A stretch of 63,986 nucleotides of DNA, the filler included, from an uncultured bacterium (GTDB taxonomy: Bacteria; DAOPZR01), in assembly GCA_964637655.1 (NCBI GenBank). It is 5 parts of 5 records of this genome, joined end to end, with 100 filler letters (N's around TTAATTAATTAA, not from the genome) between each part and the next. Parts side by side here need not be neighbours in the genome. Positions count along the whole stretch, not along the records: positions 26,991 to 40,207 come from CAZWUZ010000085.1; 4 more parts are not named here. One strand, given 5' to 3'. The translations under genes were made by a program, and so were the position numbers. Of the stretch, positions 1 to 63,986 are shown in pieces; position 1 is the stretch's first letter; each line of letters starts with the position of its first letter. Under the pieces are notes generated by a model, which saw nothing but the letters and a program-made list of their open reading frames with translations, had not been told where the DNA came from and searched no databases.

Positions 1-55
1 CCATCAGTCATGACAGAACGACAAGGCCTGGCGGTACTTCCAGGCGGCCCACGCG

Positions 56-1147
56 TTGCTCGACGATTGTCGCAATTACGGCACATATCACTTTGCGATT
101 ATGGCTCGCCTGGCTTTTGTCGCCCGGCGCATCTTTCTTTCCCTTGTACGTAGCGGAGTGCTTGCCGAAGTGCGCTGCCGGGAGTTATTTGCAGGAATTG
201 AAACGGTAGCCACCGAGTTCTGCCGGGATGGGGAATCAATGCGCGGAGGGCAAATACCGGAAGTTGATTTCTTGCAACGTTACGGACATTTGCGGCCTGG
301 CTCATACGATATTACCGCCCCGCGTTATGACAGCCCGATACTTCGTGCACTGTTGACGCAGCCGGTGACTGGCGACGGGAATAGCGTTAAGGATAATCCG
401 GGCGGGGAGTTCGCCTTTACCGTCGCGGAAGCGGGTGCAATTGAAAACGCGCTAGCCGGGGAAGCCATGCCGGTCAACCTCGCCTGTTTACTTGATTTTT
501 ATGGAAAGACGACGCGGGCACGCGAACGACTGAAATTTGAGTTTACGCGCAATTTGAGTGATGCTTTGGAATATATCGCACGGGCCGGCGAGCTGCTGGA
601 CCTTGCGCGTGAGACGATGGCTGATATTCACCTGCGCACTGTTCTGAAGTACCGGAACCCGGAAGAAAGCACGGCGGAAGCGCTGGTGGGCGGAATAATG
701 GCCGAGGTGCGGCGTCGGGAACAGGAACGCGAAATATTCAGGCGCTTGCAACTCCCCCCGGTTATAGCTGGGGAGGAGGATTTCTACTTCATACGGACTT
801 TTCATGCGCGTCCAAATTTCATAACCGCAGCACACGTTGTTGCACCATGCGCTTTCGCAAACAGTCCGCAGGAACTTCTTGCTATGGACCTGGCGGGACG
901 GGTGCTGCTGATCGAGAACGCCGATCCGGGTTTCGACTGGATTTTCACCAGGCGTCCGGCTGCCCTAATTACAAAGTATGGCGGCGCTGCGTCGCACATG
1001 GCCATACGCTGTGCGGAATTGCAATTGCCGGCGGCGATCGGGATCGGAGAAAGACAATTTTCGGAACTATGCCACTGCTTTGCGGTCTCACTCGATTGCG
1101 CGCTTGGAATTTTAACCCCGGCGACCACTTCTGCGCCGCCGGCATGA
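56..1147 (+). CDS. PEP-utilizing mobile-domain protein, Cj1418-like L-glutamine kinase (C-terminal part)
   Basis: Motifs YGHLRPGSYDI, ADPGFDWIF and GGAASHMAIRCAE (phospho-His domain); directly upstream of a C26 amidohydrolase. An in-frame TGA at 11-13 means the N-terminal half is absent or frameshifted near the window edge. Confidence 0.75.
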   Translation: MLDDCRNYGTYHFAIMARLAFVARRIFLSLVRSGVLAEVRCRELFAGIETVATEFCRDGESMRGGQIPEVDFLQRYGHLRPGSYDITAPRYDSPILRALLTQPVTGDGNSVKDNPGGEFAFTVAEAGAIENALAGEAMPVNLACLLDFYGKTTRARERLKFEFTRNLSDALEYIARAGELLDLARETMADIHLRTVLKYRNPEESTAEALVGGIMAEVRRREQEREIFRRLQLPPVIAGEEDFYFIRTFHARPNFITAAHVVAPCAFANSPQELLAMDLAGRVLLIENADPGFDWIFTRRPAALITKYGGAASHMAIRCAELQLPAAIGIGERQFSELCHCFAVSLDCALGILTPATTSAPPA

Positions 1148-1160
1148 ACGGAGGCAATGC

Positions 1161-1907
1161 ATGAAACGTCAACAGCCCCTATGGTGCGGTATAACCATGC
1201 ATGCCGACACCCGCTACGGAAAACCATGCGATGAATTAGCCGGAGCCTATGCAGACTGGTTGGGCACCGTCGGGATTATGTCCGTGCCGTTGCTGAATGG
1301 TTTGCCGGATTACCTGCCGTATTTACGGTCCTTGCCGATCGGCGGCATCGTATTCTCCGGCGGCAATGACCTGTCACTGGCGGCCGGGTTGGATCCGGCC
1401 GTCATGCGTAATCCGTCGCCGCTGCGCGATGACTCTGAATGTCGTCTCGTAACCGTCGCATTACGTCTGGGATTGCCAATCCTGGGCATCTGCCGCGGCC
1501 TGCAATTTCTCAACGCGGTTATGGGTGGACGACTGCGGACGGAGCTGACTGTATCCGGAAAGGGCGCTACCCTGCCCCATGCCGGATCACGCCATCTCCT
1601 CAAAATCGTTGACCGTGACTGGGCGGCCGCGGCCGGAAAAGCGAAGATCATGACCAATTCCTATCACCGCTGCGGAATCAGGGAAAATGACCTGGCATCC
1701 GGCCTGCATATGGCGGCGGTGACTCGGGACGGTGTGATCGAAGCGTATTATCATCCGCGCCTGCCGCTGTGGGCGGTGCAGTGGCATCCAGAGCGCCAGG
1801 GGAGTTGCCGGAAGTTGGACATCTGGCTGCTGCGACGGTTTGCTAATGCCGTATCCCGGTACCGCCGGGATGCGGGTCGGACGGAAAAAAATGCTGACCG
1901 AACGTGA
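1161..1907 (+). CDS. Peptidase C26 / class I glutamine amidotransferase-like hydrolase (Cj1417-like)
   Basis: FSGGND, GICRG nucleophile elbow, NSYH, VQWHPE; GGAGG SD upstream. Confidence 0.85.
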   Translation: MKRQQPLWCGITMHADTRYGKPCDELAGAYADWLGTVGIMSVPLLNGLPDYLPYLRSLPIGGIVFSGGNDLSLAAGLDPAVMRNPSPLRDDSECRLVTVALRLGLPILGICRGLQFLNAVMGGRLRTELTVSGKGATLPHAGSRHLLKIVDRDWAAAAGKAKIMTNSYHRCGIRENDLASGLHMAAVTRDGVIEAYYHPRLPLWAVQWHPERQGSCRKLDIWLLRRFANAVSRYRRDAGRTEKNADRT

Positions 1908-3096
1908 GCGCCGGCGCCTGATAGCGCGCAGTCTGGTCAGAGACTGGCGGGGGCTTAAACCGCTTGCTCGGCAATGGCTCTATAATAAACTATTGCGCCG
2001 AACCTGGCATTTGTCGCGCCTGCTGCCGGGTGGCTATGTGTTGCCGCCGCTTACGGTCTTTCTCGGGGTCAATGCCGCCTGTAATCTGCGCTGTCTCACG
2101 TGCGACGTTGGGCAGCGCGATGACACTTTCCATGCGCGGTTGTTGCGCGGTGACGAAAGCAACCAACTGACGCTGGCTGAGATAGGGGGGGTACTCGACT
2201 CGGTGGCGTTCTATAAACCGGTGATTCAGATCTGCGCCACAGAACCGTTGCTGCGGCCGGATATCATTGACGTTGTCCGTGCAATTACCGCGCGCGGCTT
2301 CCAGTTGCAGATGTTCACCAACGGCTACCTGTTACCAGACTGCGCGGAAGCGCTGGCGGAGGCCGGCCTGCACCTGTTGATCATTTCGATCGACTCGCAC
2401 GACCCGCATACAAACGACATGTTGCGGGGGCGCGCGGGAGCCTGGGACCGGGCGGTGCGCGGGCTGGAAGCGGTGATCGCGTATCGTCGTCGCCGTGGTG
2501 GCGTATTACCGTTGGTGCAATTGGAATGTACAGTGTCCAAGCACAATTACCGTCAGCTTTACGAATATGCAGCGCACTTTTCGCGTTATGAGATTAGCAG
2601 TATAAATTTCTCACTGCAGTTCGGGATCAGTGCTGCAATGGCGGAAGAGCACAACCGCCATTGTCCGGGTATGGCGGTGGAGACCAGCCGCAGCCGGCAC
2701 ACTTTTCTGACGGACATCGACCCTGATGAATTGATCGCGCAAAAGAGACGCATCCAACAGGAATTTGACGAATACCCGGTGTATTTCGCGCCCAACCTGT
2801 CGGACGATCACCTGCGATTGTATCATCTGCATCCGGAACGGGAAATACCGGGATTTAGCCGCTGCGATGCCACGTATCACTTCGTGCGTATCGAATCGGA
2901 TGGAGGTGTGCTGTTCGGATCCGGATGCTTCGTCCGTCCGTTTGGCAACGTCCGGGAAGAGCCGCTGCTGCGTATTCTGAACCGTGCGCCAATGCGCGCT
3001 TTCCGTGCCCGTATGAATCGGGACGGGCTATTTCCTGCCTGCACGCGCTGCAATACCCTTTATTGCGGCAGCATGCAGTTGCGCAAGGAAAAATGA
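1891..3096 (+). CDS. Radical SAM protein with Twitch/SPASM-type C-terminal domain
   Basis: CNLRCLTC; C-terminal C...DGGV...GC...FGNV...ACTRC. Start placed at ATG 1891. Confidence 0.85.
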   Translation: MLTERERRRLIARSLVRDWRGLKPLARQWLYNKLLRRTWHLSRLLPGGYVLPPLTVFLGVNAACNLRCLTCDVGQRDDTFHARLLRGDESNQLTLAEIGGVLDSVAFYKPVIQICATEPLLRPDIIDVVRAITARGFQLQMFTNGYLLPDCAEALAEAGLHLLIISIDSHDPHTNDMLRGRAGAWDRAVRGLEAVIAYRRRRGGVLPLVQLECTVSKHNYRQLYEYAAHFSRYEISSINFSLQFGISAAMAEEHNRHCPGMAVETSRSRHTFLTDIDPDELIAQKRRIQQEFDEYPVYFAPNLSDDHLRLYHLHPEREIPGFSRCDATYHFVRIESDGGVLFGSGCFVRPFGNVREEPLLRILNRAPMRAFRARMNRDGLFPACTRCNTLYCGSMQLRKEK

Positions 3097-4058
3097 CCAT
3101 GTGGCAGCGACCGCCCTACTACGACAGCGAAACATGGCGAGGAATACTCGCCCGGCATTACGGCATCGAGGCTGAAACCAGGCGATTCCAAACCGGCAAT
3201 GGGGACGGCGAACTGGTACTGCCAGTGCTGGCACGCGGGCGCGGGGCCGGGCGACGGCTGGCTGTGCCGCCCCTGTTCCCTTATTATTCTTTCCATTACG
3301 CCGGCACCCTGCTGCAGGCGGGTTTCCACGGAGAGCAGGTCCGCCTGCAGTTGCAGGAACAGCTGCTTACTTACTTACAGGATAATTTCAGCGAGGTCGA
3401 ATTAAATCTCCACCCCGACATCACCGATGTGCGGCCGTTCATTTGGGCGGGTTATGCAGTGAAGGTTCGTTATACCTATTTGCTGTCGCTTGCGCCCGGC
3501 GGATCAACCCCGTTGGTCGCGGATTTTCTCGCACGCGATCTTGCGCGGGCGCGGCGATGCGGATTGGAAGTGCGAAAGGAGTTGAGCACGGAAGGTGCGC
3601 TGCCACCTGTGCTCGCTTCTTTCCGGCGCAACGGCATTCGCCCCGCTTTTTCGCCTGAGGTGCTGGCCGATATCTGCGGAGAGCTGCTCGCGGCCGGTCA
3701 ATTGCGCGTATTCACTGTGCGCGAAGGTGCCAGAGTGCTGGCATCGCTGCTTGTGCTTGCGGATGGGCCGGTGGTGTATCACTGGTTGTCGGGCATGGAA
3801 GAACGCGCCAAAGAGACCGGAGCGAACAAGCTGCTGTTCGTTTCAACCATTGAACAGTTGCAGGCGGAGGGGTGTTGGAAAATGCTCGATTTCTGGGGCG
3901 GTGATATCCGCGCAATATCCTATTTTAAGAGTGCAATGGGAGGCACCCTGCAAACATACTTTACCGTAAGCCGGGCCAATTGCCTGCGCGGCCGCGCAAG
4001 GCGTCTGCTGGCATGCACGGCCGGGAGCATGCGTCACATGGTACACCGGAATCGATGA
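3093..4058 (+). CDS. GNAT/FemAB-like N-acyltransferase
   Basis: DVRPFIWAGY-VKVRYTY, LDFWGG, ISYFKSAMGG; ATGA overlap with the preceding gene. Confidence 0.75.
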   Translation: MTMWQRPPYYDSETWRGILARHYGIEAETRRFQTGNGDGELVLPVLARGRGAGRRLAVPPLFPYYSFHYAGTLLQAGFHGEQVRLQLQEQLLTYLQDNFSEVELNLHPDITDVRPFIWAGYAVKVRYTYLLSLAPGGSTPLVADFLARDLARARRCGLEVRKELSTEGALPPVLASFRRNGIRPAFSPEVLADICGELLAAGQLRVFTVREGARVLASLLVLADGPVVYHWLSGMEERAKETGANKLLFVSTIEQLQAEGCWKMLDFWGGDIRAISYFKSAMGGTLQTYFTVSRANCLRGRARRLLACTAGSMRHMVHRNR

Positions 4059-4678
4059 ACATATTATTCTCCGGAGATGGGGCGCTCGACTATTATGTCC
4101 TGGAAAAGCTTTGCGTGGCGCATCGACTGCTCGGGTTCGTGCTTGTGGAACCGGTTTCGCAGGCAGCGGCTTGGCGCAGTATCAAGATCACCGCTAAGGG
4201 GGTATTGGCCCGACGCCAGCAATGGTTTTCAGGTGAACTCCGGGAAACGTTGCGCGTTTATGCTCTGCACAACCGTTACCGCTTCCCTCTGCATCACCTT
4301 GATCGGCGGAAAATGCAATTGCGGCCACTGTTAGAGGCCTGTCGTCCCGACCTGTTTATCAGCGCCTCCTTGCCGTATATCCTAACGGAGGAGGAGATTG
4401 CCATTCCACGTTACGGTTGTCTCAATTGTCACCCGTCCTTCCTGCCCCATGATCGGGGACCATTCCCATTACAGGTGGCGTTGAGGGAGAAGCGCACAGA
4501 AACAGGGGTGACCATTCATCGCATGGATTGCGGCATCGACACCGGACAGATACTTTGGCAGAAGCGCGTCGAGATAGCGGGTGAAGATGACTACTACCGT
4601 TTATCTGAACGCTGCGGCCGGGAGTTTGGAGCGGCGATACTTCCGGTGTTGGCTGAATATGAACGATCCCATACTTAA
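4055..4678 (+). CDS. Formyltransferase (N10-formyl-THF dependent), probably a sugar N-formyltransferase
   Basis: LNCHPSFLP-RGPFP and ETGVTIHRMD-GIDTG; N-terminal domain only; ATGA overlap. Confidence 0.85.
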   Translation: MNILFSGDGALDYYVLEKLCVAHRLLGFVLVEPVSQAAAWRSIKITAKGVLARRQQWFSGELRETLRVYALHNRYRFPLHHLDRRKMQLRPLLEACRPDLFISASLPYILTEEEIAIPRYGCLNCHPSFLPHDRGPFPLQVALREKRTETGVTIHRMDCGIDTGQILWQKRVEIAGEDDYYRLSERCGREFGAAILPVLAEYERSHT

Positions 4679-5557
4679 ATGGCGCACAGGGAGGGCATTG
4701 TGTCATTAAAAAGGTTGGTTGATCGTTTTTGGAACGAATACCCCTGTGGACGAAACGAATACCTCGGGCCGGGCGAGACGGTGGATGATTACATGCGTCT
4801 CGATGAGGAAATGTACCGGAATGCGCCGGCTACGCATGATTACGCCCGGCAATTACTGGAACCGTTGGCGGGCAAGGTACTATTGGAAATTGGGTGCGGT
4901 CTGGGGCGGGATGGTCGCTTTTTCGCATCCCGGGGTGCGGGGTATATCGGGGGCGACCTGACTGCAAACGCACTGCGGCTGGCCCGCAAAGGTTTTCGCC
5001 TGCTGCAGCAACCCGGTTCCTTCTTGCGGCTTGATGCTGAGCAATTGCCGCTGGCCGATGCGAGCGTCGATATCGTGTACTCATGGGGAGTCATCCATCA
5101 CACACCTGACATATCTCGCGCGATTGGAGAAATTCGCCGGGTGTTAAACCGTGAAGGCAGGATTATGCTTGCGCTGTACAACCGAAATTCGGACCAGTAT
5201 TACTATAATATGTTGTTTAAAAAGAGGATTATTCTGTCATTGATCAAATTCTCACCGATGCGATTGGTGCGGATCGGGGCACGGTTTGACCGGCGTATTT
5301 TACAGTGGAAAGAAACCGTTGAGGATCAACCTATATCGAACGCCAACCTCCGCCGCTGGTTTTCCGACGGTAACGGGCGCCACAACCCATTGACTAATGT
5401 CTATAGCGAAGGTGAGGTTCGTGAGCTGTTGGCGGAATTCCGCAATATCCGCATCAGAATTTTTCCGGTGTATAAATTGGGGCCGGTTGGTAACCTTATC
5501 TTGCGGTTGTTCGGACATCGTATCGGTTGGGACATGATTGTTTATGCAGAAAAGTAG
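4679..5557 (+). CDS. Class I SAM-dependent methyltransferase
   Basis: LLEIGCGLG, DAEQLP, DIVYSWGVIHHTPD. Confidence 0.9.
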   Translation: MAHREGIVSLKRLVDRFWNEYPCGRNEYLGPGETVDDYMRLDEEMYRNAPATHDYARQLLEPLAGKVLLEIGCGLGRDGRFFASRGAGYIGGDLTANALRLARKGFRLLQQPGSFLRLDAEQLPLADASVDIVYSWGVIHHTPDISRAIGEIRRVLNREGRIMLALYNRNSDQYYYNMLFKKRIILSLIKFSPMRLVRIGARFDRRILQWKETVEDQPISNANLRRWFSDGNGRHNPLTNVYSEGEVRELLAEFRNIRIRIFPVYKLGPVGNLILRLFGHRIGWDMIVYAEK

Positions 5558-6536
5558 TCTGGCCGGATTCGACCGGTGGTCGTGCAAATTACCAAACGCA
5601 CCCGAGCAGACGGATGCGATGCGACCGGGGCAGGTGCAGCTGCCGGCATTCACCGTGGCGCTGACCCACGACGCTGACATGATTCGCAAGTTTGACCCGC
5701 TGCTGGGCGGCGGTTTGTTGGCCAGCGGGCTACTGAAGCGAAACGAAAATATTAAAAAAGGGCTGGCGCGCTTGCGACCCCGCACGCGGGCTGCCGATCC
5801 GTACTACAACTTCCAACGGTACGCCGAACTGGAGCAGCGGCATGGGTTCCGCTCGACCTTTTTCGTGGCGGCTGCTCCCAGCGATCGATGGGAGATCACC
5901 TATCGGATTGACCGCCGACTGGCGGCGGATTTGCGCCAGCTTACAGCAGCGGGGTTCGAGGTGGCGCTGCACGGGTCCGATCAGGCATACGCGGATGGCG
6001 GCATCCTGAAAGCCGAGAAGGAGAAGCTGGCGGACTCACTGGGCGATGAAATCGCCGGAAACCGGTTTCACAACCTCCGCTCCGCTCCGGATCAACTCCT
6101 ACCCGTGATCGAGACCGCAGGGTTCGGCTACGATGCAAGTTGGGGGTTCAACTCATTTTGCGGGTTTCGCGATGGACTTGTTGCCCCGTTTACGCCGTCG
6201 TACCGTGAGCGCACCTACGCCTTCACGGAAATACCGCTGCACGTGATGGATACAGCGCTGTTCTACGGTATGCACTGTGATTACGATGCGGCCCGGTTCC
6301 AATATCATAAGCTCAGAGACATCGCCGCGAGGAATAATGGAGTTTTAGTTATTGACTGGCATATCAGCAGCCTCGACGAAGTCGATTTTCCCGTTTGGGT
6401 GCAATTGTATGATTATATTCTGGGAGACTTAAAAACCCGAAAAATTGTGGCGACGACGCTGAAGAAATTGTGGCAACAAGTTCGTCGAGATTGTCCAAGC
6501 ATTGACTTAACATCTGACTATGCAAATCTATGTTAG
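5538..6536 (+). CDS. Polysaccharide deacetylase-like protein (NodB fold)
   Basis: ALTHDAD, STFF, EVALHGS, RFHNLR, YDASWG, EIPLHVMD. Confidence 0.75.
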   Translation: MFMQKSSLAGFDRWSCKLPNAPEQTDAMRPGQVQLPAFTVALTHDADMIRKFDPLLGGGLLASGLLKRNENIKKGLARLRPRTRAADPYYNFQRYAELEQRHGFRSTFFVAAAPSDRWEITYRIDRRLAADLRQLTAAGFEVALHGSDQAYADGGILKAEKEKLADSLGDEIAGNRFHNLRSAPDQLLPVIETAGFGYDASWGFNSFCGFRDGLVAPFTPSYRERTYAFTEIPLHVMDTALFYGMHCDYDAARFQYHKLRDIAARNNGVLVIDWHISSLDEVDFPVWVQLYDYILGDLKTRKIVATTLKKLWQQVRRDCPSIDLTSDYANLC

Positions 6537-6563
6537 CGGCCTGTGTGAATAAAGGAGCATAGC

Positions 6564-7613
6564 ATGAATAACAGGGAATTATATGACTTGATCATATGCC
6601 CGTTTTGTAAGGAACCACATCTCGAAAAGGTCGAATTTGAGGCGGATGAACGATATATCCGGTCGGGATATTTACGATGTAAACCGTGCGGCAGAATGTA
6701 CCCCATAATAGCTGGGGTGCCGCGGTTTCTTGGTAAAAATGAAATTGGTAGGATTTTTGTTCGCCATTCTGAATTCGCAAAGAGATTTGGAAATGATATG
6801 GATTTGACCGGCTCCATGGACGATGTTGCCGAGCCAGAAGATATGATCGCTGAGCCCGTATCCCAAACAGGACATTCATATTCCAGGCAGTATCGGATGG
6901 AGAGGGACTGGTTCAATAATGATGCTGAAGCCAGACAAGAGGCTAAAGATGCAGAATACTATATCTTTCCCTTTTCATTTGACCGGTTCAGCGGCAAAAC
7001 CGGTTTAGAGGTCGCTTGTGGCTATGGAAAAGCATCTTATCAGTTTCTGAAAAACGGCGCGTCCCTTGTAGCAGTTGATGTTAGCGACAGGATTGAAATT
7101 GCGGCTGCTGCCTGTGCGGATTTTGATGAGGCACTGTTTGTGCAAGCGGATATCTACAATCTCCCGTTTCGAGACAATACATTCGATTTCGTGGCGGCCT
7201 TGGCCGTTCTGCAACACCTACCCGATTATGGACGTGCTTTTTCGCTTCTTTGGGGATGCTTGAATTCAGGTGGTGGCATGCATTTGTGGGTTTACTCCAA
7301 AGGTCCTCTGGCGAAAAGCAGATACTGGTCTGTAGTCAGAGTGATAAGAAAAATGACTACCCGCTTACCTTGGCCTGTTATTATCTGTTTCGCCTATCTG
7401 ACCGCCATTGTGCAAAAACTGTTTACAAACTATCAGAAGGAACGTGATTTTGTCTCAATGGCCAATCATTGGATCGATAATTACCATGTTCCGATACTTG
7501 AATTTATCGATAGAAAAGAAGTGGAGGATTGGTTCGAAAAACATAATTGCCACAAATACGAACTGCCGGACTATAGGGAACGTTGGCGCGGACATGCCTG
7601 GGGGATCAAATGA
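6564..7613 (+). CDS. Methyltransferase with N-terminal Trm112-like Zn ribbon
   Basis: CPFC...CKPC-RMYPII-GVPRF, then LEVACGYG, QADIYNLPF, VLQHLPD; AAGGAG SD; visibly AT-richer than neighbours. Confidence 0.85.
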   Translation: MNNRELYDLIICPFCKEPHLEKVEFEADERYIRSGYLRCKPCGRMYPIIAGVPRFLGKNEIGRIFVRHSEFAKRFGNDMDLTGSMDDVAEPEDMIAEPVSQTGHSYSRQYRMERDWFNNDAEARQEAKDAEYYIFPFSFDRFSGKTGLEVACGYGKASYQFLKNGASLVAVDVSDRIEIAAAACADFDEALFVQADIYNLPFRDNTFDFVAALAVLQHLPDYGRAFSLLWGCLNSGGGMHLWVYSKGPLAKSRYWSVVRVIRKMTTRLPWPVIICFAYLTAIVQKLFTNYQKERDFVSMANHWIDNYHVPILEFIDRKEVEDWFEKHNCHKYELPDYRERWRGHAWGIK

Positions 7614-7645
7614 TGAATTCCTGCTGCGGTAATTGATTTCGCCAG

Positions 7646-8920
7646 ATGAAGAACATTCTTTTTATCTCTTTCTTTTTTCCGCCGATCGGCGGGTCGGGTG
7701 CCGTCCGCAGTGTCAAGTTCTGCAAGTTCCTGCCGGCCTGCGGGTGGCGCGCGACGGTGCTCACCCCGGACTACGACTATTTTATCCGCGATGAGGCGAT
7801 GCTGGCGGAGGTGCGTGACTGCTGCGATATCATCCGCACCCCGTACCGGCATCCGGCGCCGGCAAAACTGGCGGCCAGCGTGCGACAGCGGACGCTGACG
7901 GCAACAACCGGGCCGCTGACCCGGCTGCTCGTGGCGATCAAGCGGAGCGTGCTCTTCCCGGAGAGCGAAATCGTCTGGTATCTCGGCCTGCGCGGCAAAG
8001 TGGAGCGGCTGCTGGCAGGGCGGCATTTTGATCTGGTCCTGTCGACGTCACCGGCAATCGCAGCCCACCTGCTGGCGGCGCGCATCGCCGCACAGCGGGG
8101 CGTGCCGTGGATCGCTGATTTTCGCGATGCCTTCACCCGCAACCCGTTCCATCCGCCGCCACCGACACCGCTGCACCGGCTGCTCAAACAGCGGATGGAG
8201 GAACGGATCCTGCGGCAGGCGGCGGCAGTGACGACCGTGGTGCCAAGCATCCGGGCCGATTTTCTCGCAGACCATCCGTGGCTGCAACCTGACAATGTGC
8301 GGGTCATCTACAACGGCTATGATGCGGATGATTTCCGTACGGTGCCGGCTGCCGCCCGGAGCGGCCCGCGGGTGCTGACCTACTGCGGCGCGTTTATGGG
8401 CGAACGCAATCCGCTCTTCCTGTTCAGCGTGCTGGCGGAACTGCGGCGGGAACAGCCCGAACTGGCACGGCAACTGGCGGTGCGTTTCTACGGACCTGAT
8501 GCCGGCGACTATCACGCGGAGATCACGCGTCTCGGGCTTGACGATCTGGTGGTCTATCATCCTGCGGTGGCGCATGCGGAGAGCATCGCGCGCATGCAGG
8601 AGGCGGATGCGCTGTTGTTCATCCAGTCCTTCGGGGCGGAGAGCCGCACCCAACTGACGCTCAAGGTGCCGGAGTACCTGCGGGCGGGGAAACCGGTCAT
8701 CGCTTTGTGCGGTGAAGGAGAGGCACGTCGGGTGTTGCACTCGGCTGGTCTTTGCGTGCCCGTGGAGCTCAATGACCGCGCGGGTCTCAAACAGGCACTC
8801 ACCGCACTCGCAAGCGGCAAAATGACAACTGCCCCGAATAGTGATTATATTCGACAATTTGACTATCGCGAATCGGCGCGGCAGATGGCGGAGTTGATGG
8901 ATGGATTGGTTGCGCACTGA
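7646..8920 (+). CDS. Glycosyltransferase family 4
   Basis: FFPPIGGSG-R, WIADFRD, IYNGYD, KVPEYL. Confidence 0.85.
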   Translation: MKNILFISFFFPPIGGSGAVRSVKFCKFLPACGWRATVLTPDYDYFIRDEAMLAEVRDCCDIIRTPYRHPAPAKLAASVRQRTLTATTGPLTRLLVAIKRSVLFPESEIVWYLGLRGKVERLLAGRHFDLVLSTSPAIAAHLLAARIAAQRGVPWIADFRDAFTRNPFHPPPPTPLHRLLKQRMEERILRQAAAVTTVVPSIRADFLADHPWLQPDNVRVIYNGYDADDFRTVPAAARSGPRVLTYCGAFMGERNPLFLFSVLAELRREQPELARQLAVRFYGPDAGDYHAEITRLGLDDLVVYHPAVAHAESIARMQEADALLFIQSFGAESRTQLTLKVPEYLRAGKPVIALCGEGEARRVLHSAGLCVPVELNDRAGLKQALTALASGKMTTAPNSDYIRQFDYRESARQMAELMDGLVAH

Positions 8921-9611
8921 CTGGCGGGTACGCTTGGGCAGGTTACGTCGCCCGTCGCGGATTATCCTCATCATTGTTGTGGCGTATGCTGCGGGAATCC
9001 TGCTGACGCCGGTTGCGCAGTGGGCAGCGGCCGCGTTGGCGGTGCAACCGAAAGCCGGTTCAGGCGATACCATAGTACTTCTCAGCAGCGGGGCGTTCCG
9101 CTCTGGCGAACTGCCTGGCAGCGGTTGGCGGCGGGTAATCCAATCTATGCTGCTATACCGTGAGGGACGGGCACCACGGATTATTGTTTGCGGCGGGAGC
9201 ATATCGTTGACCGGCGCGCCATATGGCCAAGTGTATGCCGATTGGCTGCAGCGACTCGGCATTCCGGCAGATGATATAATCATCGATACCGGGTCGCGGG
9301 GAACGTATGAAAATGTGGAGCAGGCTGCGCTGATAATGCAAGAACACGGCTGGAAGACGGGTTTACTGGTTACCGATCCGCTGCATATGCGCCGGGCACT
9401 CCAACAGACTGCGGACAGCGGTGTTGTTTTTATTCCAGCTGGATGGCCGGATGATTACAACAATCACGGTGGGCTTGATGATCGCTGGGGGTTGCACAAG
9501 CAGATCTGGTACGAACTACTGGCGAATGGCAGCCACGCTTTGCTGGGCTCGTCATATTGGCAGCGTGGTCGAGCGGCATATATCCGGCATATTTGGCCCT
9601 GGCTGAACTGA
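8901..9611 (+). CDS. YdcF/ElyC-like (DUF218) envelope protein
   Basis: N-terminal TM segment; IIVCGG, SRGTYEN, LVTDPLHMRRA. Confidence 0.85.
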   Translation: MDWLRTDWRVRLGRLRRPSRIILIIVVAYAAGILLTPVAQWAAAALAVQPKAGSGDTIVLLSSGAFRSGELPGSGWRRVIQSMLLYREGRAPRIIVCGGSISLTGAPYGQVYADWLQRLGIPADDIIIDTGSRGTYENVEQAALIMQEHGWKTGLLVTDPLHMRRALQQTADSGVVFIPAGWPDDYNNHGGLDDRWGLHKQIWYELLANGSHALLGSSYWQRGRAAYIRHIWPWLN

Positions 9612-10706
9612 ATGAAGGTACTGCGCGTTATCGCCAATTTCTTCCCGCAGTATTCGGGACCGGCGTTTCAGGTGGCGACGATCAGCCGCGAACTGACCGC
9701 ACACGGGATCAAATCGGTGATTCTGACCGCGACCGCGGCGGACGCGTGTCCGGCAGTGCCCGGCACGACCGACGGGTTGACCATCGTGCGCGGCGGTGCG
9801 GAACTGCTGCCAGCGACGCTGGCGTCAGAACGTCCGGATGCGGTGCATGTGCACGGACTGCGCAGCGGGCTGGTCGCGGCGGCAGTGCGCGCGGCGCGGC
9901 GCCGCGGCGTGCCGGTGGTGGCGACGCCGCACGGGTCGCTCGGCGGCTACCGGCGAATCATCGGCAGCGCCTGGCGCCAACTGCCGTTCCGCCTGCATGA
10001 CCGGCTGCTGCTGCCGCGGGTGTTGCGCGGCCTCGACCTGCTGATCGTCAACTCGCTGGTGGAAGCCGAAGAAGCGACGGCATACGGGCTTGGCGCGCGC
10101 ACGGAAGTCATCCCGATCGGGGTGGCGGCCGCCTGCAGTGCGCAGCGGGGAGCGGGGAATACGGACAGCACGCTGCGCCTGCTGACCGCAGGGCGGTTTA
10201 CCGAAAACCGCGACCTGAACCGTTTGTGCGCACTGCTCGGGGAGCCCGAGGGGTGGCAACTGCGCGCGGTCGGCGGGCAGGTGAAGAACAGCCGGTTCGG
10301 ACGAGCGGCGGCTACGCTGCCGGACGGCGCGCTGACCTGTGCGGGCGAGAAGTTCGGCAGCGATCTTGATGCGGAGTATGCGGCTGCCGACGTCTTTATC
10401 TATCATGCCCGCTACGAGAGTTTCGGCCAGACCATCCTGCAGGCGGCGGCGGCGGGACTGCCCCTGCTGGTGTCGGCGGTCGGTGTCGCCCGCGAACTGG
10501 TCATCCCCGGCGAAACGGGATATTTCCTGACGGACGATGCGGCGGAGAACCGGCGCCACCTGATGCAGTTGCGCGATCCGGAACGGCGCGCGGCGATGGG
10601 GCAACGATTGCAGGAGCTGGTACGGACGCGCTACGTGTGGGAGAAGATCATCCCGGCGTACGCGGCATGCTACCGGCGGCTGCGGCGGGATACAAGCCGA
10701 TGCTAA
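9612..10706 (+). CDS. Glycosyltransferase family 4
   Basis: VHVHG, VATPHG, ADVFI...YESFGQTILQAAAAG. Confidence 0.85.
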   Translation: MKVLRVIANFFPQYSGPAFQVATISRELTAHGIKSVILTATAADACPAVPGTTDGLTIVRGGAELLPATLASERPDAVHVHGLRSGLVAAAVRAARRRGVPVVATPHGSLGGYRRIIGSAWRQLPFRLHDRLLLPRVLRGLDLLIVNSLVEAEEATAYGLGARTEVIPIGVAAACSAQRGAGNTDSTLRLLTAGRFTENRDLNRLCALLGEPEGWQLRAVGGQVKNSRFGRAAATLPDGALTCAGEKFGSDLDAEYAAADVFIYHARYESFGQTILQAAAAGLPLLVSAVGVARELVIPGETGYFLTDDAAENRRHLMQLRDPERRAAMGQRLQELVRTRYVWEKIIPAYAACYRRLRRDTSRC

Positions 10707-12400
10707 CGGGCACGACTGTGGTTGAGCGCATTGCGTTTGCCGATGTGGCGGACGTGCGCGAGCGGACGGCAGTGCAGTTCCGGATCGGGCCGGCGCAGCA
10801 GCATCGCGATTATACGTTTGGTGAACTGCAGGAGTTGGTCGCACGCCGGGCGGCGTCGCTGGCCGCCGCTGGCTGCCGGTCGGGTGAGCGGCTGGCCCTG
10901 CTGATGCCGCATGGCGAGCGACTGGTGACGACCTTTTTCAGCGCCCTGTACAGCGGGCTGGTCCCCTCGATTATTGCCTGGCCGACCACGAAGATGGATG
11001 CCGACAAGTACCGGCGCAATGTGCTTGCGGTGGTCAAGGGGCTGGCGGCCGACTGGGTCGTAACGGACGCAGCTACGGCAGCGACCCTCGGTGAAGCCAT
11101 CGGCGGTGCGCGGATCGTCGATCCCGGCAGTATCGATGAGACAACGTCCATCCTGCCGCCGCAACCGCGCGGTGAAGGGCTGGCGTTCATCCAGTTTTCC
11201 GGCGGCACGACCGGCACGCAGAAGTCGGTACCGATCTCCTACGCGCTGCTGGCACGCCAGCTCGAGGCCTATGCCGGTACGCTGCGCATCGTTCCGGCTG
11301 ACCACATCATTTCGTGGCTGCCGCTCTACCATGACATGGGGCTGGTCGCCTGCCTGCTCCTGCCGTTCGTCTGCCGCATCCCGGTGACATTGTTCGCGCC
11401 GATGGAATGGGTGATGGACCCGCGGCCGTTCCTGCACGCCATCAGCAGTGAGCGCGCGACGCTCTGCTGGCTGCCGAACTTCGCTTTCTCGTTCCTGGCC
11501 AACCGCGCGCGGGTGGAACCGGACACCGATCTTTCTTCGCTGCGCGCGGTGATCAACTGCTCGGAACCGGTGCGGGTCGAATCAATGGACCGTTTTTGTG
11601 ACCGATTCGCGCCGCACGGACTGCGGCCTGATTCGCTGCATACCTGCTACGCCATGGCCGAGACGACCTTCGCGGTTACGCAAACGACAGTGTCCGACCC
11701 GCCGCGGCGACTGCGCATCTCGCGCGCGGAGCTGGGGTGCGGACGGATCGTTGTCCAGGAACATTCGCCGCACAGTATCGCTTCGTGCGGAACGCCGATT
11801 CCCGGCATGGCCGTGCGGATTGTCGACGAGCAGGGAGCGGAGCGGGCCAGCGGCGACATCGGCGAGATCTGGCTGCGCGGCACCTCGGTCATGGACCATT
11901 ACCTCGACGCTCCGGGGCGGCCGCACCGCGACGCGGTGTTCACTGACGGTTGGTACCGCACCGGCGATCTCGGTGCCGTGCTCGACGGTCATCTGTACAT
12001 CACCGGGCGGAAGAAGGACGTCGTCATTGTCGGCGGCGTGAACATCTATCCCGAGGACCTCGAAGCCGCGGTGAGCGAGATACCCGGCATACATGCCGGA
12101 CGCGTCGTGGCGCTGGGAATTGACAGCGAGGAGAACGGCACGGAACAGCTGGTCCTGGTCGCCGAGGCGGACAGCGCAGAGCAGGCGGGGGCAGGGGTGC
12201 TGGAAGCCGAGGTGCGCCGCACGGTCGCCGGACTCTGCGGCGTCGCCCCGTTCCGCGTCTTTATCGTGCCGCCGCGCTGGATCGTGAAGAGCACTGCCGG
12301 CAAGATCTCGCGCCGGGAAACTGCCGCGCGGGTGCGCGAACGACGGGACGCATTGGAACGCGGAGAATACATTGACGCTACCGGAGAACAGAGACCATGA
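10700..12400 (+). CDS. Fatty acyl-AMP ligase-like AMP-binding enzyme
   Basis: FIQFSGGTTGTQK, SWLPLYHDMGL, CYAMAE, YRTGDLG, GRKKD, KSTAGK. Confidence 0.85.
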   Translation: MLTGTTVVERIAFADVADVRERTAVQFRIGPAQQHRDYTFGELQELVARRAASLAAAGCRSGERLALLMPHGERLVTTFFSALYSGLVPSIIAWPTTKMDADKYRRNVLAVVKGLAADWVVTDAATAATLGEAIGGARIVDPGSIDETTSILPPQPRGEGLAFIQFSGGTTGTQKSVPISYALLARQLEAYAGTLRIVPADHIISWLPLYHDMGLVACLLLPFVCRIPVTLFAPMEWVMDPRPFLHAISSERATLCWLPNFAFSFLANRARVEPDTDLSSLRAVINCSEPVRVESMDRFCDRFAPHGLRPDSLHTCYAMAETTFAVTQTTVSDPPRRLRISRAELGCGRIVVQEHSPHSIASCGTPIPGMAVRIVDEQGAERASGDIGEIWLRGTSVMDHYLDAPGRPHRDAVFTDGWYRTGDLGAVLDGHLYITGRKKDVVIVGGVNIYPEDLEAAVSEIPGIHAGRVVALGIDSEENGTEQLVLVAEADSAEQAGAGVLEAEVRRTVAGLCGVAPFRVFIVPPRWIVKSTAGKISRRETAARVRERRDALERGEYIDATGEQRP

Positions 12401-12648
12401 ATGATGCCGACAACGCCGCGACCCTGGCCGCAATCAGGGCGATCGTCACCCGCCACCTGAACCGGCGCGGCGAACCGGACGATGACACCCCGCTGATTTC
12501 CGGCGGGCTGATCGATTCCATGAAACTGATCGACCTTATCCTCGAACTGGAAGAGGCCCTGGGCGTGCGCATCCCGGCCAGCGAAGTTCAGCCGGACGAT
12601 TTCGATTCGATCCGCCGGATCGGAGAGACGCTTGCCCGCTTCCGCTGA
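12397..12648 (+). CDS. Acyl carrier protein
   Basis: LIDSM phosphopantetheine site; acidic, 83 aa; ATGA overlap with the ligase. Confidence 0.9.
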   Translation: MNDADNAATLAAIRAIVTRHLNRRGEPDDDTPLISGGLIDSMKLIDLILELEEALGVRIPASEVQPDDFDSIRRIGETLARFR

Positions 12649-12661
12649 ACCGGAGCAGCGC

Positions 12662-13416
12662 ATGCACCCGGGCGGAGCAGCGGCGCCGGGAATGCTGTCA
12701 CGCGGCCGGCTCATCGCACTCGCGGGGGCGACCCTGCTCGGGATCGGCCTGCTGGGCGCGACGGATCCACTTGCCCGGGTGCATGCCCTGCTGACCGACC
12801 GCGGTGCGACCATGCGCCTGCAGCCGGCAGCAGAAGACCCGCGCACGCGCGACACGGCCCATGGCGAAAACCTGCTCGCGGCAGTTGCTGCCGTGCCGGC
12901 ACCGGGCACGACGCAGCGTATCGTGGTGATCGGCAATTCCCAGCAGTACTCGGCTTCGCTCCCGCGCGGCGCCCGGCCGGATGCGGCGCGGCGGGTCCGG
13001 TTGACGAGCGATCTTTTCGCCGGGCGGCTGGAAGCGGCAGCCGCCGGACAGTTTTCCGTCTACAACGCCTCAGCGCCCAACCAGACGCTGGTCGAAGCAT
13101 TGTGGCAGGGGCTCTACTGGTTTCGCGTGGCTCCGGCCGCGCCCGACGTCCTGCTGCTCCAGGCCAGTTTCGACATGTTTCGCCAGACCGGCATCAGGCC
13201 GGGCTTTCAGACCCTGCTCGCCGAGCCTGCGTTCGTCAGTGCTCTCGATGCCTGGCTGGCGGAAATGCCCGGGCGTCCCTACGCCGGCGACATTGCCGCC
13301 GCGCGGCGCGCGTTCGCGGAACGTCGTGCGGCAGGCACGGACGGGCAGGAGGCGGGGCTGGAAGCGAAATTGCGCGGGACGCTTGCCCTGCTGCCGCTCT
13401 ACAGCCGGCGCGGCCA
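12662..13416 (+). CDS. Membrane-anchored SGNH-like protein, 3'-partial
   Basis: Hydrophobic N-terminus, then VVIGNSQ (GxS block I-like) and VYNAS; truncated by the linker. Confidence 0.45.
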
Positions 13417-13516
13417 NNNNNNNNNNNNNNNNNNNNNNNNNNNNNNNNNNNNNNNNNNNNTTAATTAATTAANNNNNNNNNNNNNNNNNNNNNNNNNNNN
13501 NNNNNNNNNNNNNNNN
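13417..13516. other. Artificial contig linker
   Basis: N run around the six-frame stop TTAATTAATTAA. Confidence 0.99.
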
Positions 13517-14490
13517 GCGGCGGTGTCGTTGATGCGCTCCGGGGTGAAGGCGGCGACGAGGTCGGCGCGCGTGAAGAACTGCGTGCTGGCGCTGTCCGAC
13601 CACCCGAACAGCGTGAGCGCGTTGATGAACGCGTCGGGGAGGAACCCGAGTTCGCGATACGCCTGCACCGACGTTTCCCCGTGCCGCTTGGACAGTTTCG
13701 CCTTGTCCCGGCCGAGAATGAGCGGGATATGCCCGTAGCGCGGCGGCGCGACCCCGAGCGCCGCGAACAGGGCCAGCTGGCGCGGGGTATTGCTGAGATG
13801 GTCATCGCCGCGCAGCACGTGGGTGATGCCCATGGTCACGTCGTCCACCACCACGGTGAAATGGAACATCGGCGTGTCGTCGCTGCGCCAGATGATGAAA
13901 TCGTCGAAGCGCGAGTAATCGTACGGCACGTCACCGTGGATGAGGTCGTGCATCACGCCCGCGCCCGCCGGCAGTTTCAGCCGCCACACCGCCTTCTCGC
14001 CGCGCGCCAGGCGCGCCTGCACTTCGTCCGCGGCAAGGTTCCGGCACGTGCCGGGATAGAGGAAGCCCTTGCTGACATGCGCGTCGCGCGTCTTGTCGCT
14101 CGCTGTGCTCGCCGCGTCATGCGCTGCGCGCGCCGCGTCCAGCTGTTCCTTCGTGCAGAAACAGGGATAGATCTTCCCCTGCGCCGCCAGCGCGTCCTTC
14201 TTCTCCCGGTAGATGTGCGTGCGCTGCGACTGCAGGTAGGGGGCGCAGGGGCCGCCCGTGTCGGGTCCCTCGTCCCAGTCGAGCCCCATCCAGCGCAACC
14301 CGTCGATGATCGCCTGCGTATGCTCGGGCAGCGACCGTTCGCGGTCGGTATCCTCGATGCGCAGGATGAACGTCCCGCCCTCATGCCGCGCCCACAGCCA
14401 GTTGAAGAGCGCCGTGCGCGCCCCCCCGAGATGCAGGTACCCCGTCGGTGACGGGGCGAACCGCACCCTGATCTTTTCCACTGTCATCAT
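13517..14490 (-). CDS. gltX: Glutamate--tRNA ligase, 3'-partial
   Basis: RVRFAPSPTGYLHLGGARTALFNW, LRIEDTD, KLSKRHG. Confidence 0.97.
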
Positions 14491-14522
14491 CCTTCTCCCT
14501 TCATCCCCGGACAACTGCTTGC

Positions 14523-14687
14523 ACCACAGAGCACACAGAGCGCCACCGCTGCACACCATGATGACCTGTCCCGCCGGTGCCGGGACGACGTCGTATCCCG
14601 CTTCATCGCGGCTTCGCCGCGGCCTCTATTCCCCACTCCCGCTGCATTTCTCCCGTCTTTCTCTGCGTGCTCTGTGTGTTCTGTGGT
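14523..14687. repeat. Intergenic REP/MITE-like element bounded by 18-bp inverted repeats
   Basis: ACCACAGAGCACACAGAG (14523-14540) versus CTCTGTGTGTTCTGTGGT (14670-14687), one mismatch; internal hairpins. Confidence 0.6.
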
Positions 14688-14721
14688 AAAAACGCTTCAT
14701 ACTTTTGCTGGATGACCTGTA

Positions 14722-15471
14722 CTATGGCTGCCCGGCGGGAAGTTCGCGGCGGCGGAACGAGTCGGGAATGCGCAGCGGCGCGAACTGCACGTCCGCATCA
14801 CGCTGCACCTGCAGCACTTCGCCCTCCAGCCGCAGTTGCGGCGCGCTCACGACAAACGTGCGCGGCACGCGCGTTGCCGGGTCGGCTTCACCGACCGTCA
14901 GTTCCCCGACCGTCTCCTCCCCTTCGCAGAAGAGCACCGCCGCCAGGCCGCGTCCCGCAGCGGCCTCGAGCAGGAAATGCCGGCCAGTCGCGTCGCCCCA
15001 GGTCCCGGTCCACGTGTCACCCGCCCGTTCCCACACTGTTTCGCGCATCAGGTCCGGGTCAACGAGCGGGAAGAGCCGCCAGAGTTCCGTCCAGCCGCGG
15101 AACTGCGCCGGCAGTTCGCTGCGCGCCGCCGCGACATACGTCTGATGCGGGTAATCGAGCAGCACCACCGTGTCGGCATCCGCGCGCAGCACGAACATCG
15201 TCAGCCCGAGCGGTCCGTTCACCTCGAGCGCCACCGAGTCGGGATAGGCGAGCGCCAGCGCCCCCAGCGCGGTGAAGCGCTGGTCGCCCGCGGTCAGGCG
15301 CAGCTTGAGGCGCGCGGTCAGCGTCGCCGGGAGCGTGTCGGCAAGAAACTCGCGCGGGTGCGCTTCCGGCGCCACCACCGCCGCCGGCGTGTCGGTGGCC
15401 ACCGCGGAAGCAGTCGTCTGGCAGGCCGCCAGCAGCAACAACGGCAGGAGCAGCAGGCAGCGCGGGTTCAC
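14722..15471 (-). CDS. Lipoprotein, possibly LolB-like fold
   Basis: Signal peptide II with lipobox LLLAAC; beta-rich body with LEVNGPLG; GTGA overlap with the upstream gene. Confidence 0.55.
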   Translation of the reverse strand: MNPRCLLLLPLLLLAACQTTASAVATDTPAAVVAPEAHPREFLADTLPATLTARLKLRLTAGDQRFTALGALALAYPDSVALEVNGPLGLTMFVLRADADTVVLLDYPHQTYVAAARSELPAQFRGWTELWRLFPLVDPDLMRETVWERAGDTWTGTWGDATGRHFLLEAAAGRGLAAVLFCEGEETVGELTVGEADPATRVPRTFVVSAPQLRLEGEVLQVQRDADVQFAPLRIPDSFRRRELPAGQP

Positions 15472-17153
15472 CGGATGTACCATTCGTCGAGGTTGTGCGT
15501 CAGCGAGAAGGGGGCGGGCCGCACGCCGCCGACGCGGTTGCGCACCGCGTAGATACTCTCGGGGACCACGGTGTAGATCATCGGCACCTGCTCCGCCGAG
15601 ATTTCCTGCCAGCGCCAGTAGAGCGCCTTGCGCTTCGCCGGGTCGAGTTCCTGCACGGCACGATCGAAGATGCTGTCGATTTCCGCCTCCCAGTCGGTCG
15701 CCGGACGCGCCTGCCGCGGCTGCCACATGTGCAGTTGCCCGCTCGAGTGCCAGACATTGCGCCCGTTGTGCGGGTCGAGTGTCCCGGTCAGCCCCATGAT
15801 GCACGCCTCCCAGCCGCTGCCGCTGTCGAGGTTGCTGATCAGCGCATTGAACTGCATCGGGGTGAAGGTAACGTCAAACCCCAGCTTTTTCAAGTCGTCG
15901 CCGATGATGGCGCCCGCCGCCACGCGCTGGCTGCTCTCGCTGTTGGTGACGAGGGTGAACTTGATGCGGTTGCCCCGCTCATCCTCGCGGATGCCGTCGC
16001 CGTTGCGGTCGCGATACCCCGCCTCGTCGAGCAGTGCTCCCGCCTTCGCCAGATCGTACTCGTATCTCGTCACGTTCGGGTTGTGGAAGTTCACCAGCCC
16101 GGGGCTCACGTCACTCCATGCCGGCTGTGCCAGCCCGTGGAAGATGTTGCGCACCATCGTCGCGCGGTCGACCGCATGTGCCACCGCGCGACGGAAACGC
16201 ACATCGCGGAACCATGTCCGCTGCGGCTCGGGACAGCCGCGCGGATCCTGGTTGAAGAAGACAAAGAGCGACGACAGCGTCGGGCCCGGACGGTGCAGCG
16301 TATAGCCGCCCGCCTCCGCCCCCGCCTGCAGGCCGGCGTAATCCTCGCCGCGCACGCCGATATAGTCGAGTTCGCCCGCCTTGAATTTCAGCAGTTCGCT
16401 GTTCTGGTCGGGAATGACCGTCATGACGATGCGCGCGAGTTTCGGGAAGGTGTCTCCGTTTTCCCCGTTGCGCCAGTAGTAGGGGTTGCGCTCGACCACC
16501 ACCTTCTGGCCGGGCACCAGTTCCTTCAGGCGGAACATCCCCGCGCCGACAAGTTGTGCCGGCGGAGTATTCACCCCCCACGTCTCGTTGAATTTGCCGG
16601 CGGCCAGCGCCGGGCGCAGGATGTGTTCGGGCAGGATTTCCAGGCCCGCCGTGCTCAGCAGGAAGGGCGCGTAGGGTGCCGCCAGCGTGAAGACCACCGT
16701 GCGTGAGTCAGGGGCAGTCACGCGGAACGGCTTGCCGTTCACCTGCAGGATATCGCGTGAACTCGTCGGGATGTCCGGGTTGTAGATCAGGTCGTTGAAC
16801 GTAAACACCACGTCCGCCGCGGTCAGCGGCTGCCCGTCGTTCCACCGCAGGTTCTCCCGCAGCCGGAAAGTCCAGACCGTGCCGCTGTTGTCATGCTGCC
16901 ACGATTCCGCCAGCGCCGGCTTGACCTCCAGCGACGGCATCTCGACCCGCGTCAGCCCCTCCATGAGCAGGTTGGTGACGTCGGTCGTCGAGGTCTCCTT
17001 GGCGATGACCGGGTTGAGCGATTTCGGGTCGCCCAGCAGGGCGATGTAGAGCACCTGCTGGTCCGCGGTCGGCCGCGGGGGCGGGGCACAGGCGGCAGCC
17101 GCCGCGAGCACCGCAAGGATGGCACAGAGCAGCAGGCGTCGGGAACAGGTCAT
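15468..17153 (-). CDS. ABC transporter substrate-binding lipoprotein, family 5 (peptide/nickel)
   Basis: DPKSLNP, WTFRLR-NLRWNDGQPLTAADVVFT, RNPYYW, FRRAVAHAVDR; lipobox. Confidence 0.93.
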   Translation of the reverse strand: MTCSRRLLLCAILAVLAAAAACAPPPRPTADQQVLYIALLGDPKSLNPVIAKETSTTDVTNLLMEGLTRVEMPSLEVKPALAESWQHDNSGTVWTFRLRENLRWNDGQPLTAADVVFTFNDLIYNPDIPTSSRDILQVNGKPFRVTAPDSRTVVFTLAAPYAPFLLSTAGLEILPEHILRPALAAGKFNETWGVNTPPAQLVGAGMFRLKELVPGQKVVVERNPYYWRNGENGDTFPKLARIVMTVIPDQNSELLKFKAGELDYIGVRGEDYAGLQAGAEAGGYTLHRPGPTLSSLFVFFNQDPRGCPEPQRTWFRDVRFRRAVAHAVDRATMVRNIFHGLAQPAWSDVSPGLVNFHNPNVTRYEYDLAKAGALLDEAGYRDRNGDGIREDERGNRIKFTLVTNSESSQRVAAGAIIGDDLKKLGFDVTFTPMQFNALISNLDSGSGWEACIMGLTGTLDPHNGRNVWHSSGQLHMWQPRQARPATDWEAEIDSIFDRAVQELDPAKRKALYWRWQEISAEQVPMIYTVVPESIYAVRNRVGGVRPAPFSLTHNLDEWYIR

Positions 17154-17174
17154 CAGGATTTCCTCCGTCGGGGG

Positions 17175-17203
17175 AGCATACCACCCCCCGTCGCTGCCGT
17201 CAA
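17175..17203 (-). promoter_or_regulatory. sigma70-type promoter
   Basis: TTGACG-17-TATGCT with extended -10 TG, upstream of the binding-protein SD (GGAGG). Confidence 0.6.
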
Positions 17204-18198
17204 CGCGCAGACAGTGCCGCGCGGCGGAACGGATGCAGGTAGTAGGCCCAGAGCCCGGCGACCTCGCGCAGCACCTGGTAGGGGAGGCGGCCGTCGATGA
17301 TGCTGTCCGCCGCCGGCACGGTGTAGACCGTGAGCCCGGCCTGCTGGCCGGCCAGCTTGATGCGCGGCAGATGGTACCAGTTGCTCACGGCAAGGACCGC
17401 ACGCCAGCCACTGGTGCGGGCGGCGGCCGCGCTGTTGGCCACTGTCGCGGCGCTGTTCATGCCGGCCGTATCGAGAATGATGGCCGTATCCGGGACGCCC
17501 GCTGCCAGCGCGGCACGGCGCATGCTCTCCGGTTCCGACACCGCGCCTTCGCCCGGGCCGCCGGAAAAGAACAGCCGCGGCGCCAGTCCCTGCCGGTAGA
17601 GCGCGATACCCGTCAAAGTGCGGTCGCGCAGCACCGGCGACATGGTGCCGTTGGCGTAGGTGCGCGCCCCGAACACGACGATGGCATCAGCCGGGCGCCG
17701 GTAATCAGTACTGCCGAAAAGCAGCACCTGCCCGAGCGGGAACAGGAAGAGCCCGCAGGCGACGAGGAAGGCGATGCGGGCCCGTTCTCTCCCGCCGCCC
17801 GGCGGCGGCGCGTTCCGCCATAATGCCGCCAGCGGCACGCCGAGTGCCAGCGCAAAGAGCAGCGACAACGGCAGCGGGCAGTGCGTAGCGATGGCCCCGG
17901 ACGCCAGCAGTCCGTAATACTGGATGGCGTTCAGCACTGTCACCAGCACCAGCACCGCCAGCAGGGTCATGGTCGCCACCCGGCGCCGGCGGCTGCACGC
18001 AGGACGCAGGGCATAGGCGCCCGGCAGCAGCACCGTGAGCAGCAGCAGCACCCGCGCCGGCAAGGGCGCCAGCCAGTGCAGGTCGATCCACCAGATATTC
18101 GCATCGAAGCCCGGCGTGAATATCAGGCCGAGCAGATTGAGCAGCGAGAAACCGGCAAAGAACCACGCGATGGCGCGCGCCAGCGTCGGCAGCGTCAC
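17200..18198 (-). CDS. YdcF/DUF218 protein with N-terminal membrane domain
   Basis: Several TM helices, then ADAIVVFGA, FSGG, VSNWYHLPR, REVAG. Confidence 0.85.
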   Translation of the reverse strand: MTLPTLARAIAWFFAGFSLLNLLGLIFTPGFDANIWWIDLHWLAPLPARVLLLLTVLLPGAYALRPACSRRRRVATMTLLAVLVLVTVLNAIQYYGLLASGAIATHCPLPLSLLFALALGVPLAALWRNAPPPGGGRERARIAFLVACGLFLFPLGQVLLFGSTDYRRPADAIVVFGARTYANGTMSPVLRDRTLTGIALYRQGLAPRLFFSGGPGEGAVSEPESMRRAALAAGVPDTAIILDTAGMNSAATVANSAAAARTSGWRAVLAVSNWYHLPRIKLAGQQAGLTVYTVPAADSIIDGRLPYQVLREVAGLWAYYLHPFRRAALSAR

Positions 18199-19133
18199 GC
18201 CCGCACTCCACACACGTCGCAGATCAGCGGATACAGGTCGGTCAGCCGCCGCACGCGCGCCGCCAGCGCCGCCGCGCGCGGCCCCCAGATGACCGTCGGC
18301 ACGGGATTCGTCGTATGCTGCGCTGAGCGCCCCTCCTCGAGATTGCCGTGGTCGCTGGCGAGGATGACCGTCGCGCCCGCGGGGAGCGCCTGCGCCAGCA
18401 GGCCGGCAAGAAAGCGGTCGAGGTCGCGCACGTGGCGCGTCGACGCGGCGAAATCGCCCGCGTGCCCGTGACGGTCGGTGAGAAAATGCTCGTAGAGAGT
18501 AAAATCGAGGGCACGGGCGCAGCGCCAGAGGTTGCCTCCCGCCGTCGCGGGCAGCAGCAGCGGCACGCGTGCGCCCAGTTCGCGCAGGGCGCGGTTGGTG
18601 AAATCGTGGAACACCGCCTGCCCCGCGCGCAGTTCCCGCAGACCGCGGAATCGCTGGCCTGCTGCCAGTGCCGCGGTGGTCGTCACCGAGATACGCTGCA
18701 GCAATGCGCGCGGCACGTCCGCCGCCGCATGCAGCCGCCCGTCCGGTAACAACCGCACCATGCCCGCGTTGAGCGGTACACTCCAGCGCACGTAGGCATT
18801 GACAAATTCCGCGCGCCGTCCCTGCCGCCGCAGCGTCAGCAGCAGGTTGCGCCGCGCGATACGGCGGCGCAGCGAGGCGTGCGGGAAGCCGACGCAGTGC
18901 GTGCCCATGAGGCGCGGAGCGTTGTAGCCGGTGAGCAGCGCGGTCTGTCCCGTTGCGCTCTGCGGGATGCCGCCGACCCCGAGCCGGGCATCCGTCGCCG
19001 CCACGCAGCCGTCGAGGTAGACCCGGGTATCGCCGGCAACCGGGATAAGCCGCGCGCGCGCCGCCGCCACGGGATTGACCTGCGGATCGTCCGCGCCCAG
19101 TCCCAGCCCGTCAACAAAAACCATGATGACCAT
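18195..19133 (-). CDS. Alkaline-phosphatase-superfamily metalloenzyme (iPGM/phosphopentomutase-like)
   Basis: FVDGLG, PQSATGQT, TDRHGH, SDHGN, HTTNPVP. Confidence 0.8.
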   Translation of the reverse strand: MVIMVFVDGLGLGADDPQVNPVAAARARLIPVAGDTRVYLDGCVAATDARLGVGGIPQSATGQTALLTGYNAPRLMGTHCVGFPHASLRRRIARRNLLLTLRRQGRRAEFVNAYVRWSVPLNAGMVRLLPDGRLHAAADVPRALLQRISVTTTAALAAGQRFRGLRELRAGQAVFHDFTNRALRELGARVPLLLPATAGGNLWRCARALDFTLYEHFLTDRHGHAGDFAASTRHVRDLDRFLAGLLAQALPAGATVILASDHGNLEEGRSAQHTTNPVPTVIWGPRAAALAARVRRLTDLYPLICDVCGVRA

Positions 19134-19170
19134 GGCGCTGCCGGCCGTATTCCGACCCACCGGACGGCCC

Positions 19171-19749
19171 TTATCGTCTGCCCGCAGTCATGATGCTCTG
19201 CTGCGTGCCGCTTTCCATCTCGAGCGTTACCCGGACATCGGCGAGCGGGTACGCCTCACGCACCTGCTCGCGCAGCTGCGCTGCCAGCATGTCGAATTCG
19301 CTTTCCGGCAACACCCGTCGCGCACTCAATTCGATTACCACCGTCTTGAATTCTGCGGCAGAACCCACGTGGTATACGCGTTCGAGCCGCACTCCGGATG
19401 CCGGTGCACGCAAACGCGGAACACGCTCCCGCGCTTCCGCGGTCAGATCCAGCGGGGGAAACAGGCGTATCGCCGGTTCTGGCGCAACGTGCAGCGGCAG
19501 GGTCAGTGGCTCCCTGCCCGCCAGACAGATGTCCAGCCGGTGTGCGCCGGCGGCAAGCGCTATACCGGCGGTATCCGTAACCGGCACTCCGTCGCAGTAG
19601 ATAGTGAGTGCCGGGACCGCCGCTTCGCGCAGAGCGAACCAGCACGCCGTGCCGCCCAGCACGATTGCACAGCACAGGAGAAGCGCGTTCAGCGAACGGC
19701 GGGCCGGCGGCAATGCCGCTGCCGGTGCCGAGTCCGCCGGGCAACGCAT
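19171..19749 (-). CDS. Hypothetical membrane-anchored protein
   Basis: Fills the gap between metG and the metalloenzyme gene; one TM segment. Confidence 0.55.
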   Translation of the reverse strand: MRCPADSAPAAALPPARRSLNALLLCCAIVLGGTACWFALREAAVPALTIYCDGVPVTDTAGIALAAGAHRLDICLAGREPLTLPLHVAPEPAIRLFPPLDLTAEARERVPRLRAPASGVRLERVYHVGSAAEFKTVVIELSARRVLPESEFDMLAAQLREQVREAYPLADVRVTLEMESGTQQSIMTAGRR

Positions 19750-19753
19750 GTGT

Positions 19754-21262
19754 CTATTCGGCGCGGATGCGCTCGAAGAGGTGGACGCTCCCCGCGATGC
19801 GATGACCCGCGCCGACGGGTTCCGCCGCCGGGGGGAGCGTGACGTTGAGCGCGGTTGCGATCTTTCCGGCCGTTTCCGGCAGGAAGGGGACAAGTGCGTC
19901 CCCGATATGGACAATGGCGGTGAGCAGCGCGCGCATGATGCCGGCCAGTTCCGCGCGTCGCGCGGCGTCCTTCGCCAGCTTGAACGGCTGCTGCTCCTGC
20001 ACGAAACGGTCCGCTTCGCCGATCACTTTCCAGATCTCCTGCAGTGCCGCGTCAGGCTTCACCGTCAGCATATGCGGCTCGATGGCGACAGGCAGCGCGC
20101 AGGCCGCCGCAGCCAGGGCCGCTCCCGCCGCTGTTTCCGTTCCCGCCTCAAGCCCGTCGGGAAAATATTTCAGCGTCATGCTTGCCACCCGGCTGACGAG
20201 ATTGCCAATACCGTTGGCAAGGTCGGCATTCACCCGCCCGATCAGCGCTTCTTCGGAAAAACTGGCGTCAAGCCCGAACGACATCTCGCGCAGGACGAAG
20301 TAGCGGAACGCCTCGGTCCCGTAATGCTCCTTGAGTTCCAGCGCCCCGCGCACGTTCCCCGTGCTTTTCGACATCTTCGCCCCGTCCACCTGCCAGTAGC
20401 CGTGCACGAAGAGTTCGCGGTAGAGCGGGATGCCCGCCGCCATGAGCATGGTCGGCCAGTAGATGGCGTGCGGCTTGACGATGTCCTTGGCAATGAGGTG
20501 GCGGCAGGCGGGCCAGTACGCAGTGAACTTCTCCCCGTCGGGCCACCCGAGCGCGGAGACGTAGTTGAGCAGCGCATCGAACCAGACATACGCGACGAAC
20601 TCGCGGTCGAAGGGGAGTTCGATACCCCAGGTCAGGCGCGTTTTCGGGCGCGAGATGCAGAGTTCGCCGATATCCTCGCGCAGCATGGCCAGTACTTCGT
20701 TGCGGTAGCGCTCGGGGCGGATGAATTCCGGGTGCGCCTCGATATGCGCCACCAGCGGCGCCCGGTATTTTTCCATGTTGAAGAAGTAATTTTCTTCCGC
20801 GACTTCTTCCGGGACGGTGCCGTGGTCCTTGCACTTCCCGTCGACGAGGTCGTCATCCTTCATGAAGCGCTCGCAGCCGACGCAGTACAGGCCGCTGTAG
20901 GTATGCCGGCGGATATCCCCGTTGTCGAAAATCTTCTGCATGACTGCCTGCACCACAATTTTGTGGCGGTCTTCCGTGGTGCGGATAAAATCGTCGTTAC
21001 TGATGCCCATCGCCTGCCAGGTGGCGCGGAACTCGTCGCTGATGCGGTCGGCAAACGCCTGCGGTGCGATGCCCTCCGCGGCCGCCGCCTTCTGGATCTT
21101 GTCACCGTGCTCGTCGGTCCCGGTCAGGAAGTACGTGCGGTCGCCGCGCTGCCGGTGCCAGCGGGCCAGCGTATCGGCGACGATGGTGGTATAGGCATGC
21201 CCGAGATGCGGGCGCGCGTTCACATAGTAGATCGGCGTGGTGACATAGAACGTTTCCGCCAC
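19754..21262 (-). CDS. metG: Methionine--tRNA ligase (short form, no C-terminal tRNA-binding domain)
   Basis: YVTTPIYYVN-PHLGH, GTDEHG, YVWFDAL, KMSKS. Confidence 0.97.
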   Translation of the reverse strand: MAETFYVTTPIYYVNARPHLGHAYTTIVADTLARWHRQRGDRTYFLTGTDEHGDKIQKAAAAEGIAPQAFADRISDEFRATWQAMGISNDDFIRTTEDRHKIVVQAVMQKIFDNGDIRRHTYSGLYCVGCERFMKDDDLVDGKCKDHGTVPEEVAEENYFFNMEKYRAPLVAHIEAHPEFIRPERYRNEVLAMLREDIGELCISRPKTRLTWGIELPFDREFVAYVWFDALLNYVSALGWPDGEKFTAYWPACRHLIAKDIVKPHAIYWPTMLMAAGIPLYRELFVHGYWQVDGAKMSKSTGNVRGALELKEHYGTEAFRYFVLREMSFGLDASFSEEALIGRVNADLANGIGNLVSRVASMTLKYFPDGLEAGTETAAGAALAAAACALPVAIEPHMLTVKPDAALQEIWKVIGEADRFVQEQQPFKLAKDAARRAELAGIMRALLTAIVHIGDALVPFLPETAGKIATALNVTLPPAAEPVGAGHRIAGSVHLFERIRAE

Positions 21263-21266
21263 GGCT

Positions 21267-22292
21267 TCACCCCTTCTCGAGATGGCTCACGTCGGGCAGT
21301 TCGGCACTGTCAGGTGCCGACGCCGGGGCCGGAGCCGGCCGGCCGCCGCGCCGCTCGTTGCTGCGCCCGCCACCCCGCCGGTCGTCACGCCCGCCGCGTC
21401 CGCCCCGGCGTTCGTCGCGCCCGCCGCGACGCTCACCGCCATCCCCGTCGCGGGAATCGTGCTGCTCCCCGGGACGGAGCGGCTTGGCCAGCTGGTGAAA
21501 TTCCTCGAGCGCCAGCTTGATGATCTTCTTTTCCGACCCTTCGAGCCAGAGCGAATCGGTGAGCATGTTGACCGAGATAACATGATGCGGCGACCCGTGC
21601 ACGAGGAAGCGCTGGCCGAGGCGCGGGAATTCCTTGCGCCGCGTGCGGTAGTACTCCTCCTCGTAGTTGAGGCAGCACATCAGGCGCCCGCACAGCCCGG
21701 AGATTTTCACCGGGGAGAGGTTGAGCCCCTGGTCCTTGGCCATCTTGATGGAGACGGGGGCGAAATCGCGCAGGAAGGTGGCGCAGCAGATGGTCTGCCC
21801 GCACGGCCCGATCCCCCCCATGCGCTTGGCCTCGTCGCGCACGCCGATCTGCCGCAGTTCGATGCGCGTGCGGAAGATGTGCGCCAGGTCGCGCACCAGC
21901 TTGCGGAAATCGACGCGGGTCTCCGAGGTGAAATAGAAGGTGAGCTTGGTCCCGTCGAACGCGTACTCCGCGTCAACCAGGGTCATCGCCAGTTTCTGCT
22001 GCACGATGCATTCGCGGCAGGTGTCCATCGCCTCCTGCGCGCGCTGCTGCATCCGCCCCGCCTTCTCGATATCCTGTTCCGTCGCCTTGCGCACCACCGT
22101 GCGCGTCTCCTGCGGCACCGCGCTGCGGTCGCGCAGTTCGGGGGTGCCGATCACCCGCGCCAGTTCCTCGCCCCGCTCGACATGCACGATCACCACGTCG
22201 CCGTTTTTCAGTCCCGGCTCCTCGACAATCATCAGCTGGTCGCGCATCGGGTGCGCGAAACGCACCCGCACGACATCGACTTGTTCGCTCAT
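21267..22292 (-). CDS. ricT: PSP1-domain protein RicT/YaaT
   Basis: RVDFRKLVRDLA, RIELRQIGVRDEA, GPCG..CC, KISGLCGRLMCCL; RG-rich tail. Confidence 0.92.
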   Translation of the reverse strand: MSEQVDVVRVRFAHPMRDQLMIVEEPGLKNGDVVIVHVERGEELARVIGTPELRDRSAVPQETRTVVRKATEQDIEKAGRMQQRAQEAMDTCRECIVQQKLAMTLVDAEYAFDGTKLTFYFTSETRVDFRKLVRDLAHIFRTRIELRQIGVRDEAKRMGGIGPCGQTICCATFLRDFAPVSIKMAKDQGLNLSPVKISGLCGRLMCCLNYEEEYYRTRRKEFPRLGQRFLVHGSPHHVISVNMLTDSLWLEGSEKKIIKLALEEFHQLAKPLRPGEQHDSRDGDGGERRGGRDERRGGRGGRDDRRGGGRSNERRGGRPAPAPASAPDSAELPDVSHLEKG

Positions 22293-22305
22293 CACTACCG
22301 CCCTC

Positions 22306-23334
22306 TCACGCCAGGAGCACGGCTTCCGCCGTCGCCCCCGCGTTCGTGTAGTTTTCCATCCGCGCCAGCCACTGCGCGGTGTGCAGCACCTGCTCTTCCA
22401 GTTCACGCCGCGGCCGCTGTGCCGCCGCGCGCAGCCCGCCTTCCCACTCCGCCAGCGCGCGCGGAACCGCGCCGCCAACAGACACCTGCAGCACCAGCCG
22501 CCGCCAGAGGAGGACCATTTCGAGCAGGTCGCGCGCCGCCGCGCGCGCGCGCGCCGCGCCCCCCTCCTCCTTCTTCGCTGATGTCAGTTTCCACAGCCCC
22601 GCCATCTCCCACCAGGGCGGTTCACCCGCGGCGAGGTGGCGCAGCAGCGCGCTGCGCGCCCCCGCGCGCTGGTCGGCATCGTCGCCGGCCAGCAGCGCAC
22701 GCAGGCGTCCCGGCCGCCCCTCCGCGAGGAGCAGGTCGGCTGCTGACGGACGCACGCCCGGTGCGGCCAGCACCTGCGCCGTTTCCTCCACCGTCAGCCG
22801 CCCGAAGCGCACCGTGCGGCAGCGCGACCTGATCGTCGGCAGCATGGCCTGCAGCGAATCGGTCACCATGATGATGGCCGGCCGCTCGGGCGGTTCTTCC
22901 AGCGTCTTGAGCAGCGCGTTGGCCGAATGCCTGTTGAGGTATTCCGCCTCGTCGATGATAACCAGGTGCCCCGCGTCATGTTCCGCGCACACGGTGAGCG
23001 TCCGCTGCAGCCAGCCGACGCTCTCGATGCTGATCTCGTGCCTGACCTTCCCCTCATCGAGTGCCTCCGCCTCGCTAAGGTTGACCGCCTCCATGCGGCT
23101 GAGCACATGGAAGTCGCGGTAGTTGGCCTGTGCCCACGCGGTGCAGGCGGCGCAGGTGCCGCACGGGCGCGGCTCCGCCCCGGTGCAGGCGAGCGACTGC
23201 AGGAACCATTCCGCCACCCGCCGCTTGCCCACCCCCTGCGGGCCGGCAAAGAGGTAGGCGCTGGCGCGGCAGCCGCGCTGCCGCTCGCGCGCGAGCAGCG
23301 CGCGCGCCGCGGCGTGCCCGGTGACTGCCGTCAT
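22306..23334 (-). CDS. holB: DNA polymerase III subunit delta'
   Basis: AYLFAGPQGVGK, CGTCAAC, ANALLKTLEEPP, LPTIRSRC. Confidence 0.92.
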   Translation of the reverse strand: MTAVTGHAAARALLARERQRGCRASAYLFAGPQGVGKRRVAEWFLQSLACTGAEPRPCGTCAACTAWAQANYRDFHVLSRMEAVNLSEAEALDEGKVRHEISIESVGWLQRTLTVCAEHDAGHLVIIDEAEYLNRHSANALLKTLEEPPERPAIIMVTDSLQAMLPTIRSRCRTVRFGRLTVEETAQVLAAPGVRPSAADLLLAEGRPGRLRALLAGDDADQRAGARSALLRHLAAGEPPWWEMAGLWKLTSAKKEEGGAARARAAARDLLEMVLLWRRLVLQVSVGGAVPRALAEWEGGLRAAAQRPRRELEEQVLHTAQWLARMENYTNAGATAEAVLLA

Positions 23335-23840
23335 GACAGCAGGTTGAGGATGAGCCCGCGGATGCCGTCGAGCCGCGCGGCCAGGTCCTGCGCCATTTTC
23401 TGCTCGTCGCGGTTGAGAATTTCCTCGGTCAGCGCCTCGAGTTCATGGTCGATATTCTGCACGATCAGCTGCAGCACGCGCTCCTCTTCGGGCGGCGCGT
23501 CCTTGTCCGTGCGCCGCCGCCGGCGCAGCTTGTACTCCTTGAGTTTCGGCAGGTTCGCCGTCACGCGCTGCAGCAGGGCGCGCATCAGCGACTTGTACTC
23601 GCGCAGGTTGGCCACGCTCGGGTCGCGCACCAGGCGCGCCGCCGCGGTATCGAGTTCGCGCATCACCTGCGGCAGGTCGCCGACGATGTCGCGCAGCTGC
23701 ACCCCGGAGAGCGCGGTGGCGAAATCGCCGCCGTGCACCGTCGCGGCGCCCCCGGCCGCCGTCGCTGCCGGCGTGCCGCCCGGCTGCCCGCCGGCGCGCC
23801 CGACCCCGCCGCCCGTTCCTGCCGGCCGCCCGACCTTCAT
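23331..23840 (-). CDS. YaaR/DUF327 family protein
   Basis: Helical protein with NLREYK..R and LDGIRGLILNL; lies between tmk and holB as yaaR does in Bacillus. Confidence 0.75.
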   Translation of the reverse strand: MKVGRPAGTGGGVGRAGGQPGGTPAATAAGGAATVHGGDFATALSGVQLRDIVGDLPQVMRELDTAAARLVRDPSVANLREYKSLMRALLQRVTANLPKLKEYKLRRRRRTDKDAPPEEERVLQLIVQNIDHELEALTEEILNRDEQKMAQDLAARLDGIRGLILNLLS

Positions 23841-24487
23841 CCGCGGCGCTCCAGCACCGTGCGCACCACGGTCGCGGTCAGATCGGCCACGGGCACCGCG
23901 GCATCGAGCAGCACACAGCGTTCCGGTTCCGCGGCGGCCAGCGCGCGGTAGCCCGCGGCGACGCGCTCGTGAAAGGCGAGCGTCTCCTGCTCGATGCGGT
24001 CGCCGATGCCGGTGATATGCCCGTCCTTGGGCGTGTTGATGGCGCGCTGCAGCCCCTCCGCCACCGGGACCATGAGGATAAGCGTCAGGTCGGGGCGGCG
24101 GCCGCAGATGGCGAACCCGTTGATCGCCTGCAACGCCGCCAGGTCAAGCCCGCGCCCGTAGCCCTGGTAGGCGATCGAGGCATCCATGAAGCGGTCGCTG
24201 ATCACCGTCAGGCCGCGGTCGAGCGCGGGGAGGATCTTCTCCGCCAGGTGCTGCGCGCGGCTCGCCGCGTAGAGCAGGAATTCCGCGCGCGCATCGAGCC
24301 CGCACGACGCGGGATCGAGCAGCAGCTGGCGGATGCGGTCGCCGATGACCGTCCCCCCCGGCTCGCGCGTGTAGAGTACGGGCACGCCCGCCTCGCGCAG
24401 CGCCCCCTCGCGCCGCTGCGCCTGCGTCGTCTTGCCTGACCCCTCGGGCCCCTCGAGCGTGACGAAAAAGCCGCGCGCTGCCGCCAT
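23837..24487 (-). CDS. tmk: Thymidylate kinase
   Basis: LEGPEGSGKTTQ, TREPGG, SDRF..SIAYQG. Confidence 0.96.
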   Translation of the reverse strand: MAAARGFFVTLEGPEGSGKTTQAQRREGALREAGVPVLYTREPGGTVIGDRIRQLLLDPASCGLDARAEFLLYAASRAQHLAEKILPALDRGLTVISDRFMDASIAYQGYGRGLDLAALQAINGFAICGRRPDLTLILMVPVAEGLQRAINTPKDGHITGIGDRIEQETLAFHERVAAGYRALAAAEPERCVLLDAAVPVADLTATVVRTVLERRG

Positions 24488-24873
24488 CACTGCCCGGCGT
24501 TGCCCGCGGCACTGCGGTCGATGATGCACTTGCCTTCGAGCACGACCCCTTCGCCGATGCTCATGATCGGGCTCTTGATGTCGCCGATGACCTTGGCGGT
24601 CGGCTTGAGGTCGACGCGCTCGCGCGCGGTGATATTCCCCTCGACCTGCCCGGCCACCGTCACCGACCCGGCCATGATGGTCGCCTTGAAGTGCGCGTGC
24701 TCGCCGATGGTGACGTTCCCCGTCGCGGCGACTTCACCCTCGAAGCTGCCGTCGATCTGCACGTTCCCCTTGATGGTCAGCGACCCGCGGAACTCCGAGC
24801 CCTCGCCGATGAACGACTGCGGCTCGCTGCCGCGCGGCGCGCCCTCCGCCTTGTTGAATGCCCCGAATGCCAT
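24487..24873 (-). CDS. Bactofilin (polymer-forming cytoskeletal protein)
   Basis: Beta-helix repeats IGEGSEFRG, IDGSFEG, VAGQVEGNI, IGEGVVLEG. Confidence 0.92.
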   Translation of the reverse strand: MAFGAFNKAEGAPRGSEPQSFIGEGSEFRGSLTIKGNVQIDGSFEGEVAATGNVTIGEHAHFKATIMAGSVTVAGQVEGNITARERVDLKPTAKVIGDIKSPIMSIGEGVVLEGKCIIDRSAAGNAGQ

Positions 24874-24919
24874 GACTCCCTCCCGTTATGCTCCCTGCCG
24901 CCCGTGGCGGCGCTGTCAC

Positions 24920-26092
24920 TCAGCGCAGCGCGCCGAGAAAACTCGTTCCTTCCGCGACCTTGCCCAGCCCCAGCGCCTCGTCGATGGTCCGCGCGATATC
25001 CGCAAACGTTGCCCGCGTGCCGAGGTCCACCCCGTTGCGCAGCCCCGGGGCGCAGACCAGCAGCGGCACGTACTCGCGCGTGTGGTCCGTCCCCCTGAAC
25101 CCCGGGTCATTGCCGTGGTCCGCGGTGATGAAGAGGATTTCGTCCTCCGCCACCTGCCCGAGGATCTCCGGCAGCGCGCGGTCCATCTCGACCAGCGACT
25201 CGTAGTAGCCGCGGATATTGCGCCGGTGCCCGTAGACCATATCGAAATCGACGAGGTTGACAAAGAGCAGCCCCGGTTCGTGCTTCTTCAGTTCCGCCAC
25301 CGTCGCCTTCAGACCCTCGGCATTGCTCTTCGTCGGCTGCGAGCGGGTGATCCCCTGCCCGCAGAAGATGTCGGAAATCTTGCCGATGCCGATGCTCGGC
25401 AGCCCGGCCGCCCTGACGTGGTCGAGCAGCGTGGGGCGCGGCGGGGCGAACGCATAATCGTGGCGGTTCCCCGTGCGCTGGTACGTCCCGTCCTGCTTCG
25501 TGAAGGGGCGCGCGATCACGCGGCTCACCGCGTGTTTGCCGACGAGGATGCCGCGGGCGATTTCGCACCAGCGGTAGAGTTCCTTGAGCGGGACCACTTC
25601 TTCGCAGGCGGCGATCTGGAAGACCGAGTCGGCCGAGGTGTAGACGATGGGGCGCCCGGTGGCGCAGTGCTCGTCACCCAGTTCCTCGATGATCGCCGTC
25701 CCCGACGCGGGCTTGTTGCCGAGCACTGCCTTCCCCACCTGCGCCTCGAACGGGTCGAGGATCTCGCGCGGGAAGCCCTGCGGGTAGGTGGGGAGCGCGT
25801 AGTCGAGCGTCAGCCCGGCCATTTCCCAGTGCCCCGCGGTGGTGTCCTTGTTGGGGGACTGCTCCGCCATGCGGCCGTAGCTGCCGCAGATTTCGCGCGC
25901 TTCGAGCCCCGGCAGCGGCTTGGCGCGTCCCAGCCCGAGGGCGGCGAAATTCGGCAAATCGAGCTGCCCGACGTGCCGCGCAATGCTGCCGAGCGTGTCG
26001 GCCCCCGTGTCACCGTACTGCGCCGCGTCGGGGAGCGCCCCGATGCCGACGCTGTCCATGACAACGATGATGGCGCGTTTGAGTTCAGCCAT
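24920..26092 (-). CDS. deoB: Phosphopentomutase
   Basis: DSVGIG, KDTTAGHWE, YTSADSV, NLVDFD..GHRR, TADHGND, DHTRE. Confidence 0.97.
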   Translation of the reverse strand: MAELKRAIIVVMDSVGIGALPDAAQYGDTGADTLGSIARHVGQLDLPNFAALGLGRAKPLPGLEAREICGSYGRMAEQSPNKDTTAGHWEMAGLTLDYALPTYPQGFPREILDPFEAQVGKAVLGNKPASGTAIIEELGDEHCATGRPIVYTSADSVFQIAACEEVVPLKELYRWCEIARGILVGKHAVSRVIARPFTKQDGTYQRTGNRHDYAFAPPRPTLLDHVRAAGLPSIGIGKISDIFCGQGITRSQPTKSNAEGLKATVAELKKHEPGLLFVNLVDFDMVYGHRRNIRGYYESLVEMDRALPEILGQVAEDEILFITADHGNDPGFRGTDHTREYVPLLVCAPGLRNGVDLGTRATFADIARTIDEALGLGKVAEGTSFLGALR

Positions 26093-26106
26093 GGTTCTGC
26101 TCCCGG

Positions 26107-26631
26107 TCAGCGGGCGCTCAGGCCCGCCGCAAAATAATTCTTCACCTGCGTCTGCAGGTTCTCCAGCAGCGGCGCGATATTGCCGCGGCTGCCGCGCAGC
26201 GCAAAACTCTGCACGATATCGATGACCTCCATGTCGACCACCGCGACATCGAAGACCACGTCATCGCCTTCCACCCAGTAGTTTCCCTTGATGACATAGC
26301 GCACGCCGCGGAACACCTCGTCGACATTGGCGAGGTTGAGTTCCCGGTCGTGGAAGCGCGCGCGCGGCTGCAGCGTGTAGCGCGCGTCGCCATCGAGCGC
26401 CAGCGCCAGCACGTCGGGTGCCCCCTGCGCCAGCCAGTCGAGTCCCGGGTCCTGCGCGTCGTTGCTGAAATCGAGGAAGGCGACGGTGATTCCGGCGGCG
26501 GCCGGCGGTGCCAGTTCCGGGCGTGGCAATGCGGGGGGCGGCAGCGTTGACGGGATCACGCCGGCCGCCGGCAGGACCGGCGGCGGTGGCACAACAATGC
26601 CGGTCCCCGTCGCGGTGGTCGCGGGGCGCAC
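26107..26631 (-). CDS. Hypothetical protein with Pro-rich linker and TolB-N/FlgO-like domain, possibly N-terminally truncated
   Basis: VAFLDFSN...LDWLAQG...YVIKGNY pattern; no clear SD; frame stays open upstream to a stop at 26755. Confidence 0.55.
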   Translation of the reverse strand: MRPATTATGTGIVVPPPPVLPAAGVIPSTLPPPALPRPELAPPAAAGITVAFLDFSNDAQDPGLDWLAQGAPDVLALALDGDARYTLQPRARFHDRELNLANVDEVFRGVRYVIKGNYWVEGDDVVFDVAVVDMEVIDIVQSFALRGSRGNIAPLLENLQTQVKNYFAAGLSAR

Positions 26632-26654
26632 GGCCGGGCTGAAGGCTGAGTAAT

Positions 26655-26890
26655 AGTACGTAGATTTTTCGGACCCTGGCCGACTTCCGGCAGAGTTTCT
26701 CGCGTCTCTGACGCCATTCGGGAGTTTCCCGATCCGAAAAATCCGTACTTGCCGTTACAATGGGGCTGTTTTCGGGCGAAAACAGCGCTTCGGCGACGCT
26801 ATCCGCCTCAAGTTCGTTCGGTCCTCTCGGGTTGCTCCGACGCATTCGGGCTCGAGCTTCGACCGGCGGGCTGCCCGCAGGGGGCTCAGG
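26655..26890. other. Hairpin-dense, apparently non-coding segment at the contig end
   Basis: Long stem 26655-26673/26733-26749 closing three hairpins; perfect hairpin 26765-26786; CGC-TTCG-GCG; CTTCGAC...GCTCAGG. Confidence 0.5.
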
Positions 26891-26990
26891 NNNNNNNNNN
26901 NNNNNNNNNNNNNNNNNNNNNNNNNNNNNNNNNNTTAATTAATTAANNNNNNNNNNNNNNNNNNNNNNNNNNNNNNNNNNNNNNNNNNNN
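26891..26990. other. Artificial contig linker
   Basis: N run around TTAATTAATTAA. Confidence 0.99.
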
Positions 26991-26991
26991 G

Positions 26992-27066
26992 GCCATTGCC
27001 AAGGGCCAGACGGTGCGGGTGGTCCGCGTCGTCGGCAGCGCTGTGATCGTCGAACCCATCTCCTGA
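26992..27066 (+). CDS. NfeD-family protein, C-terminal fragment
   Basis: Manual translation AIAKGQTVRVVRVVGSAVIVEPIS* resembles the end of the NfeD OB fold. Confidence 0.65.
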   Translation, partial: AIAKGQTVRVVRVVGSAVIVEPIS

Positions 27067-27091
27067 CCTTCTGACCTCTGACCTCTGACCT
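27063..27091 (+). repeat. Short tandem heptamer repeat (CTGACCT) x4
   Basis: ctgacct-t-ctgacct-ctgacct-ctgacct, read directly. Confidence 0.85.
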
Positions 27092-27124
27092 CGGCACCCT
27101 GAACCCCGACCACCGGCACACCTC

Positions 27125-28255
27125 ATGAACCCGACACCCATGCTTCTCGACCTCACCGGGGCCCTCCGCACGCTCGCCATCCCGGCGATGATTCTGCTGA
27201 GTGCGGTGGCGGTCATCGTGCTCGCCACCGGGACCGGCTGGACCGTGCTCACCGCACCCGTTACCTGGCTGCGCTTCCGTTTCCCGGAAAAACTGCTCTG
27301 CTATGCCGCACCCGCACTGTTTTACGTCGCCGCCACGGGACTGCAGCGCCTGCGGCTCAAGGTGCCGCTGCAGTACCTGCTGGTGATCCTGCTGGCCGGC
27401 GAACTGGCCTGGACGCAGGCCGGCTACTTTGTGCGCTTACCTTACGCGGCGACGCTGGAGGCCGGGCGGGTGTATGACCTGCCGGCCGGGAGCCGCGTGC
27501 TCACGCTGGTGTCGGAGAGCCTGCTCCCCGATTTTTCCGCCCGCGACCTGGCCGGTCATAGTCGCGAGCAACTGAAATACCGGTACCGTTTCGCGGCCAC
27601 CTTCTACGGCCTGGAATCGTATCTCGGGTACAGCCCGGCCCAGCTCGGGGCACATGCCGAGATCAACCGGGTCTTCTCCCGCGGTGATATCGATGCCCGC
27701 CGGAAATCGCTGGTGCTGCGCAATGCCGGCGTCCGCTACGTGATCAGCAAAATCCGGTTTTCGTCAGCCGCCCGGATGCCGCGCCAGCCGCTCTGGCTTC
27801 CGGTGCTATCTGTCCCGCACGAGAACCTGCAGGTGCACGAAATCGACGGGGCGCTGCCGCGCGCCGCCCTGTTCACGCCGGCGGTCGCCGCCCGCATGCG
27901 GACAGCGGACGACCTGACCGGCGACTATCCGTTTCTGCCGGTCACCGGCCTGGTACGAACCGGCGCCGGGCTTTCCTGCCGCGTGGCAACGGATACGCCG
28001 GTGGTGCTGGTCATCACGTCGTTTGCCTCTCCCGGCATGGAACTCGAGGTTGACGGACGTCGCCGGGCCAGCGGCCTCGCCTTCGGCATGTTCCCCGCCC
28101 TGCCGCTGCCGCCGGGCCAGCACCGGATCTCCTTCCGCTACCGGCCTGCGCTGCTGGAACTCAACCTGGTGATCTTGTTTGCCGGCCTGGCGGGTTGTTT
28201 GTGGTGCGCCCGCCGCTGGCGTGACGGCTCCCGGGATCACGCCGCGGATTGTTGA
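27125..28255 (+). CDS. Membrane protein resembling the C-terminal half of YfhO-family proteins
   Basis: TM helices, GVRYVI, ALPRA, ALPLPPGQHRISFRYRP, terminal TM. Confidence 0.6.
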   Translation: MNPTPMLLDLTGALRTLAIPAMILLSAVAVIVLATGTGWTVLTAPVTWLRFRFPEKLLCYAAPALFYVAATGLQRLRLKVPLQYLLVILLAGELAWTQAGYFVRLPYAATLEAGRVYDLPAGSRVLTLVSESLLPDFSARDLAGHSREQLKYRYRFAATFYGLESYLGYSPAQLGAHAEINRVFSRGDIDARRKSLVLRNAGVRYVISKIRFSSAARMPRQPLWLPVLSVPHENLQVHEIDGALPRAALFTPAVAARMRTADDLTGDYPFLPVTGLVRTGAGLSCRVATDTPVVLVITSFASPGMELEVDGRRRASGLAFGMFPALPLPPGQHRISFRYRPALLELNLVILFAGLAGCLWCARRWRDGSRDHAADC

Positions 28256-28280
28256 CGGCGACCGGGGATGGTGTTACGAT
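28252..28280 (+). promoter_or_regulatory. sigma70-type promoter for gdhA
   Basis: TTGACG-17-TACGAT with extended -10 TG. Confidence 0.6.
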
Positions 28281-28301
28281 GCGCGGCACACCGGCGCATG
28301 A

Positions 28302-29678
<1,377 letters not shown>

Positions 29679-29685
29679 CGGCGGC

Positions 29686-32325
29686 GTGATGGTGTCCGGC
29701 GGTGTCCCCGGCACGGGGCTCACCTCGCTCGACGCCATCCTGACGGGCGTGCGTCCGGGCGACAATATCGTCTGGCAGATCGATGACGTCGAGGACTACG
29801 CGGCCTTCACCGGGCCGTTCGTGGCGGCGGCGGTGGCGGCCGGCGTCCCGGTCGTCTACGTCCGTTTTGCCGGGCACCGCCCGCTGGTCGACCCGCAGCC
29901 CGGAGTGCGGACCGTCACGGTCGACCCGGCGGCGGGTTTCGAACCGTTCATCACCGGCATCCGCGACGTCATTACGGCGACCGGGCGCGGCGCCGCCTAT
30001 GTCTTCGATGTTCATTCCGAGCTGGCGCGCGACCTGTTCAGCGACCGCATGCTCGGCAATTTCTTCCAGCTCACCTGTCCCTACCTGTACGAACTCGGCA
30101 CGGTCGCCTATTTCGCCGTCTACCGGTCCTATCACTCCTATCATGCCGCGCAGCCGGTCAACGAGACGGCCCAGGTGCTCATCGATGTCTACCGGTTTCG
30201 CGAACAGCTCTATGTCCATCCGCTGAAGGTCGAGGGGAGATTCTCCCCGACCATCTTCACCCTGCAGGCGCGGCGCGGGGATGACTTCGCCCCGGTGCTC
30301 GACAGCACCGACATCGCGGAGGTCATCGCCGCCGCGCCGTGGCCCGGGCTGCAGTCCGCCTCCTACCGGCTGGTCGGGCAGCGCGACCGGCGCTTCATTC
30401 AGGCCGAGGAACTGGTCGAGGGGGTTCGTCGCGGCACCGTGCCGGCCGCGCTGGCGCAGGAAACCTTTCAGCGCCTGCTGCCGCAGATTTTCTCCGATGA
30501 CCGCCCCATCCTCGAACTGGCGGAGCGCTACCTGACGCTCCCCGACCTGATCTACCTCTGGAAGCGGATGATCGGGGGCGGGCGGGTGGGCGGCAAGACG
30601 GCGGGGATGCTCCTTGCGCGGCACATCCTGCTCGCCGCCGACCCGCGCTGGCAGGCCCTGCTCGCCGCGCACGATTCGTTCTTCATCGGCTCGGATGTTT
30701 TCTATACCTTCCTCACGGAGAACGACTGCTGGGAACTGCGCCAGAAACAGAAGCATCCCGCGACATTCCTCGACGATATCGACGAGGCACGGCGGCGGAT
30801 CATGGCCGGCGGCTTCCCCGAGTACATCGTGCGCCGCTTTGCCGACATGCTCGACTACTACGGCCAGGCGCCGATCATCGTCCGCTCCTCGAGTCTGCTC
30901 GAGGATAATTTCGGCAACGCTTTCGCCGGCAAGTACGACAGCGTCTTCTGTCCCAACCAGGGGAGCCGCGAGGAGCGACTCGCCGCGTTCCTCGACGCGG
31001 TGCGGGTCATCTACGCCAGCACGATGAGCGCGGAAGCGCTGACTTACCGCGCCCGCCGCGGCGTGCTCGACCGCGACGAGCAGATGGCGCTGCTCGTCCA
31101 GCGCGTCTCCGGACGTCCCTACGGCCGCTACTTTCTGCCGCAGCTTGCCGGCGTGGCGTTCTCCTTCAATCCCTACGTCTGGAATGATGCCATCGACCCG
31201 CATGCCGGCATGGTGCGCCTGGTGGCCGGACTCGGCACGCGCGCGGTCGACCGTACCGATGACGACTATACCCGGGTGGTCGCGCTGAATGTGCCCGACC
31301 TGCGGCCGGAGGCGGACTTCGACCAGGTGAAGAAGTACGCCCAGCGCCGCGTCGATGTCATCGATCTCGAACACAACCGCTGCGCCGCAGCCTACTTTGT
31401 CGACCTGGCCGCGGCCGCCACCGGCTTCCCGGTGGCGCTGCTGGCGACACTGGATGACGCCCAGGCCGAGGCGGCGCGCGAAAGCGGGCGCGCGCTGCGC
31501 GTGCAGCCGTGGGTGCTCACCTTCGACCGCGCGCTGCACGAGACGCCGCTGCTGGCCGATCTCACGGCGATGCTTGCCACGCTGCGGCAGGCGTACGGGC
31601 GCGAGGTGGATATCGAGTTTGCGGCGAATTTCCGCGACGACGGGAGCTACACCATCAACCTGCTGCAGTGTCGACCGTTCCAGGTGCGCATCGGCATGGC
31701 CACGGATGCCGCGGTCATCCCGGAAAACTGCGCCGAGCGCGTCATCCTGCACGCCCGTGATGCGGTCATCGGGCAGGGGCGCATCATTGCCGTCGACCGT
31801 CTCGTCTACGTCGTGCCTGATGCCTACGGGCACCTGGGCGAGCAGGACCGCTACGCGGTCGCGCGGCTGATCGGGCGGCTGGTGCATGCGGAGCAGAACC
31901 GCACGCTGATGCTCATCGGGCCGGGACGCTGGGGCACCCACATGCCGAGCCTCGGGGTGCCCGTGACGTTCAGTGAGATCAACACCGCCGCGGTCATCTG
32001 CGAGATCGACACCATGCACGAGGGGCTGGTTCCCGACCTGTCGCTCGGCACGCATTTCTTCAACGAGATGGTCGAGCAGGACATGCTCTATCTTGCCTAC
32101 TTCGCCGCCAGGCCGGGCAACCGTATCGACCGCGACTTCCTGCAGCAGGCGCCGAACCGGCTGACCGACCTGCTCCCTGACGCGGCGGCGTGGACGGAAA
32201 CGGTGCGGGTGATCGACGCCGGCAGTGCGCCCGACGCACCGCGGTTCTATCTCAAGGCGGACTCCGTGCAGCGGACCGCCACCCTCTTTGCCGCGTCCGC
32301 CCATGTCTGTGCCTTCAAAACCTGA
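29686..32325 (+). CDS. PEP/pyruvate-binding (PPDK_N/PEP synthase-like ATP-grasp) domain protein
   Basis: VGGKTAGM, IVRSSSLLED...FAGKYDS, GLGTRAV, VDIEFA, LLQCRP; no phospho-His or PEP domain seen. Confidence 0.85.
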   Translation: MMVSGGVPGTGLTSLDAILTGVRPGDNIVWQIDDVEDYAAFTGPFVAAAVAAGVPVVYVRFAGHRPLVDPQPGVRTVTVDPAAGFEPFITGIRDVITATGRGAAYVFDVHSELARDLFSDRMLGNFFQLTCPYLYELGTVAYFAVYRSYHSYHAAQPVNETAQVLIDVYRFREQLYVHPLKVEGRFSPTIFTLQARRGDDFAPVLDSTDIAEVIAAAPWPGLQSASYRLVGQRDRRFIQAEELVEGVRRGTVPAALAQETFQRLLPQIFSDDRPILELAERYLTLPDLIYLWKRMIGGGRVGGKTAGMLLARHILLAADPRWQALLAAHDSFFIGSDVFYTFLTENDCWELRQKQKHPATFLDDIDEARRRIMAGGFPEYIVRRFADMLDYYGQAPIIVRSSSLLEDNFGNAFAGKYDSVFCPNQGSREERLAAFLDAVRVIYASTMSAEALTYRARRGVLDRDEQMALLVQRVSGRPYGRYFLPQLAGVAFSFNPYVWNDAIDPHAGMVRLVAGLGTRAVDRTDDDYTRVVALNVPDLRPEADFDQVKKYAQRRVDVIDLEHNRCAAAYFVDLAAAATGFPVALLATLDDAQAEAARESGRALRVQPWVLTFDRALHETPLLADLTAMLATLRQAYGREVDIEFAANFRDDGSYTINLLQCRPFQVRIGMATDAAVIPENCAERVILHARDAVIGQGRIIAVDRLVYVVPDAYGHLGEQDRYAVARLIGRLVHAEQNRTLMLIGPGRWGTHMPSLGVPVTFSEINTAAVICEIDTMHEGLVPDLSLGTHFFNEMVEQDMLYLAYFAARPGNRIDRDFLQQAPNRLTDLLPDAAAWTETVRVIDAGSAPDAPRFYLKADSVQRTATLFAASAHVCAFKT

Positions 32326-32351
32326 TACCGCGTGATGCCGCGCGGCTGCAG

Positions 32352-33104
32352 TCAGCGCAGGTTGTCACCGTAGAAGAGAAAGTCCCAGTATTTTTTCGTG
32401 CGCAGCAGTCGGCCGGGCATGAAAATGAAACGGAACAGGGTCGGCAGCAGGTGCCAGCGGTTGATGCGGCTGAACTTGCGGGCTGAGGTGAGCAGCGGGA
32501 TCTCCGTCAGCCAGGTCAGGTAGCGCTGGCCGCGGGTTTTCCCGAGCGCCTTGAGCCGCCAGGCAAATTCGAGGTCCTCCGCCGCGTACAGGTTTTCGTT
32601 GAACCCGCCGAGCGTGATGAAGTCGGCGCGCCGCAGGAAGTAGATGCCGCCCCCCAGCTGCAGGATTTTGACCATGAGCGTGAGCGCCAGACAACCGAGC
32701 CGGATGGAGAGGTTGGTTTCGTCCGGAACAATGGCGACGCTGCCGCCGACGATGTCGCCGCGGTGCAGCAGCTCCGCGGCGACGCGCAGCGTGTCGGGAT
32801 GCATGGCGCTGTCGGCATCGACGGTGAGGATGAATTCGCCGCGCGCGGCGGCAGCCCCGGTATTGCGCACCCGCGCGATATTACGGCGCTCTTCGCGCAC
32901 GACGATGCAGCCGCGCTCGCGGGCGATGGCGGCGGTGCGGTCAGTCGAGGCGTTGTCCGCGACGATGATCTCGACGGGGAAGTCGATCCGGGCGCGGGCA
33001 GTGTCGATGGCATCGAGGCCGCGCGGCAGATAGCGCTCCTCGTTGTAGGCGGGGATGACGATGGAGAAGAGGGGGGGCGCCGGTTCAGCCGGAGACGGTT
33101 CCAT
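32352..33104 (-). CDS. Glycosyltransferase family 2
   Basis: SIVIPAYNEE, DNASTD, RNTGA, VDAD, AEDLEF, SARKF. Confidence 0.92.
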   Translation of the reverse strand: MEPSPAEPAPPLFSIVIPAYNEERYLPRGLDAIDTARARIDFPVEIIVADNASTDRTAAIARERGCIVVREERRNIARVRNTGAAAARGEFILTVDADSAMHPDTLRVAAELLHRGDIVGGSVAIVPDETNLSIRLGCLALTLMVKILQLGGGIYFLRRADFITLGGFNENLYAAEDLEFAWRLKALGKTRGQRYLTWLTEIPLLTSARKFSRINRWHLLPTLFRFIFMPGRLLRTKKYWDFLFYGDNLR

Positions 33105-33113
33105 GGCACCGGC

Positions 33114-33176
33114 ATGGTAGCACCGCGGCGGCGGTGGCGTCAACGCGTTGACGTGCGTGCGGGGGGGTGCTACGAT
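33114..33176. promoter_or_regulatory. Back-to-back divergent sigma70 promoters
   Basis: Palindrome CGTCAACGCGTTGACG; + strand TTGACG-17-TACGAT, - strand TTGACG-18-TACCAT, both with extended -10. Confidence 0.65.
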
Positions 33177-33205
33177 GCCGGTGAAACCATGACGGGGAAG
33201 AACCG

Positions 33206-33688
33206 ATGAACACACGATGCTGCGGATGGGGCCTGCTGGCGGGTGTGCTGCTGACGCTGACCGGCTGCGCCACCGTACCGCACGAAAGGACGACAGCCAT
33301 GCGTCAGGAAGTGCTATTCACGGAGGCGGCGCCCCGGCCGATCGGGCCGTACGCGCAGGCGGTGCGCGCGGGGGAATTCCTCTTTCTGTCAGGACAGATC
33401 CCGCTCGACCCGGCGACCGGGGAACTGGTAACCGGGGATGTCGAAACCCAGACGCGGCGCGTGCTTGACAATATGCGGGCGGTACTGCAGGCCGCGGGCA
33501 GCGGGATGGACCGCGTGGTCAAGACGACCATTTTCCTGCAGTCGATGGACGATTTTCCGAAAGTGAACGCGGTGTACGCGGAATACTTCCCCGCCACGCC
33601 ACCCGCCCGGTCGACGGTCGAAGTCTCGCGCCTGCCGAAAAGCGTTGCGGTGGAGATTGAAGCGATTGCGCTGGCGGGCGGCAACTGA
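33206..33688 (+). CDS. RidA/YjgF family protein (alternative start at 33299)
   Basis: [43 protein letters not shown]. Confidence 0.93.
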
Positions 33689-34755
33689 TGGGTGCCGCGC
33701 GGCTGATCGCAGCGGTTCTGCTGGCGCTGCTGCTCGCGGCCTGCGGCAAACCGGTGCCGCCGGTGGCGACCACGGCGGACACCGTGGCAGCAGCACCGGC
33801 CGCGGTCGCGCCGGAACCCGCCGGCCCCGCGCGGGCCGTCACCAACGAGGCATACCTCGAAGAAGCGCTGGCGGTCATCAACGCGGCACAGTCGGAAATC
33901 GAGGTGGTGCAGTTCGAATTTGTCTACGGGCGCGGCGCGGTGGCGAAACTGCAGCAGGCGCTGGGGGAGGCGGCGGCACGCGGGGTGCAGGTCAGCGTGC
34001 TGCTCGACGAAGAGGTCGAACGCTCGGCGCAGGCGCTGCCGCATCTCGCCCGCCTTGGCATTACCGCGCAACTCGACTCTCCCGACAAGCGCACGCATGT
34101 CAAGCTCATCCTGGCCGACCGGCGGGTCGCGCTCTTCGGCTCGACCAACTGGACCGACCAGTCGATCCTGCGCACCAACGAATCGAATATCCGCATCAAC
34201 GACCCGGTGCTCGGGGCGGCGCTGCATGCCTACGTGCGCGGCCTGTGGGAACGTCCGGAAGCGAACGCCTCACCGGAGACAGCGGCGAGCGGCGGGCTGA
34301 CGCTGCTCTTCGACCGCGCCTATGAGCCGGAGGCGAAAGCGCTGCTGCGGACGGCGCAGCGCATCGAGCTGCAGCTCTACGGGGTGCGCTACTACGCCGA
34401 CCAGCAGGCCAGCCCGTCGAGCGCACTGGTGACCCTGGTGGCGGACGCGGCGCGGCGCGGGGTGCCGGTGCGCGCCATCATCGAGGAATCGGATTTTAGC
34501 GAGATGACCAACCGCTTCAACGGCGAGGTGGTTGACCTGTTCCGGCAGGCGGGCGTGACGGTGCGACGCGACCCGTTCGACCGCACGTCGCACAGCAAGA
34601 TGCTGCTGACCGACCGCGCGGTCATCATCGGCTCCACCAACTGGGGCTACGGGGCCATGCGCGAATACCATGAACTGAACGTGCTGATCACGGATCCGGC
34701 GGTTGCTGACGGGTTCCGGCAGTACTACGAGACACTGTGGCGTGACGCCCGGTGA
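33688..34755 (+). CDS. Phospholipase D-family lipoprotein
   Basis: Lipobox LLAAC; two HKD motifs (HVKLILAD..GSTNW and HSKMLLTD..GSTNW). Confidence 0.9.
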   Translation: MGAARLIAAVLLALLLAACGKPVPPVATTADTVAAAPAAVAPEPAGPARAVTNEAYLEEALAVINAAQSEIEVVQFEFVYGRGAVAKLQQALGEAAARGVQVSVLLDEEVERSAQALPHLARLGITAQLDSPDKRTHVKLILADRRVALFGSTNWTDQSILRTNESNIRINDPVLGAALHAYVRGLWERPEANASPETAASGGLTLLFDRAYEPEAKALLRTAQRIELQLYGVRYYADQQASPSSALVTLVADAARRGVPVRAIIEESDFSEMTNRFNGEVVDLFRQAGVTVRRDPFDRTSHSKMLLTDRAVIIGSTNWGYGAMREYHELNVLITDPAVADGFRQYYETLWRDAR

Positions 34756-34766
34756 CGGAGGATGGC

Positions 34767-35057
34767 ATGGCCGCACGTGACCTGAAGGCGGAAATCATCG
34801 CGGTGGCAGCGGCGGATGCCGCGTTCCGCGAGCAGTTGCTGCGTGATCCGCGCGCGGCCATCAGCGCGCGCTTCGGGGTGACCGTACCGCCGGCACTGCG
34901 TATTGACGTGGTGGAGGATACCGCGGAGCGGGTAACCATTCCCCTGCCGCTGCGGCGCGACGTGCTGCCGGAGGGCATGCTCGAGGCGGTGGCCGGCGGC
35001 ACGGGGTGCACGAACGACCAGCCCAACGGGCTCGGGGCCCAGGGCCCGGTCAGCTGA
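34767..35057 (+). CDS. NHLP-leader RiPP precursor peptide A1
   Basis: D-AFR--LL-DPRAA...IDVVEDT...LP...LEAVAGG leader (78 aa) plus core TGCTNDQPNGLGAQGPVS; GGAGG SD. Confidence 0.92.
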   Translation: MAARDLKAEIIAVAAADAAFREQLLRDPRAAISARFGVTVPPALRIDVVEDTAERVTIPLPLRRDVLPEGMLEAVAGGTGCTNDQPNGLGAQGPVS

Positions 35058-35078
35058 AGCCGGCGGGGGAGGAAGGTC

Positions 35079-35369
35079 ATGGCACGACGTGATCTGAAAA
35101 CGGAAATCATCGCAGCAGCAGCGACTGATGACGCGTTCCGCGCGGAACTGTTGCGCGACCCGCGTGCGGCAATCAGCGCGCGCTTCGGGGCAACCGTGCC
35201 GCCGGCACTGCGCATCGACGTGGTGGAGGATACCGCGGAGCGCGTCACCATCGCCCTGCCGCTGCGTCGCGACGAACTGCCGGAGGGCATGCTCGACGCG
35301 GTGGCCGGCGGCACCGGCTGCGGCGTTGGCAGCGTGATCGGCCTCATGTCGCCTGGCCCGATCAGCTGA
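35079..35369 (+). CDS. NHLP-leader RiPP precursor peptide A2
   Basis: Leader 67/78 identical to A1 by manual count, ending LDAVAGG; core TGCGVGSVIGLMSPGPIS; GGAGG SD. Confidence 0.92.
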   Translation: MARRDLKTEIIAAAATDDAFRAELLRDPRAAISARFGATVPPALRIDVVEDTAERVTIALPLRRDELPEGMLDAVAGGTGCGVGSVIGLMSPGPIS

Positions 35370-35377
35370 CCGCGCGC

Positions 35378-36826
35378 ATGCCCGAACAGGCGGTAGCCGG
35401 ACTGGCCAACAGCACCGTCTCGTGGATCATCACTGCCCGTTGCCAGAACCGCTGCCGCCACTGTTACATCTTCAACGAATCGACCTACGCCAGCGAACTC
35501 GCGGGCGAACTTGATTATGCCGGCCTGCTGCGGGTGCTCGACAGCATCCTTGCGTTCGAGAAAAAGTATCGCACGCGCTTTGCCACCTTCGTGCTTGGCG
35601 GCGGCGACCCGCTGCTGCATCCCGCCTGGTTCGATCTGGCGCAGCACCTGCACGGACTGGGGCGTGACCTTGCCGTTATCGGCAACCCGGAAACGCTGAC
35701 GGACGACAATCTCGACCGGCTGGCGGCGGCCGGGGTGGCGACGTTCCAACTGAGCATCGACGGCCTGGAAGCCGCGCATGACGAATTGCGCCAGGACGGC
35801 AGTTTCCGGCGCACGCTGGCGGCCATTCCCCGCCTCAAGGCGCACGGCATCAAAACCGGGCTGATGTTCACCCTGTCAGAACGCAACCGCGACGACCTGT
35901 TCCCGCTGATTGATTTTCTCGCGGCGGAAACGGCAGCCGACTCCTTTGCCTTCGACCTCTGCTGTCCGACGGGCAACGGGCGGGAGTTGACGGTCGGACT
36001 CGCTCCGGATGAGGTGGATGCCTGCTGTCGCCGCTACCTGCAGCGCAAGGATGAACTGCGTGCCGCCGGCAGCGCACTGCATCTGGCCGAGCGGCCGACC
36101 GCATTGCGCCTGGCGCGTTTCGCGCGCGGCGAGTTCCATCCGGTGGGGAGCGACGTGCTGGGTGCGGTTTCCGGCTGTGTCTGCGGCTGGGCTCCGCCGC
36201 CCATCCTCGCTGACGGCACCGTCATCCCCTGCCGGCGTATCCCCATTCCGCTGGGGCGCATTCCGGAACAGTCGTTCGAGGAGATATTCCTCGGGCACGA
36301 ACTGCTGCGGCGGTTCCGCCGGCGCGAATCGTACGCGGTGTGCGGCAGTTGTGATCTGTACGCGGTCTGCCGCGGCTGCCCGGGCTTCGCGTACGGGGCG
36401 ACGGGCGATCCGTTTGCCGCCAACCCGCACTGCTATCGCGACCACTTGCCGGCGACGACAGCGCCGGTGCCCTGCCCGACGCTGGCACTGCCGCTGGATG
36501 CCGCGCCGGCGGAGGAGTTCGCGCTGGTAGCCAGCCATTTCGGCAGCTACCTGCCCGCGCATCGTAACGAACTGCTGTGGCATCCCGCGGTACTGTCGCT
36601 GCTGGTGACCCTGGGGAGCGACGCGGTGCGGCGCCGGGAATTCCTGCGCGATCCGCGGGCGTACGGCGCGGCGCACGGGGTGGTGCTTACTGACCTGCAG
36701 CTGACGATGGTGGTGCATCTGTTGCAGGGGGTGGCGATGGGGTGGCTGCGGGCGGAAGACCTGCAGGCGCTGGCGGCGTATCAGTTTGCCGTGGTCGACG
36801 TTGACCGTAGTGGGGAGCGGTGTTAG
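35378..36826 (+). CDS. Radical SAM/SPASM peptide maturase
   Basis: CQNRCRHC, GGDPL, SIDG; SPASM GCVCG...GTVIPC...CGSCDLYAVCRGC...C; starts 8 nt after precursor A2. Confidence 0.9.
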   Translation: MPEQAVAGLANSTVSWIITARCQNRCRHCYIFNESTYASELAGELDYAGLLRVLDSILAFEKKYRTRFATFVLGGGDPLLHPAWFDLAQHLHGLGRDLAVIGNPETLTDDNLDRLAAAGVATFQLSIDGLEAAHDELRQDGSFRRTLAAIPRLKAHGIKTGLMFTLSERNRDDLFPLIDFLAAETAADSFAFDLCCPTGNGRELTVGLAPDEVDACCRRYLQRKDELRAAGSALHLAERPTALRLARFARGEFHPVGSDVLGAVSGCVCGWAPPPILADGTVIPCRRIPIPLGRIPEQSFEEIFLGHELLRRFRRRESYAVCGSCDLYAVCRGCPGFAYGATGDPFAANPHCYRDHLPATTAPVPCPTLALPLDAAPAEEFALVASHFGSYLPAHRNELLWHPAVLSLLVTLGSDAVRRREFLRDPRAYGAAHGVVLTDLQLTMVVHLLQGVAMGWLRAEDLQALAAYQFAVVDVDRSGERC

Positions 36827-36865
36827 GATGCAGAACAACGCGGTCACAGGTGCGGTGGAGGACTG

Positions 36866-37708
36866 ATGGCTGATTCCTGTCGCGAGGTCATCCGGGTCGA
36901 AGACCTGCAGGTGCAGTTTGGCGGCAAGCAGGTGCTGCGCGGCATCGACATGACCGTGTGCGAGGGGCAGAACTACGTCCTCATGGGCGGCTCGGGTTGC
37001 GGCAAGTCGGTGCTGATGAAGAATATCCTGCGCCTGCTGCGCCCCGACGCGGGACGCATCCTGCTGTGGGGCACCGACATCGCCACGCTCAGTGACGACG
37101 AGATGGACGCCCTGCGCCGGAAGATCTCCTACGTGTTCCAGGACGGGGCGCTGCTCAGCAACCTGACGGTGGCGGGTAATGTCGGCTTCGCCCTGCGCGA
37201 GCATACGCACCTGACCCCGGCGGAAATCGCGCGGCGGGTCGACGAAAAACTCGAGTGGGTCAACCTTGCGGGAACGCAGCACCTGCTGCCGTCGGAACTC
37301 TCCGGGGGCATGCGCAAGCGGGTGGCCATCGCCCGCGCCCTGGCGACGGAACCGGACCTGATCTTCTACGACGAGCCGACGACCGGGATGGACCCGCCGC
37401 TGTCAGACACCCTCGACCAGCTCATCTACGACCTCAACCGGCGGCTCAAGTGCACCTCGGTGACCATCACGCATGACCCGGTGGCGGCGTTCTATTTCGG
37501 GAACCGTTTCGGCATGATTCACGCGGGGAAGATGCGCTTCGAGGGGACGCTCGACGAACTGCGCGAGTGCGACGACCGCCATGTGGTCGAGTTCATCACC
37601 CGCCGCCTGCATCCCGACGACCGCCGCCGCCACTACATCACCGGCCTGACCGGGCGCCCCGGCAAACCGTCCTGGCGCCGGGCAGGCGAATCCACCCCGC
37701 CCGCCTGA
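36866..37708 (+). CDS. ABC transporter ATP-binding protein, MlaF/Mkl-like
   Basis: GGSGCGKS, ELSGGMRKRVAIARA, YDEPTTGMDP, ITHD. Confidence 0.9.
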   Translation: MADSCREVIRVEDLQVQFGGKQVLRGIDMTVCEGQNYVLMGGSGCGKSVLMKNILRLLRPDAGRILLWGTDIATLSDDEMDALRRKISYVFQDGALLSNLTVAGNVGFALREHTHLTPAEIARRVDEKLEWVNLAGTQHLLPSELSGGMRKRVAIARALATEPDLIFYDEPTTGMDPPLSDTLDQLIYDLNRRLKCTSVTITHDPVAAFYFGNRFGMIHAGKMRFEGTLDELRECDDRHVVEFITRRLHPDDRRRHYITGLTGRPGKPSWRRAGESTPPA

Positions 37709-38623
37709 TTACTGTTTTACGCAGCGGACCGCGGGGAGCAGCGCCGCGGCCGCGGCGGGTGCCGCGCAGGCGATGTCCCAGGCCGCGGCGGAAGCGGCAG
37801 CGAGCGCGGCGGCGGCGGTCAGGGTAGGCGGCAGTTCCTGCCCTTCGCTGAGCCCGTACAGCAGCGCCGCACTGAGCACATCACCACAACCGATGGCATT
37901 GATTTCGCCGACGGGCGGCGGTGTCACCTGCCACACGGCATCTGCCGTTGCCGCATACCACGGCCCGGGCCCGTCGGTAACGACGGCGAGCAGCCGGGCC
38001 TTCCCGGCGAGTTCGCGGGCGGCATCTGACGGCACGGCGGCAGCGAAGGTCCGGGCATATTCCTCGCGATTGCACTTGATGATGTCGGGCTGCGCGGCGA
38101 GCGCCGCGCGCAGCGGGGCGCCGCAGGCGTCGATGAGGACGCGTGCCCCGCGCGCCTGCGCTGTTGCGGTGAGCGCGGCATAAACCGTATCGGGACAATC
38201 GCGCGGCAGCGTGCCGCACAGCGCCAGCCAGTCACCTTCATTGAGCAGTTCGTCCACCATCGCCATCAGCGCTGCGATTTCGGCCACGGTCACTGCCGGG
38301 GGCGGCTCGAAGACCGCGGTGGCGGGTGCGTCCGCCGTGCGCAGTGTCCACCCCTCGCGCGTCTCCGCGGCGATGCTGACGAAACGGTGCGGGATGCGGT
38401 CGCGGTCGCAACAGGCGCGCACGCGCTCGCCTGTCGCGCCGCCGAAAAAGCCGGTGGCGACAGTCGCTGCGCCGAGGTGCACCAGTTGCCGGGCGACGTT
38501 GATGCCCTTGCCCCCGGCAACTTCCGTGACTGCGGTGGCGCGGTTGATGCCGCCCGCCTGCAGCGACGGCAGGTCGAGCGTCTTGTCGAGCATCGGGTTG
38601 GGCGTGACGGTAACGATGCGCAT
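37709..38623 (-). CDS. 1-phosphofructokinase-family hexose kinase (PfkB)
   Basis: TVTPNPMLD, GGKGINVA, IKCNREE, NAIGCGD. Confidence 0.9.
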   Translation of the reverse strand: MRIVTVTPNPMLDKTLDLPSLQAGGINRATAVTEVAGGKGINVARQLVHLGAATVATGFFGGATGERVRACCDRDRIPHRFVSIAAETREGWTLRTADAPATAVFEPPPAVTVAEIAALMAMVDELLNEGDWLALCGTLPRDCPDTVYAALTATAQARGARVLIDACGAPLRAALAAQPDIIKCNREEYARTFAAAVPSDAARELAGKARLLAVVTDGPGPWYAATADAVWQVTPPPVGEINAIGCGDVLSAALLYGLSEGQELPPTLTAAAALAAASAAAWDIACAAPAAAAALLPAVRCVKQ

Positions 38624-38629
38624 GGCGGT

Positions 38630-38699
38630 ATGATACCACAAACCGGACGGGTCGGCCAAAGCATACCTATTGACGGGGTGAGCGGGCAGCAGGTAGGAT
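38630..38699. promoter_or_regulatory. Divergent sigma70 promoters (pfkB-family gene / mutM)
   Basis: - strand TTGGCC-18-TATCAT ending 6 nt before the ATG; + strand TTGACG-18-TAGGAT. Confidence 0.5.
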
Positions 38700-38716
38700 A
38701 CGCGCGGAGGAACCGC

Positions 38717-39538
38717 ATGCCGGAACTGCCCGAAGTAGAAACCGTTGTCAGGGGGCTGCAGCGGCTGCGCGGACACTGTTTTGTGCGGGTCGGCATTCAC
38801 GCGCCGCGGCTGCGCCATGCGCTGCGGCCGCGCGATTTCGCCCCGGTTACAGGGGAGCGCATCGTGGCGGTGCGCCGCCGTGCCAAGTACATCATCATCG
38901 AGTGCGCCAACCGCGCGGCGCTGGTCTGCCATCTCGGGATGACCGGCTCGTTCCGTTTCGTCGCCTGCGCTGACAACCGCGGCAAACATGACCATATCGA
39001 CTGGCAGCTCGACGACGGCAGGTGCCTGCGCTACAACGACCCGCGGCGCTTCGGCAGAGCGGTGGTGGTGCACCTGGTGCGGCGCGGTGCCGATCCTGAC
39101 GTGCTGGCGCATCTCGGGCCGGAACCGCTCGGTACGCAGTTTGCCGCGGCGTATCTGTTCGCGGCCACGCGCGGGCGGTCAGCGGCTATCAAGCCATTTA
39201 TCATGGACCAGCGTGTCGTGGTCGGGGTGGGAAACATCTATGCCTCCGAGGCGCTGCATCGCGCCGGTATCCGCCCGGGGCGCCACGCGGGGAAGGTGAC
39301 GCGCGCGGAATGCGCGCGGCTGGTGACGGAAATCAGGCGCGTACTGCGCATGGCCATACGTGCGGGCGGGACGACCATCAGCGATTACCGCGACGCGGAC
39401 GGCAGCGAAGGGAAGTTTGATGTGCGCCTGCGGGTTTACGGGCGCGCAGGAGAAACGTGTGGCGCCTGTGGCGACATAATCCGCCAGCAGGTGCTTGGCG
39501 GCCGTTCCAGTTTCTACTGTCCCTTCTGCCAATCTTGA
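38717..39538 (+). CDS. mutM: Formamidopyrimidine-DNA glycosylase
   Basis: MPELPEVET, HLGMTG, DPRRFG, GVGNIYASE, C-terminal Zn finger. Confidence 0.97.
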   Translation: MPELPEVETVVRGLQRLRGHCFVRVGIHAPRLRHALRPRDFAPVTGERIVAVRRRAKYIIIECANRAALVCHLGMTGSFRFVACADNRGKHDHIDWQLDDGRCLRYNDPRRFGRAVVVHLVRRGADPDVLAHLGPEPLGTQFAAAYLFAATRGRSAAIKPFIMDQRVVVGVGNIYASEALHRAGIRPGRHAGKVTRAECARLVTEIRRVLRMAIRAGGTTISDYRDADGSEGKFDVRLRVYGRAGETCGACGDIIRQQVLGGRSSFYCPFCQS

Positions 39539-39546
39539 CGCGTGCG

Positions 39547-39588
39547 CATATTGCACATATTGCACACATTAGAATTATATGCTACCAT
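39547..39588 (+). promoter_or_regulatory. sigma70 promoter with a tandem CATATTGCA repeat over the -35
   Basis: TTGCAC(39560)-17-TACCAT(39583) in an AT-rich intergenic stretch. Confidence 0.5.
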
Positions 39589-39619
39589 ACGTGCAACATT
39601 ACGTTGAAAGCGGCAGGAC

Positions 39620-40207
39620 ATGGAAAGAGAAGGGCTATTCTACGACCTTATCGACCTTTTAGCCAAGGCGCTCGATTTCGATGAGGGGATAAAACTCAAT
39701 CACGGGCAGCGGGTGGCGGTCATCGCCTATGACATCGCGGCGATGCTGCAGCTGCCCGATCGTGTGCCGCTCTACCTCTGCGCGCTGCTGCACGACATCG
39801 GCGCCATCGGGCTGGCGGACCATATTGTGCACATTTCGCTGCGCAAGGAATCACAGTTGCGCGAAGTGGTGGACCACGCGGTGCGCGGCGGGCGGGTGTT
39901 GCGCCATGTGCCGTACCTGAAAGCGCATCGCCGATCCATCTATGAACACCACGAACATTACAACGGCACGGGCTACCCGCATGGCCTGTGCGGGGAGGCC
40001 ATTACGCTGCCGGCGCAGATCATCGGGTTTGCCGACCAGATTGACCTCGCGCTGCGGCGCGGGATCAAGCCCGCCGCGCTGCCCGACGAAGTGCGGGCCA
40101 TGCGCGACCGGGAATACGCCGCCATCGTCATCGATGCGTTCTGTGCCCTGCCGCGTCCGGTGCGCACCACCTACGCCAGCGACGCGGCGATGCGCACGCG
40201 GCACCGC
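39620..40207 (+). CDS. HD-GYP domain protein, 3'-partial
   Basis: HGQRVA, LLHDIG, HHEHYNGTGYP. Confidence 0.9.
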
Positions 40208-40307
40208 NNNNNNNNNNNNNNNNNNNNNNNNNNNNNNNNNNNNNNNNNNNNTTAATTAATTAANNNNNNNNNNNNNNNNNNNNNNNNNNNNNNNNNNNNN
40301 NNNNNNN
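40208..40307. other. Artificial contig linker
   Basis: N run around TTAATTAATTAA. Confidence 0.99.
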
Positions 40308-40433
40308 GAGATGCGTGCCATAGTGGTGGCAGTTCCATTCCCCCTCGAAATCGACCGCCAGTTCGGGCTGCTGCGCCATCTGCGCGCAGGCCGCGCGCAG
40401 CATCACGTCATCGGCAATCAGCGCGTGTGCCAT
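40308..40433 (-). CDS. Probable ribonuclease D, N-terminal fragment
   Basis: Manual translation MAHALIADDVMLRAACAQMAQQPELAVDFEGEWNCHHYGTHL (AVDxE ExoI motif); TGATG overlap with the upstream gene. Confidence 0.65.
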
Positions 40434-41041
40434 CAGCGCAGCTCGCGCAGGCGGGCGCAGAACGTCGCCTCGTCCTGTTCCTGCAGGTACGGGTTGTGCA
40501 TTTTTTCCTGTCCTAACGTCGCCGTGGGGGTGGTGCCGTACTCATGCCCGCTGTATACGATCAGGTCGTCAGGAAGCGTGCGCAGGTGCTGCAGCGAGCG
40601 GTAGAGTGCCGCCGCGTCCGGCGCGAACCCGCAATACCCGACAAAAAGCGTGTCGCCGGTGAAGAGACCGTCAGCAAAACGCAGGCAGACGCTGCCGGGC
40701 GTATGCCCCGGGGTGTGGATGACCGTCAGGCACGTCTGTCCGAAGGTGAAGGTCACGCCGCCGTCGAGCAACTGCACGTCGTGGCGCCCGCCCGCGTCCG
40801 CGGGGTGGATGCACACCGGCGCGCCGGTCGCCCGCTGCAGCGCGGCGTTCCCCTCCGTATGGTCGCGATGTCCGTGCGTGTTGAAAATATACCGTACCGT
40901 GATACCGTGCTGCCGCACCGCGGCGAGCAGCACCTCCGTATCGCCGCACGGATCGACGACAAACCCGTCGCGGGTGACGTCATCGCCTGCCGCGTAGGAA
41001 AAATTATCGTCCAGCCCGCCGGCGCGCACCTGCACGATCAC
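40433..41041 (-). CDS. MBL-fold metallo-hydrolase (glyoxalase II-like)
   Basis: THGHRDH, TPGHTPG, FTGDTLF, GHEY. Confidence 0.92.
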   Translation of the reverse strand: MIVQVRAGGLDDNFSYAAGDDVTRDGFVVDPCGDTEVLLAAVRQHGITVRYIFNTHGHRDHTEGNAALQRATGAPVCIHPADAGGRHDVQLLDGGVTFTFGQTCLTVIHTPGHTPGSVCLRFADGLFTGDTLFVGYCGFAPDAAALYRSLQHLRTLPDDLIVYSGHEYGTTPTATLGQEKMHNPYLQEQDEATFCARLRELR

Positions 41042-41589
41042 GGGGCACCCCCCTTGACCGTCACCGGCAGTCCGGCCACGACGAGGATGACGTTGTCCGC
41101 CGCGGCGGCGAGGCGCTGGTTGACCCGCCCGAGCAGGTCGCGATAGAGGCGCGTCAACGGCGTGTCGGGCACGATGCCGAGCCCGACCTCGTTGCTCACC
41201 AGCACCCAGCGCGCCGGGTGGGCGTCAATGAACGCCAGCAGCGCGTCGAGTTGCGTGTCGACCGCCTGCTGCGCGGCAGCCGCGTCGGGATGTTCCCCCA
41301 GCGCGAAGAGCAGGTTGTTGACCCAGACCGTCACGCAGTCGAGCAGCACAAAGCCCGGCGTTTCGCTCTGCCACGCCTGCGCCAGTGCGGCGGCCAGCTG
41401 TGCCGGTTCCTCGCAGGTGCGCCAGAACGGCGGGCGGGCGGCACGGTGTGCGGCGATGCGCGCGCGCATCTCGTCGTCGATGGCGACCGCGGTCGCCACG
41501 TAGAGCACGCTGCACCCCGCGTCGAGCGCCAGGCGTTCCGCCAGCGCGCTCTTGCCGCCGCGCGCACCGCCGAGGATAAGGGTCAGCAC
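41038..41589 (-). CDS. cobU: Adenosylcobinamide kinase / adenosylcobinamide-phosphate guanylyltransferase
   Basis: LILGGARGGKS, YVATA, EMRARIAAH, LLDC, VSNEVGLG. Confidence 0.95.
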   Translation of the reverse strand: MLTLILGGARGGKSALAERLALDAGCSVLYVATAVAIDDEMRARIAAHRAARPPFWRTCEEPAQLAAALAQAWQSETPGFVLLDCVTVWVNNLLFALGEHPDAAAAQQAVDTQLDALLAFIDAHPARWVLVSNEVGLGIVPDTPLTRLYRDLLGRVNQRLAAAADNVILVVAGLPVTVKGGAP

Positions 41590-41684
41590 CGGCAATACAC
41601 GGCGCCGGCAGTCGTGCCCTGCGGCGGCAAGTGATATTTTTCCCGCTTGCCGCCGCGCGCACCGCCAAGGATAAGAGAGAGCAT
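41551..41684 (-). repeat. Duplicated cobU 5' end giving a 33-aa mini-ORF (41684-41583)
   Basis: 30-nt direct repeat 41551-41580/41646-41675 with one mismatch; MLSLILGGARGGK versus VLTLILGGARGGK. Confidence 0.85.
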
Positions 41685-42163
41685 CAGTTGAGTTTCCAGA
41701 ACTCGGCATTGAGCAGCGACGCGAATGCCACCCAGATGAAATAGGGCGCCAGCAGCCAGCAGGCCGCGGGCGTGAGCCGGTAAAACGCCACCATGGTCGC
41801 AGCGATGGCCGCCAGCAGCAGGAAGATGACGATGAGCGCGCCGCCAATATTCCCCAGCCCGAAAAAGACGGGTGTCCAGAGCGCGTTGAGCAGCAGCTGC
41901 CCCGCGAAAAGCAGCAGCGCGCGGCGCACCGCCGCCGGCTGTGCGGCGTACTGCCGCCAGACCAGCCACGCGGCCACCGCCATCAGCGCGTAGAGCGTCG
42001 TCCAGACGGGGCCGAAGAGCCAGTTGGGCGGCGCGAACCACGGGCGAACCAGCGTGGCATACCACCCGGGAATGGCGTCACGCGTAAAGAGCGCACCGAA
42101 GCCCCCCGCGCCTTCGCACAGGAGGATGAGCCCGGTCAGGACAAGGATATCGCGCCGCGGCAT
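41684..42163 (-). CDS. tspO: TspO/MBR tryptophan-rich sensory protein
   Basis: WYATL-RPWFAPPNWLFGPVWTTLY, QLLLNALWTPVFFG, LLAPYFIWVAFA. Confidence 0.95.
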   Translation of the reverse strand: MPRRDILVLTGLILLCEGAGGFGALFTRDAIPGWYATLVRPWFAPPNWLFGPVWTTLYALMAVAAWLVWRQYAAQPAAVRRALLLFAGQLLLNALWTPVFFGLGNIGGALIVIFLLLAAIAATMVAFYRLTPAACWLLAPYFIWVAFASLLNAEFWKLN

Positions 42164-42182
42164 GAGCCCCTCCGCAGCCACT

Positions 42183-42911
42183 CTACCATATCCGCGCCAG
42201 CAGCGTCAGCGCGACGAGGGCAAGCGCTTCCGCCCCCTCGATGATGGCCCCGTAGACGTCACCGGTAAGCCCCCCGAGGCGCACGGTCGCCAGCCGCGCA
42301 ACAAGCAGCAGCGCCGCCAGCGACGCAGCGAGCGCGACCACCCCGGTGCGCCCGGTCAGCATCACGCCCGCGGCAAGCAACAGCGTGGCGAGCAGCACAT
42401 CGCGCCTGCCGATACCGGCGCGGAAGGTGTCACCCATCCCCTGCGGGCGCGCCGTCGGCCAGTACGTCGCGGCGAGCACCACCGCCCAGCGCGCCGCGGC
42501 GGGTACGATAATCAGCACCGCCAGGTCGCGCACCGCGGTGAGCGCGGCGAACTTCACCAGCAGCAGCAGGACCAGTCCGACCACCGCAAAACTGCCCGCG
42601 TGCGGATCCTTCATGATGGCGAGGCGGCGTTCGCGCGGCAGGGCGCAGAGCAGCGCGTCGCAGCAGTCGCCCCACCCGTCGAGATGCAGGCCGCCGGTGA
42701 GCAGCACCCAGAGCGCCAGTGTCAGCGCTGCGGCCACGGTTTCCCCCGCCAGCGCGCAGGTAAACGCGAAGCTGGCGGCGCAGAGCAGACCGATGAGCAG
42801 GCCGGCCAGCGGGAACCAGGCCATCGCCCTGCCGCGCGGGCGGCTGCCGTCATCATTCCCCGCCGGGAGGATGGTCAGCAGCGCCAGCGCGCGGCGCAGG
42901 TCACGAAACAC
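42183..42911 (-). CDS. cobS: Adenosylcobinamide-GDP ribazoletransferase (cobalamin synthase)
   Basis: LTGGLHLDG-DCCD, IMKDPHAGSF, GGLTGDVYGA. Confidence 0.95.
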   Translation of the reverse strand: MFRDLRRALALLTILPAGNDDGSRPRGRAMAWFPLAGLLIGLLCAASFAFTCALAGETVAAALTLALWVLLTGGLHLDGWGDCCDALLCALPRERRLAIMKDPHAGSFAVVGLVLLLLVKFAALTAVRDLAVLIIVPAAARWAVVLAATYWPTARPQGMGDTFRAGIGRRDVLLATLLLAAGVMLTGRTGVVALAASLAALLLVARLATVRLGGLTGDVYGAIIEGAEALALVALTLLARIW

Positions 42912-43956
42912 GGTCGCTCACCCCCGCGTCCCCGAAGGTCGCCATCTCGCCAAGGAGGCGCGCCGCCGCGTCGACGAAATGCATCGCCAGCACCGCCCCC
43001 GTCCCCTCGCCGAGGCGCAGGTCGAGATCGACGAGCGGGCGCAATCCGAGATGCGCGAGTGCCAGTGCGTGTCCCGTCTCCTGCGAGCGATGGCCGGCGA
43101 TGAGAAACTCCTTGAGCGCGGGGGCCAGCGTGCAGGCGATGAGCGCCGCCGCGGTGCTGATAAACCCGTCGACCACCACGGGGACGCGCGCCGCCCCCGC
43201 CGCGAGCATGGCGCCGGCAATGCCGCCTATCTCCGCCCCGCCCACCGCCTGCAGCACCGCGAGGCCGTCGGTCGGGTCGGGCCGGTGGCGCGCCAACCCG
43301 CGCTCGATGGCGCTGATCTTGCGCTGCAGCCCCGCCTCGTCCACGCCCGTGCCGCGCCCGGCAATCGCCTGCGGCGTCGTCCCGGTAATGGCGCAGATGA
43401 TGGCTGCCGACGGCGTGGTGTTGCCGATCCCCATGTCCCCGCAGGCGAGCAGGTCGAGCCCGCGCGCAATCTCCTCCTGCGCCACGCGCATGCCGAGTTC
43501 GAGCGTCGCGACCGCCTCGTCCCGCGACAATGCCGGCGCCTGCGTAAAATCCTGCGTGCCGCGCACCACGGGGGTGTTCAGCAGGTCGGGATGGTCGGGC
43601 AGGTCAGCCGCGACGCCGGCATTGACCACGCGCATGCGCGCGTGTGCCTGCCGCGCGAGAACGTTGACGGCCGCACCGCCGCGCAGGAAATTGAGCACCA
43701 TCTGCGGCGTCACCTCCGGCGGGAAGGCGCTCACCCCCTGCGCGACGACGCCATGGTCGCCGGCAAAGACGATGACCGCACGGCGCTGCGGCGGCGGCGG
43801 CGGACACTGCCCGGTGATGCCGGCGAGACGGATGCTGATGGCTTCGAGCTGCCCGAGCGACCCCGCGGGCTTGGTGAGGATGGCCTGGCGCGCGCGCGCG
43901 GCCTCCTGCGCGGCGCGGTCGGGCGTGCCGATACGGCTGATGGTCTGCTGCACCAT
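42901..43956 (-). CDS. cobT: Nicotinate-nucleotide--dimethylbenzimidazole phosphoribosyltransferase
   Basis: LTKPAGSLGQLE, FAGDHGV, MGIGNTT, RLGEGTGA. Confidence 0.96.
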   Translation of the reverse strand: MVQQTISRIGTPDRAAQEAARARQAILTKPAGSLGQLEAISIRLAGITGQCPPPPPQRRAVIVFAGDHGVVAQGVSAFPPEVTPQMVLNFLRGGAAVNVLARQAHARMRVVNAGVAADLPDHPDLLNTPVVRGTQDFTQAPALSRDEAVATLELGMRVAQEEIARGLDLLACGDMGIGNTTPSAAIICAITGTTPQAIAGRGTGVDEAGLQRKISAIERGLARHRPDPTDGLAVLQAVGGAEIGGIAGAMLAAGAARVPVVVDGFISTAAALIACTLAPALKEFLIAGHRSQETGHALALAHLGLRPLVDLDLRLGEGTGAVLAMHFVDAAARLLGEMATFGDAGVSDRVS

Positions 43957-44049
43957 GATGCTGCCTCCGGAAACGGGAACCCATTCTGACGGCAGCGGTC
44001 GGGAGGAATGTGGCGGCAGCAGCCGTAGCGTGCGGCAACTGTCGTCGCT

Positions 44050-44166
44050 CCCGGGCAGGTATCCTGACTCGCGACGAGGCGGCGCCACGCGCCGCAACGT
44101 CGCTTACAGTGGCACGACCGTGCCGGAATTGCACCGGCTTCCCCTGCTGGCGGCAGAATGCGTTGT
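44050..44166 (-). ncRNA. Cobalamin riboswitch (compact)
   Basis: Minus strand AGGGGAAGCCGGTGCAATTCCGGCACGGTCGTGCCACTGTAA...GAGTCAGGATACCTGCC upstream of cobT; anti-SD TTCCTCC in the leader. Confidence 0.92.
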
Positions 44167-44172
44167 GCGCGC

Positions 44173-44236
44173 ACGATAGCACGCAGTCGCGCGCGCTGTC
44201 AACTTTTTTGACACGCGCAGCGCCCTATGATAGCGT
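44173..44236. promoter_or_regulatory. Divergent sigma70 promoters
   Basis: TGTCAA-CTTTT-TTGACA; - strand TTGACA-18-TATCGT just before the riboswitch; + strand TTGACA-17-TAGCGT. Confidence 0.6.
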
Positions 44237-44256
44237 GGGGCAGGGAGAGGGAAACG

Positions 44257-44571
44257 ATGCGACCACGCCGACGGAGCAGAACGGTGAAAACCAGCCAGGT
44301 GTCGCCCGAGCGCACCATGGTCTTCAGCAACGACCTGATGCGGGTCATGGTGGAACTGACCGACCGCGGGGTCGCCATCGACAACATCCGCGATATCGTC
44401 ACCGCCGACCTCGTGCACCTCAACGGCATGCTGATGATGTATCCCAACCCCGCCTTCTACGCCTGTCTCGAAGAACGCTACCAGCTCAACGAGCGGCTGC
44501 TCCGGTACATCGAACAGCGGCTCAGCGAACTGGACGACGGCAGCACCGACCTGCGGCCGCCCCTCAACTGA
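44257..44571 (+). CDS. Hypothetical protein
   Basis: 104-aa ORF with GC3-biased codons and a purine-rich SD, upstream of truA. Confidence 0.65.
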   Translation: MRPRRRSRTVKTSQVSPERTMVFSNDLMRVMVELTDRGVAIDNIRDIVTADLVHLNGMLMMYPNPAFYACLEERYQLNERLLRYIEQRLSELDDGSTDLRPPLN

Positions 44572-44581
44572 TTTTTCCGCC

Positions 44582-45364
44582 GTGCCCCGTTTCCTCCTGA
44601 CCCTGCAGTTCGACGGCAGTGATTTCTGCGGCTGGCAGTATCAGCCCGGCGAACCGACCGTCCAGCACGAGCTGAGCCGCGTCCTTGCCCTGCTCTACCA
44701 TTGCCCGGTCAGTGTCACCGGCGCCGGGCGCACCGACAGCGGGGTGCACGCGCGGCAGATGGCGGCGCATTTCGACGGCGACGGCTTCCCGCCGGCCAAA
44801 CTGGCGGGCGCGCTCAACGGCAACCTGCCCGGCAGTATCCGCGTGCTCGATGCGCGCTCAGTACCGGACCGGTTCAGCGCGCGGTTCGACGCCACCTGTC
44901 GCGAATACCGCTACTTCATCTGGCAGGCGCCGGTCGCTTCACCCTTTACGGCACGGTACACATGGCATCACCCGCGCCCGCTCGACCTTACGGCCATGCA
45001 GGATGCCGCCGCGCGCTGGGTCGGCACGCATGATTTCGCCAACCTCTGTGGTGACGATCCCGATGAAAAAAACACCCTGCGCACTATACATGCCGCCCGC
45101 GTGACGGCAGATGGTCCGCTCCTCTGTTTCACCGTGCGGTCGCCCGCCTTCCTGCGCAGCCAGGTGCGCCGCATGACCGGCCTGCTGGCCGGAGTCGGGC
45201 GCGGCGACTGGCCGCCTGAAGCCGCCACTGAGGTTCTGACCGGCGCGATGACAAAACCGGGAAAACTGACCGCGCCGGCGCACGGACTCTTCCTCTGGGC
45301 CATCACCTACCCGGGCATCGACGTGACGATTCCTGATGCCGGTTTCCCGCCGCGCACCAGCTGA
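44582..45364 (+). CDS. truA: tRNA pseudouridine(38-40) synthase
   Basis: FDGSDFCGWQ, GAGRTDSGVHA, FSARFDA..R.YRY, GTHDF, TAPAHGLFL. Confidence 0.95.
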   Translation: MPRFLLTLQFDGSDFCGWQYQPGEPTVQHELSRVLALLYHCPVSVTGAGRTDSGVHARQMAAHFDGDGFPPAKLAGALNGNLPGSIRVLDARSVPDRFSARFDATCREYRYFIWQAPVASPFTARYTWHHPRPLDLTAMQDAAARWVGTHDFANLCGDDPDEKNTLRTIHAARVTADGPLLCFTVRSPAFLRSQVRRMTGLLAGVGRGDWPPEAATEVLTGAMTKPGKLTAPAHGLFLWAITYPGIDVTIPDAGFPPRTS

Positions 45365-45365
45365 C

Positions 45366-46487
45366 ATGCATACCGCGCGCACACGGCGGGGACTGCTGCT
45401 GCTCACCCTTGCCTGGACCGCGCTCGTCTGCGTCGTCTCACTGCAGGACACGGCGGCGCCATTCGGCGTATTGACCGGAGGGGCACGCTTCGTCGCCGAC
45501 AATTTCGACCGTTTCTCCTACCTCTACCGCGGGCAATGGGCGCTGACCGGCGGCATTCCCTACCGCAGCCACTATTCCGATTATCCCTTCCCCATGACGC
45601 TCTACTACGGGCTGCCGCACCTGCTCATCCCCGCCCCGCACCTGCGCGCGCTCTTCTTTCCGGTCAGCAACTGGTTCTGGTTCGCCGCGCTGCTCGCCTG
45701 CGCGCTCCCCGCCACTGCGAACGCGCGCACGTTCTGCATCTTCTGGGCGCTGCCGACCACCTGGTATTTCGTCGCCAACCGTTTTGATATCATCCCCGTC
45801 ACACTCAGCGCCGCGGCCCTGCTGCTCCTGCCGCGCCGTCCCGCCGGTTCCGCGCTGCTGCTGGCGCTCGCGGTCAACGTCAAGTGGTATCCCGCCGCGC
45901 TGCTGCTCCCCGCGCTCGCTTTCCTGCGGGCGCAGGGCGCGTCGTGGCCGGCACTGCTGCGCTATGCCGGCATCGTCATACTGGTCACCCTGGCGCTGCA
46001 CGCCGCCGCCTTCGCGCTCGCCGGCAGCGCCTCGTTCGACGCCTACCGTTTTCATCATGAGCGTCCCGTCGAGAGCGCCTCGCTCTACGCCCTGCTGACG
46101 CTGCTGCTCCCCGGCGCCTTTGCCGACTGCCTGAGCTACGCCGCCTGGCTGCTTGCCCTGCTGCTGCCGCTCGCACGTCCGCCCCGCACGCAGCCCGCGC
46201 TCCTCGCGCAGGGCGCGGCCTGTCTCATCCTGCTCATCGCGGGCAGTCGCATCTATTCGCCGCAGTGGCTGCTCTGGTATGGCGCGCTCGCCGCGCTGGT
46301 GCTGACGGAGCGGCGCGACCTGCTGCTGCTCGCCGGCGTGTCACTCGCCACCTACCTGCGTTTTCCCGTCTGTTTTGATCTGTGGGGCGATGCCGCCGCA
46401 CACCGCCTCGCGGCGGCGCTGGTCTGGCTGCTGAACGGCCTGTTGCTGCGGCGCCTGCTGCGGCGCCGGGAAACGCCTACTCCGTGA
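45366..46487 (+). CDS. GT-C fold membrane glycosyltransferase (GT87-like)
   Basis: PY...DYP, NRFDI, VKWYP, SPQWLLW; multiple TM helices. Confidence 0.7.
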   Translation: MHTARTRRGLLLLTLAWTALVCVVSLQDTAAPFGVLTGGARFVADNFDRFSYLYRGQWALTGGIPYRSHYSDYPFPMTLYYGLPHLLIPAPHLRALFFPVSNWFWFAALLACALPATANARTFCIFWALPTTWYFVANRFDIIPVTLSAAALLLLPRRPAGSALLLALAVNVKWYPAALLLPALAFLRAQGASWPALLRYAGIVILVTLALHAAAFALAGSASFDAYRFHHERPVESASLYALLTLLLPGAFADCLSYAAWLLALLLPLARPPRTQPALLAQGAACLILLIAGSRIYSPQWLLWYGALAALVLTERRDLLLLAGVSLATYLRFPVCFDLWGDAAAHRLAAALVWLLNGLLLRRLLRRRETPTP

Positions 46488-47292
46488 AGTGCGCCGGATA
46501 GCGCTGCCGCGCCGCCCGTACCATCTGGTCCCCCGCCGCAGCCACCAGGACAAACCGCGCGGTCTGCCCGCCGGGCATACGAAAACGCAGCCGATGTGAA
46601 ACCACGCGTCGCACCGTCAGCATCGTGTAGTGCACCGCCTCCGGTGCCATGCCCGATGCCAGCACCGTCAGCACACGTCGTGCGCGGCGTGCCAGGAGCG
46701 CACTCTGTGCCCCGGTGATACCCGCGAGCAGCAGGCAGAGGCCGGCCGCTACCAGCGCCAGCGTCGGCGCCTGCGGCGACACTGCGGTCAGCAGCTGCCG
46801 CGCCGCCATCGCCCCGCCCGCCAGCAGCAGCCATGCCCCTGTCCCGAGCCATTGCAACAGGTTCTGCTGCCGCGCCGCTCCGCGCAGCAGGTGCAGCAGT
46901 TCATCGTCGACCGCCGGTACCGCCAGCGCAGCGCGCAGGGCGGCAGCGTCCGCCGCCACACCGCACTGCCGCAGCAGTTCTTCCGCGCGCACCGCGTCGG
47001 GCTGCACGGCATGCGCGCGGCCAAGCGCGTCCGCCAGCGTCGCGTCCTCTTTCAGCCAGGCAAAAAGATTGCGCGCCCCGTCACGCTGCTCCGGCAGTTC
47101 GAGACACTGGTCACCCCGGGCCAGCACGAAACGGGTCAGTGTCCGGCGTCCGTCCGCCTGTACGCCTTCCGTGCCATGTGCGCGCCAGAGTGCCGTCAGT
47201 CCGTCAGCCGGTTTTTCGCCCTGCGCCTCTATCGATGGCGGCGTGTCACGATCAAACATATCGTGCGCCTGCAGTGTCCAGCGTTCAGTCAT
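46477..47292 (-). CDS. Hypothetical membrane protein
   Basis: Two TM segments; overlaps the end of the upstream gene. Confidence 0.5.
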   Translation of the reverse strand: MTERWTLQAHDMFDRDTPPSIEAQGEKPADGLTALWRAHGTEGVQADGRRTLTRFVLARGDQCLELPEQRDGARNLFAWLKEDATLADALGRAHAVQPDAVRAEELLRQCGVAADAAALRAALAVPAVDDELLHLLRGAARQQNLLQWLGTGAWLLLAGGAMAARQLLTAVSPQAPTLALVAAGLCLLLAGITGAQSALLARRARRVLTVLASGMAPEAVHYTMLTVRRVVSHRLRFRMPGGQTARFVLVAAAGDQMVRAARQRYPAHFTE

Positions 47293-48826
47293 GACGCAAC
47301 CGCCACAGACGTCGCCCGGCAATCAGCGCGGGCAGGAGCGGCAGCAACCAGAGCAGCACCCATGCGCGCGGCAGCCCGCTGTACCACCAGTAGCACCAGG
47401 TGAAATCGAGCGTCGGCAGGAAGAACCAGCTGTAGAACGGCGTGATGCGGTCGGGTACGCGGTACACGTCCCGGTACGGTCTTTCCTCCCGCGCGTAATG
47501 GATCCAGGCCGTCGTTTCCGGCAGCAACTGCCCGGTTGCCACCAGTCCGGGTTCCCGCACGCACGCGAGGAAACCCGCAACGCGGCCGCGCAGCAGGCGC
47601 GCGTGCCCGATGATGGGTGACATACCCGGCACGAAGTGAAAATTGTGGAAGTAGTACGGTCCCATCTGCAACTGCGCCGCCGGCAGGTTTTTTCCCGCGA
47701 CGGCATAGTAGGAATTGAAATAGATACTTACCCCTCCCACCTGCACCAGCAGGCCGGCAGCGACGAGCAGTATCACCAGCGGACGCCGCCACGACGTCCA
47801 CCAGCCGCAGAGCAGCGCGAGCAGCGGCAGGCAGGGCACGAGGTAGCGCGGCCCCCACGACTGCTCGCCCGCCCACGTGAACCAGGCGCCGTAGAAGACG
47901 ATATGCAGCGCCAATGACGATAGGGCAAGTACCGCTTCCGCCCGCGCCGCGCGCCACGCCGCGGGGAGCGCGGCCAGCGCCAGCACCACCGGCGGCCAGT
48001 ACCAGAGCAGTCCGCGCCCGGGACTGACGGTAAGCCCGAGCCACCCCACCCACGGGACAGCCGAGAAACCGGTATCGCGATTGTGATGGTAGCCGCTGGC
48101 CAAAGGTGAGCCGAAGCGCACCTGATTGAGCGCGGCGATGATGAGCAGCGTCAGCAGCAGCGGGGCGAGCAGGCGCAGCAGGTCGCGCCAGGGACGGCGC
48201 AGCAGCAGCGCGTAGAGCAGCAGCGGCGGATACCAGAGCACCGCGGCGTACTTCACCAGCGGGGCATAGGCGAGCAGGAAGCCCGCGCGCCAGAAATGTC
48301 CGCGACGCAGCTGCCAGGCGGCAGCGAGCACCAGCAGCGCCAGCAGCGGCTCAGAAAAAAAGGTTTTCCCGTACTGCCAGAGCGGCGAGGTGAAAACAAC
48401 AATGAGCACCAGGCCGAGCGCGCGGCGGCGCGACCAGCCAAGGTCACGCCCGAAGAGAAACAGGATTACCCCGAGCAGCGCAACGACAAACTGGTTGAAC
48501 GTGGAGACGACCAGATGGAGCAGGTAGAGTGGCGGCACCGACGGCAGCAGCCGCAGCAGCCATTGCCCGGCCTGCACCCACGGCAGCGCCAGGAGCGGCT
48601 GGCCGGGCGGATACTGCCCGTAGAGTTTCCCGTCCGCGCCGCCCGCCAGCGCCAGCACCATGCGCTGCTCGACATCGGCGGGTATGGCGAGGGTGCCGCG
48701 CGTCAGTTGCAGCGCGGTGGCGAGCAGCGTCTCCTCATCCGACGAATAAAAGTGCCCGCCCGCAGTGAAAAGCATGACCCCGAACAGGAACAGGAAGAGC
48801 CAGGCCGCCGTGCGTGTATCGCTCAT
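47285..48826 (-). CDS. GT-C/PMT-like membrane glycosyltransferase
   Basis: YSSDEE, FFSEP, SPGRGLLWY, WGPRYLVP; polytopic. Confidence 0.75.
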   Translation of the reverse strand: MSDTRTAAWLFLFLFGVMLFTAGGHFYSSDEETLLATALQLTRGTLAIPADVEQRMVLALAGGADGKLYGQYPPGQPLLALPWVQAGQWLLRLLPSVPPLYLLHLVVSTFNQFVVALLGVILFLFGRDLGWSRRRALGLVLIVVFTSPLWQYGKTFFSEPLLALLVLAAAWQLRRGHFWRAGFLLAYAPLVKYAAVLWYPPLLLYALLLRRPWRDLLRLLAPLLLTLLIIAALNQVRFGSPLASGYHHNRDTGFSAVPWVGWLGLTVSPGRGLLWYWPPVVLALAALPAAWRAARAEAVLALSSLALHIVFYGAWFTWAGEQSWGPRYLVPCLPLLALLCGWWTSWRRPLVILLVAAGLLVQVGGVSIYFNSYYAVAGKNLPAAQLQMGPYYFHNFHFVPGMSPIIGHARLLRGRVAGFLACVREPGLVATGQLLPETTAWIHYAREERPYRDVYRVPDRITPFYSWFFLPTLDFTWCYWWYSGLPRAWVLLWLLPLLPALIAGRRLWRLRHD

Positions 48827-48830
48827 CCGC

Positions 48831-49664
48831 TCACCAGCCCGCAGGCGCCAGCGCGCGGAAGGTCGTCAGCTGTACGCCGTGTTCCGCGAGCGCCGCGCGC
48901 ACGCGCGGCGACCTCAGCACCTGCTGTTCCCGTTCGCGTGAATCCGTCAGGCGGCTGCTCCGCCGCAGGTCGTCATCGCAGTCGCCCGGGTGCACCATCA
49001 GTTCGGTGGTTCCGTCGGGGAGTGCCGCGATAATGGCCAGCAGTCCCGCCTCGCCGAGCCGCCCGACCGCACGCTGCCCCGCGAAATGCCGCAGCGCGGG
49101 GTGCGGGGCGCGCGCCATGCCCAGTTCCGCCCCGAGCCGCATGCCGCAATCAACCAGCACCATGGCTGCCGGGTAGCGCTGTGCCGTGATCACCGTATCG
49201 CCGGGCCGGCGGATGAACGGGATGCGGTAGCGACGCGCCACCGTGACGAAATGCTCCCAGAGGAATGGCAGGCAGTGCAGGTGCTTGTGGCAGTCGAGAT
49301 GCGTCGGCCGGATGCCCGCGGCGATGATCTTCTCCGCCTGCGCGCAGAGTTCCGCGACGATAACCGCGGGGGGGCAGGTGGCGAGCAGCGCAATGGCCGC
49401 GGGATACGAGCGCGGGAAACAGCCGTCCGCGAGGCGCAGTTCGCGTGCCCCGGTCAGCGGCGCGCCGGGTCCCGTCAGTACCGCGTGCATGCCGATATCG
49501 AGTGACGGGTTTGCCTGCGCCAGCGCCGCCGCGTCGGCAAACGCGGAGGCCACGGCCATCAGCGTTGTCGCCGTGACGATGCCGTCGCGCTGCGCCGCAA
49601 CGATGCCGCGATTGACTCCGCGGGTGTAGCCGAAATCGTCGGCATTGACCACCAGTTGTTTCAT
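48831..49664 (-). CDS. ChbG/HpnK/YdjC family carbohydrate deacetylase
   Basis: VNADDFG, IGMH, PTHLDCHKHLH, ELMVHPG. Confidence 0.92.
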   Translation of the reverse strand: MKQLVVNADDFGYTRGVNRGIVAAQRDGIVTATTLMAVASAFADAAALAQANPSLDIGMHAVLTGPGAPLTGARELRLADGCFPRSYPAAIALLATCPPAVIVAELCAQAEKIIAAGIRPTHLDCHKHLHCLPFLWEHFVTVARRYRIPFIRRPGDTVITAQRYPAAMVLVDCGMRLGAELGMARAPHPALRHFAGQRAVGRLGEAGLLAIIAALPDGTTELMVHPGDCDDDLRRSSRLTDSREREQQVLRSPRVRAALAEHGVQLTTFRALAPAGW

Positions 49665-49668
49665 GGCG

Positions 49669-51498
49669 TCACTCGGCAAAATGTTCGCCGTAGATGACAT
49701 TCAGCGACGTGTAGGGGAGATGCCAGTACAGGGTGAGGCGCGCCGGCTGCCCGGCCGTCAACGGGTAGCGCACCTCGACGGCATACCTGCCCTTCAGCAG
49801 TTCGATATCCTTCTCCGCATACGTCGTGGCGCGTCCCGTCGTCACCAGCACCTGCCGGCCGCCCAGCCAGAGTTCCGCCGGGCCATGACTCATCAGGCCG
49901 AAACGGTAGCCGACGCCGCCGACCGGGCAGTCGAGCGTGCCGCGCCAGACCATGGTCCCGTCGCCCTGCATGCCGTAGAGCCGGCGCCAGTCACCGTAAT
50001 AATCAGCAAGGTTGATGTTGCGCACCGCCACCGCGTGCACCTGCTGCTCATTGCCCGCGGGGTGGAAGGAAAGCGAAACGTGTTTTCCGGAGTTGGCACC
50101 ATAGCCAAGCAGCGCGACCGCCGCCAGCAGCAGCGCGGCCGCCAGCAACTGCCAGAGGAAGAGCCCGCGCAGCAGCGGCAGCAGCCGCACCACCGCGGCG
50201 CCCAGCAGGAGCATGAGCAGCAGAGGCGCTCCCGCGCTGAACCAGGACGGCAGGCCCCGGTGCAGCAGCGACAGCCAGCCAAAGTCATACAGATGAGGGA
50301 GCAGGCCGCGCCCGTCGATGATGCCCGCATTCCAGACCGGCACCGCGAGCATGGGGTCGACCTGCGAGTAATCAGTGTGCGCGGCGATGACCCCGAGCAT
50401 CTCGTTGAGCGGGTCGTTGAACTCCACTGCAACCGCCATCACCTGCAGGCCAAGCCCGAGGAGGAAGAGCAGCAGGAAGGCGAGGTTGGCGGCATTCCGG
50501 CCGCGCCCGATGATACTGCCGACGGGGAGCAGCAGCAGCGGCACGATTTTGAGCAGGTAGCGGTTGCCATAGCACCAGTTGGCCGACCAGTTGCACCACT
50601 GCGCGTAGAGCAGGACGTAGAGCGCGCTCACCGCAAGGATGAAAAGCAGTTCGGGGCGGTGTCCGCGCCACCAGGCGCGCCATCCGAAAAACGTGAGGAG
50701 CACCAGCGGCGAGTAGAGAAAGAGCGAGCGCCCGGGACTGAGGAGTTGCCCGTAGAGTCCGTAGAGGAGCGGCGTGCTGAAGGTTTCCTGCGCGAGGCGC
50801 GGGTCGGCGAAAATGCTGCCGAAGCGCGCGTAATTGAACCCCGCCGCGGCCAGCAGCAGCGGCGCGAAGCCCGCGGTGAGCAGGATAAGCGCGCGCCACT
50901 GCACGGGACGCGGCTGACCGCTGATGACGATAAAGAGTCCGGCCAGCGGGAAGACGAGGAGCGAATCGAGGCGCGTATGCAGCATGAGGCCGAGCGCCGC
51001 CCCCGCCAGCAGCGCGTAGTGCGGCGTGCCCGTCGCACGCCAGCGCTGCAGCGCGGCAAAGACAAGCAGCAGCAGCAGCGTCGCGGTCGGCTCGTAGAAG
51101 TCGTACTTGCTGTAGGGCCAGACGAGGGTTGCCAGCCCCAGCCCGAGCGACAGAATGAGCGCACGACGCGCCCCGAACAGGCGTTCGGCAACAGCGAAAA
51201 ACAGCGCCACCAGCGCACCGCAGACGAAACTGTTCTGCATGGCCCCGAAAAACTGCCGCAGCATGACGTGGCCGCCGGTCAGGGCCTCGGCGCACGCCCC
51301 CAGTCCGTAGAACAGCAGGCCGCAGAGCGATGGCAGGATGCCGTACTGGCTGGGGAAGAGCGGGCCGTCGGCCAGCGAGCAGGTGACCCGCCAGAGTTCC
51401 TTGCCGTCCTGCGAATAGTAGTGCCCGCCGAAGGTGAGCAGGTAGAAAACCGTAAAGAGAATGCCCACCCACAGGGCCGGGCGCTGCGTCGGTACCAT
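49669..51498 (-). CDS. GT-C/PMT-like membrane glycosyltransferase with C-terminal PA14-like domain
   Basis: Paralog of 47285-48826 (GGHYYSQD, FYEP, SPGRSLFLY, YGNRYL); C-terminal WRGTL...YRFGL.S.GPAELWL...LKGRYAVEVRY...LYW. Confidence 0.7.
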   Translation of the reverse strand: MVPTQRPALWVGILFTVFYLLTFGGHYYSQDGKELWRVTCSLADGPLFPSQYGILPSLCGLLFYGLGACAEALTGGHVMLRQFFGAMQNSFVCGALVALFFAVAERLFGARRALILSLGLGLATLVWPYSKYDFYEPTATLLLLLVFAALQRWRATGTPHYALLAGAALGLMLHTRLDSLLVFPLAGLFIVISGQPRPVQWRALILLTAGFAPLLLAAAGFNYARFGSIFADPRLAQETFSTPLLYGLYGQLLSPGRSLFLYSPLVLLTFFGWRAWWRGHRPELLFILAVSALYVLLYAQWCNWSANWCYGNRYLLKIVPLLLLPVGSIIGRGRNAANLAFLLLFLLGLGLQVMAVAVEFNDPLNEMLGVIAAHTDYSQVDPMLAVPVWNAGIIDGRGLLPHLYDFGWLSLLHRGLPSWFSAGAPLLLMLLLGAAVVRLLPLLRGLFLWQLLAAALLLAAVALLGYGANSGKHVSLSFHPAGNEQQVHAVAVRNINLADYYGDWRRLYGMQGDGTMVWRGTLDCPVGGVGYRFGLMSHGPAELWLGGRQVLVTTGRATTYAEKDIELLKGRYAVEVRYPLTAGQPARLTLYWHLPYTSLNVIYGEHFAE

Positions 51499-51504
51499 GC
51501 GTCG

Positions 51505-51533
51505 ATTATGCCCTATCCCCGCCGCGGGCGCAA
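51505..51533 (-). promoter_or_regulatory. sigma70 promoter, probably producing leaderless mRNA
   Basis: TTGCGC-17-CATAAT followed by ATG 6 nt later; no SD. Confidence 0.5.
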
Positions 51534-51540
51534 CGGCGGT

Positions 51541-53412
51541 TCAGCGGGTGCGGAACCCGTCCGGGCGGTACGCCGGCGGGATATCCTCCACCGTGCCGCC
51601 CGGCGTACTGCGATGGAAGGTGCAGACCGCTGACGGCAGCGTGCCGGCGCGGAACCATTCGCGCAGCGTTCCCGGGCAGGCAGGTCCCGGGCGCATGCCC
51701 GACAGGGGGCAGATTTCCGCCGGCTGCAGCGCTGCCGACATCGGAAATTCACCGTCGCTGCTCCCCGCGAGACGCAGCACCGCCTGCCAGAGCGGCGCGG
51801 CACCGGTGATGCCCGAGCAGTCGCGCATCGGCTCACCGTCGAAATTCCCCACCCAGACCGCCACCACATGCCGCGGGGTATAGCCGACGCACCAGTTATC
51901 GCGGAAATCCTTGGAGGTACCGGTCTTGACCGCGACGGCAAATGGCAGGCGCAGGGCGTTGGCACTGCCGAACTCGCGCGCCCGCGCGGTGCGGTCGCTG
52001 AGGATGGCAGTGATCTGCGCCACGCACTCCTCCGGCAGCAGCTGTTCTCCTGCTGCTGCCACCGGCACCGGGAGCGCCTGCGCGCGCACGGCCCGGCCGC
52101 CGCACGCCAGCAGCCCGTAACCCTGTGCCAGTTCGCGCAGCGTCACTTCGCCCGCGCCGAGCGTCAGCGCCAACCCGTAATGTTCCGCCGGCCGGTCGAG
52201 CGAGGCAAAGCCCGCCGCGCGGAGGAAGGCGAGCAGCCGCCCGACCGTCACATAGTCCTTGAGCACGCGCACGGCGGGGATATTGTAGGAACAGGCGAGC
52301 GCCTCGCGCAGGCGCACCGGGCCGTGGTAGGCACGGTCGTAGTTTTCGGGGCTGAACCCGTCGGGGAGCCCGGTGACGGGTACGTCGGCGACGAGGTCGG
52401 CGGGAGTGCGTCCCGCGGCAAACGCGAGCGCGTAGGTAAACGGTTTGAGCGCCGAGCCGGGCTGCCGGCGCGCCAGCACGCCATCCACCTGCGAAGCGGC
52501 AAAGAAGTCGGGCGACCCGACCCAGGCGCGCACCTCGCCACGCGGCAGTTCGAGCACAATGACCGCCGCCTGACGGGCGTTATGCGCCTGCAGCCGCGCG
52601 AGATGGCTGCGCACCAGTCCTTCCGCCGCCTGCTGCAGGTCGAGGTCGAGCGTGGTCGTCACCGCGTCCGTCCCCGCCGGCAGCGGCCCGAAGGCACCGC
52701 CCGCCAGCGCCGCGAGGAAATGCGGGGCATGCCACGGCACACGCTCCGGCTGCAGCGCCACCGGCTCCGCCAGCGCCCGCGCGAAATCCTCGTCGGTAAT
52801 GGCCCCAAGTTCGTGCATGCGCCACAGCACGGTCTGGCGCCGCGCCCGGGCCGCCTCCGGATGCCGGTAGGGAGAATACGCGTCGGGGGCGCGGGTCAGT
52901 CCCGCCAGCAGCGCCGCCTCCGCCAGCGACAGGCGGTCGGGCCGCTTGCCGAAGAACAGTTCCGCCGCGCTGCCGATGCCGGTGCACTGGCTGCCGTAGG
53001 GCGCGCGATTGAGGTACTGTTCGAGAATCCCGTCTTTGCTGAGACGGCGTTCGAGCCGCCACGCGTCCCACGCCTCGGCCAGTTTCGCCGTCCACGACCC
53101 GCGCCGCGTTTCGCCGCGCAGCAGGCGCGCCAGCTGCTGCGACAGCGTCGAGCCGCCGCCGGTGATCCGCCCGCTGACGAGGTTCCCCGCCGCCGCGCGC
53201 GCCACCGCCAGCGGGTCGATGCCCGGGTGCCGGCGGAAGCGATGGTCCTCGATGGCCACCGTCGCCGCCGCCAGCCACGGTCCCGCTTCCGCCAGCGGCA
53301 CCCAGGTGCCGCGCGTCCCGCCGGGAAGCGCGAGCTGGCGCAGGTCGCGCCCGCGGCAGTCGAGAAAACGCCGTGACTGCGCGCTCTCCGGCGTAAAGCG
53401 CGCCGCCGGGTA
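51541..53412 (-). CDS. pbpC: Penicillin-binding protein 1C, 5'-partial
   Basis: EDHRFRRHPGID, GGSTLSQQL, RQPGSALKPF, SYN, KTGTSKDFRDNW. Confidence 0.9.
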   Translation of the reverse strand, partial: YPAARFTPESAQSRRFLDCRGRDLRQLALPGGTRGTWVPLAEAGPWLAAATVAIEDHRFRRHPGIDPLAVARAAAGNLVSGRITGGGSTLSQQLARLLRGETRRGSWTAKLAEAWDAWRLERRLSKDGILEQYLNRAPYGSQCTGIGSAAELFFGKRPDRLSLAEAALLAGLTRAPDAYSPYRHPEAARARRQTVLWRMHELGAITDEDFARALAEPVALQPERVPWHAPHFLAALAGGAFGPLPAGTDAVTTTLDLDLQQAAEGLVRSHLARLQAHNARQAAVIVLELPRGEVRAWVGSPDFFAASQVDGVLARRQPGSALKPFTYALAFAAGRTPADLVADVPVTGLPDGFSPENYDRAYHGPVRLREALACSYNIPAVRVLKDYVTVGRLLAFLRAAGFASLDRPAEHYGLALTLGAGEVTLRELAQGYGLLACGGRAVRAQALPVPVAAAGEQLLPEECVAQITAILSDRTARAREFGSANALRLPFAVAVKTGTSKDFRDNWCVGYTPRHVVAVWVGNFDGEPMRDCSGITGAAPLWQAVLRLAGSSDGEFPMSAALQPAEICPLSGMRPGPACPGTLREWFRAGTLPSAVCTFHRSTPGGTVEDIPPAYRPDGFRTR

Positions 53413-53512
53413 NNNNNNNNNNNNNNNNNNNNNNNNNNNNNNNNNNNNNNNNNNNNTTAATTAATTAANNNNNNNNNNNNNNNNNNNNNNNNNNNNNNNN
53501 NNNNNNNNNNNN
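53413..53512. other. Artificial contig linker
   Basis: N run around TTAATTAATTAA. Confidence 0.99.
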
Positions 53513-53706
53513 AGCGCGGGCCGCTGCGCGGCCTGGCCCCACCGCCGCCCCAGGCGGCCCGCGCGGACGGCCAGCCCGGTCCGCCGCCGCTTGACGGCCG
53601 GCCGCGGCAGGCGCCGGTGCGGCGCGCGCTCCCCAAGGTCGGGCGCAACGACCCCTGCCCCTGCGGCTCGGGCAAGAAGTACAAGCATTGCCACGGGCGG
53701 ATCTGA
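53513..53706 (+). CDS. C-terminal fragment with SEC-C motif, probably SecA
   Basis: Manual translation ...[24 protein letters not shown]. Confidence 0.8.
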
Positions 53707-53719
53707 CAGGAGGCGGGCG

Positions 53720-54646
53720 ATGACGGAAGAACTGTCGGGAGCGGAAAAGTTCGCAGCGTTCGGCGATGCGTTCGGCGAGGTGTTCAAGTTCAGCCCGGTG
53801 TTCGTCGGCGCCGTTATCGTACTTATCGCCGGCGTGCTGCTGGCCATGGCGCTGGGGGCGCGGCGGCGCGAAAACAAGGCGGTGCGCGCGTTTGTCGGCT
53901 ATCTCAAACGCTGGCCGCAGGTGACCAACGCGGATCTCTACGCGATGATCAGCCACGCGCACACCATCCGCCAGGAGCACCTGCAGGCGTACGGCGTGTC
54001 GCGCACCGTCCTGCGCCACTACGGTGAATTCCACCAGCGCTACCACGACGCCATCGTCCACCCGTTCATCTATGAGCGGGAACGGGTCATGCGCGCCATG
54101 GCGTTCATCCTCCCCGACATGCCGGTGCATCTTGCCGAAGGTGAAGAGGAGAAGGCGGCGCGGGTCGAGCGCAAGGTGGCGGATGAACTGTACCTCAAGC
54201 CGGTCGACTGGGAGCTGCACCCGAAGCAGAAGATCCGGCTCAAATTTCTCGGCAAGGGGCGGCTCATCCGCTTCAAGGCGATCGTGGTCGACCCGGCAGC
54301 GAACAAACTGCGCTTGTATGCCTACCGCAGCGAGAGCCAGCGCCACTACCTGCGCATCCGCGTGCCGTCGGCGGCGCTGTTCATCACCGTCGACGGGCAG
54401 CAGCGCGAACTGCCGGTCATCGATCTGAGCGCCAAGAGTTTTCTCTGCCGCATGGAGCCGCCGGTGCCGGACGGCACCTATGCGGCGGAACTGCGCCTGC
54501 CGGCGGCGCCGCGCTACACCGGGTTCACGGTGCAGAAAGTCAAACAGCACGGACCGGATCAGGCGGTGTTCATGATCACCCGTATCGGGCAGGCGCTGCA
54601 GGAAGATCTCATCCAGTACATCTTCGACTACCAGCATAACACCTGA
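53720..54646 (+). CDS. Membrane-anchored protein with degenerate PilZ-like C-terminus
   Basis: N-terminal TM segment; QRHYLR (RxxxR) and IDLSAKS (DxSxxG-like); AGGAGG SD. Confidence 0.6.
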   Translation: MTEELSGAEKFAAFGDAFGEVFKFSPVFVGAVIVLIAGVLLAMALGARRRENKAVRAFVGYLKRWPQVTNADLYAMISHAHTIRQEHLQAYGVSRTVLRHYGEFHQRYHDAIVHPFIYERERVMRAMAFILPDMPVHLAEGEEEKAARVERKVADELYLKPVDWELHPKQKIRLKFLGKGRLIRFKAIVVDPAANKLRLYAYRSESQRHYLRIRVPSAALFITVDGQQRELPVIDLSAKSFLCRMEPPVPDGTYAAELRLPAAPRYTGFTVQKVKQHGPDQAVFMITRIGQALQEDLIQYIFDYQHNT

Positions 54647-54649
54647 CGT

Positions 54650-55258
54650 TCAGCGCGCCGGGGTGTCGCTCAGAAGTGAGACAGACTGCATGATCTTCGT
54701 GACGGCCAACGCATCGGCAATGGTGACTTCCTGCAGGCGTGAACTATTGACCTCAGAGTAGATAAAGATGTATTCACCGTTAGCAAGCGGTATGTCCCGG
54801 CGGAAATAGGTGTGTCCTCCTGACGTATGCCGATCTAAAGCCGGATGGTACTGCCAGAACCAGAAGTTAAATTCGCGGTACTCTGTGGCGGACATCCAAT
54901 CCAGCTGGAAATAGTCAAGGCGCCGCGGCGGCTTATCGGCGGTTGTCTTCATAAAAACAATTTTGACCAGACAAAAGTCCTCGTAACTGCCATCAAAATA
55001 ATGAGTACTGACGGCGAGCGCCGCTGGATGAACACGAATCCTGACATTGGCCGGGAGTAGAACCTGAATTCCCAAGTGCGAAACGGGTCGCCATTGCCAG
55101 TTGGCGTATGTCATCGGGGTTTCCGCATCAGTGGCGAAAGACGAGCGTGGCCAGGTGTCGCCGGAAGTTCCGGCGCATGACACAATGCATCCGCACAACA
55201 ACATGATGAAAATGACTCCGCTGCGGTGGTGGCAGCGTCCGGAGGTCAAGCGGGCCAC
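54650..55258 (-). CDS. Hypothetical exported protein or lipoprotein, lower GC
   Basis: 202-aa ORF with Cys-containing hydrophobic N-terminus; AT-richer than flanks; start uncertain. Confidence 0.55.
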   Translation of the reverse strand: MARLTSGRCHHRSGVIFIMLLCGCIVSCAGTSGDTWPRSSFATDAETPMTYANWQWRPVSHLGIQVLLPANVRIRVHPAALAVSTHYFDGSYEDFCLVKIVFMKTTADKPPRRLDYFQLDWMSATEYREFNFWFWQYHPALDRHTSGGHTYFRRDIPLANGEYIFIYSEVNSSRLQEVTIADALAVTKIMQSVSLLSDTPAR

Positions 55259-56268
55259 TGCGCGGTGAGGCGGGCGCGCAGGGCGCGGCGCTCGCTGTCG
55301 TCGAGGAACGCCGCGTCGACCGCGTTCTCCAGCAGCGTGCGGAAATCGTTCTCCTGCAGCCCGTATTCACGGGCGGCCACGACGTACTCGTCGGTCAGGG
55401 TGATATTACTCACGCCCGGGTCGTCGGTGTTGAGCGTGACGCACTGACCGTCGCGGAAGTAGCGCGGGAAGGGATGCGCGTCATAGCTGCCGACGCTGCA
55501 GGTCTGCACGTTCGAGGTCAGGTTGATTTCGAGGGTGATGCCCGCGTCGCGCACCCGGTCGTGCAGCGCGCGGTCGTGCTGCAGCGTGACGGCGTGGCCG
55601 ATGCGTTCGGCATGCAGCAGGTCAAGGGCCTCGGCGATATTGGCGGGCGGGCCCGCCTCCCCCGCGTGTACGGTGCGGTGCAGGCCGCGGCGCTGCGCGA
55701 AGGCGAAAGCGGCGCGGTGCGCGGCGGCGGGCTGGCGCTCGTCGCAGGCGAGGTCGATGCCGACCACACCGCGGTCGCGGCAGCTGTCGGCCAGCTGCGC
55801 CACCTCGTCCGAGAACTGCGGCAGGTGGCGGCAGCAGCAGAGCAGGACGCGCGCCTCGACCTGAAAGGCGCGCAGCCCCTGCGCCAGTCCGCGGCAGGCG
55901 GCCTCGACCGCAGCCCGCGGGGTGAACCCGTTCCCCGCCAGCAGGTGCGGGGCGAAACGCGTTTCGAAGTAGACGAGGTTGTCACGCGCGGCATCCTCGC
56001 ACAGTTCATAGGCAATGCGCTCGACCGCGTCCGCGTTGCGCAGCAGCGGCAGGTAGACATCGAAGACCTTGAGAAAATCCATGAGTGAGCGGCAGTCGGG
56101 CTGCACCTGCACATGGCGCGCCAGTTCGCCGGAATCCTCGCCCGGCAGCGACACCCCCTGTGCCCGGGCGAGGTCGCGTATGGTGTCGACCCGCAGCGCC
56201 CCGTCGAGATGCAGGTGCAGGTCGATTTTCGGCAGGGCGTGCAAACGGTCGCGGGGAGGAACGGTCAT
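55246..56268 (-). CDS. add: Adenosine deaminase
   Basis: PKIDLHLHLDG, YFETRFAP, TVHAGE, RIGH, NTDDP. Confidence 0.95.
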   Translation of the reverse strand: MTVPPRDRLHALPKIDLHLHLDGALRVDTIRDLARAQGVSLPGEDSGELARHVQVQPDCRSLMDFLKVFDVYLPLLRNADAVERIAYELCEDAARDNLVYFETRFAPHLLAGNGFTPRAAVEAACRGLAQGLRAFQVEARVLLCCCRHLPQFSDEVAQLADSCRDRGVVGIDLACDERQPAAAHRAAFAFAQRRGLHRTVHAGEAGPPANIAEALDLLHAERIGHAVTLQHDRALHDRVRDAGITLEINLTSNVQTCSVGSYDAHPFPRYFRDGQCVTLNTDDPGVSNITLTDEYVVAAREYGLQENDFRTLLENAVDAAFLDDSERRALRARLTAQWPA

Positions 56269-56654
56269 CCCTGCTCCACCATGAGCGGCAGCGAGCGCCG
56301 CGGTTTGCCGTCGACCGCGAGGTCGATGGCATAGAGCCCGGGGGTCTCGATCTTCAGCCCCTGCAGCATGAGGATGACATTGGCGACAGTCGACTCGCGG
56401 TGCTCGGGGATGCGCACGTTCATTTCGTTCTGCAGCGGCGGCATCACCGGGCGCCCGTCGGCGTCGAGGAAGGCGACCTTGAAGGTGTGCACCCCCTGCT
56501 CGTTCCAGTCGAACCTGATGCGGTAGACAATGGCACAGAGCGGGTGGACCACGGGAAACTGCGTCGCGGTGATGCGGTCGAACGTACCCAGCAGGTTCAG
56601 CTTCCCCTGCTGCTCCGTGGCCGCGTCGCAGAGGGCGGCAATCTCAATGTCCAT
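56265..56654 (-). CDS. DUF6941-like small beta protein
   Basis: LCDAA...GKLNLLGTFD...PGLYAIDL.VDG pattern. Confidence 0.65.
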   Translation of the reverse strand: MDIEIAALCDAATEQQGKLNLLGTFDRITATQFPVVHPLCAIVYRIRFDWNEQGVHTFKVAFLDADGRPVMPPLQNEMNVRIPEHRESTVANVILMLQGLKIETPGLYAIDLAVDGKPRRSLPLMVEQG

Positions 56655-56870
56655 GCGTTTTACCCCCGGGGCGACCGGAAACGGTGCGACGCGGGCCGCG
56701 GTGCATCCCCCTTGCCGCGGCCTGTGGCCGCGTCGCAGAGGGCGGCAATCTCGATGTCCATGCTTTTTACCCCCGGGGCGACCGGAAACGGTGCGACGCG
56801 GGCCGCGGTGCATCCCCCTTGCCGCGGCCTGTGGCCGCGTCGCAGAGGGCGGCAATCTCGATGTCCATGC
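56617..56870 (-). repeat. 107-bp tandem repeat (about 2.4 copies) holding three copies of the gene's first 13 codons
   Basis: 40-nt block at 56617, 56724 and 56831, separated by two near-identical 67-nt hairpin spacers. Confidence 0.93.
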
Positions 56871-58283
56871 TCAGGACGGCCGGGGCAGGGCGGCAGCGCC
56901 CGCCTGCGGGCTGACGAGATTGCGCGGTCCGGCAACGCAGCCGCCCTCGCAGGCCATAACCTCGAGGAAGTTGCCCGGGCATTTCGCGGCATAGGCCTTG
57001 AGCAGTTTCAGGTTTTTGCGCGACAGGCCGTTGACGGCGACCGGGACAACGGTCACGTCCGGCGGGAGCGCCGCCTTGACTGCGGCGGTGACCCCGTTGA
57101 CCGCGGCATAGCCGCGCGCGTGGTCGCTGGCGGTGCCGCCCGCCGGCGTCGCCGGTTGCAGCTCGACGGCGATATCGCTGGCGACGAACACCGCGTCAAG
57201 TTCTTCGAAGGTGAGCACGAAATCGATTTCCGGGTGCTGCAGCGCCTCGTCCCGCTTGGCGGTGCACGGCCCGATGAAGACGGTGATGGCGTCCGGCTGC
57301 CGGTCGCGCACGGCGCGCGCGGTCAGCCGCATGGGCGAGGGGGTGTGCGACACGAACGGCAGCAGTGCCGGCACATGTTTCTCCACCGCGGCGACGTAGG
57401 CGGGACAGCAGGAGGTGGTCATCAGTTTCGCCCCGCCGTGCAGGCGCTCGAGGAACTCCGCGGTCTCCTCGCGGGTGGTGGCGTCAGCCCCCTCCGCGAC
57501 CTCGATCACCGCGGCGAAGCCGAGCGCGCGCAGGGCACCGGCGAGACGGTCATAGCCGCCGGCAAACTGGCCGTAGACCGCGGGCGCAGGCAGGGCGATG
57601 ACCGGGCGGCTGCCACGCAGGGCGCGCAGGACATCGAGCAACTGCGATTTCTCGGCGATGGCGCCGAACGGGCAGGCGACCGCGCACTTGCCGCAGACGA
57701 TGCAGGCGTCATGGTCGATGACCGCGGTCCCGTCATCGCGCTTGCTGATGGCCTCGACGGGACAGGCCTCCTCGCACGGGATGGGAATGCGCACGATGGC
57801 GTGGTAGGGGCAGACCTGCTGGCATTTTCCGCAGCTGACGCAGCGCTCGGTGTCGATGAGGGCGCGGCGCCCGGCCATACTGATGGCGGTCCTGGGGCAG
57901 GTGGAGAGGCAGGGACGGGCGATGCAGCCGCGGCAGGTGCTGGTCACCTCGAAGCGGCTGCGCACGCAGGCGCTGCAGGCGGCGGCGATGACGGTCAGGG
58001 TGGGACCGGCAACGGTCGTACGCTGCAGTGCGTCCGTGGCGGCTTCGTCGAGGGGGCGGTCGTCGTCGCCCGCCTCGGTGCCGTGGCCGAGCGCGGCCAG
58101 CACGCGGCCGTGGATGAGGGCGCGGTCATGCCAGGTGCAGCAGGAGAGCGGCTGCGCCTGCTGCGGGCGCATTTCACGCGGGATGCGCGGTGCGGTCTGC
58201 GCCAGCGTGCCGTCAAAGAAGGCGCGGGCAACGCGGATGAGCACGCCCTGGCGGATGAGCGTGGCATGATTTTCGTTGAACAT
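56871..58283 (-). CDS. Monomeric [FeFe] hydrogenase, group B-like
   Basis: H-cluster motifs TSCCP, GPCTAKRDE, EVMACEGGCVAG; several 4Fe-4S ferredoxin motifs. Confidence 0.9.
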   Translation of the reverse strand: MFNENHATLIRQGVLIRVARAFFDGTLAQTAPRIPREMRPQQAQPLSCCTWHDRALIHGRVLAALGHGTEAGDDDRPLDEAATDALQRTTVAGPTLTVIAAACSACVRSRFEVTSTCRGCIARPCLSTCPRTAISMAGRRALIDTERCVSCGKCQQVCPYHAIVRIPIPCEEACPVEAISKRDDGTAVIDHDACIVCGKCAVACPFGAIAEKSQLLDVLRALRGSRPVIALPAPAVYGQFAGGYDRLAGALRALGFAAVIEVAEGADATTREETAEFLERLHGGAKLMTTSCCPAYVAAVEKHVPALLPFVSHTPSPMRLTARAVRDRQPDAITVFIGPCTAKRDEALQHPEIDFVLTFEELDAVFVASDIAVELQPATPAGGTASDHARGYAAVNGVTAAVKAALPPDVTVVPVAVNGLSRKNLKLLKAYAAKCPGNFLEVMACEGGCVAGPRNLVSPQAGAAALPRPS

Positions 58284-58284
58284 G

Positions 58285-59262
58285 CTACAGCCCCATCGCC
58301 TTGTTGACCTCGGCCATCGTCCGCTCGGAGCGCGCGCGGCAGCGGCGCCCCCCCTCGCGGAGAATGTCGCTGACCTGCTGCGGATTGGCACGCAGCTGCG
58401 CGGCTTGCGTGCGGATGGGGTCGAGCGCGGCGATGAGCCGGTCGCCGAACTCGCGCTTGCAGTCGACGCAGCCGAGCGCACCGGCACGGCAGTCCTGCGC
58501 GATCTCCGCGCAGCGTTCCGGGGTTGAGAACTGCCCGTGCAGGGTGAAGATGTTGCAGACCTCGGGATGGCCCGGGTCGCTGCGCCGCAGGCGTGCCGGA
58601 TCGGTGAACGCACCCGCCAGTTTTTTGCGGATGCTCTCCGGCTCCTCGGTCAGCCCGATGGTGTTGCCGAGCGATTTGGACATCTTCGCCTTGCCGTCGA
58701 GCCCGCGGATGCGCGGGGCGGAGGAGAGCAGCGGCTTCGGCTCGGGGAAGACCGGGCCGAAGCGGTGGTTGAACTTGCGTACGATCTCGCGTGTCAGTTC
58801 GAGGTGCTGTACCTGATCGTCGCCCACCGGCACAACTTCCCCCTTGTAGAGCATGATGTCGGCGGCCATGAGCACGGGATAGGTGAGCAGCCCTGCGTTG
58901 AGGTTGTCACGGTGCTGTTCCGCCTTGTCCTTGAATTGCGTCATGCGTTCGAGATCACCGATGGGGGTGACGGTGGTGAGCCGCCACATCAGTTCGCTGT
59001 GCCCGGCGATGTACGACTGCTTGAACAGCGTGCACTTGTCCGGGTCGAGCCCGCAGGCGAGCAGCGTGATGGCCGTGTCGCTGACCCGCTGCGGCATTTC
59101 CCGCGGGTCGTACTCGATCGTCTGCGCGTGCAGGTCGACCACGCAGAAGACGGAGTCGTAGTCGGCCTGAATCTGCACCCAGTTGCGAATCGCCCCGAGC
59201 CAGTTGCCGATATGCAGTTCGCCGGTCGGCTGGATGCCGCTGAACAGCACTTTTTTTGCCAT
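58285..59262 (-). CDS. trpS: Tryptophan--tRNA ligase
   Basis: SGIQPTG.LHIGN, YPVLMAADI, VPVGDDQ.QH, KMSKS. Confidence 0.97.
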   Translation of the reverse strand: MAKKVLFSGIQPTGELHIGNWLGAIRNWVQIQADYDSVFCVVDLHAQTIEYDPREMPQRVSDTAITLLACGLDPDKCTLFKQSYIAGHSELMWRLTTVTPIGDLERMTQFKDKAEQHRDNLNAGLLTYPVLMAADIMLYKGEVVPVGDDQVQHLELTREIVRKFNHRFGPVFPEPKPLLSSAPRIRGLDGKAKMSKSLGNTIGLTEEPESIRKKLAGAFTDPARLRRSDPGHPEVCNIFTLHGQFSTPERCAEIAQDCRAGALGCVDCKREFGDRLIAALDPIRTQAAQLRANPQQVSDILREGGRRCRARSERTMAEVNKAMGL

Positions 59263-59295
59263 GGTTCTCACCTGTTTGTCCGTAAGCTGCCGCGC

Positions 59296-59324
59296 AGTAT
59301 ACAACGCCGGCGCGTGACGGTCAA
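59296..59324 (-). promoter_or_regulatory. sigma70 promoter for trpS
   Basis: TTGACC-17-TATACT. Confidence 0.6.
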
Positions 59325-60397
59325 AGGCGGGGGAGCAGGCGGCGGTAGAGAGCGCTGACGGCGTCGCGGTGGCAGGCGGGGGAGAAGCGTTCGCGGAAGG
59401 TCGCGGCCAGCGGCGCGACAGCCGCGCGCAGCGGCGCGATATCGCGCAGGTGGCGGGCGATGACCCCCGCGAGCAGGGTGGTGTCACGCTCCGCCAGGTG
59501 ACAGACACCGGGCAGGCCGAGCCCGGCCAGTCCGCCCACGGGGAAAAAGAGCGACGGACAGCCGGCGAGTACCGCTTCGACGACGGTGCGGCCGAATCCC
59601 TCGCTCTCACTGGCACTGAGGCAGAGCGTGGCGGCGGCGTAGAGCGGGGCAAGGTCGGGCAGGTGCCCGGTGAAGCGCAGCATGGTCAGCCCGCGGCGCT
59701 GCGCTTCCACTTCCAGCACGGTGCGCAGCGGCCCGTCGCCGGCGAGCAGCCAGACCGCGGGCTGCAGGAGCTGCAGCGCCTCGGCGGTATCGAGGACGAG
59801 ATCGAGTCCCTTGCCGCGGTCGAGACGGCCGGGGACGGCGATGAGCGGGGTGCCGTCAGGCACCTGCCACCGCGCGCGGAAGGCGGCGGTTTCCGCGGTG
59901 GCGACGGCACGCGGCGGCACCACGGCGTTGTCGATTACCGTGACCCGGTCCTGCCAGCGGGCCGGAACGCAGGTGGCAACAGCGTCGGAGATGGCAACGA
60001 TGGCATCAGCGCGCGCGGCGGCGAACTTCTCCTTGAGGCCCCAGTCGCCGATGGTGCGCAGGTGCCAGATAACCCGCCGGTTGCCGGTCCGCGCGAGGGC
60101 AGCGTAGCCCGCCGCGCGCGGCGTCTGCGCATGGATCAGCGCGATGTCGTGCCGGCGGCAGAAATGCCGCAGCGCGGCTACGGCGCCGAGCGGCCCGGCG
60201 CCCGGATCGAGTGCCGGGAGCGGCATGAAGGCCACCGGGATGTTCAGCGCGCGCAGGGACGCGGCGAACGGCCCGTCCTCACCCAGCACGGCATGAAAAC
60301 ATACTCCGGGTGGCGGGGCGGCAAGAAACTGCAGGGTGCTGATTTCCCCCCCCCCGAGTGTGGCGCGGTGGTTGAGCAGCAGGACGGTGGTTTTCAT
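59321..60397 (-). CDS. Glycosyltransferase family 4
   Basis: GGGE, GRLDRGKG, GDGPLR, SESEGFGRTVVEA. Confidence 0.9.
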   Translation of the reverse strand: MKTTVLLLNHRATLGGGEISTLQFLAAPPPGVCFHAVLGEDGPFAASLRALNIPVAFMPLPALDPGAGPLGAVAALRHFCRRHDIALIHAQTPRAAGYAALARTGNRRVIWHLRTIGDWGLKEKFAAARADAIVAISDAVATCVPARWQDRVTVIDNAVVPPRAVATAETAAFRARWQVPDGTPLIAVPGRLDRGKGLDLVLDTAEALQLLQPAVWLLAGDGPLRTVLEVEAQRRGLTMLRFTGHLPDLAPLYAAATLCLSASESEGFGRTVVEAVLAGCPSLFFPVGGLAGLGLPGVCHLAERDTTLLAGVIARHLRDIAPLRAAVAPLAATFRERFSPACHRDAVSALYRRLLPRL

Positions 60398-61515
60398 ACC
60401 AGCGTTTCGAGGATGCCGGTCAGTTTGCGGGCGAGGTGGTCCCAGCCGAATTCGCGCAGGCAGCGTTCACGTCCGGCCATACCCATGCGGCGCGCCAATG
60501 CGGGATCAGCGAGCAGGCAGGCGATGGCGTCGGCCAGCGCCGCGCTGTCGCCGGGGGGCACGAGAAATCCCGTCTCGTGGTCGGCAATGGCATCGGCGGC
60601 ACCGGTGCCCAGTCCGCCGATGGCCGGGCGCCCGGCCGCGGCGGCCTCGAGAAAGGCGATGCCGAATCCCTCGACTGCGCCGCTGTCAGCCGCGGCGCTT
60701 GGCATGACGAAACAGTCGGCGGCGGCATAGGCGGCGGGTAGTTCGCTTTCGGGGAGTTCACCGGTGAAGCGCACCTGTGCGTCGATCCCGAGCTGTGCCG
60801 CCTGCGCGGCCAGCGCCGCGCGTTCCGGCCCGTCACCGACCACGGCATAGGCGGTGGTCAGGCCGCGCCGCCGCAGCTGCGCCAGCGCCTGCAGCACGCC
60901 GGCATGCCCCTTGTGTGCCACGAGCCGCGCGACGGTGAGCAGCAGGAAACCGTCCGGCAGGCCGTGGCGGCGGCGGAACGCGCCGCCGTCGGCGTCCGGG
61001 GCGAACTGCAGCGTATCGACCCCGTTGGGGATGATGCGGATATGATCGGGGGTCAGCCCGCTCTGGACCAGCAGGTCCTTGGTATAGCGGCTGACCGCCA
61101 GCACGACCGCGGCGCGGCGCAGCGTGCGCAGCTGCTGCGCCGCGGTGCGCGGTGAACGCAGCGGCTCGCGCACATCCATGCCGTGCGCGACGATGGCGAG
61201 CGGCACGCGGCGCCAGCGGGCGGCGGCGAGCGCGGCCCGGCCGCAGGGTGACCAGGTGTTGGCGATGATGGCGTCGGGACGGAAGGCGAGTGCCTGCCCC
61301 AGCATGACGGCGCGCAGGCGCCAGGTGGCGACATGCCAGTTGCGGTCGAGCCGGTAGGTGACCAGTTCGCACCCCGGGGCCGGGTGTGAACCGTGCGGGG
61401 CGAGCACGCGCACGCGGTGCCCGAGTCGCGCGAGAGCCGCGGCCATGCCCGCCGCGGTGCGTTCCATCCCGCCCGCCGCGGGGGGGAAGTCGCGGGTGAC
61501 GCAGAGCAGGTTCAC
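60394..61515 (-). CDS. Glycosyltransferase family 4
   Basis: DFPPAAGG, VARLVAHKG, EGFGIAFLEA. Confidence 0.92.
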   Translation of the reverse strand: MNLLCVTRDFPPAAGGMERTAAGMAAALARLGHRVRVLAPHGSHPAPGCELVTYRLDRNWHVATWRLRAVMLGQALAFRPDAIIANTWSPCGRAALAAARWRRVPLAIVAHGMDVREPLRSPRTAAQQLRTLRRAAVVLAVSRYTKDLLVQSGLTPDHIRIIPNGVDTLQFAPDADGGAFRRRHGLPDGFLLLTVARLVAHKGHAGVLQALAQLRRRGLTTAYAVVGDGPERAALAAQAAQLGIDAQVRFTGELPESELPAAYAAADCFVMPSAAADSGAVEGFGIAFLEAAAAGRPAIGGLGTGAADAIADHETGFLVPPGDSAALADAIACLLADPALARRMGMAGRERCLREFGWDHLARKLTGILETLV

Positions 61516-62252
61516 GCGAGGTCGGCGAGCGCGAGGTAATCGTTGCGGTCGAGTTCGAGGAAGACCTCGGCCGCGCCGCCGCGCCGCGGCAGCCAGAGCG
61601 CGCGGTAGCGCGCCAGCCCCTGCGTCGCCGCGCAGTAATCCTTGTCGACGAGCTGCGAGGTGCAGAGGTGCAGCAGCGCCAGTTTCTCCGCCTCGACCGC
61701 GCCGATATCGACGATGACGCTCGGGATGAGCGGGGTCCAGACCTCGTAGAGCAGCAGGCGGGTCTGGCGCGGCAACCCGGCGAGGAGCGGAGCGAGCAGG
61801 CGCGGCAGCGCCAGGTGGCCCGGATGATTGTCATGCGGGTGCGGCAGGTAGATCTCGTCCCAGTCGCCGGCGAGCAATTCCGCCGGCAGCGCGGCGGTGT
61901 CCGGGAGGCGGTCGGTGTCAGGGAGATTGGCGAAGCGCAGGTCATGCCAGCGGGCGCGACTGCGGATGGTTTCCGCTTCGTCCCGCCGCCGCTGCTCGGC
62001 ACTGAAGGCGTAGGCGATGCTGACGCGCGCCCCCGCGTCGCGCAGGCGCAGCAGTGTGCCCCCCGCGCCGATCAGTTCGTCATCGATGTGCGGCGCGACC
62101 GCCAGCACGCGCTTTGCGTGGAATTCGGTGCGTTCGCGCGGGCGCGGGGCGTAGCCGCCGGTGAGGAAGCGCAGCCACGCCGCCTGCGCGCGGGCGCGCC
62201 GCGTGGCGGAGAGCAGTTGTGCCGGCAGCATCTTCTTCAGCGTCCGTCTCAT
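61512..62252 (-). CDS. PIG-L/LmbE family deacetylase
   Basis: VAPHIDDE.IG.GG, HPHDNHPGH, YEVW. Confidence 0.88.
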   Translation of the reverse strand: MRRTLKKMLPAQLLSATRRARAQAAWLRFLTGGYAPRPRERTEFHAKRVLAVAPHIDDELIGAGGTLLRLRDAGARVSIAYAFSAEQRRRDEAETIRSRARWHDLRFANLPDTDRLPDTAALPAELLAGDWDEIYLPHPHDNHPGHLALPRLLAPLLAGLPRQTRLLLYEVWTPLIPSVIVDIGAVEAEKLALLHLCTSQLVDKDYCAATQGLARYRALWLPRRGGAAEVFLELDRNDYLALADLA

Positions 62253-62893
62253 GCCCGTTGCCTCCAGTGCAGCAGCCGGTCGCCGCGGATCGACTCGACG
62301 ATGGTGACGTTTTCCGTCCAGCCGTCCGTGAGGCGGCGCAGGTCGGCCGCGGTGTAGTAGTAGACGGGGCAGCGGCGGGTCAGCAGCCAGAGGCGGCGGA
62401 GGACCCCCGGCCAGGTGCCGGCGCGCGGGAAACTGGCAATGCCCTCCCGCGCGGTGAGCGCGCGCAGGCGCGCGAGCAGCGGCGCGGCGTCGGCCACGTA
62501 GTCGAACACGCCGATGGCGAGCACCAGGTCGGCGGGCGCAAGGTCGAGGGTCATGACGTCTCCGGTGTGGAAGGTGCACTGCTCCGCCACCCCGGCGACC
62601 TGTGCCCGCTGCGTGGCGAGGCCGGTCATGGCCGGGGCGAAGTCGATGCCGGTGGCGCGCAGCCCCGCCTGTGCCAGCGCCACGCAGTACTTGCCGCCGC
62701 CACAACCGATATCGAGCAGCGTGGCCAGCGGCGGCTGTGCCGTGCGCGCCGCCTCCAGCACGTACGCGAACCGCTGTTGCATGCCGCGGCGGAAGACCCG
62801 GTCGACCAGCGTGCCGCGGCCGCGACCGCGCTCGTGGATGGCGTCGAATTCGCCGGCGGTGCGGTCGAAGTAGTCGCGTACGGGGGTGTTCAC
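62249..62893 (-). CDS. Class I SAM-dependent methyltransferase
   Basis: LLDIGCGGG, GIDFAPAM, AIGVFDY. Confidence 0.9.
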   Translation of the reverse strand: MNTPVRDYFDRTAGEFDAIHERGRGRGTLVDRVFRRGMQQRFAYVLEAARTAQPPLATLLDIGCGGGKYCVALAQAGLRATGIDFAPAMTGLATQRAQVAGVAEQCTFHTGDVMTLDLAPADLVLAIGVFDYVADAAPLLARLRALTAREGIASFPRAGTWPGVLRRLWLLTRRCPVYYYTAADLRRLTDGWTENVTIVESIRGDRLLHWRQRA

Positions 62894-63708
62894 GGCAGGG
62901 CCTCCGCGATGCTGCCGAACGGAAACTCGGCGAGCAGGGCTTCCAGCTTGGGCTGCATGGCATCAAGTTTATAATAGTAGGTGGCGGCCTGCCACCAGGG
63001 CATCGGCAGGCGCGGCTGCTCCGGGTCGAGTTCGCGCGGGTGCAGGTAGACGATGGCGGGCTGTCCCGCGCGGTTGCAGGCCTGCACGCCGCGGCGGACC
63101 AGTGCCAGCGGCAGCGCGCGCAGGTAGAACCCGCCGGAGAACGGGACATTGATCCCGGCGCAGCGCAGGGTGGAGACGGGAAACTCGCGCAGTCCGTGCC
63201 AGTCGTGCGGGAAGCGCGGACGACGGGCGGCACCCCCGAGGTAATTCAGGGCGGGGAGCACCGACGCATCGTAGCGCATGCCGTGCGCCCGCAGCACCCC
63301 GAGCGCCCAGACGGTGGTGTCGTGCATGGTGAAATAGGGGGCGCGGTAGCCGAGCGACCGGTGCGGATGTCCGAGCGCGGCACTGATGGCCTCGTCGGTG
63401 CGCTGCAACTCCTCGCGCAGTGTTGCCGGGGAGAGCAGCCAGAGGCGGCGGTGCGACCAGCCGTGACTGGCGCATTCATGCCCGGCGTCCGCCACCGCGC
63501 GTACCAGCGCGGGGTGCAGCGCCGCCAGGTGTCCGAGCCAGAAGAAGGTGGCGCGCACGCGGTGCCGCGCAAGCAGTTCGAGCAGCTGCGTGACCGTCCG
63601 GTCGGCGCTGCCCGTCGCGGCGTGGCGGTGCCAGTTGGCGGAATTGTCAAATTGTGTGCCGTGGTACCAGTCCTCAACATCGACGGTGAAGAGGTTGGTT
63701 ATGGTCAC
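62890..63708 (-). CDS. Polysaccharide deacetylase (DUF3473-type)
   Basis: FTVDVEDW, ATFF.LG, ASHGWSH, GYRAP, GGFYLR, YLHPRELDP; GTGA overlap. Confidence 0.9.
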   Translation of the reverse strand: MTITNLFTVDVEDWYHGTQFDNSANWHRHAATGSADRTVTQLLELLARHRVRATFFWLGHLAALHPALVRAVADAGHECASHGWSHRRLWLLSPATLREELQRTDEAISAALGHPHRSLGYRAPYFTMHDTTVWALGVLRAHGMRYDASVLPALNYLGGAARRPRFPHDWHGLREFPVSTLRCAGINVPFSGGFYLRALPLALVRRGVQACNRAGQPAIVYLHPRELDPEQPRLPMPWWQAATYYYKLDAMQPKLEALLAEFPFGSIAEALP

Positions 63709-63986
63709 GGCTGCACCGCGAAGAGCCCGAGATGGATGCGCGTGCGCGGGATGCACCAGTCCTGCAGCCGCTGCAGCCGCCCGCGCAGCGGCGCCAGTTC
63801 ACCCTGCAGTCCCAGCGGTTCCGTGCCGGGGCCCGCGGTTTCCAGCAGCAGGTAGCCGATGCGGTGTGCGGCGATTTTGTCCGGGGTCAGGCGGTAGGTG
63901 GTGTAGACCCGCACCGCGTTGTGCAGACAGGCGGATGGCGCGTACCAGCCCGCGACCGTGGCGCCGGCCGGTATCTGCCCTGCCAG
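63705..63986 (-). CDS. Hypothetical protein, C-terminal fragment
   Basis: Frame extends toward the window edge; its stop overlaps the next start (GTGA). Confidence 0.5.
   Translation of the reverse strand: MAGQIPAGATVAGWYAPSACLHNAVRVYTTYRLTPDKIAAHRIGYLLLETAGPGTEPLGLQGELAPLRGRLQRLQDWCIPRTRIHLGLFAVQP

Follow-up and report, generated by a model that had tools for sequence, protein, structure and literature searches.

Introduction

To our knowledge, the characterised maturases of NHLP peptides are epimerases, B12 methyltransferases, YcaO and LanM enzymes and halogenases. Ranthipeptide and sactipeptide maturases usually, though not universally, carry an N-terminal PqqD-like RRE. Radical SAM/SPASM maturases rank among the chief origins of novel peptide chemistry, and the recognition of large folded NHLP leaders is presented as an active question in two articles (PMC12455567, PMC12537861), which describe NHLPs as structured leaders whose protein-protein contacts differ by enzyme. 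For thioether formation, precedents are PapB, reported to form Cys-to-Asp/Glu thioethers at Cys-X3-Asp/Glu with n = 0-6 accepted (PMC9413430), and the account of PapB and Tte1186 in which the substrate Cys or Sec binds an auxiliary cluster (PMC10177961).

The two curated families closest to the enzyme described here are ACGX (TIGR04340) and SbtM (TIGR04082). We found no published chemistry for the ACGX system, and the terms ACGX, NHLP and SbtM do not occur in a 2021 perspective (PMC10114670). CrpC, a ranthionine-forming SPASM enzyme of methanogens, was considered as a description of ACGX and rejected, being given as a TIGR04463 enzyme with an RRE (PMC13692751). For SbtM, the reported product from Cys or Sec is a thio(seleno)oxazole, formed by removal of four hydrogens (PMC11002830). 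The clade described below falls between SbtM and the ACGX system, the latter so far known as a catalogue entry rather than by its chemistry.

Results

A probable three-gene RiPP cassette

The window, that is, the whole stretch of 63,986 nucleotides that was analysed, consists of five pieces of ~13.2 kb with paired N blocks between them, so that the true genomic context of the locus is only positions 26991-40207. Within this contig we annotated the following features:

34767..35057, + strand: preA, 96-aa NHLP-leader precursor (TIGR03793, 59.9 bits; translation)
34767-35000, + strand: preA leader, ending AVAGG
35001-35054, + strand: preA core, TGCTNDQPNGLGAQGPVS, with a Cys3-x-x-Asp6 motif
35079..35369, + strand: preB, 96-aa NHLP-leader precursor, paralogue of preA (TIGR03793, 66.3 bits)
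35079-35312, + strand: preB leader, ending AVAGG
35313-35366, + strand: preB core, TGCGVGSVIGLMSPGPIS, with one Cys and without acidic residues
35378..36826, + strand: predicted radical SAM/SPASM maturase, 482 aa (PF04055, PF13186, TIGR04340 below cut-off, tree)
35441..35464, + strand: CX3CX2C (CQNRCRHC, residues 22-29), predicted site of the SAM-binding [4Fe-4S] cluster
36176..36433, + strand: SPASM region (PF13186), residues 267-352, seven Cys, two predicted auxiliary [4Fe-4S] clusters
36443..36823, + strand: clade-specific C-terminal extension, residues 356-482 (~125 aa), all-helical
36596..36694, + strand: NHLP-leader-like segment SLLVTLGSDAVRRREFLRDPRAYGAAHGVVLTD, residues 407-439 of the enzyme, aligning to leader residues 9-42

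The preliminary description of this DNA had reported two tandem 96-aa genes, each encoding a 78-aa leader that ends in AVAGG and an 18-aa core, and this arrangement is indeed seen; both products also score above the curated cut-off of the NHLP-leader model TIGR03793 (50.9 bits). In each, the double-glycine motif, the predicted cleavage site, is followed by a short variable core. PreA and preB are identical at 75 of 96 positions (78%), with 67 identities among the 78 leader positions and 8 among the 18 core positions. Translation likewise bears out the earlier statement that each core has exactly one Cys (at position 3) and no aromatic residue. Each precursor gene is preceded by a strong ribosome-binding site, GGAGGA, at 34757-34762, 5 nt 5' of the preA ATG at 34767 (ORF calling gives an alternative GTG start at 34752), and again at 35068-35073 5' of preB. 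The enzyme gene starts 8 nt after the preB stop, and the reading frames of all three genes are intact. A terminator scan returned 2 sites, vs. 2.2 expected by chance.

The neighbours on the contig are housekeeping-like, with RidA and PLD genes flanking the three genes. We found no epimerase, B12 methyltransferase, YcaO, LanM or halogenase gene in the 13.2-kb contig. A leader protease or exporter was found neither there nor in the other four pieces of the window, which counts against the explanation favoured below. To call the pathway minimal, as the preliminary description did, goes beyond what so short a contig with neither function can demonstrate. The PLD-like lipoprotein and an ABC ATPase were considered as further cluster members and rejected, since neither is common to the nearest relative; the match of the ABC ATPase to C39 transporters is restricted to the nucleotide-binding part. 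A neighbouring glutamate dehydrogenase has its nearest named matches in MAGs of several phyla, at 78-80% identity.

Domains and predicted fold of the enzyme

The Pfam scores of the enzyme, 70.1 bits for PF04055 and 33.6 bits for PF13186, agree with the initial reading of a radical SAM enzyme with a full SPASM Cys set. Comparison with 28 relatives shows that C22, C26 and C29 of the CX3CX2C motif are invariant (28/28), as are the seven SPASM cysteines C267, C285, C322, C325, C331, C334 and C352; by the precedent of CteB, we take these seven to leave one cluster site open. Only 21 residues precede CX3CX2C, so an N-terminal RRE cannot fit, and no PqqD-type Pfam match was obtained in the enzyme at E <= 0.01. 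The AF2 model (pLDDT 89.1) finds SkfB, SuiB, PqqE, ChlB, anSME and CteB as fold matches in the PDB. A complex prediction for the enzyme with precursor, three 4Fe-4S clusters and SAM scored 0.04 and 0.16 (mark 0.32) and is neutral on binding.

Placement among curated families

Among the 50 NCBIfam matches to the enzyme, TIGR04340 was the best, in line with the resemblance to ACGX-system maturases proposed in the preliminary description, but its score of 227.6 bits is below the curated cut-off of 400 bits and the enzyme is therefore not a member. TIGR04082 came second (151.9 bits, cut-off 350), matching over profile positions 200-515 only. The AhbD (131 bits, cut-off 500) and NirJ (125 bits, cut-off 515) models were also among the top matches, with heme and mycofactocin enzymes among the weaker ones; no curated family was matched at or above its cut-off. 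Among 28 clade members, of which the other 27 were assessed by best E-values only, the best E-value for TIGR04340 was 6.1e-75; TIGR04082 was matched by 28/28 (best E 2.4e-57) and NF047865 (PapB) by 18/28 (best E 3.1e-16).

A tree built from core columns only places the enzyme in an unnamed clade, one branch apart from its sister group, the short ACGX-type enzymes. One search gave at least 75 long-type sequences for this clade. The same division is seen in length: 75 enzymes have 99 aa or more beyond the last SPASM Cys, 28 have 22 aa or fewer, and a single tree branch divides the two sets. The system had been called probably undescribed. This holds insofar as no family cut-off was reached and we found no publication on the clade or on a clade member acting on an NHLP peptide; nevertheless, what the locus represents is an unstudied branch of radical SAM/SPASM-modified NHLP peptides, not a new type of system.

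Precursors and core motifs at relatives' loci

At the locus of the nearest relative (L001), the enzyme is 78% identical and has one NHLP precursor directly upstream. The flanking genes there are RsgA and TPR genes vs. RidA and PLD here, so that the precursor and enzyme are the only genes in common; the retention of the precursor despite different flanks marks the cassette as a conserved unit. A C39 transporter is encoded in the genome of this relative, on another contig. Across long-type loci, an ORF combining a leader with a tail that contains Cys was present at 14 of 23 loci from genomes and 12 of 19 from metagenomes (26/42, in many phyla), and no precursor was found at the other 9/23 and 7/19. 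Ten of the precursor-bearing loci came via the NHLP HMM and two more were above the Nif11 cut-off; many candidate precursors were chosen by eye, and 5 of 10 such candidates match no RiPP-leader model. Relatives' loci also carry B12-rSAMs, other rSAMs and a C39-ABC transporter. This recurrent adjacency supports the earlier proposal of a precursor-plus-maturase system, and the three genes very probably form a RiPP cassette in which the radical SAM maturase is directed at Cys.

The relatives' precursors are of NHLP or Nif11 type, with a Cys typically 2-4 residues past the GG. In 30 unique cores, the first Cys is at position 2 in 17 and at positions 2-4 in 23. Of 29 unique cores, 13 have Asp three residues after the first Cys (+3), compared to a background of 8.8%, and the remaining 16 lack it there. 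Counted by locus group, Cys-X2-Asp is present in 7 of 18, among them preA (CTND) and L001 (CIND); many such cores are paralogues, and at the level of loci the enrichment has P = 0.05 under a generous background of 0.2. Leaders and cores differ greatly, and of the core only the Cys itself is conserved throughout. A Cys-centred modification, as anticipated in the preliminary description, fits this near-GG Cys, and the enzyme probably modifies the single Cys of each peptide.

A leader-like segment in the C-terminal extension

The C-terminal extension, which like the lack of an RRE went unremarked in the preliminary description, is modelled by AF2 as six helices (pLDDT 86.0). An extension profile matched 55 proteins among 1.84 billion representatives and recovered genuine NHLP precursors, with E-values from 5.6e-7 to 1.8e-5 (whole library). 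Alignment of the leader-like segment to the leader by hhalign gave scores of 19-21 (P = 0.003-0.006), which none of 200 column shuffles reached; the similarity, in the same segment, is short and remote, with an hhalign probability of 6-10%. NF038399 matched the segment with E = 0.024. A PDB fold search with the extension alone returned no match at E <= 0.001 (Os1348, E = 2.6, and a proteusin precursor, E = 6.6, were not significant), and comparison with the protein atlas gave no usable match.

The extension accompanies long NHLP or Nif11 leaders, whereas the extension-free ACGX enzymes accompany repeat peptides with short leaders. One explanation, an unlikely one, is that the extension is an NHLP-leader-derived or convergent domain that pairs like-with-like with the structured NHLP/Nif11 leader, the product being a minimal Cys-modified peptide. 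If so, leader recognition would be RRE-independent, a mode undescribed for radical SAM maturases, and the peptide would carry either a ranthionine ring of four residues, from Cys to Asp, or a possibly metal-binding thiooxazole close to its N-terminus. As a docking module, the leader-like extension would offer a new recognition principle of use in engineering.

Candidate modifications of the core cysteine

We tentatively favour a Cys-to-acceptor thioether as the product, at a little short of an even chance; an SbtM-like thiooxazole is less likely but not far behind in plausibility, and all other chemistry taken together comes slightly below that. For the thioether, both NHLP-leader peptides would be bound by the radical SAM/SPASM enzyme, and because the enzyme has no RRE, leader binding would probably run via the helical C-terminal extension that holds the leader-like segment. 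Cys3 after the GG would then coordinate auxiliary cluster I at its open site, as the cases of PapB, Tte1186 and CteB suggest, and the 5'-deoxyadenosyl radical would take a hydrogen from an acceptor residue, giving an S-C thioether (-2 Da). In preA, the likeliest acceptor would be Asp6 of Cys-X2-Asp, closing a small ranthionine-type ring. The leader would be cut after GG, presumably by a C39-type protease/exporter encoded elsewhere.

Besides the analogy of the open cluster site with PapB, Tte1186 and CteB, the enrichment of Asp at +3, preA and L001 included, argues for a thioether, as does the presence of Cys-X3-Asp/Glu in 32 of 33 ACGX peptides of the sister clade, which is the motif spacing reported for PapB (PMC9413430). 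On the other hand, the preB core has no Asp, Glu or Asn, no acceptor position is common to all cores, and ACGX enzymes are themselves putative thioether makers, whereas SbtM, the only experimentally characterised of the two closest families, is reported to make a thiooxazole (PMC11002830).

The thiooxazole would arise, as with SbtM, by oxidation of the Cys and the preceding carbonyl (-4 Da); it has a reported chromophore at 302-305 nm (PMC12538549), and the product could be a small thiol/azole metal-binding peptide. This route needs no acceptor side chain and so explains why the Cys is the sole universal core feature, also in preB and other non-acidic cores. The SbtM model is second best for the enzyme and is matched by all 28 clade members, and true-SbtM precursors end in GSU or SSU (3/8 loci, by eye), resembling GTGC here and GSGCSGSC in L010. 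It leaves the Asp at +3 unexplained, however, and neither preA nor preB has a Sec codon. The score falls far short of the 350 bits required for SbtM, the first ~200 residues of the profile have no counterpart in the enzyme, where the match begins at profile position 200, and the closer relatives, the ACGX enzymes, adjoin thioether-like Cys-X3-Asp/Glu repeats.

It is improbable that the enzyme catalyses another radical reaction without a new sulfur bond (for example epimerisation, cross-linking through C-C or C-O, or beta/gamma functionalisation), with the Cys serving just as an anchor of the core on an auxiliary cluster or as a recognition element. Radical SAM/SPASM enzymes of the same fold catalyse many types of reaction, as the fold matches to SuiB, PqqE, ChlB and anSME illustrate; the heme and mycofactocin matches noted above are consistent with such a reaction, as is the literature, in which we found no chemistry for the clade or the ACGX enzymes. 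Against this, the only conserved core feature is the Cys itself, cyclophane or Trp/Tyr cross-links would need an aromatic residue, which is absent from the cores in the window, and both closest curated families pair with Cys/Sec peptides. That the adjoining peptides are not substrates of the enzyme (which would be, for example, a cofactor or tetrapyrrole enzyme like AhbD or NirJ) or that the cassette is inactive, with the adjacency incidental, is very improbable: the AhbD and NirJ matches, the housekeeping-like flanks and the want of a nearby protease/exporter speak for it, but both scores are far under their cut-offs, the precursor-enzyme pairing recurs in 26/42 loci of many phyla and is retained in the nearest relative although the flanks differ, and the frames are intact, the precursor ribosome-binding sites strong and the catalytic cysteines invariant.

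Discussion

The cassette is a sound lead to new peptide chemistry. With one enzyme and two 18-residue single-Cys cores, it makes a very small test system that represents a whole unstudied clade, and the chemistry of this clade would probably also shed light on the ACGX enzymes, a much larger family from gut and rumen microbes.

Comparison with known systems

The catalytic core is closest to ACGX: TIGR04340 covers enzyme residues 14-355 on profile positions 5-340, that is, the whole core, the enzyme shares 32-39% of its residues with short ACGX-type enzymes, and ACGX substrates also bear Cys. However, ACGX enzymes stop 2-22 residues past the last SPASM Cys, whereas the present clade adds at least 99, and ACGX peptides combine a short leader with tandem C-G-x-x-D/E (32/33), compared to an NHLP leader, GG and one core Cys here. 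ACGX-repeat ORFs adjoin 40 of 61 short-type enzymes; the enzyme in the window has single-Cys NHLP precursors as neighbours instead. SbtM resembles the present system in acting on Cys/Sec among small residues, but it has a ~200-residue N-terminal part in place of a C-terminal extension, and its precursors have Sec and a signal-peptide-like N-terminus (by eye), not an NHLP leader.

With ranthipeptide and sactipeptide maturases the enzyme shares the radical SAM/SPASM fold, SkfB and CteB being among the top PDB matches, although the sequence relation is distant, the leader is of another type and the thioether is here a prediction; the RRE usual on those maturases is absent from this enzyme, the extension of which is all-helical. 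Finally, proteusin and other NHLP/Nif11 RiPPs have in common with this locus an NHLP leader scoring above the curated cut-off and a GG site. Proteusin clusters pair such a leader with epimerase or B12-rSAM type maturases; on the short 13.2-kb contig we found none of these, and relatives' loci do carry B12-rSAMs.

The precursor and enzyme genes

The window consists of five separate pieces joined at pairs of N-blocks (44 N each, with 12 bases between) at 13417-13516, 26891-26990, 40208-40307 and 53413-53512, so that gene neighbourhood is unreadable across the joins and the context of the cassette is positions 26991-40207. The preliminary description had placed here two NHLP-leader precursor genes, preA and preB, and a radical SAM/SPASM maturase gene 8 nt downstream, and both coordinates and spacing were borne out.

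Features of the cassette and the adjoining genes
33688-34755, plus strand: PLD-like protein, ending 11 nt before preA
34767-35057, plus strand: preA, 96-aa peptide with NHLP leader and core
35079-35369, plus strand: preB, 96-aa peptide with NHLP leader and core
35378-36826, plus strand: enzyme (radical SAM/SPASM), starting 8 nt past the preB stop
36866-37708, plus strand: ABC ATPase without membrane domains, starting 39 nt after the enzyme

The hexamer GGAGGA (34757-34762) precedes the preA ATG at 34767, an identical hexamer (35068-35073) lies before preB, and ORF calling gives an alternative GTG start for preA at 34752. Both leaders, assigned earlier by inspection, scored above the 50.9-bit cut-off of the curated NHLP-leader model (59.9 bits for preA and 66.3 bits for preB). 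The two peptides share 75/96 residues (67/78 in the leader and 8/18 in the core), a conserved leader with a divergent core being usual for paralogous RiPP precursors. The cores behind AVAGG are TGCTNDQPNGLGAQGPVS (preA) and TGCGVGSVIGLMSPGPIS (preB), each with a single Cys and no aromatic residue.

On both sides lie genes of housekeeping character, with glutamate dehydrogenase, PPDK-like, GT2 glycosyltransferase (minus strand), RidA and PLD-like genes before preA, and the ABC ATPase, PfkB kinase (minus strand), MutM and HD protein genes 3' of the enzyme. Promoter-like sites were found before RidA (33148-33176) and before the ABC gene (36801-36829), and none directly 5' of preA; terminator-like sites in the scan were not more frequent than expected by chance. 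There are weak hints that the cassette is co-transcribed with the RidA and PLD genes. The N-terminus of the PLD-like protein resembles, by eye, a lipoprotein signal; this gene and the ABC ATPase gene lie on the cassette strand but are missing beside the nearest relative, at locus L001. Across all five pieces of the window, preA and preB are the only NHLP peptides, the enzyme is the only one of its type, and no C39 peptidase was found.

Relationship of the enzyme to known maturases

The enzyme matched both PF04055 and PF13186. Its CX3CX2C motif (residues 22-29) and the SPASM Cys set noted earlier, seven cysteines in all, do not vary across 28 aligned relatives. A resemblance to ACGX-system maturases, put forward in the preliminary description, held: the top NCBIfam model was TIGR04340 (ACGX-system radical SAM enzyme), though at 227.6 bits it remained under its cut-off of 400. 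TIGR04082 (SbtM) came second (151.9 bits, likewise under its cut-off of 350), followed by AhbD, NirJ and others, all far under their cut-offs. All 28 aligned relatives show the same pattern (best TIGR04340 E-value 6.1e-75).

Among 8000 candidates scored in a search of 5.8 billion proteins, 222 matched the enzyme, one of them at 78% identity. About 85 of these have 37-46% identity over about 90% of the length (435-603 aa), and the next matches (about 350-375 aa, one source-named 'of ACGX system') reach only 71% coverage. Of 120 listed proteins, 17 failed the motif pattern and were left out; in a tree of the other 103, computed from catalytic-core columns only, one branch (SH-aLRT 84) splits 75 long-tailed from 28 short-tailed enzymes, the tail being the residues after the last SPASM Cys (long, at least 99; short, at most 22). 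The best PDB matches to the AF2 model (pLDDT 89.1) were SkfB, SuiB, PqqE, ChlB, anSME and CteB. The enzyme belongs to an uncharacterised, extension-bearing sister clade of the ACGX maturases, probably acting on NHLP or Nif11 peptides with a Cys near the cleavage site. A literature search confined to non-subscription main texts found no publications that deal with this clade or with the chemistry of the ACGX system. One long-type member, P0022 (770 aa), has precomputed prenyltransferase/squalene-cyclase-like repeats (PF13243, PF00432 and PF13249).

Conservation of the precursor-enzyme pair

At L001 (enzyme 78% identical), a single NHLP precursor with the core TIRCINDSLVGAMSGANG lies immediately upstream of the enzyme, whereas the flanks are unlike those in the window (RsgA and TPR genes upstream, unrelated genes downstream), so that the conserved unit is the precursor(s) plus the enzyme. 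Beyond this unit, the clusters that the window shares are limited to the nucleotide-binding domain of an ABC protein and to spurious antisense ORFs within the radical SAM gene. A precursor HMM trained on the window peptides together with the first matches detected NHLP precursors in L001, L002, L006, L010, L012, L083, L086, L090, L092 and L102. By eye, further candidates were seen adjoining the enzyme at genome loci L003, L008, L011, L014, L015, L016, L018, L020 and L022 and at metagenome loci L081, L085, L088, L089, L094, L101 and L110, every one with a leader-like N-terminus and a Cys-containing tail. When ten of these were scanned with RiPP-leader models, two passed the Nif11-leader cut-off (L085 and L081), three gave sub-threshold NHLP or Nif11 matches (L003, L020 and L018) and five had no meaningful match. 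No candidate was seen in genome loci L004, L005, L007, L009, L013, L017, L019, L021 and L023 or metagenome loci L082, L084, L087, L091, L093, L095 and L100; in several of these the enzyme lies where the contig ends.

Homologues lacking adjacent precursors had been named beforehand as evidence against the proposed system; with HMM and by-eye picks combined, a precursor lies beside the long-type enzyme at 14/23 genome loci and 12/19 metagenome loci, sets that partly duplicate each other (L083 is like L006, and L086 like L012). A non-functional or unrelated pairing is very improbable.

Other relatives' loci carry B12-binding radical SAM enzymes, more radical SAM enzymes and a C39-ABC transporter, which makes the window cassette the smallest form seen. 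The distribution of the enzyme is patchy: it was found at E <= 1e-40 in one of 60 relatives' genomes searched, the one with L001 and L010, where a C39 transporter lies on a separate contig. In L003 (3628-8409) and L008 (Halanaerobiales/Fuchsiella), a 94-aa Cys-rich precursor is flanked by two paralogous long-type radical SAM genes, with a third, different radical SAM gene upstream.

The C-terminal extension

The extension (residues 356-482) is all-helical in the models (pLDDT 86-93 in the full model, 86.0 folded alone) and matched no Pfam family. Several results connect its residues 407-439 with the N-terminal helices of NHLP leaders. The NHLP-clan model NF038399 matched it at E 0.024, and 3/18 extensions overall. 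When 28 extensions were aligned by hhalign to the adjacent leaders, residues 407-439 aligned to leader residues 9-42 with a score of 19-21 (P 0.003-0.006), yet with a probability no higher than 6-10%; in 200 trials with the columns of the leader alignment shuffled, this score was never reached (mean 9.6, sd 2.0, max 17.5). A profile of 18 extensions retrieved 55 proteins at E <= 0.001 from 1.84 billion representatives, mostly long-type radical SAM enzymes or fragments, and also P0271 (5.6e-7), P0279 (1.5e-5) and P0280 (1.8e-5). By TIGR03793 score, P0271 (106.7 bits) and P0279 (113.2 bits) are true NHLP precursors of the tandem kind; P0280 is sub-threshold (39.1 bits). In all three, a tandem pair of NHLP leader domains precedes a single GG site and core, which hints at possible pairing between NHLP domains. 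P0248, a 185-aa fragment, has the extension of a long-type radical SAM enzyme and, in frame behind it, an NHLP leader (57.6 bits with TIGR03793); it could be either a fusion of enzyme and precursor that exists in nature or gene-call read-through. No significant match came from a PDB fold search with the extension, NHLP-clan Os1348 and a proteusin precursor appearing in weak rows only.

Since the extension is present with long structured leaders and absent with short-leader repeat peptides, we infer that it is a leader-docking module in place of the missing RRE. P0271 also gave a weak match (E 0.0074) to TIGR04517, the model for PoyD-type epimerases, over its positions 11-76; from this single weak match, leader-like segments might also occur in other NHLP maturases.

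Core motifs and candidate chemistries

Cores were parsed from the first GG-type site, giving 30 unique sequences in which a few larger Cys positions are parsing artefacts. Position 2 holds the first Cys in 17/30, and in 23/30 this Cys falls within positions 2-4; Trp or Tyr follows it directly in 15/30. Asp occupies the +3 position from this Cys in 13/29 (overall Asp, 8.8%), or in 7/18 locus groups (binomial P = 0.0005 against the raw background and 0.05 when a generous background of 0.2 is assumed). The motif is present in preA (CTND) and L001 (CIND) and absent from preB (CGVG).

A Cys-directed radical modification is the best-supported reading of the cassette; the earlier observation is confirmed and its interpretation partly supported. 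That the product is a thioether, we propose tentatively, at somewhat less than an even chance. It is favoured because the nearest relatives adjoin thioether-like Cys-Xn-Asp/Glu motifs, because this clade, preA included, shows an enrichment of Asp at +3, and because there are only seven invariant SPASM cysteines, which by the precedent of CteB presumably leave one cluster site for a substrate thiol. The core Cys thiol would bind this open site, and thioether formation would follow. An SbtM-like thiooxazole at the Cys better accounts for preB and the many cores without an acidic acceptor, and we consider it unlikely but a real contender; other radical chemistries are improbable.

Comparison with the ACGX and SbtM systems

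At 40/61 loci of short ACGX-type enzymes, a neighbouring ORF contains two or more [AGS]CG motifs. Among 33 unique ACGX repeat peptides, Cys-X3-Asp/Glu occurs in 32 and Cys-X2-Asp/Glu in none, and the +4 residue after Cys (n = 229) is Asp 122 times, Cys 64 times and Glu 23 times. These repeats (L024-L080) are better written Cys-Gly-x-x-Asp/Glu. The spacing equals that of the six Cys-X3-Asp/Glu thioether motifs described for PapB, which also accepts n = 0-6 (PMC9413430), and by this analogy suggests that the ACGX system may make ranthionine-type linkages. In PapB and Tte1186, the substrate Cys or Sec ligates an auxiliary cluster (PMC10177961).

For SbtM, PMC11002830 describes the loss of four hydrogens from Cys or Sec, with a thio(seleno)oxazole as the product. 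In one phylum, 21/301 genomes contained true SbtM genes, and adjacent ORFs with GSU or SSU ends were seen by eye at 3/8 loci inspected. These small ORFs (L165, L166 and L169), with TGA read as Sec, also have, by eye, a signal-peptide-like N-terminus. The small-residue context of their GSU and SSU ends is not unlike GTGC in the window core and GSGCSGSC in L010.
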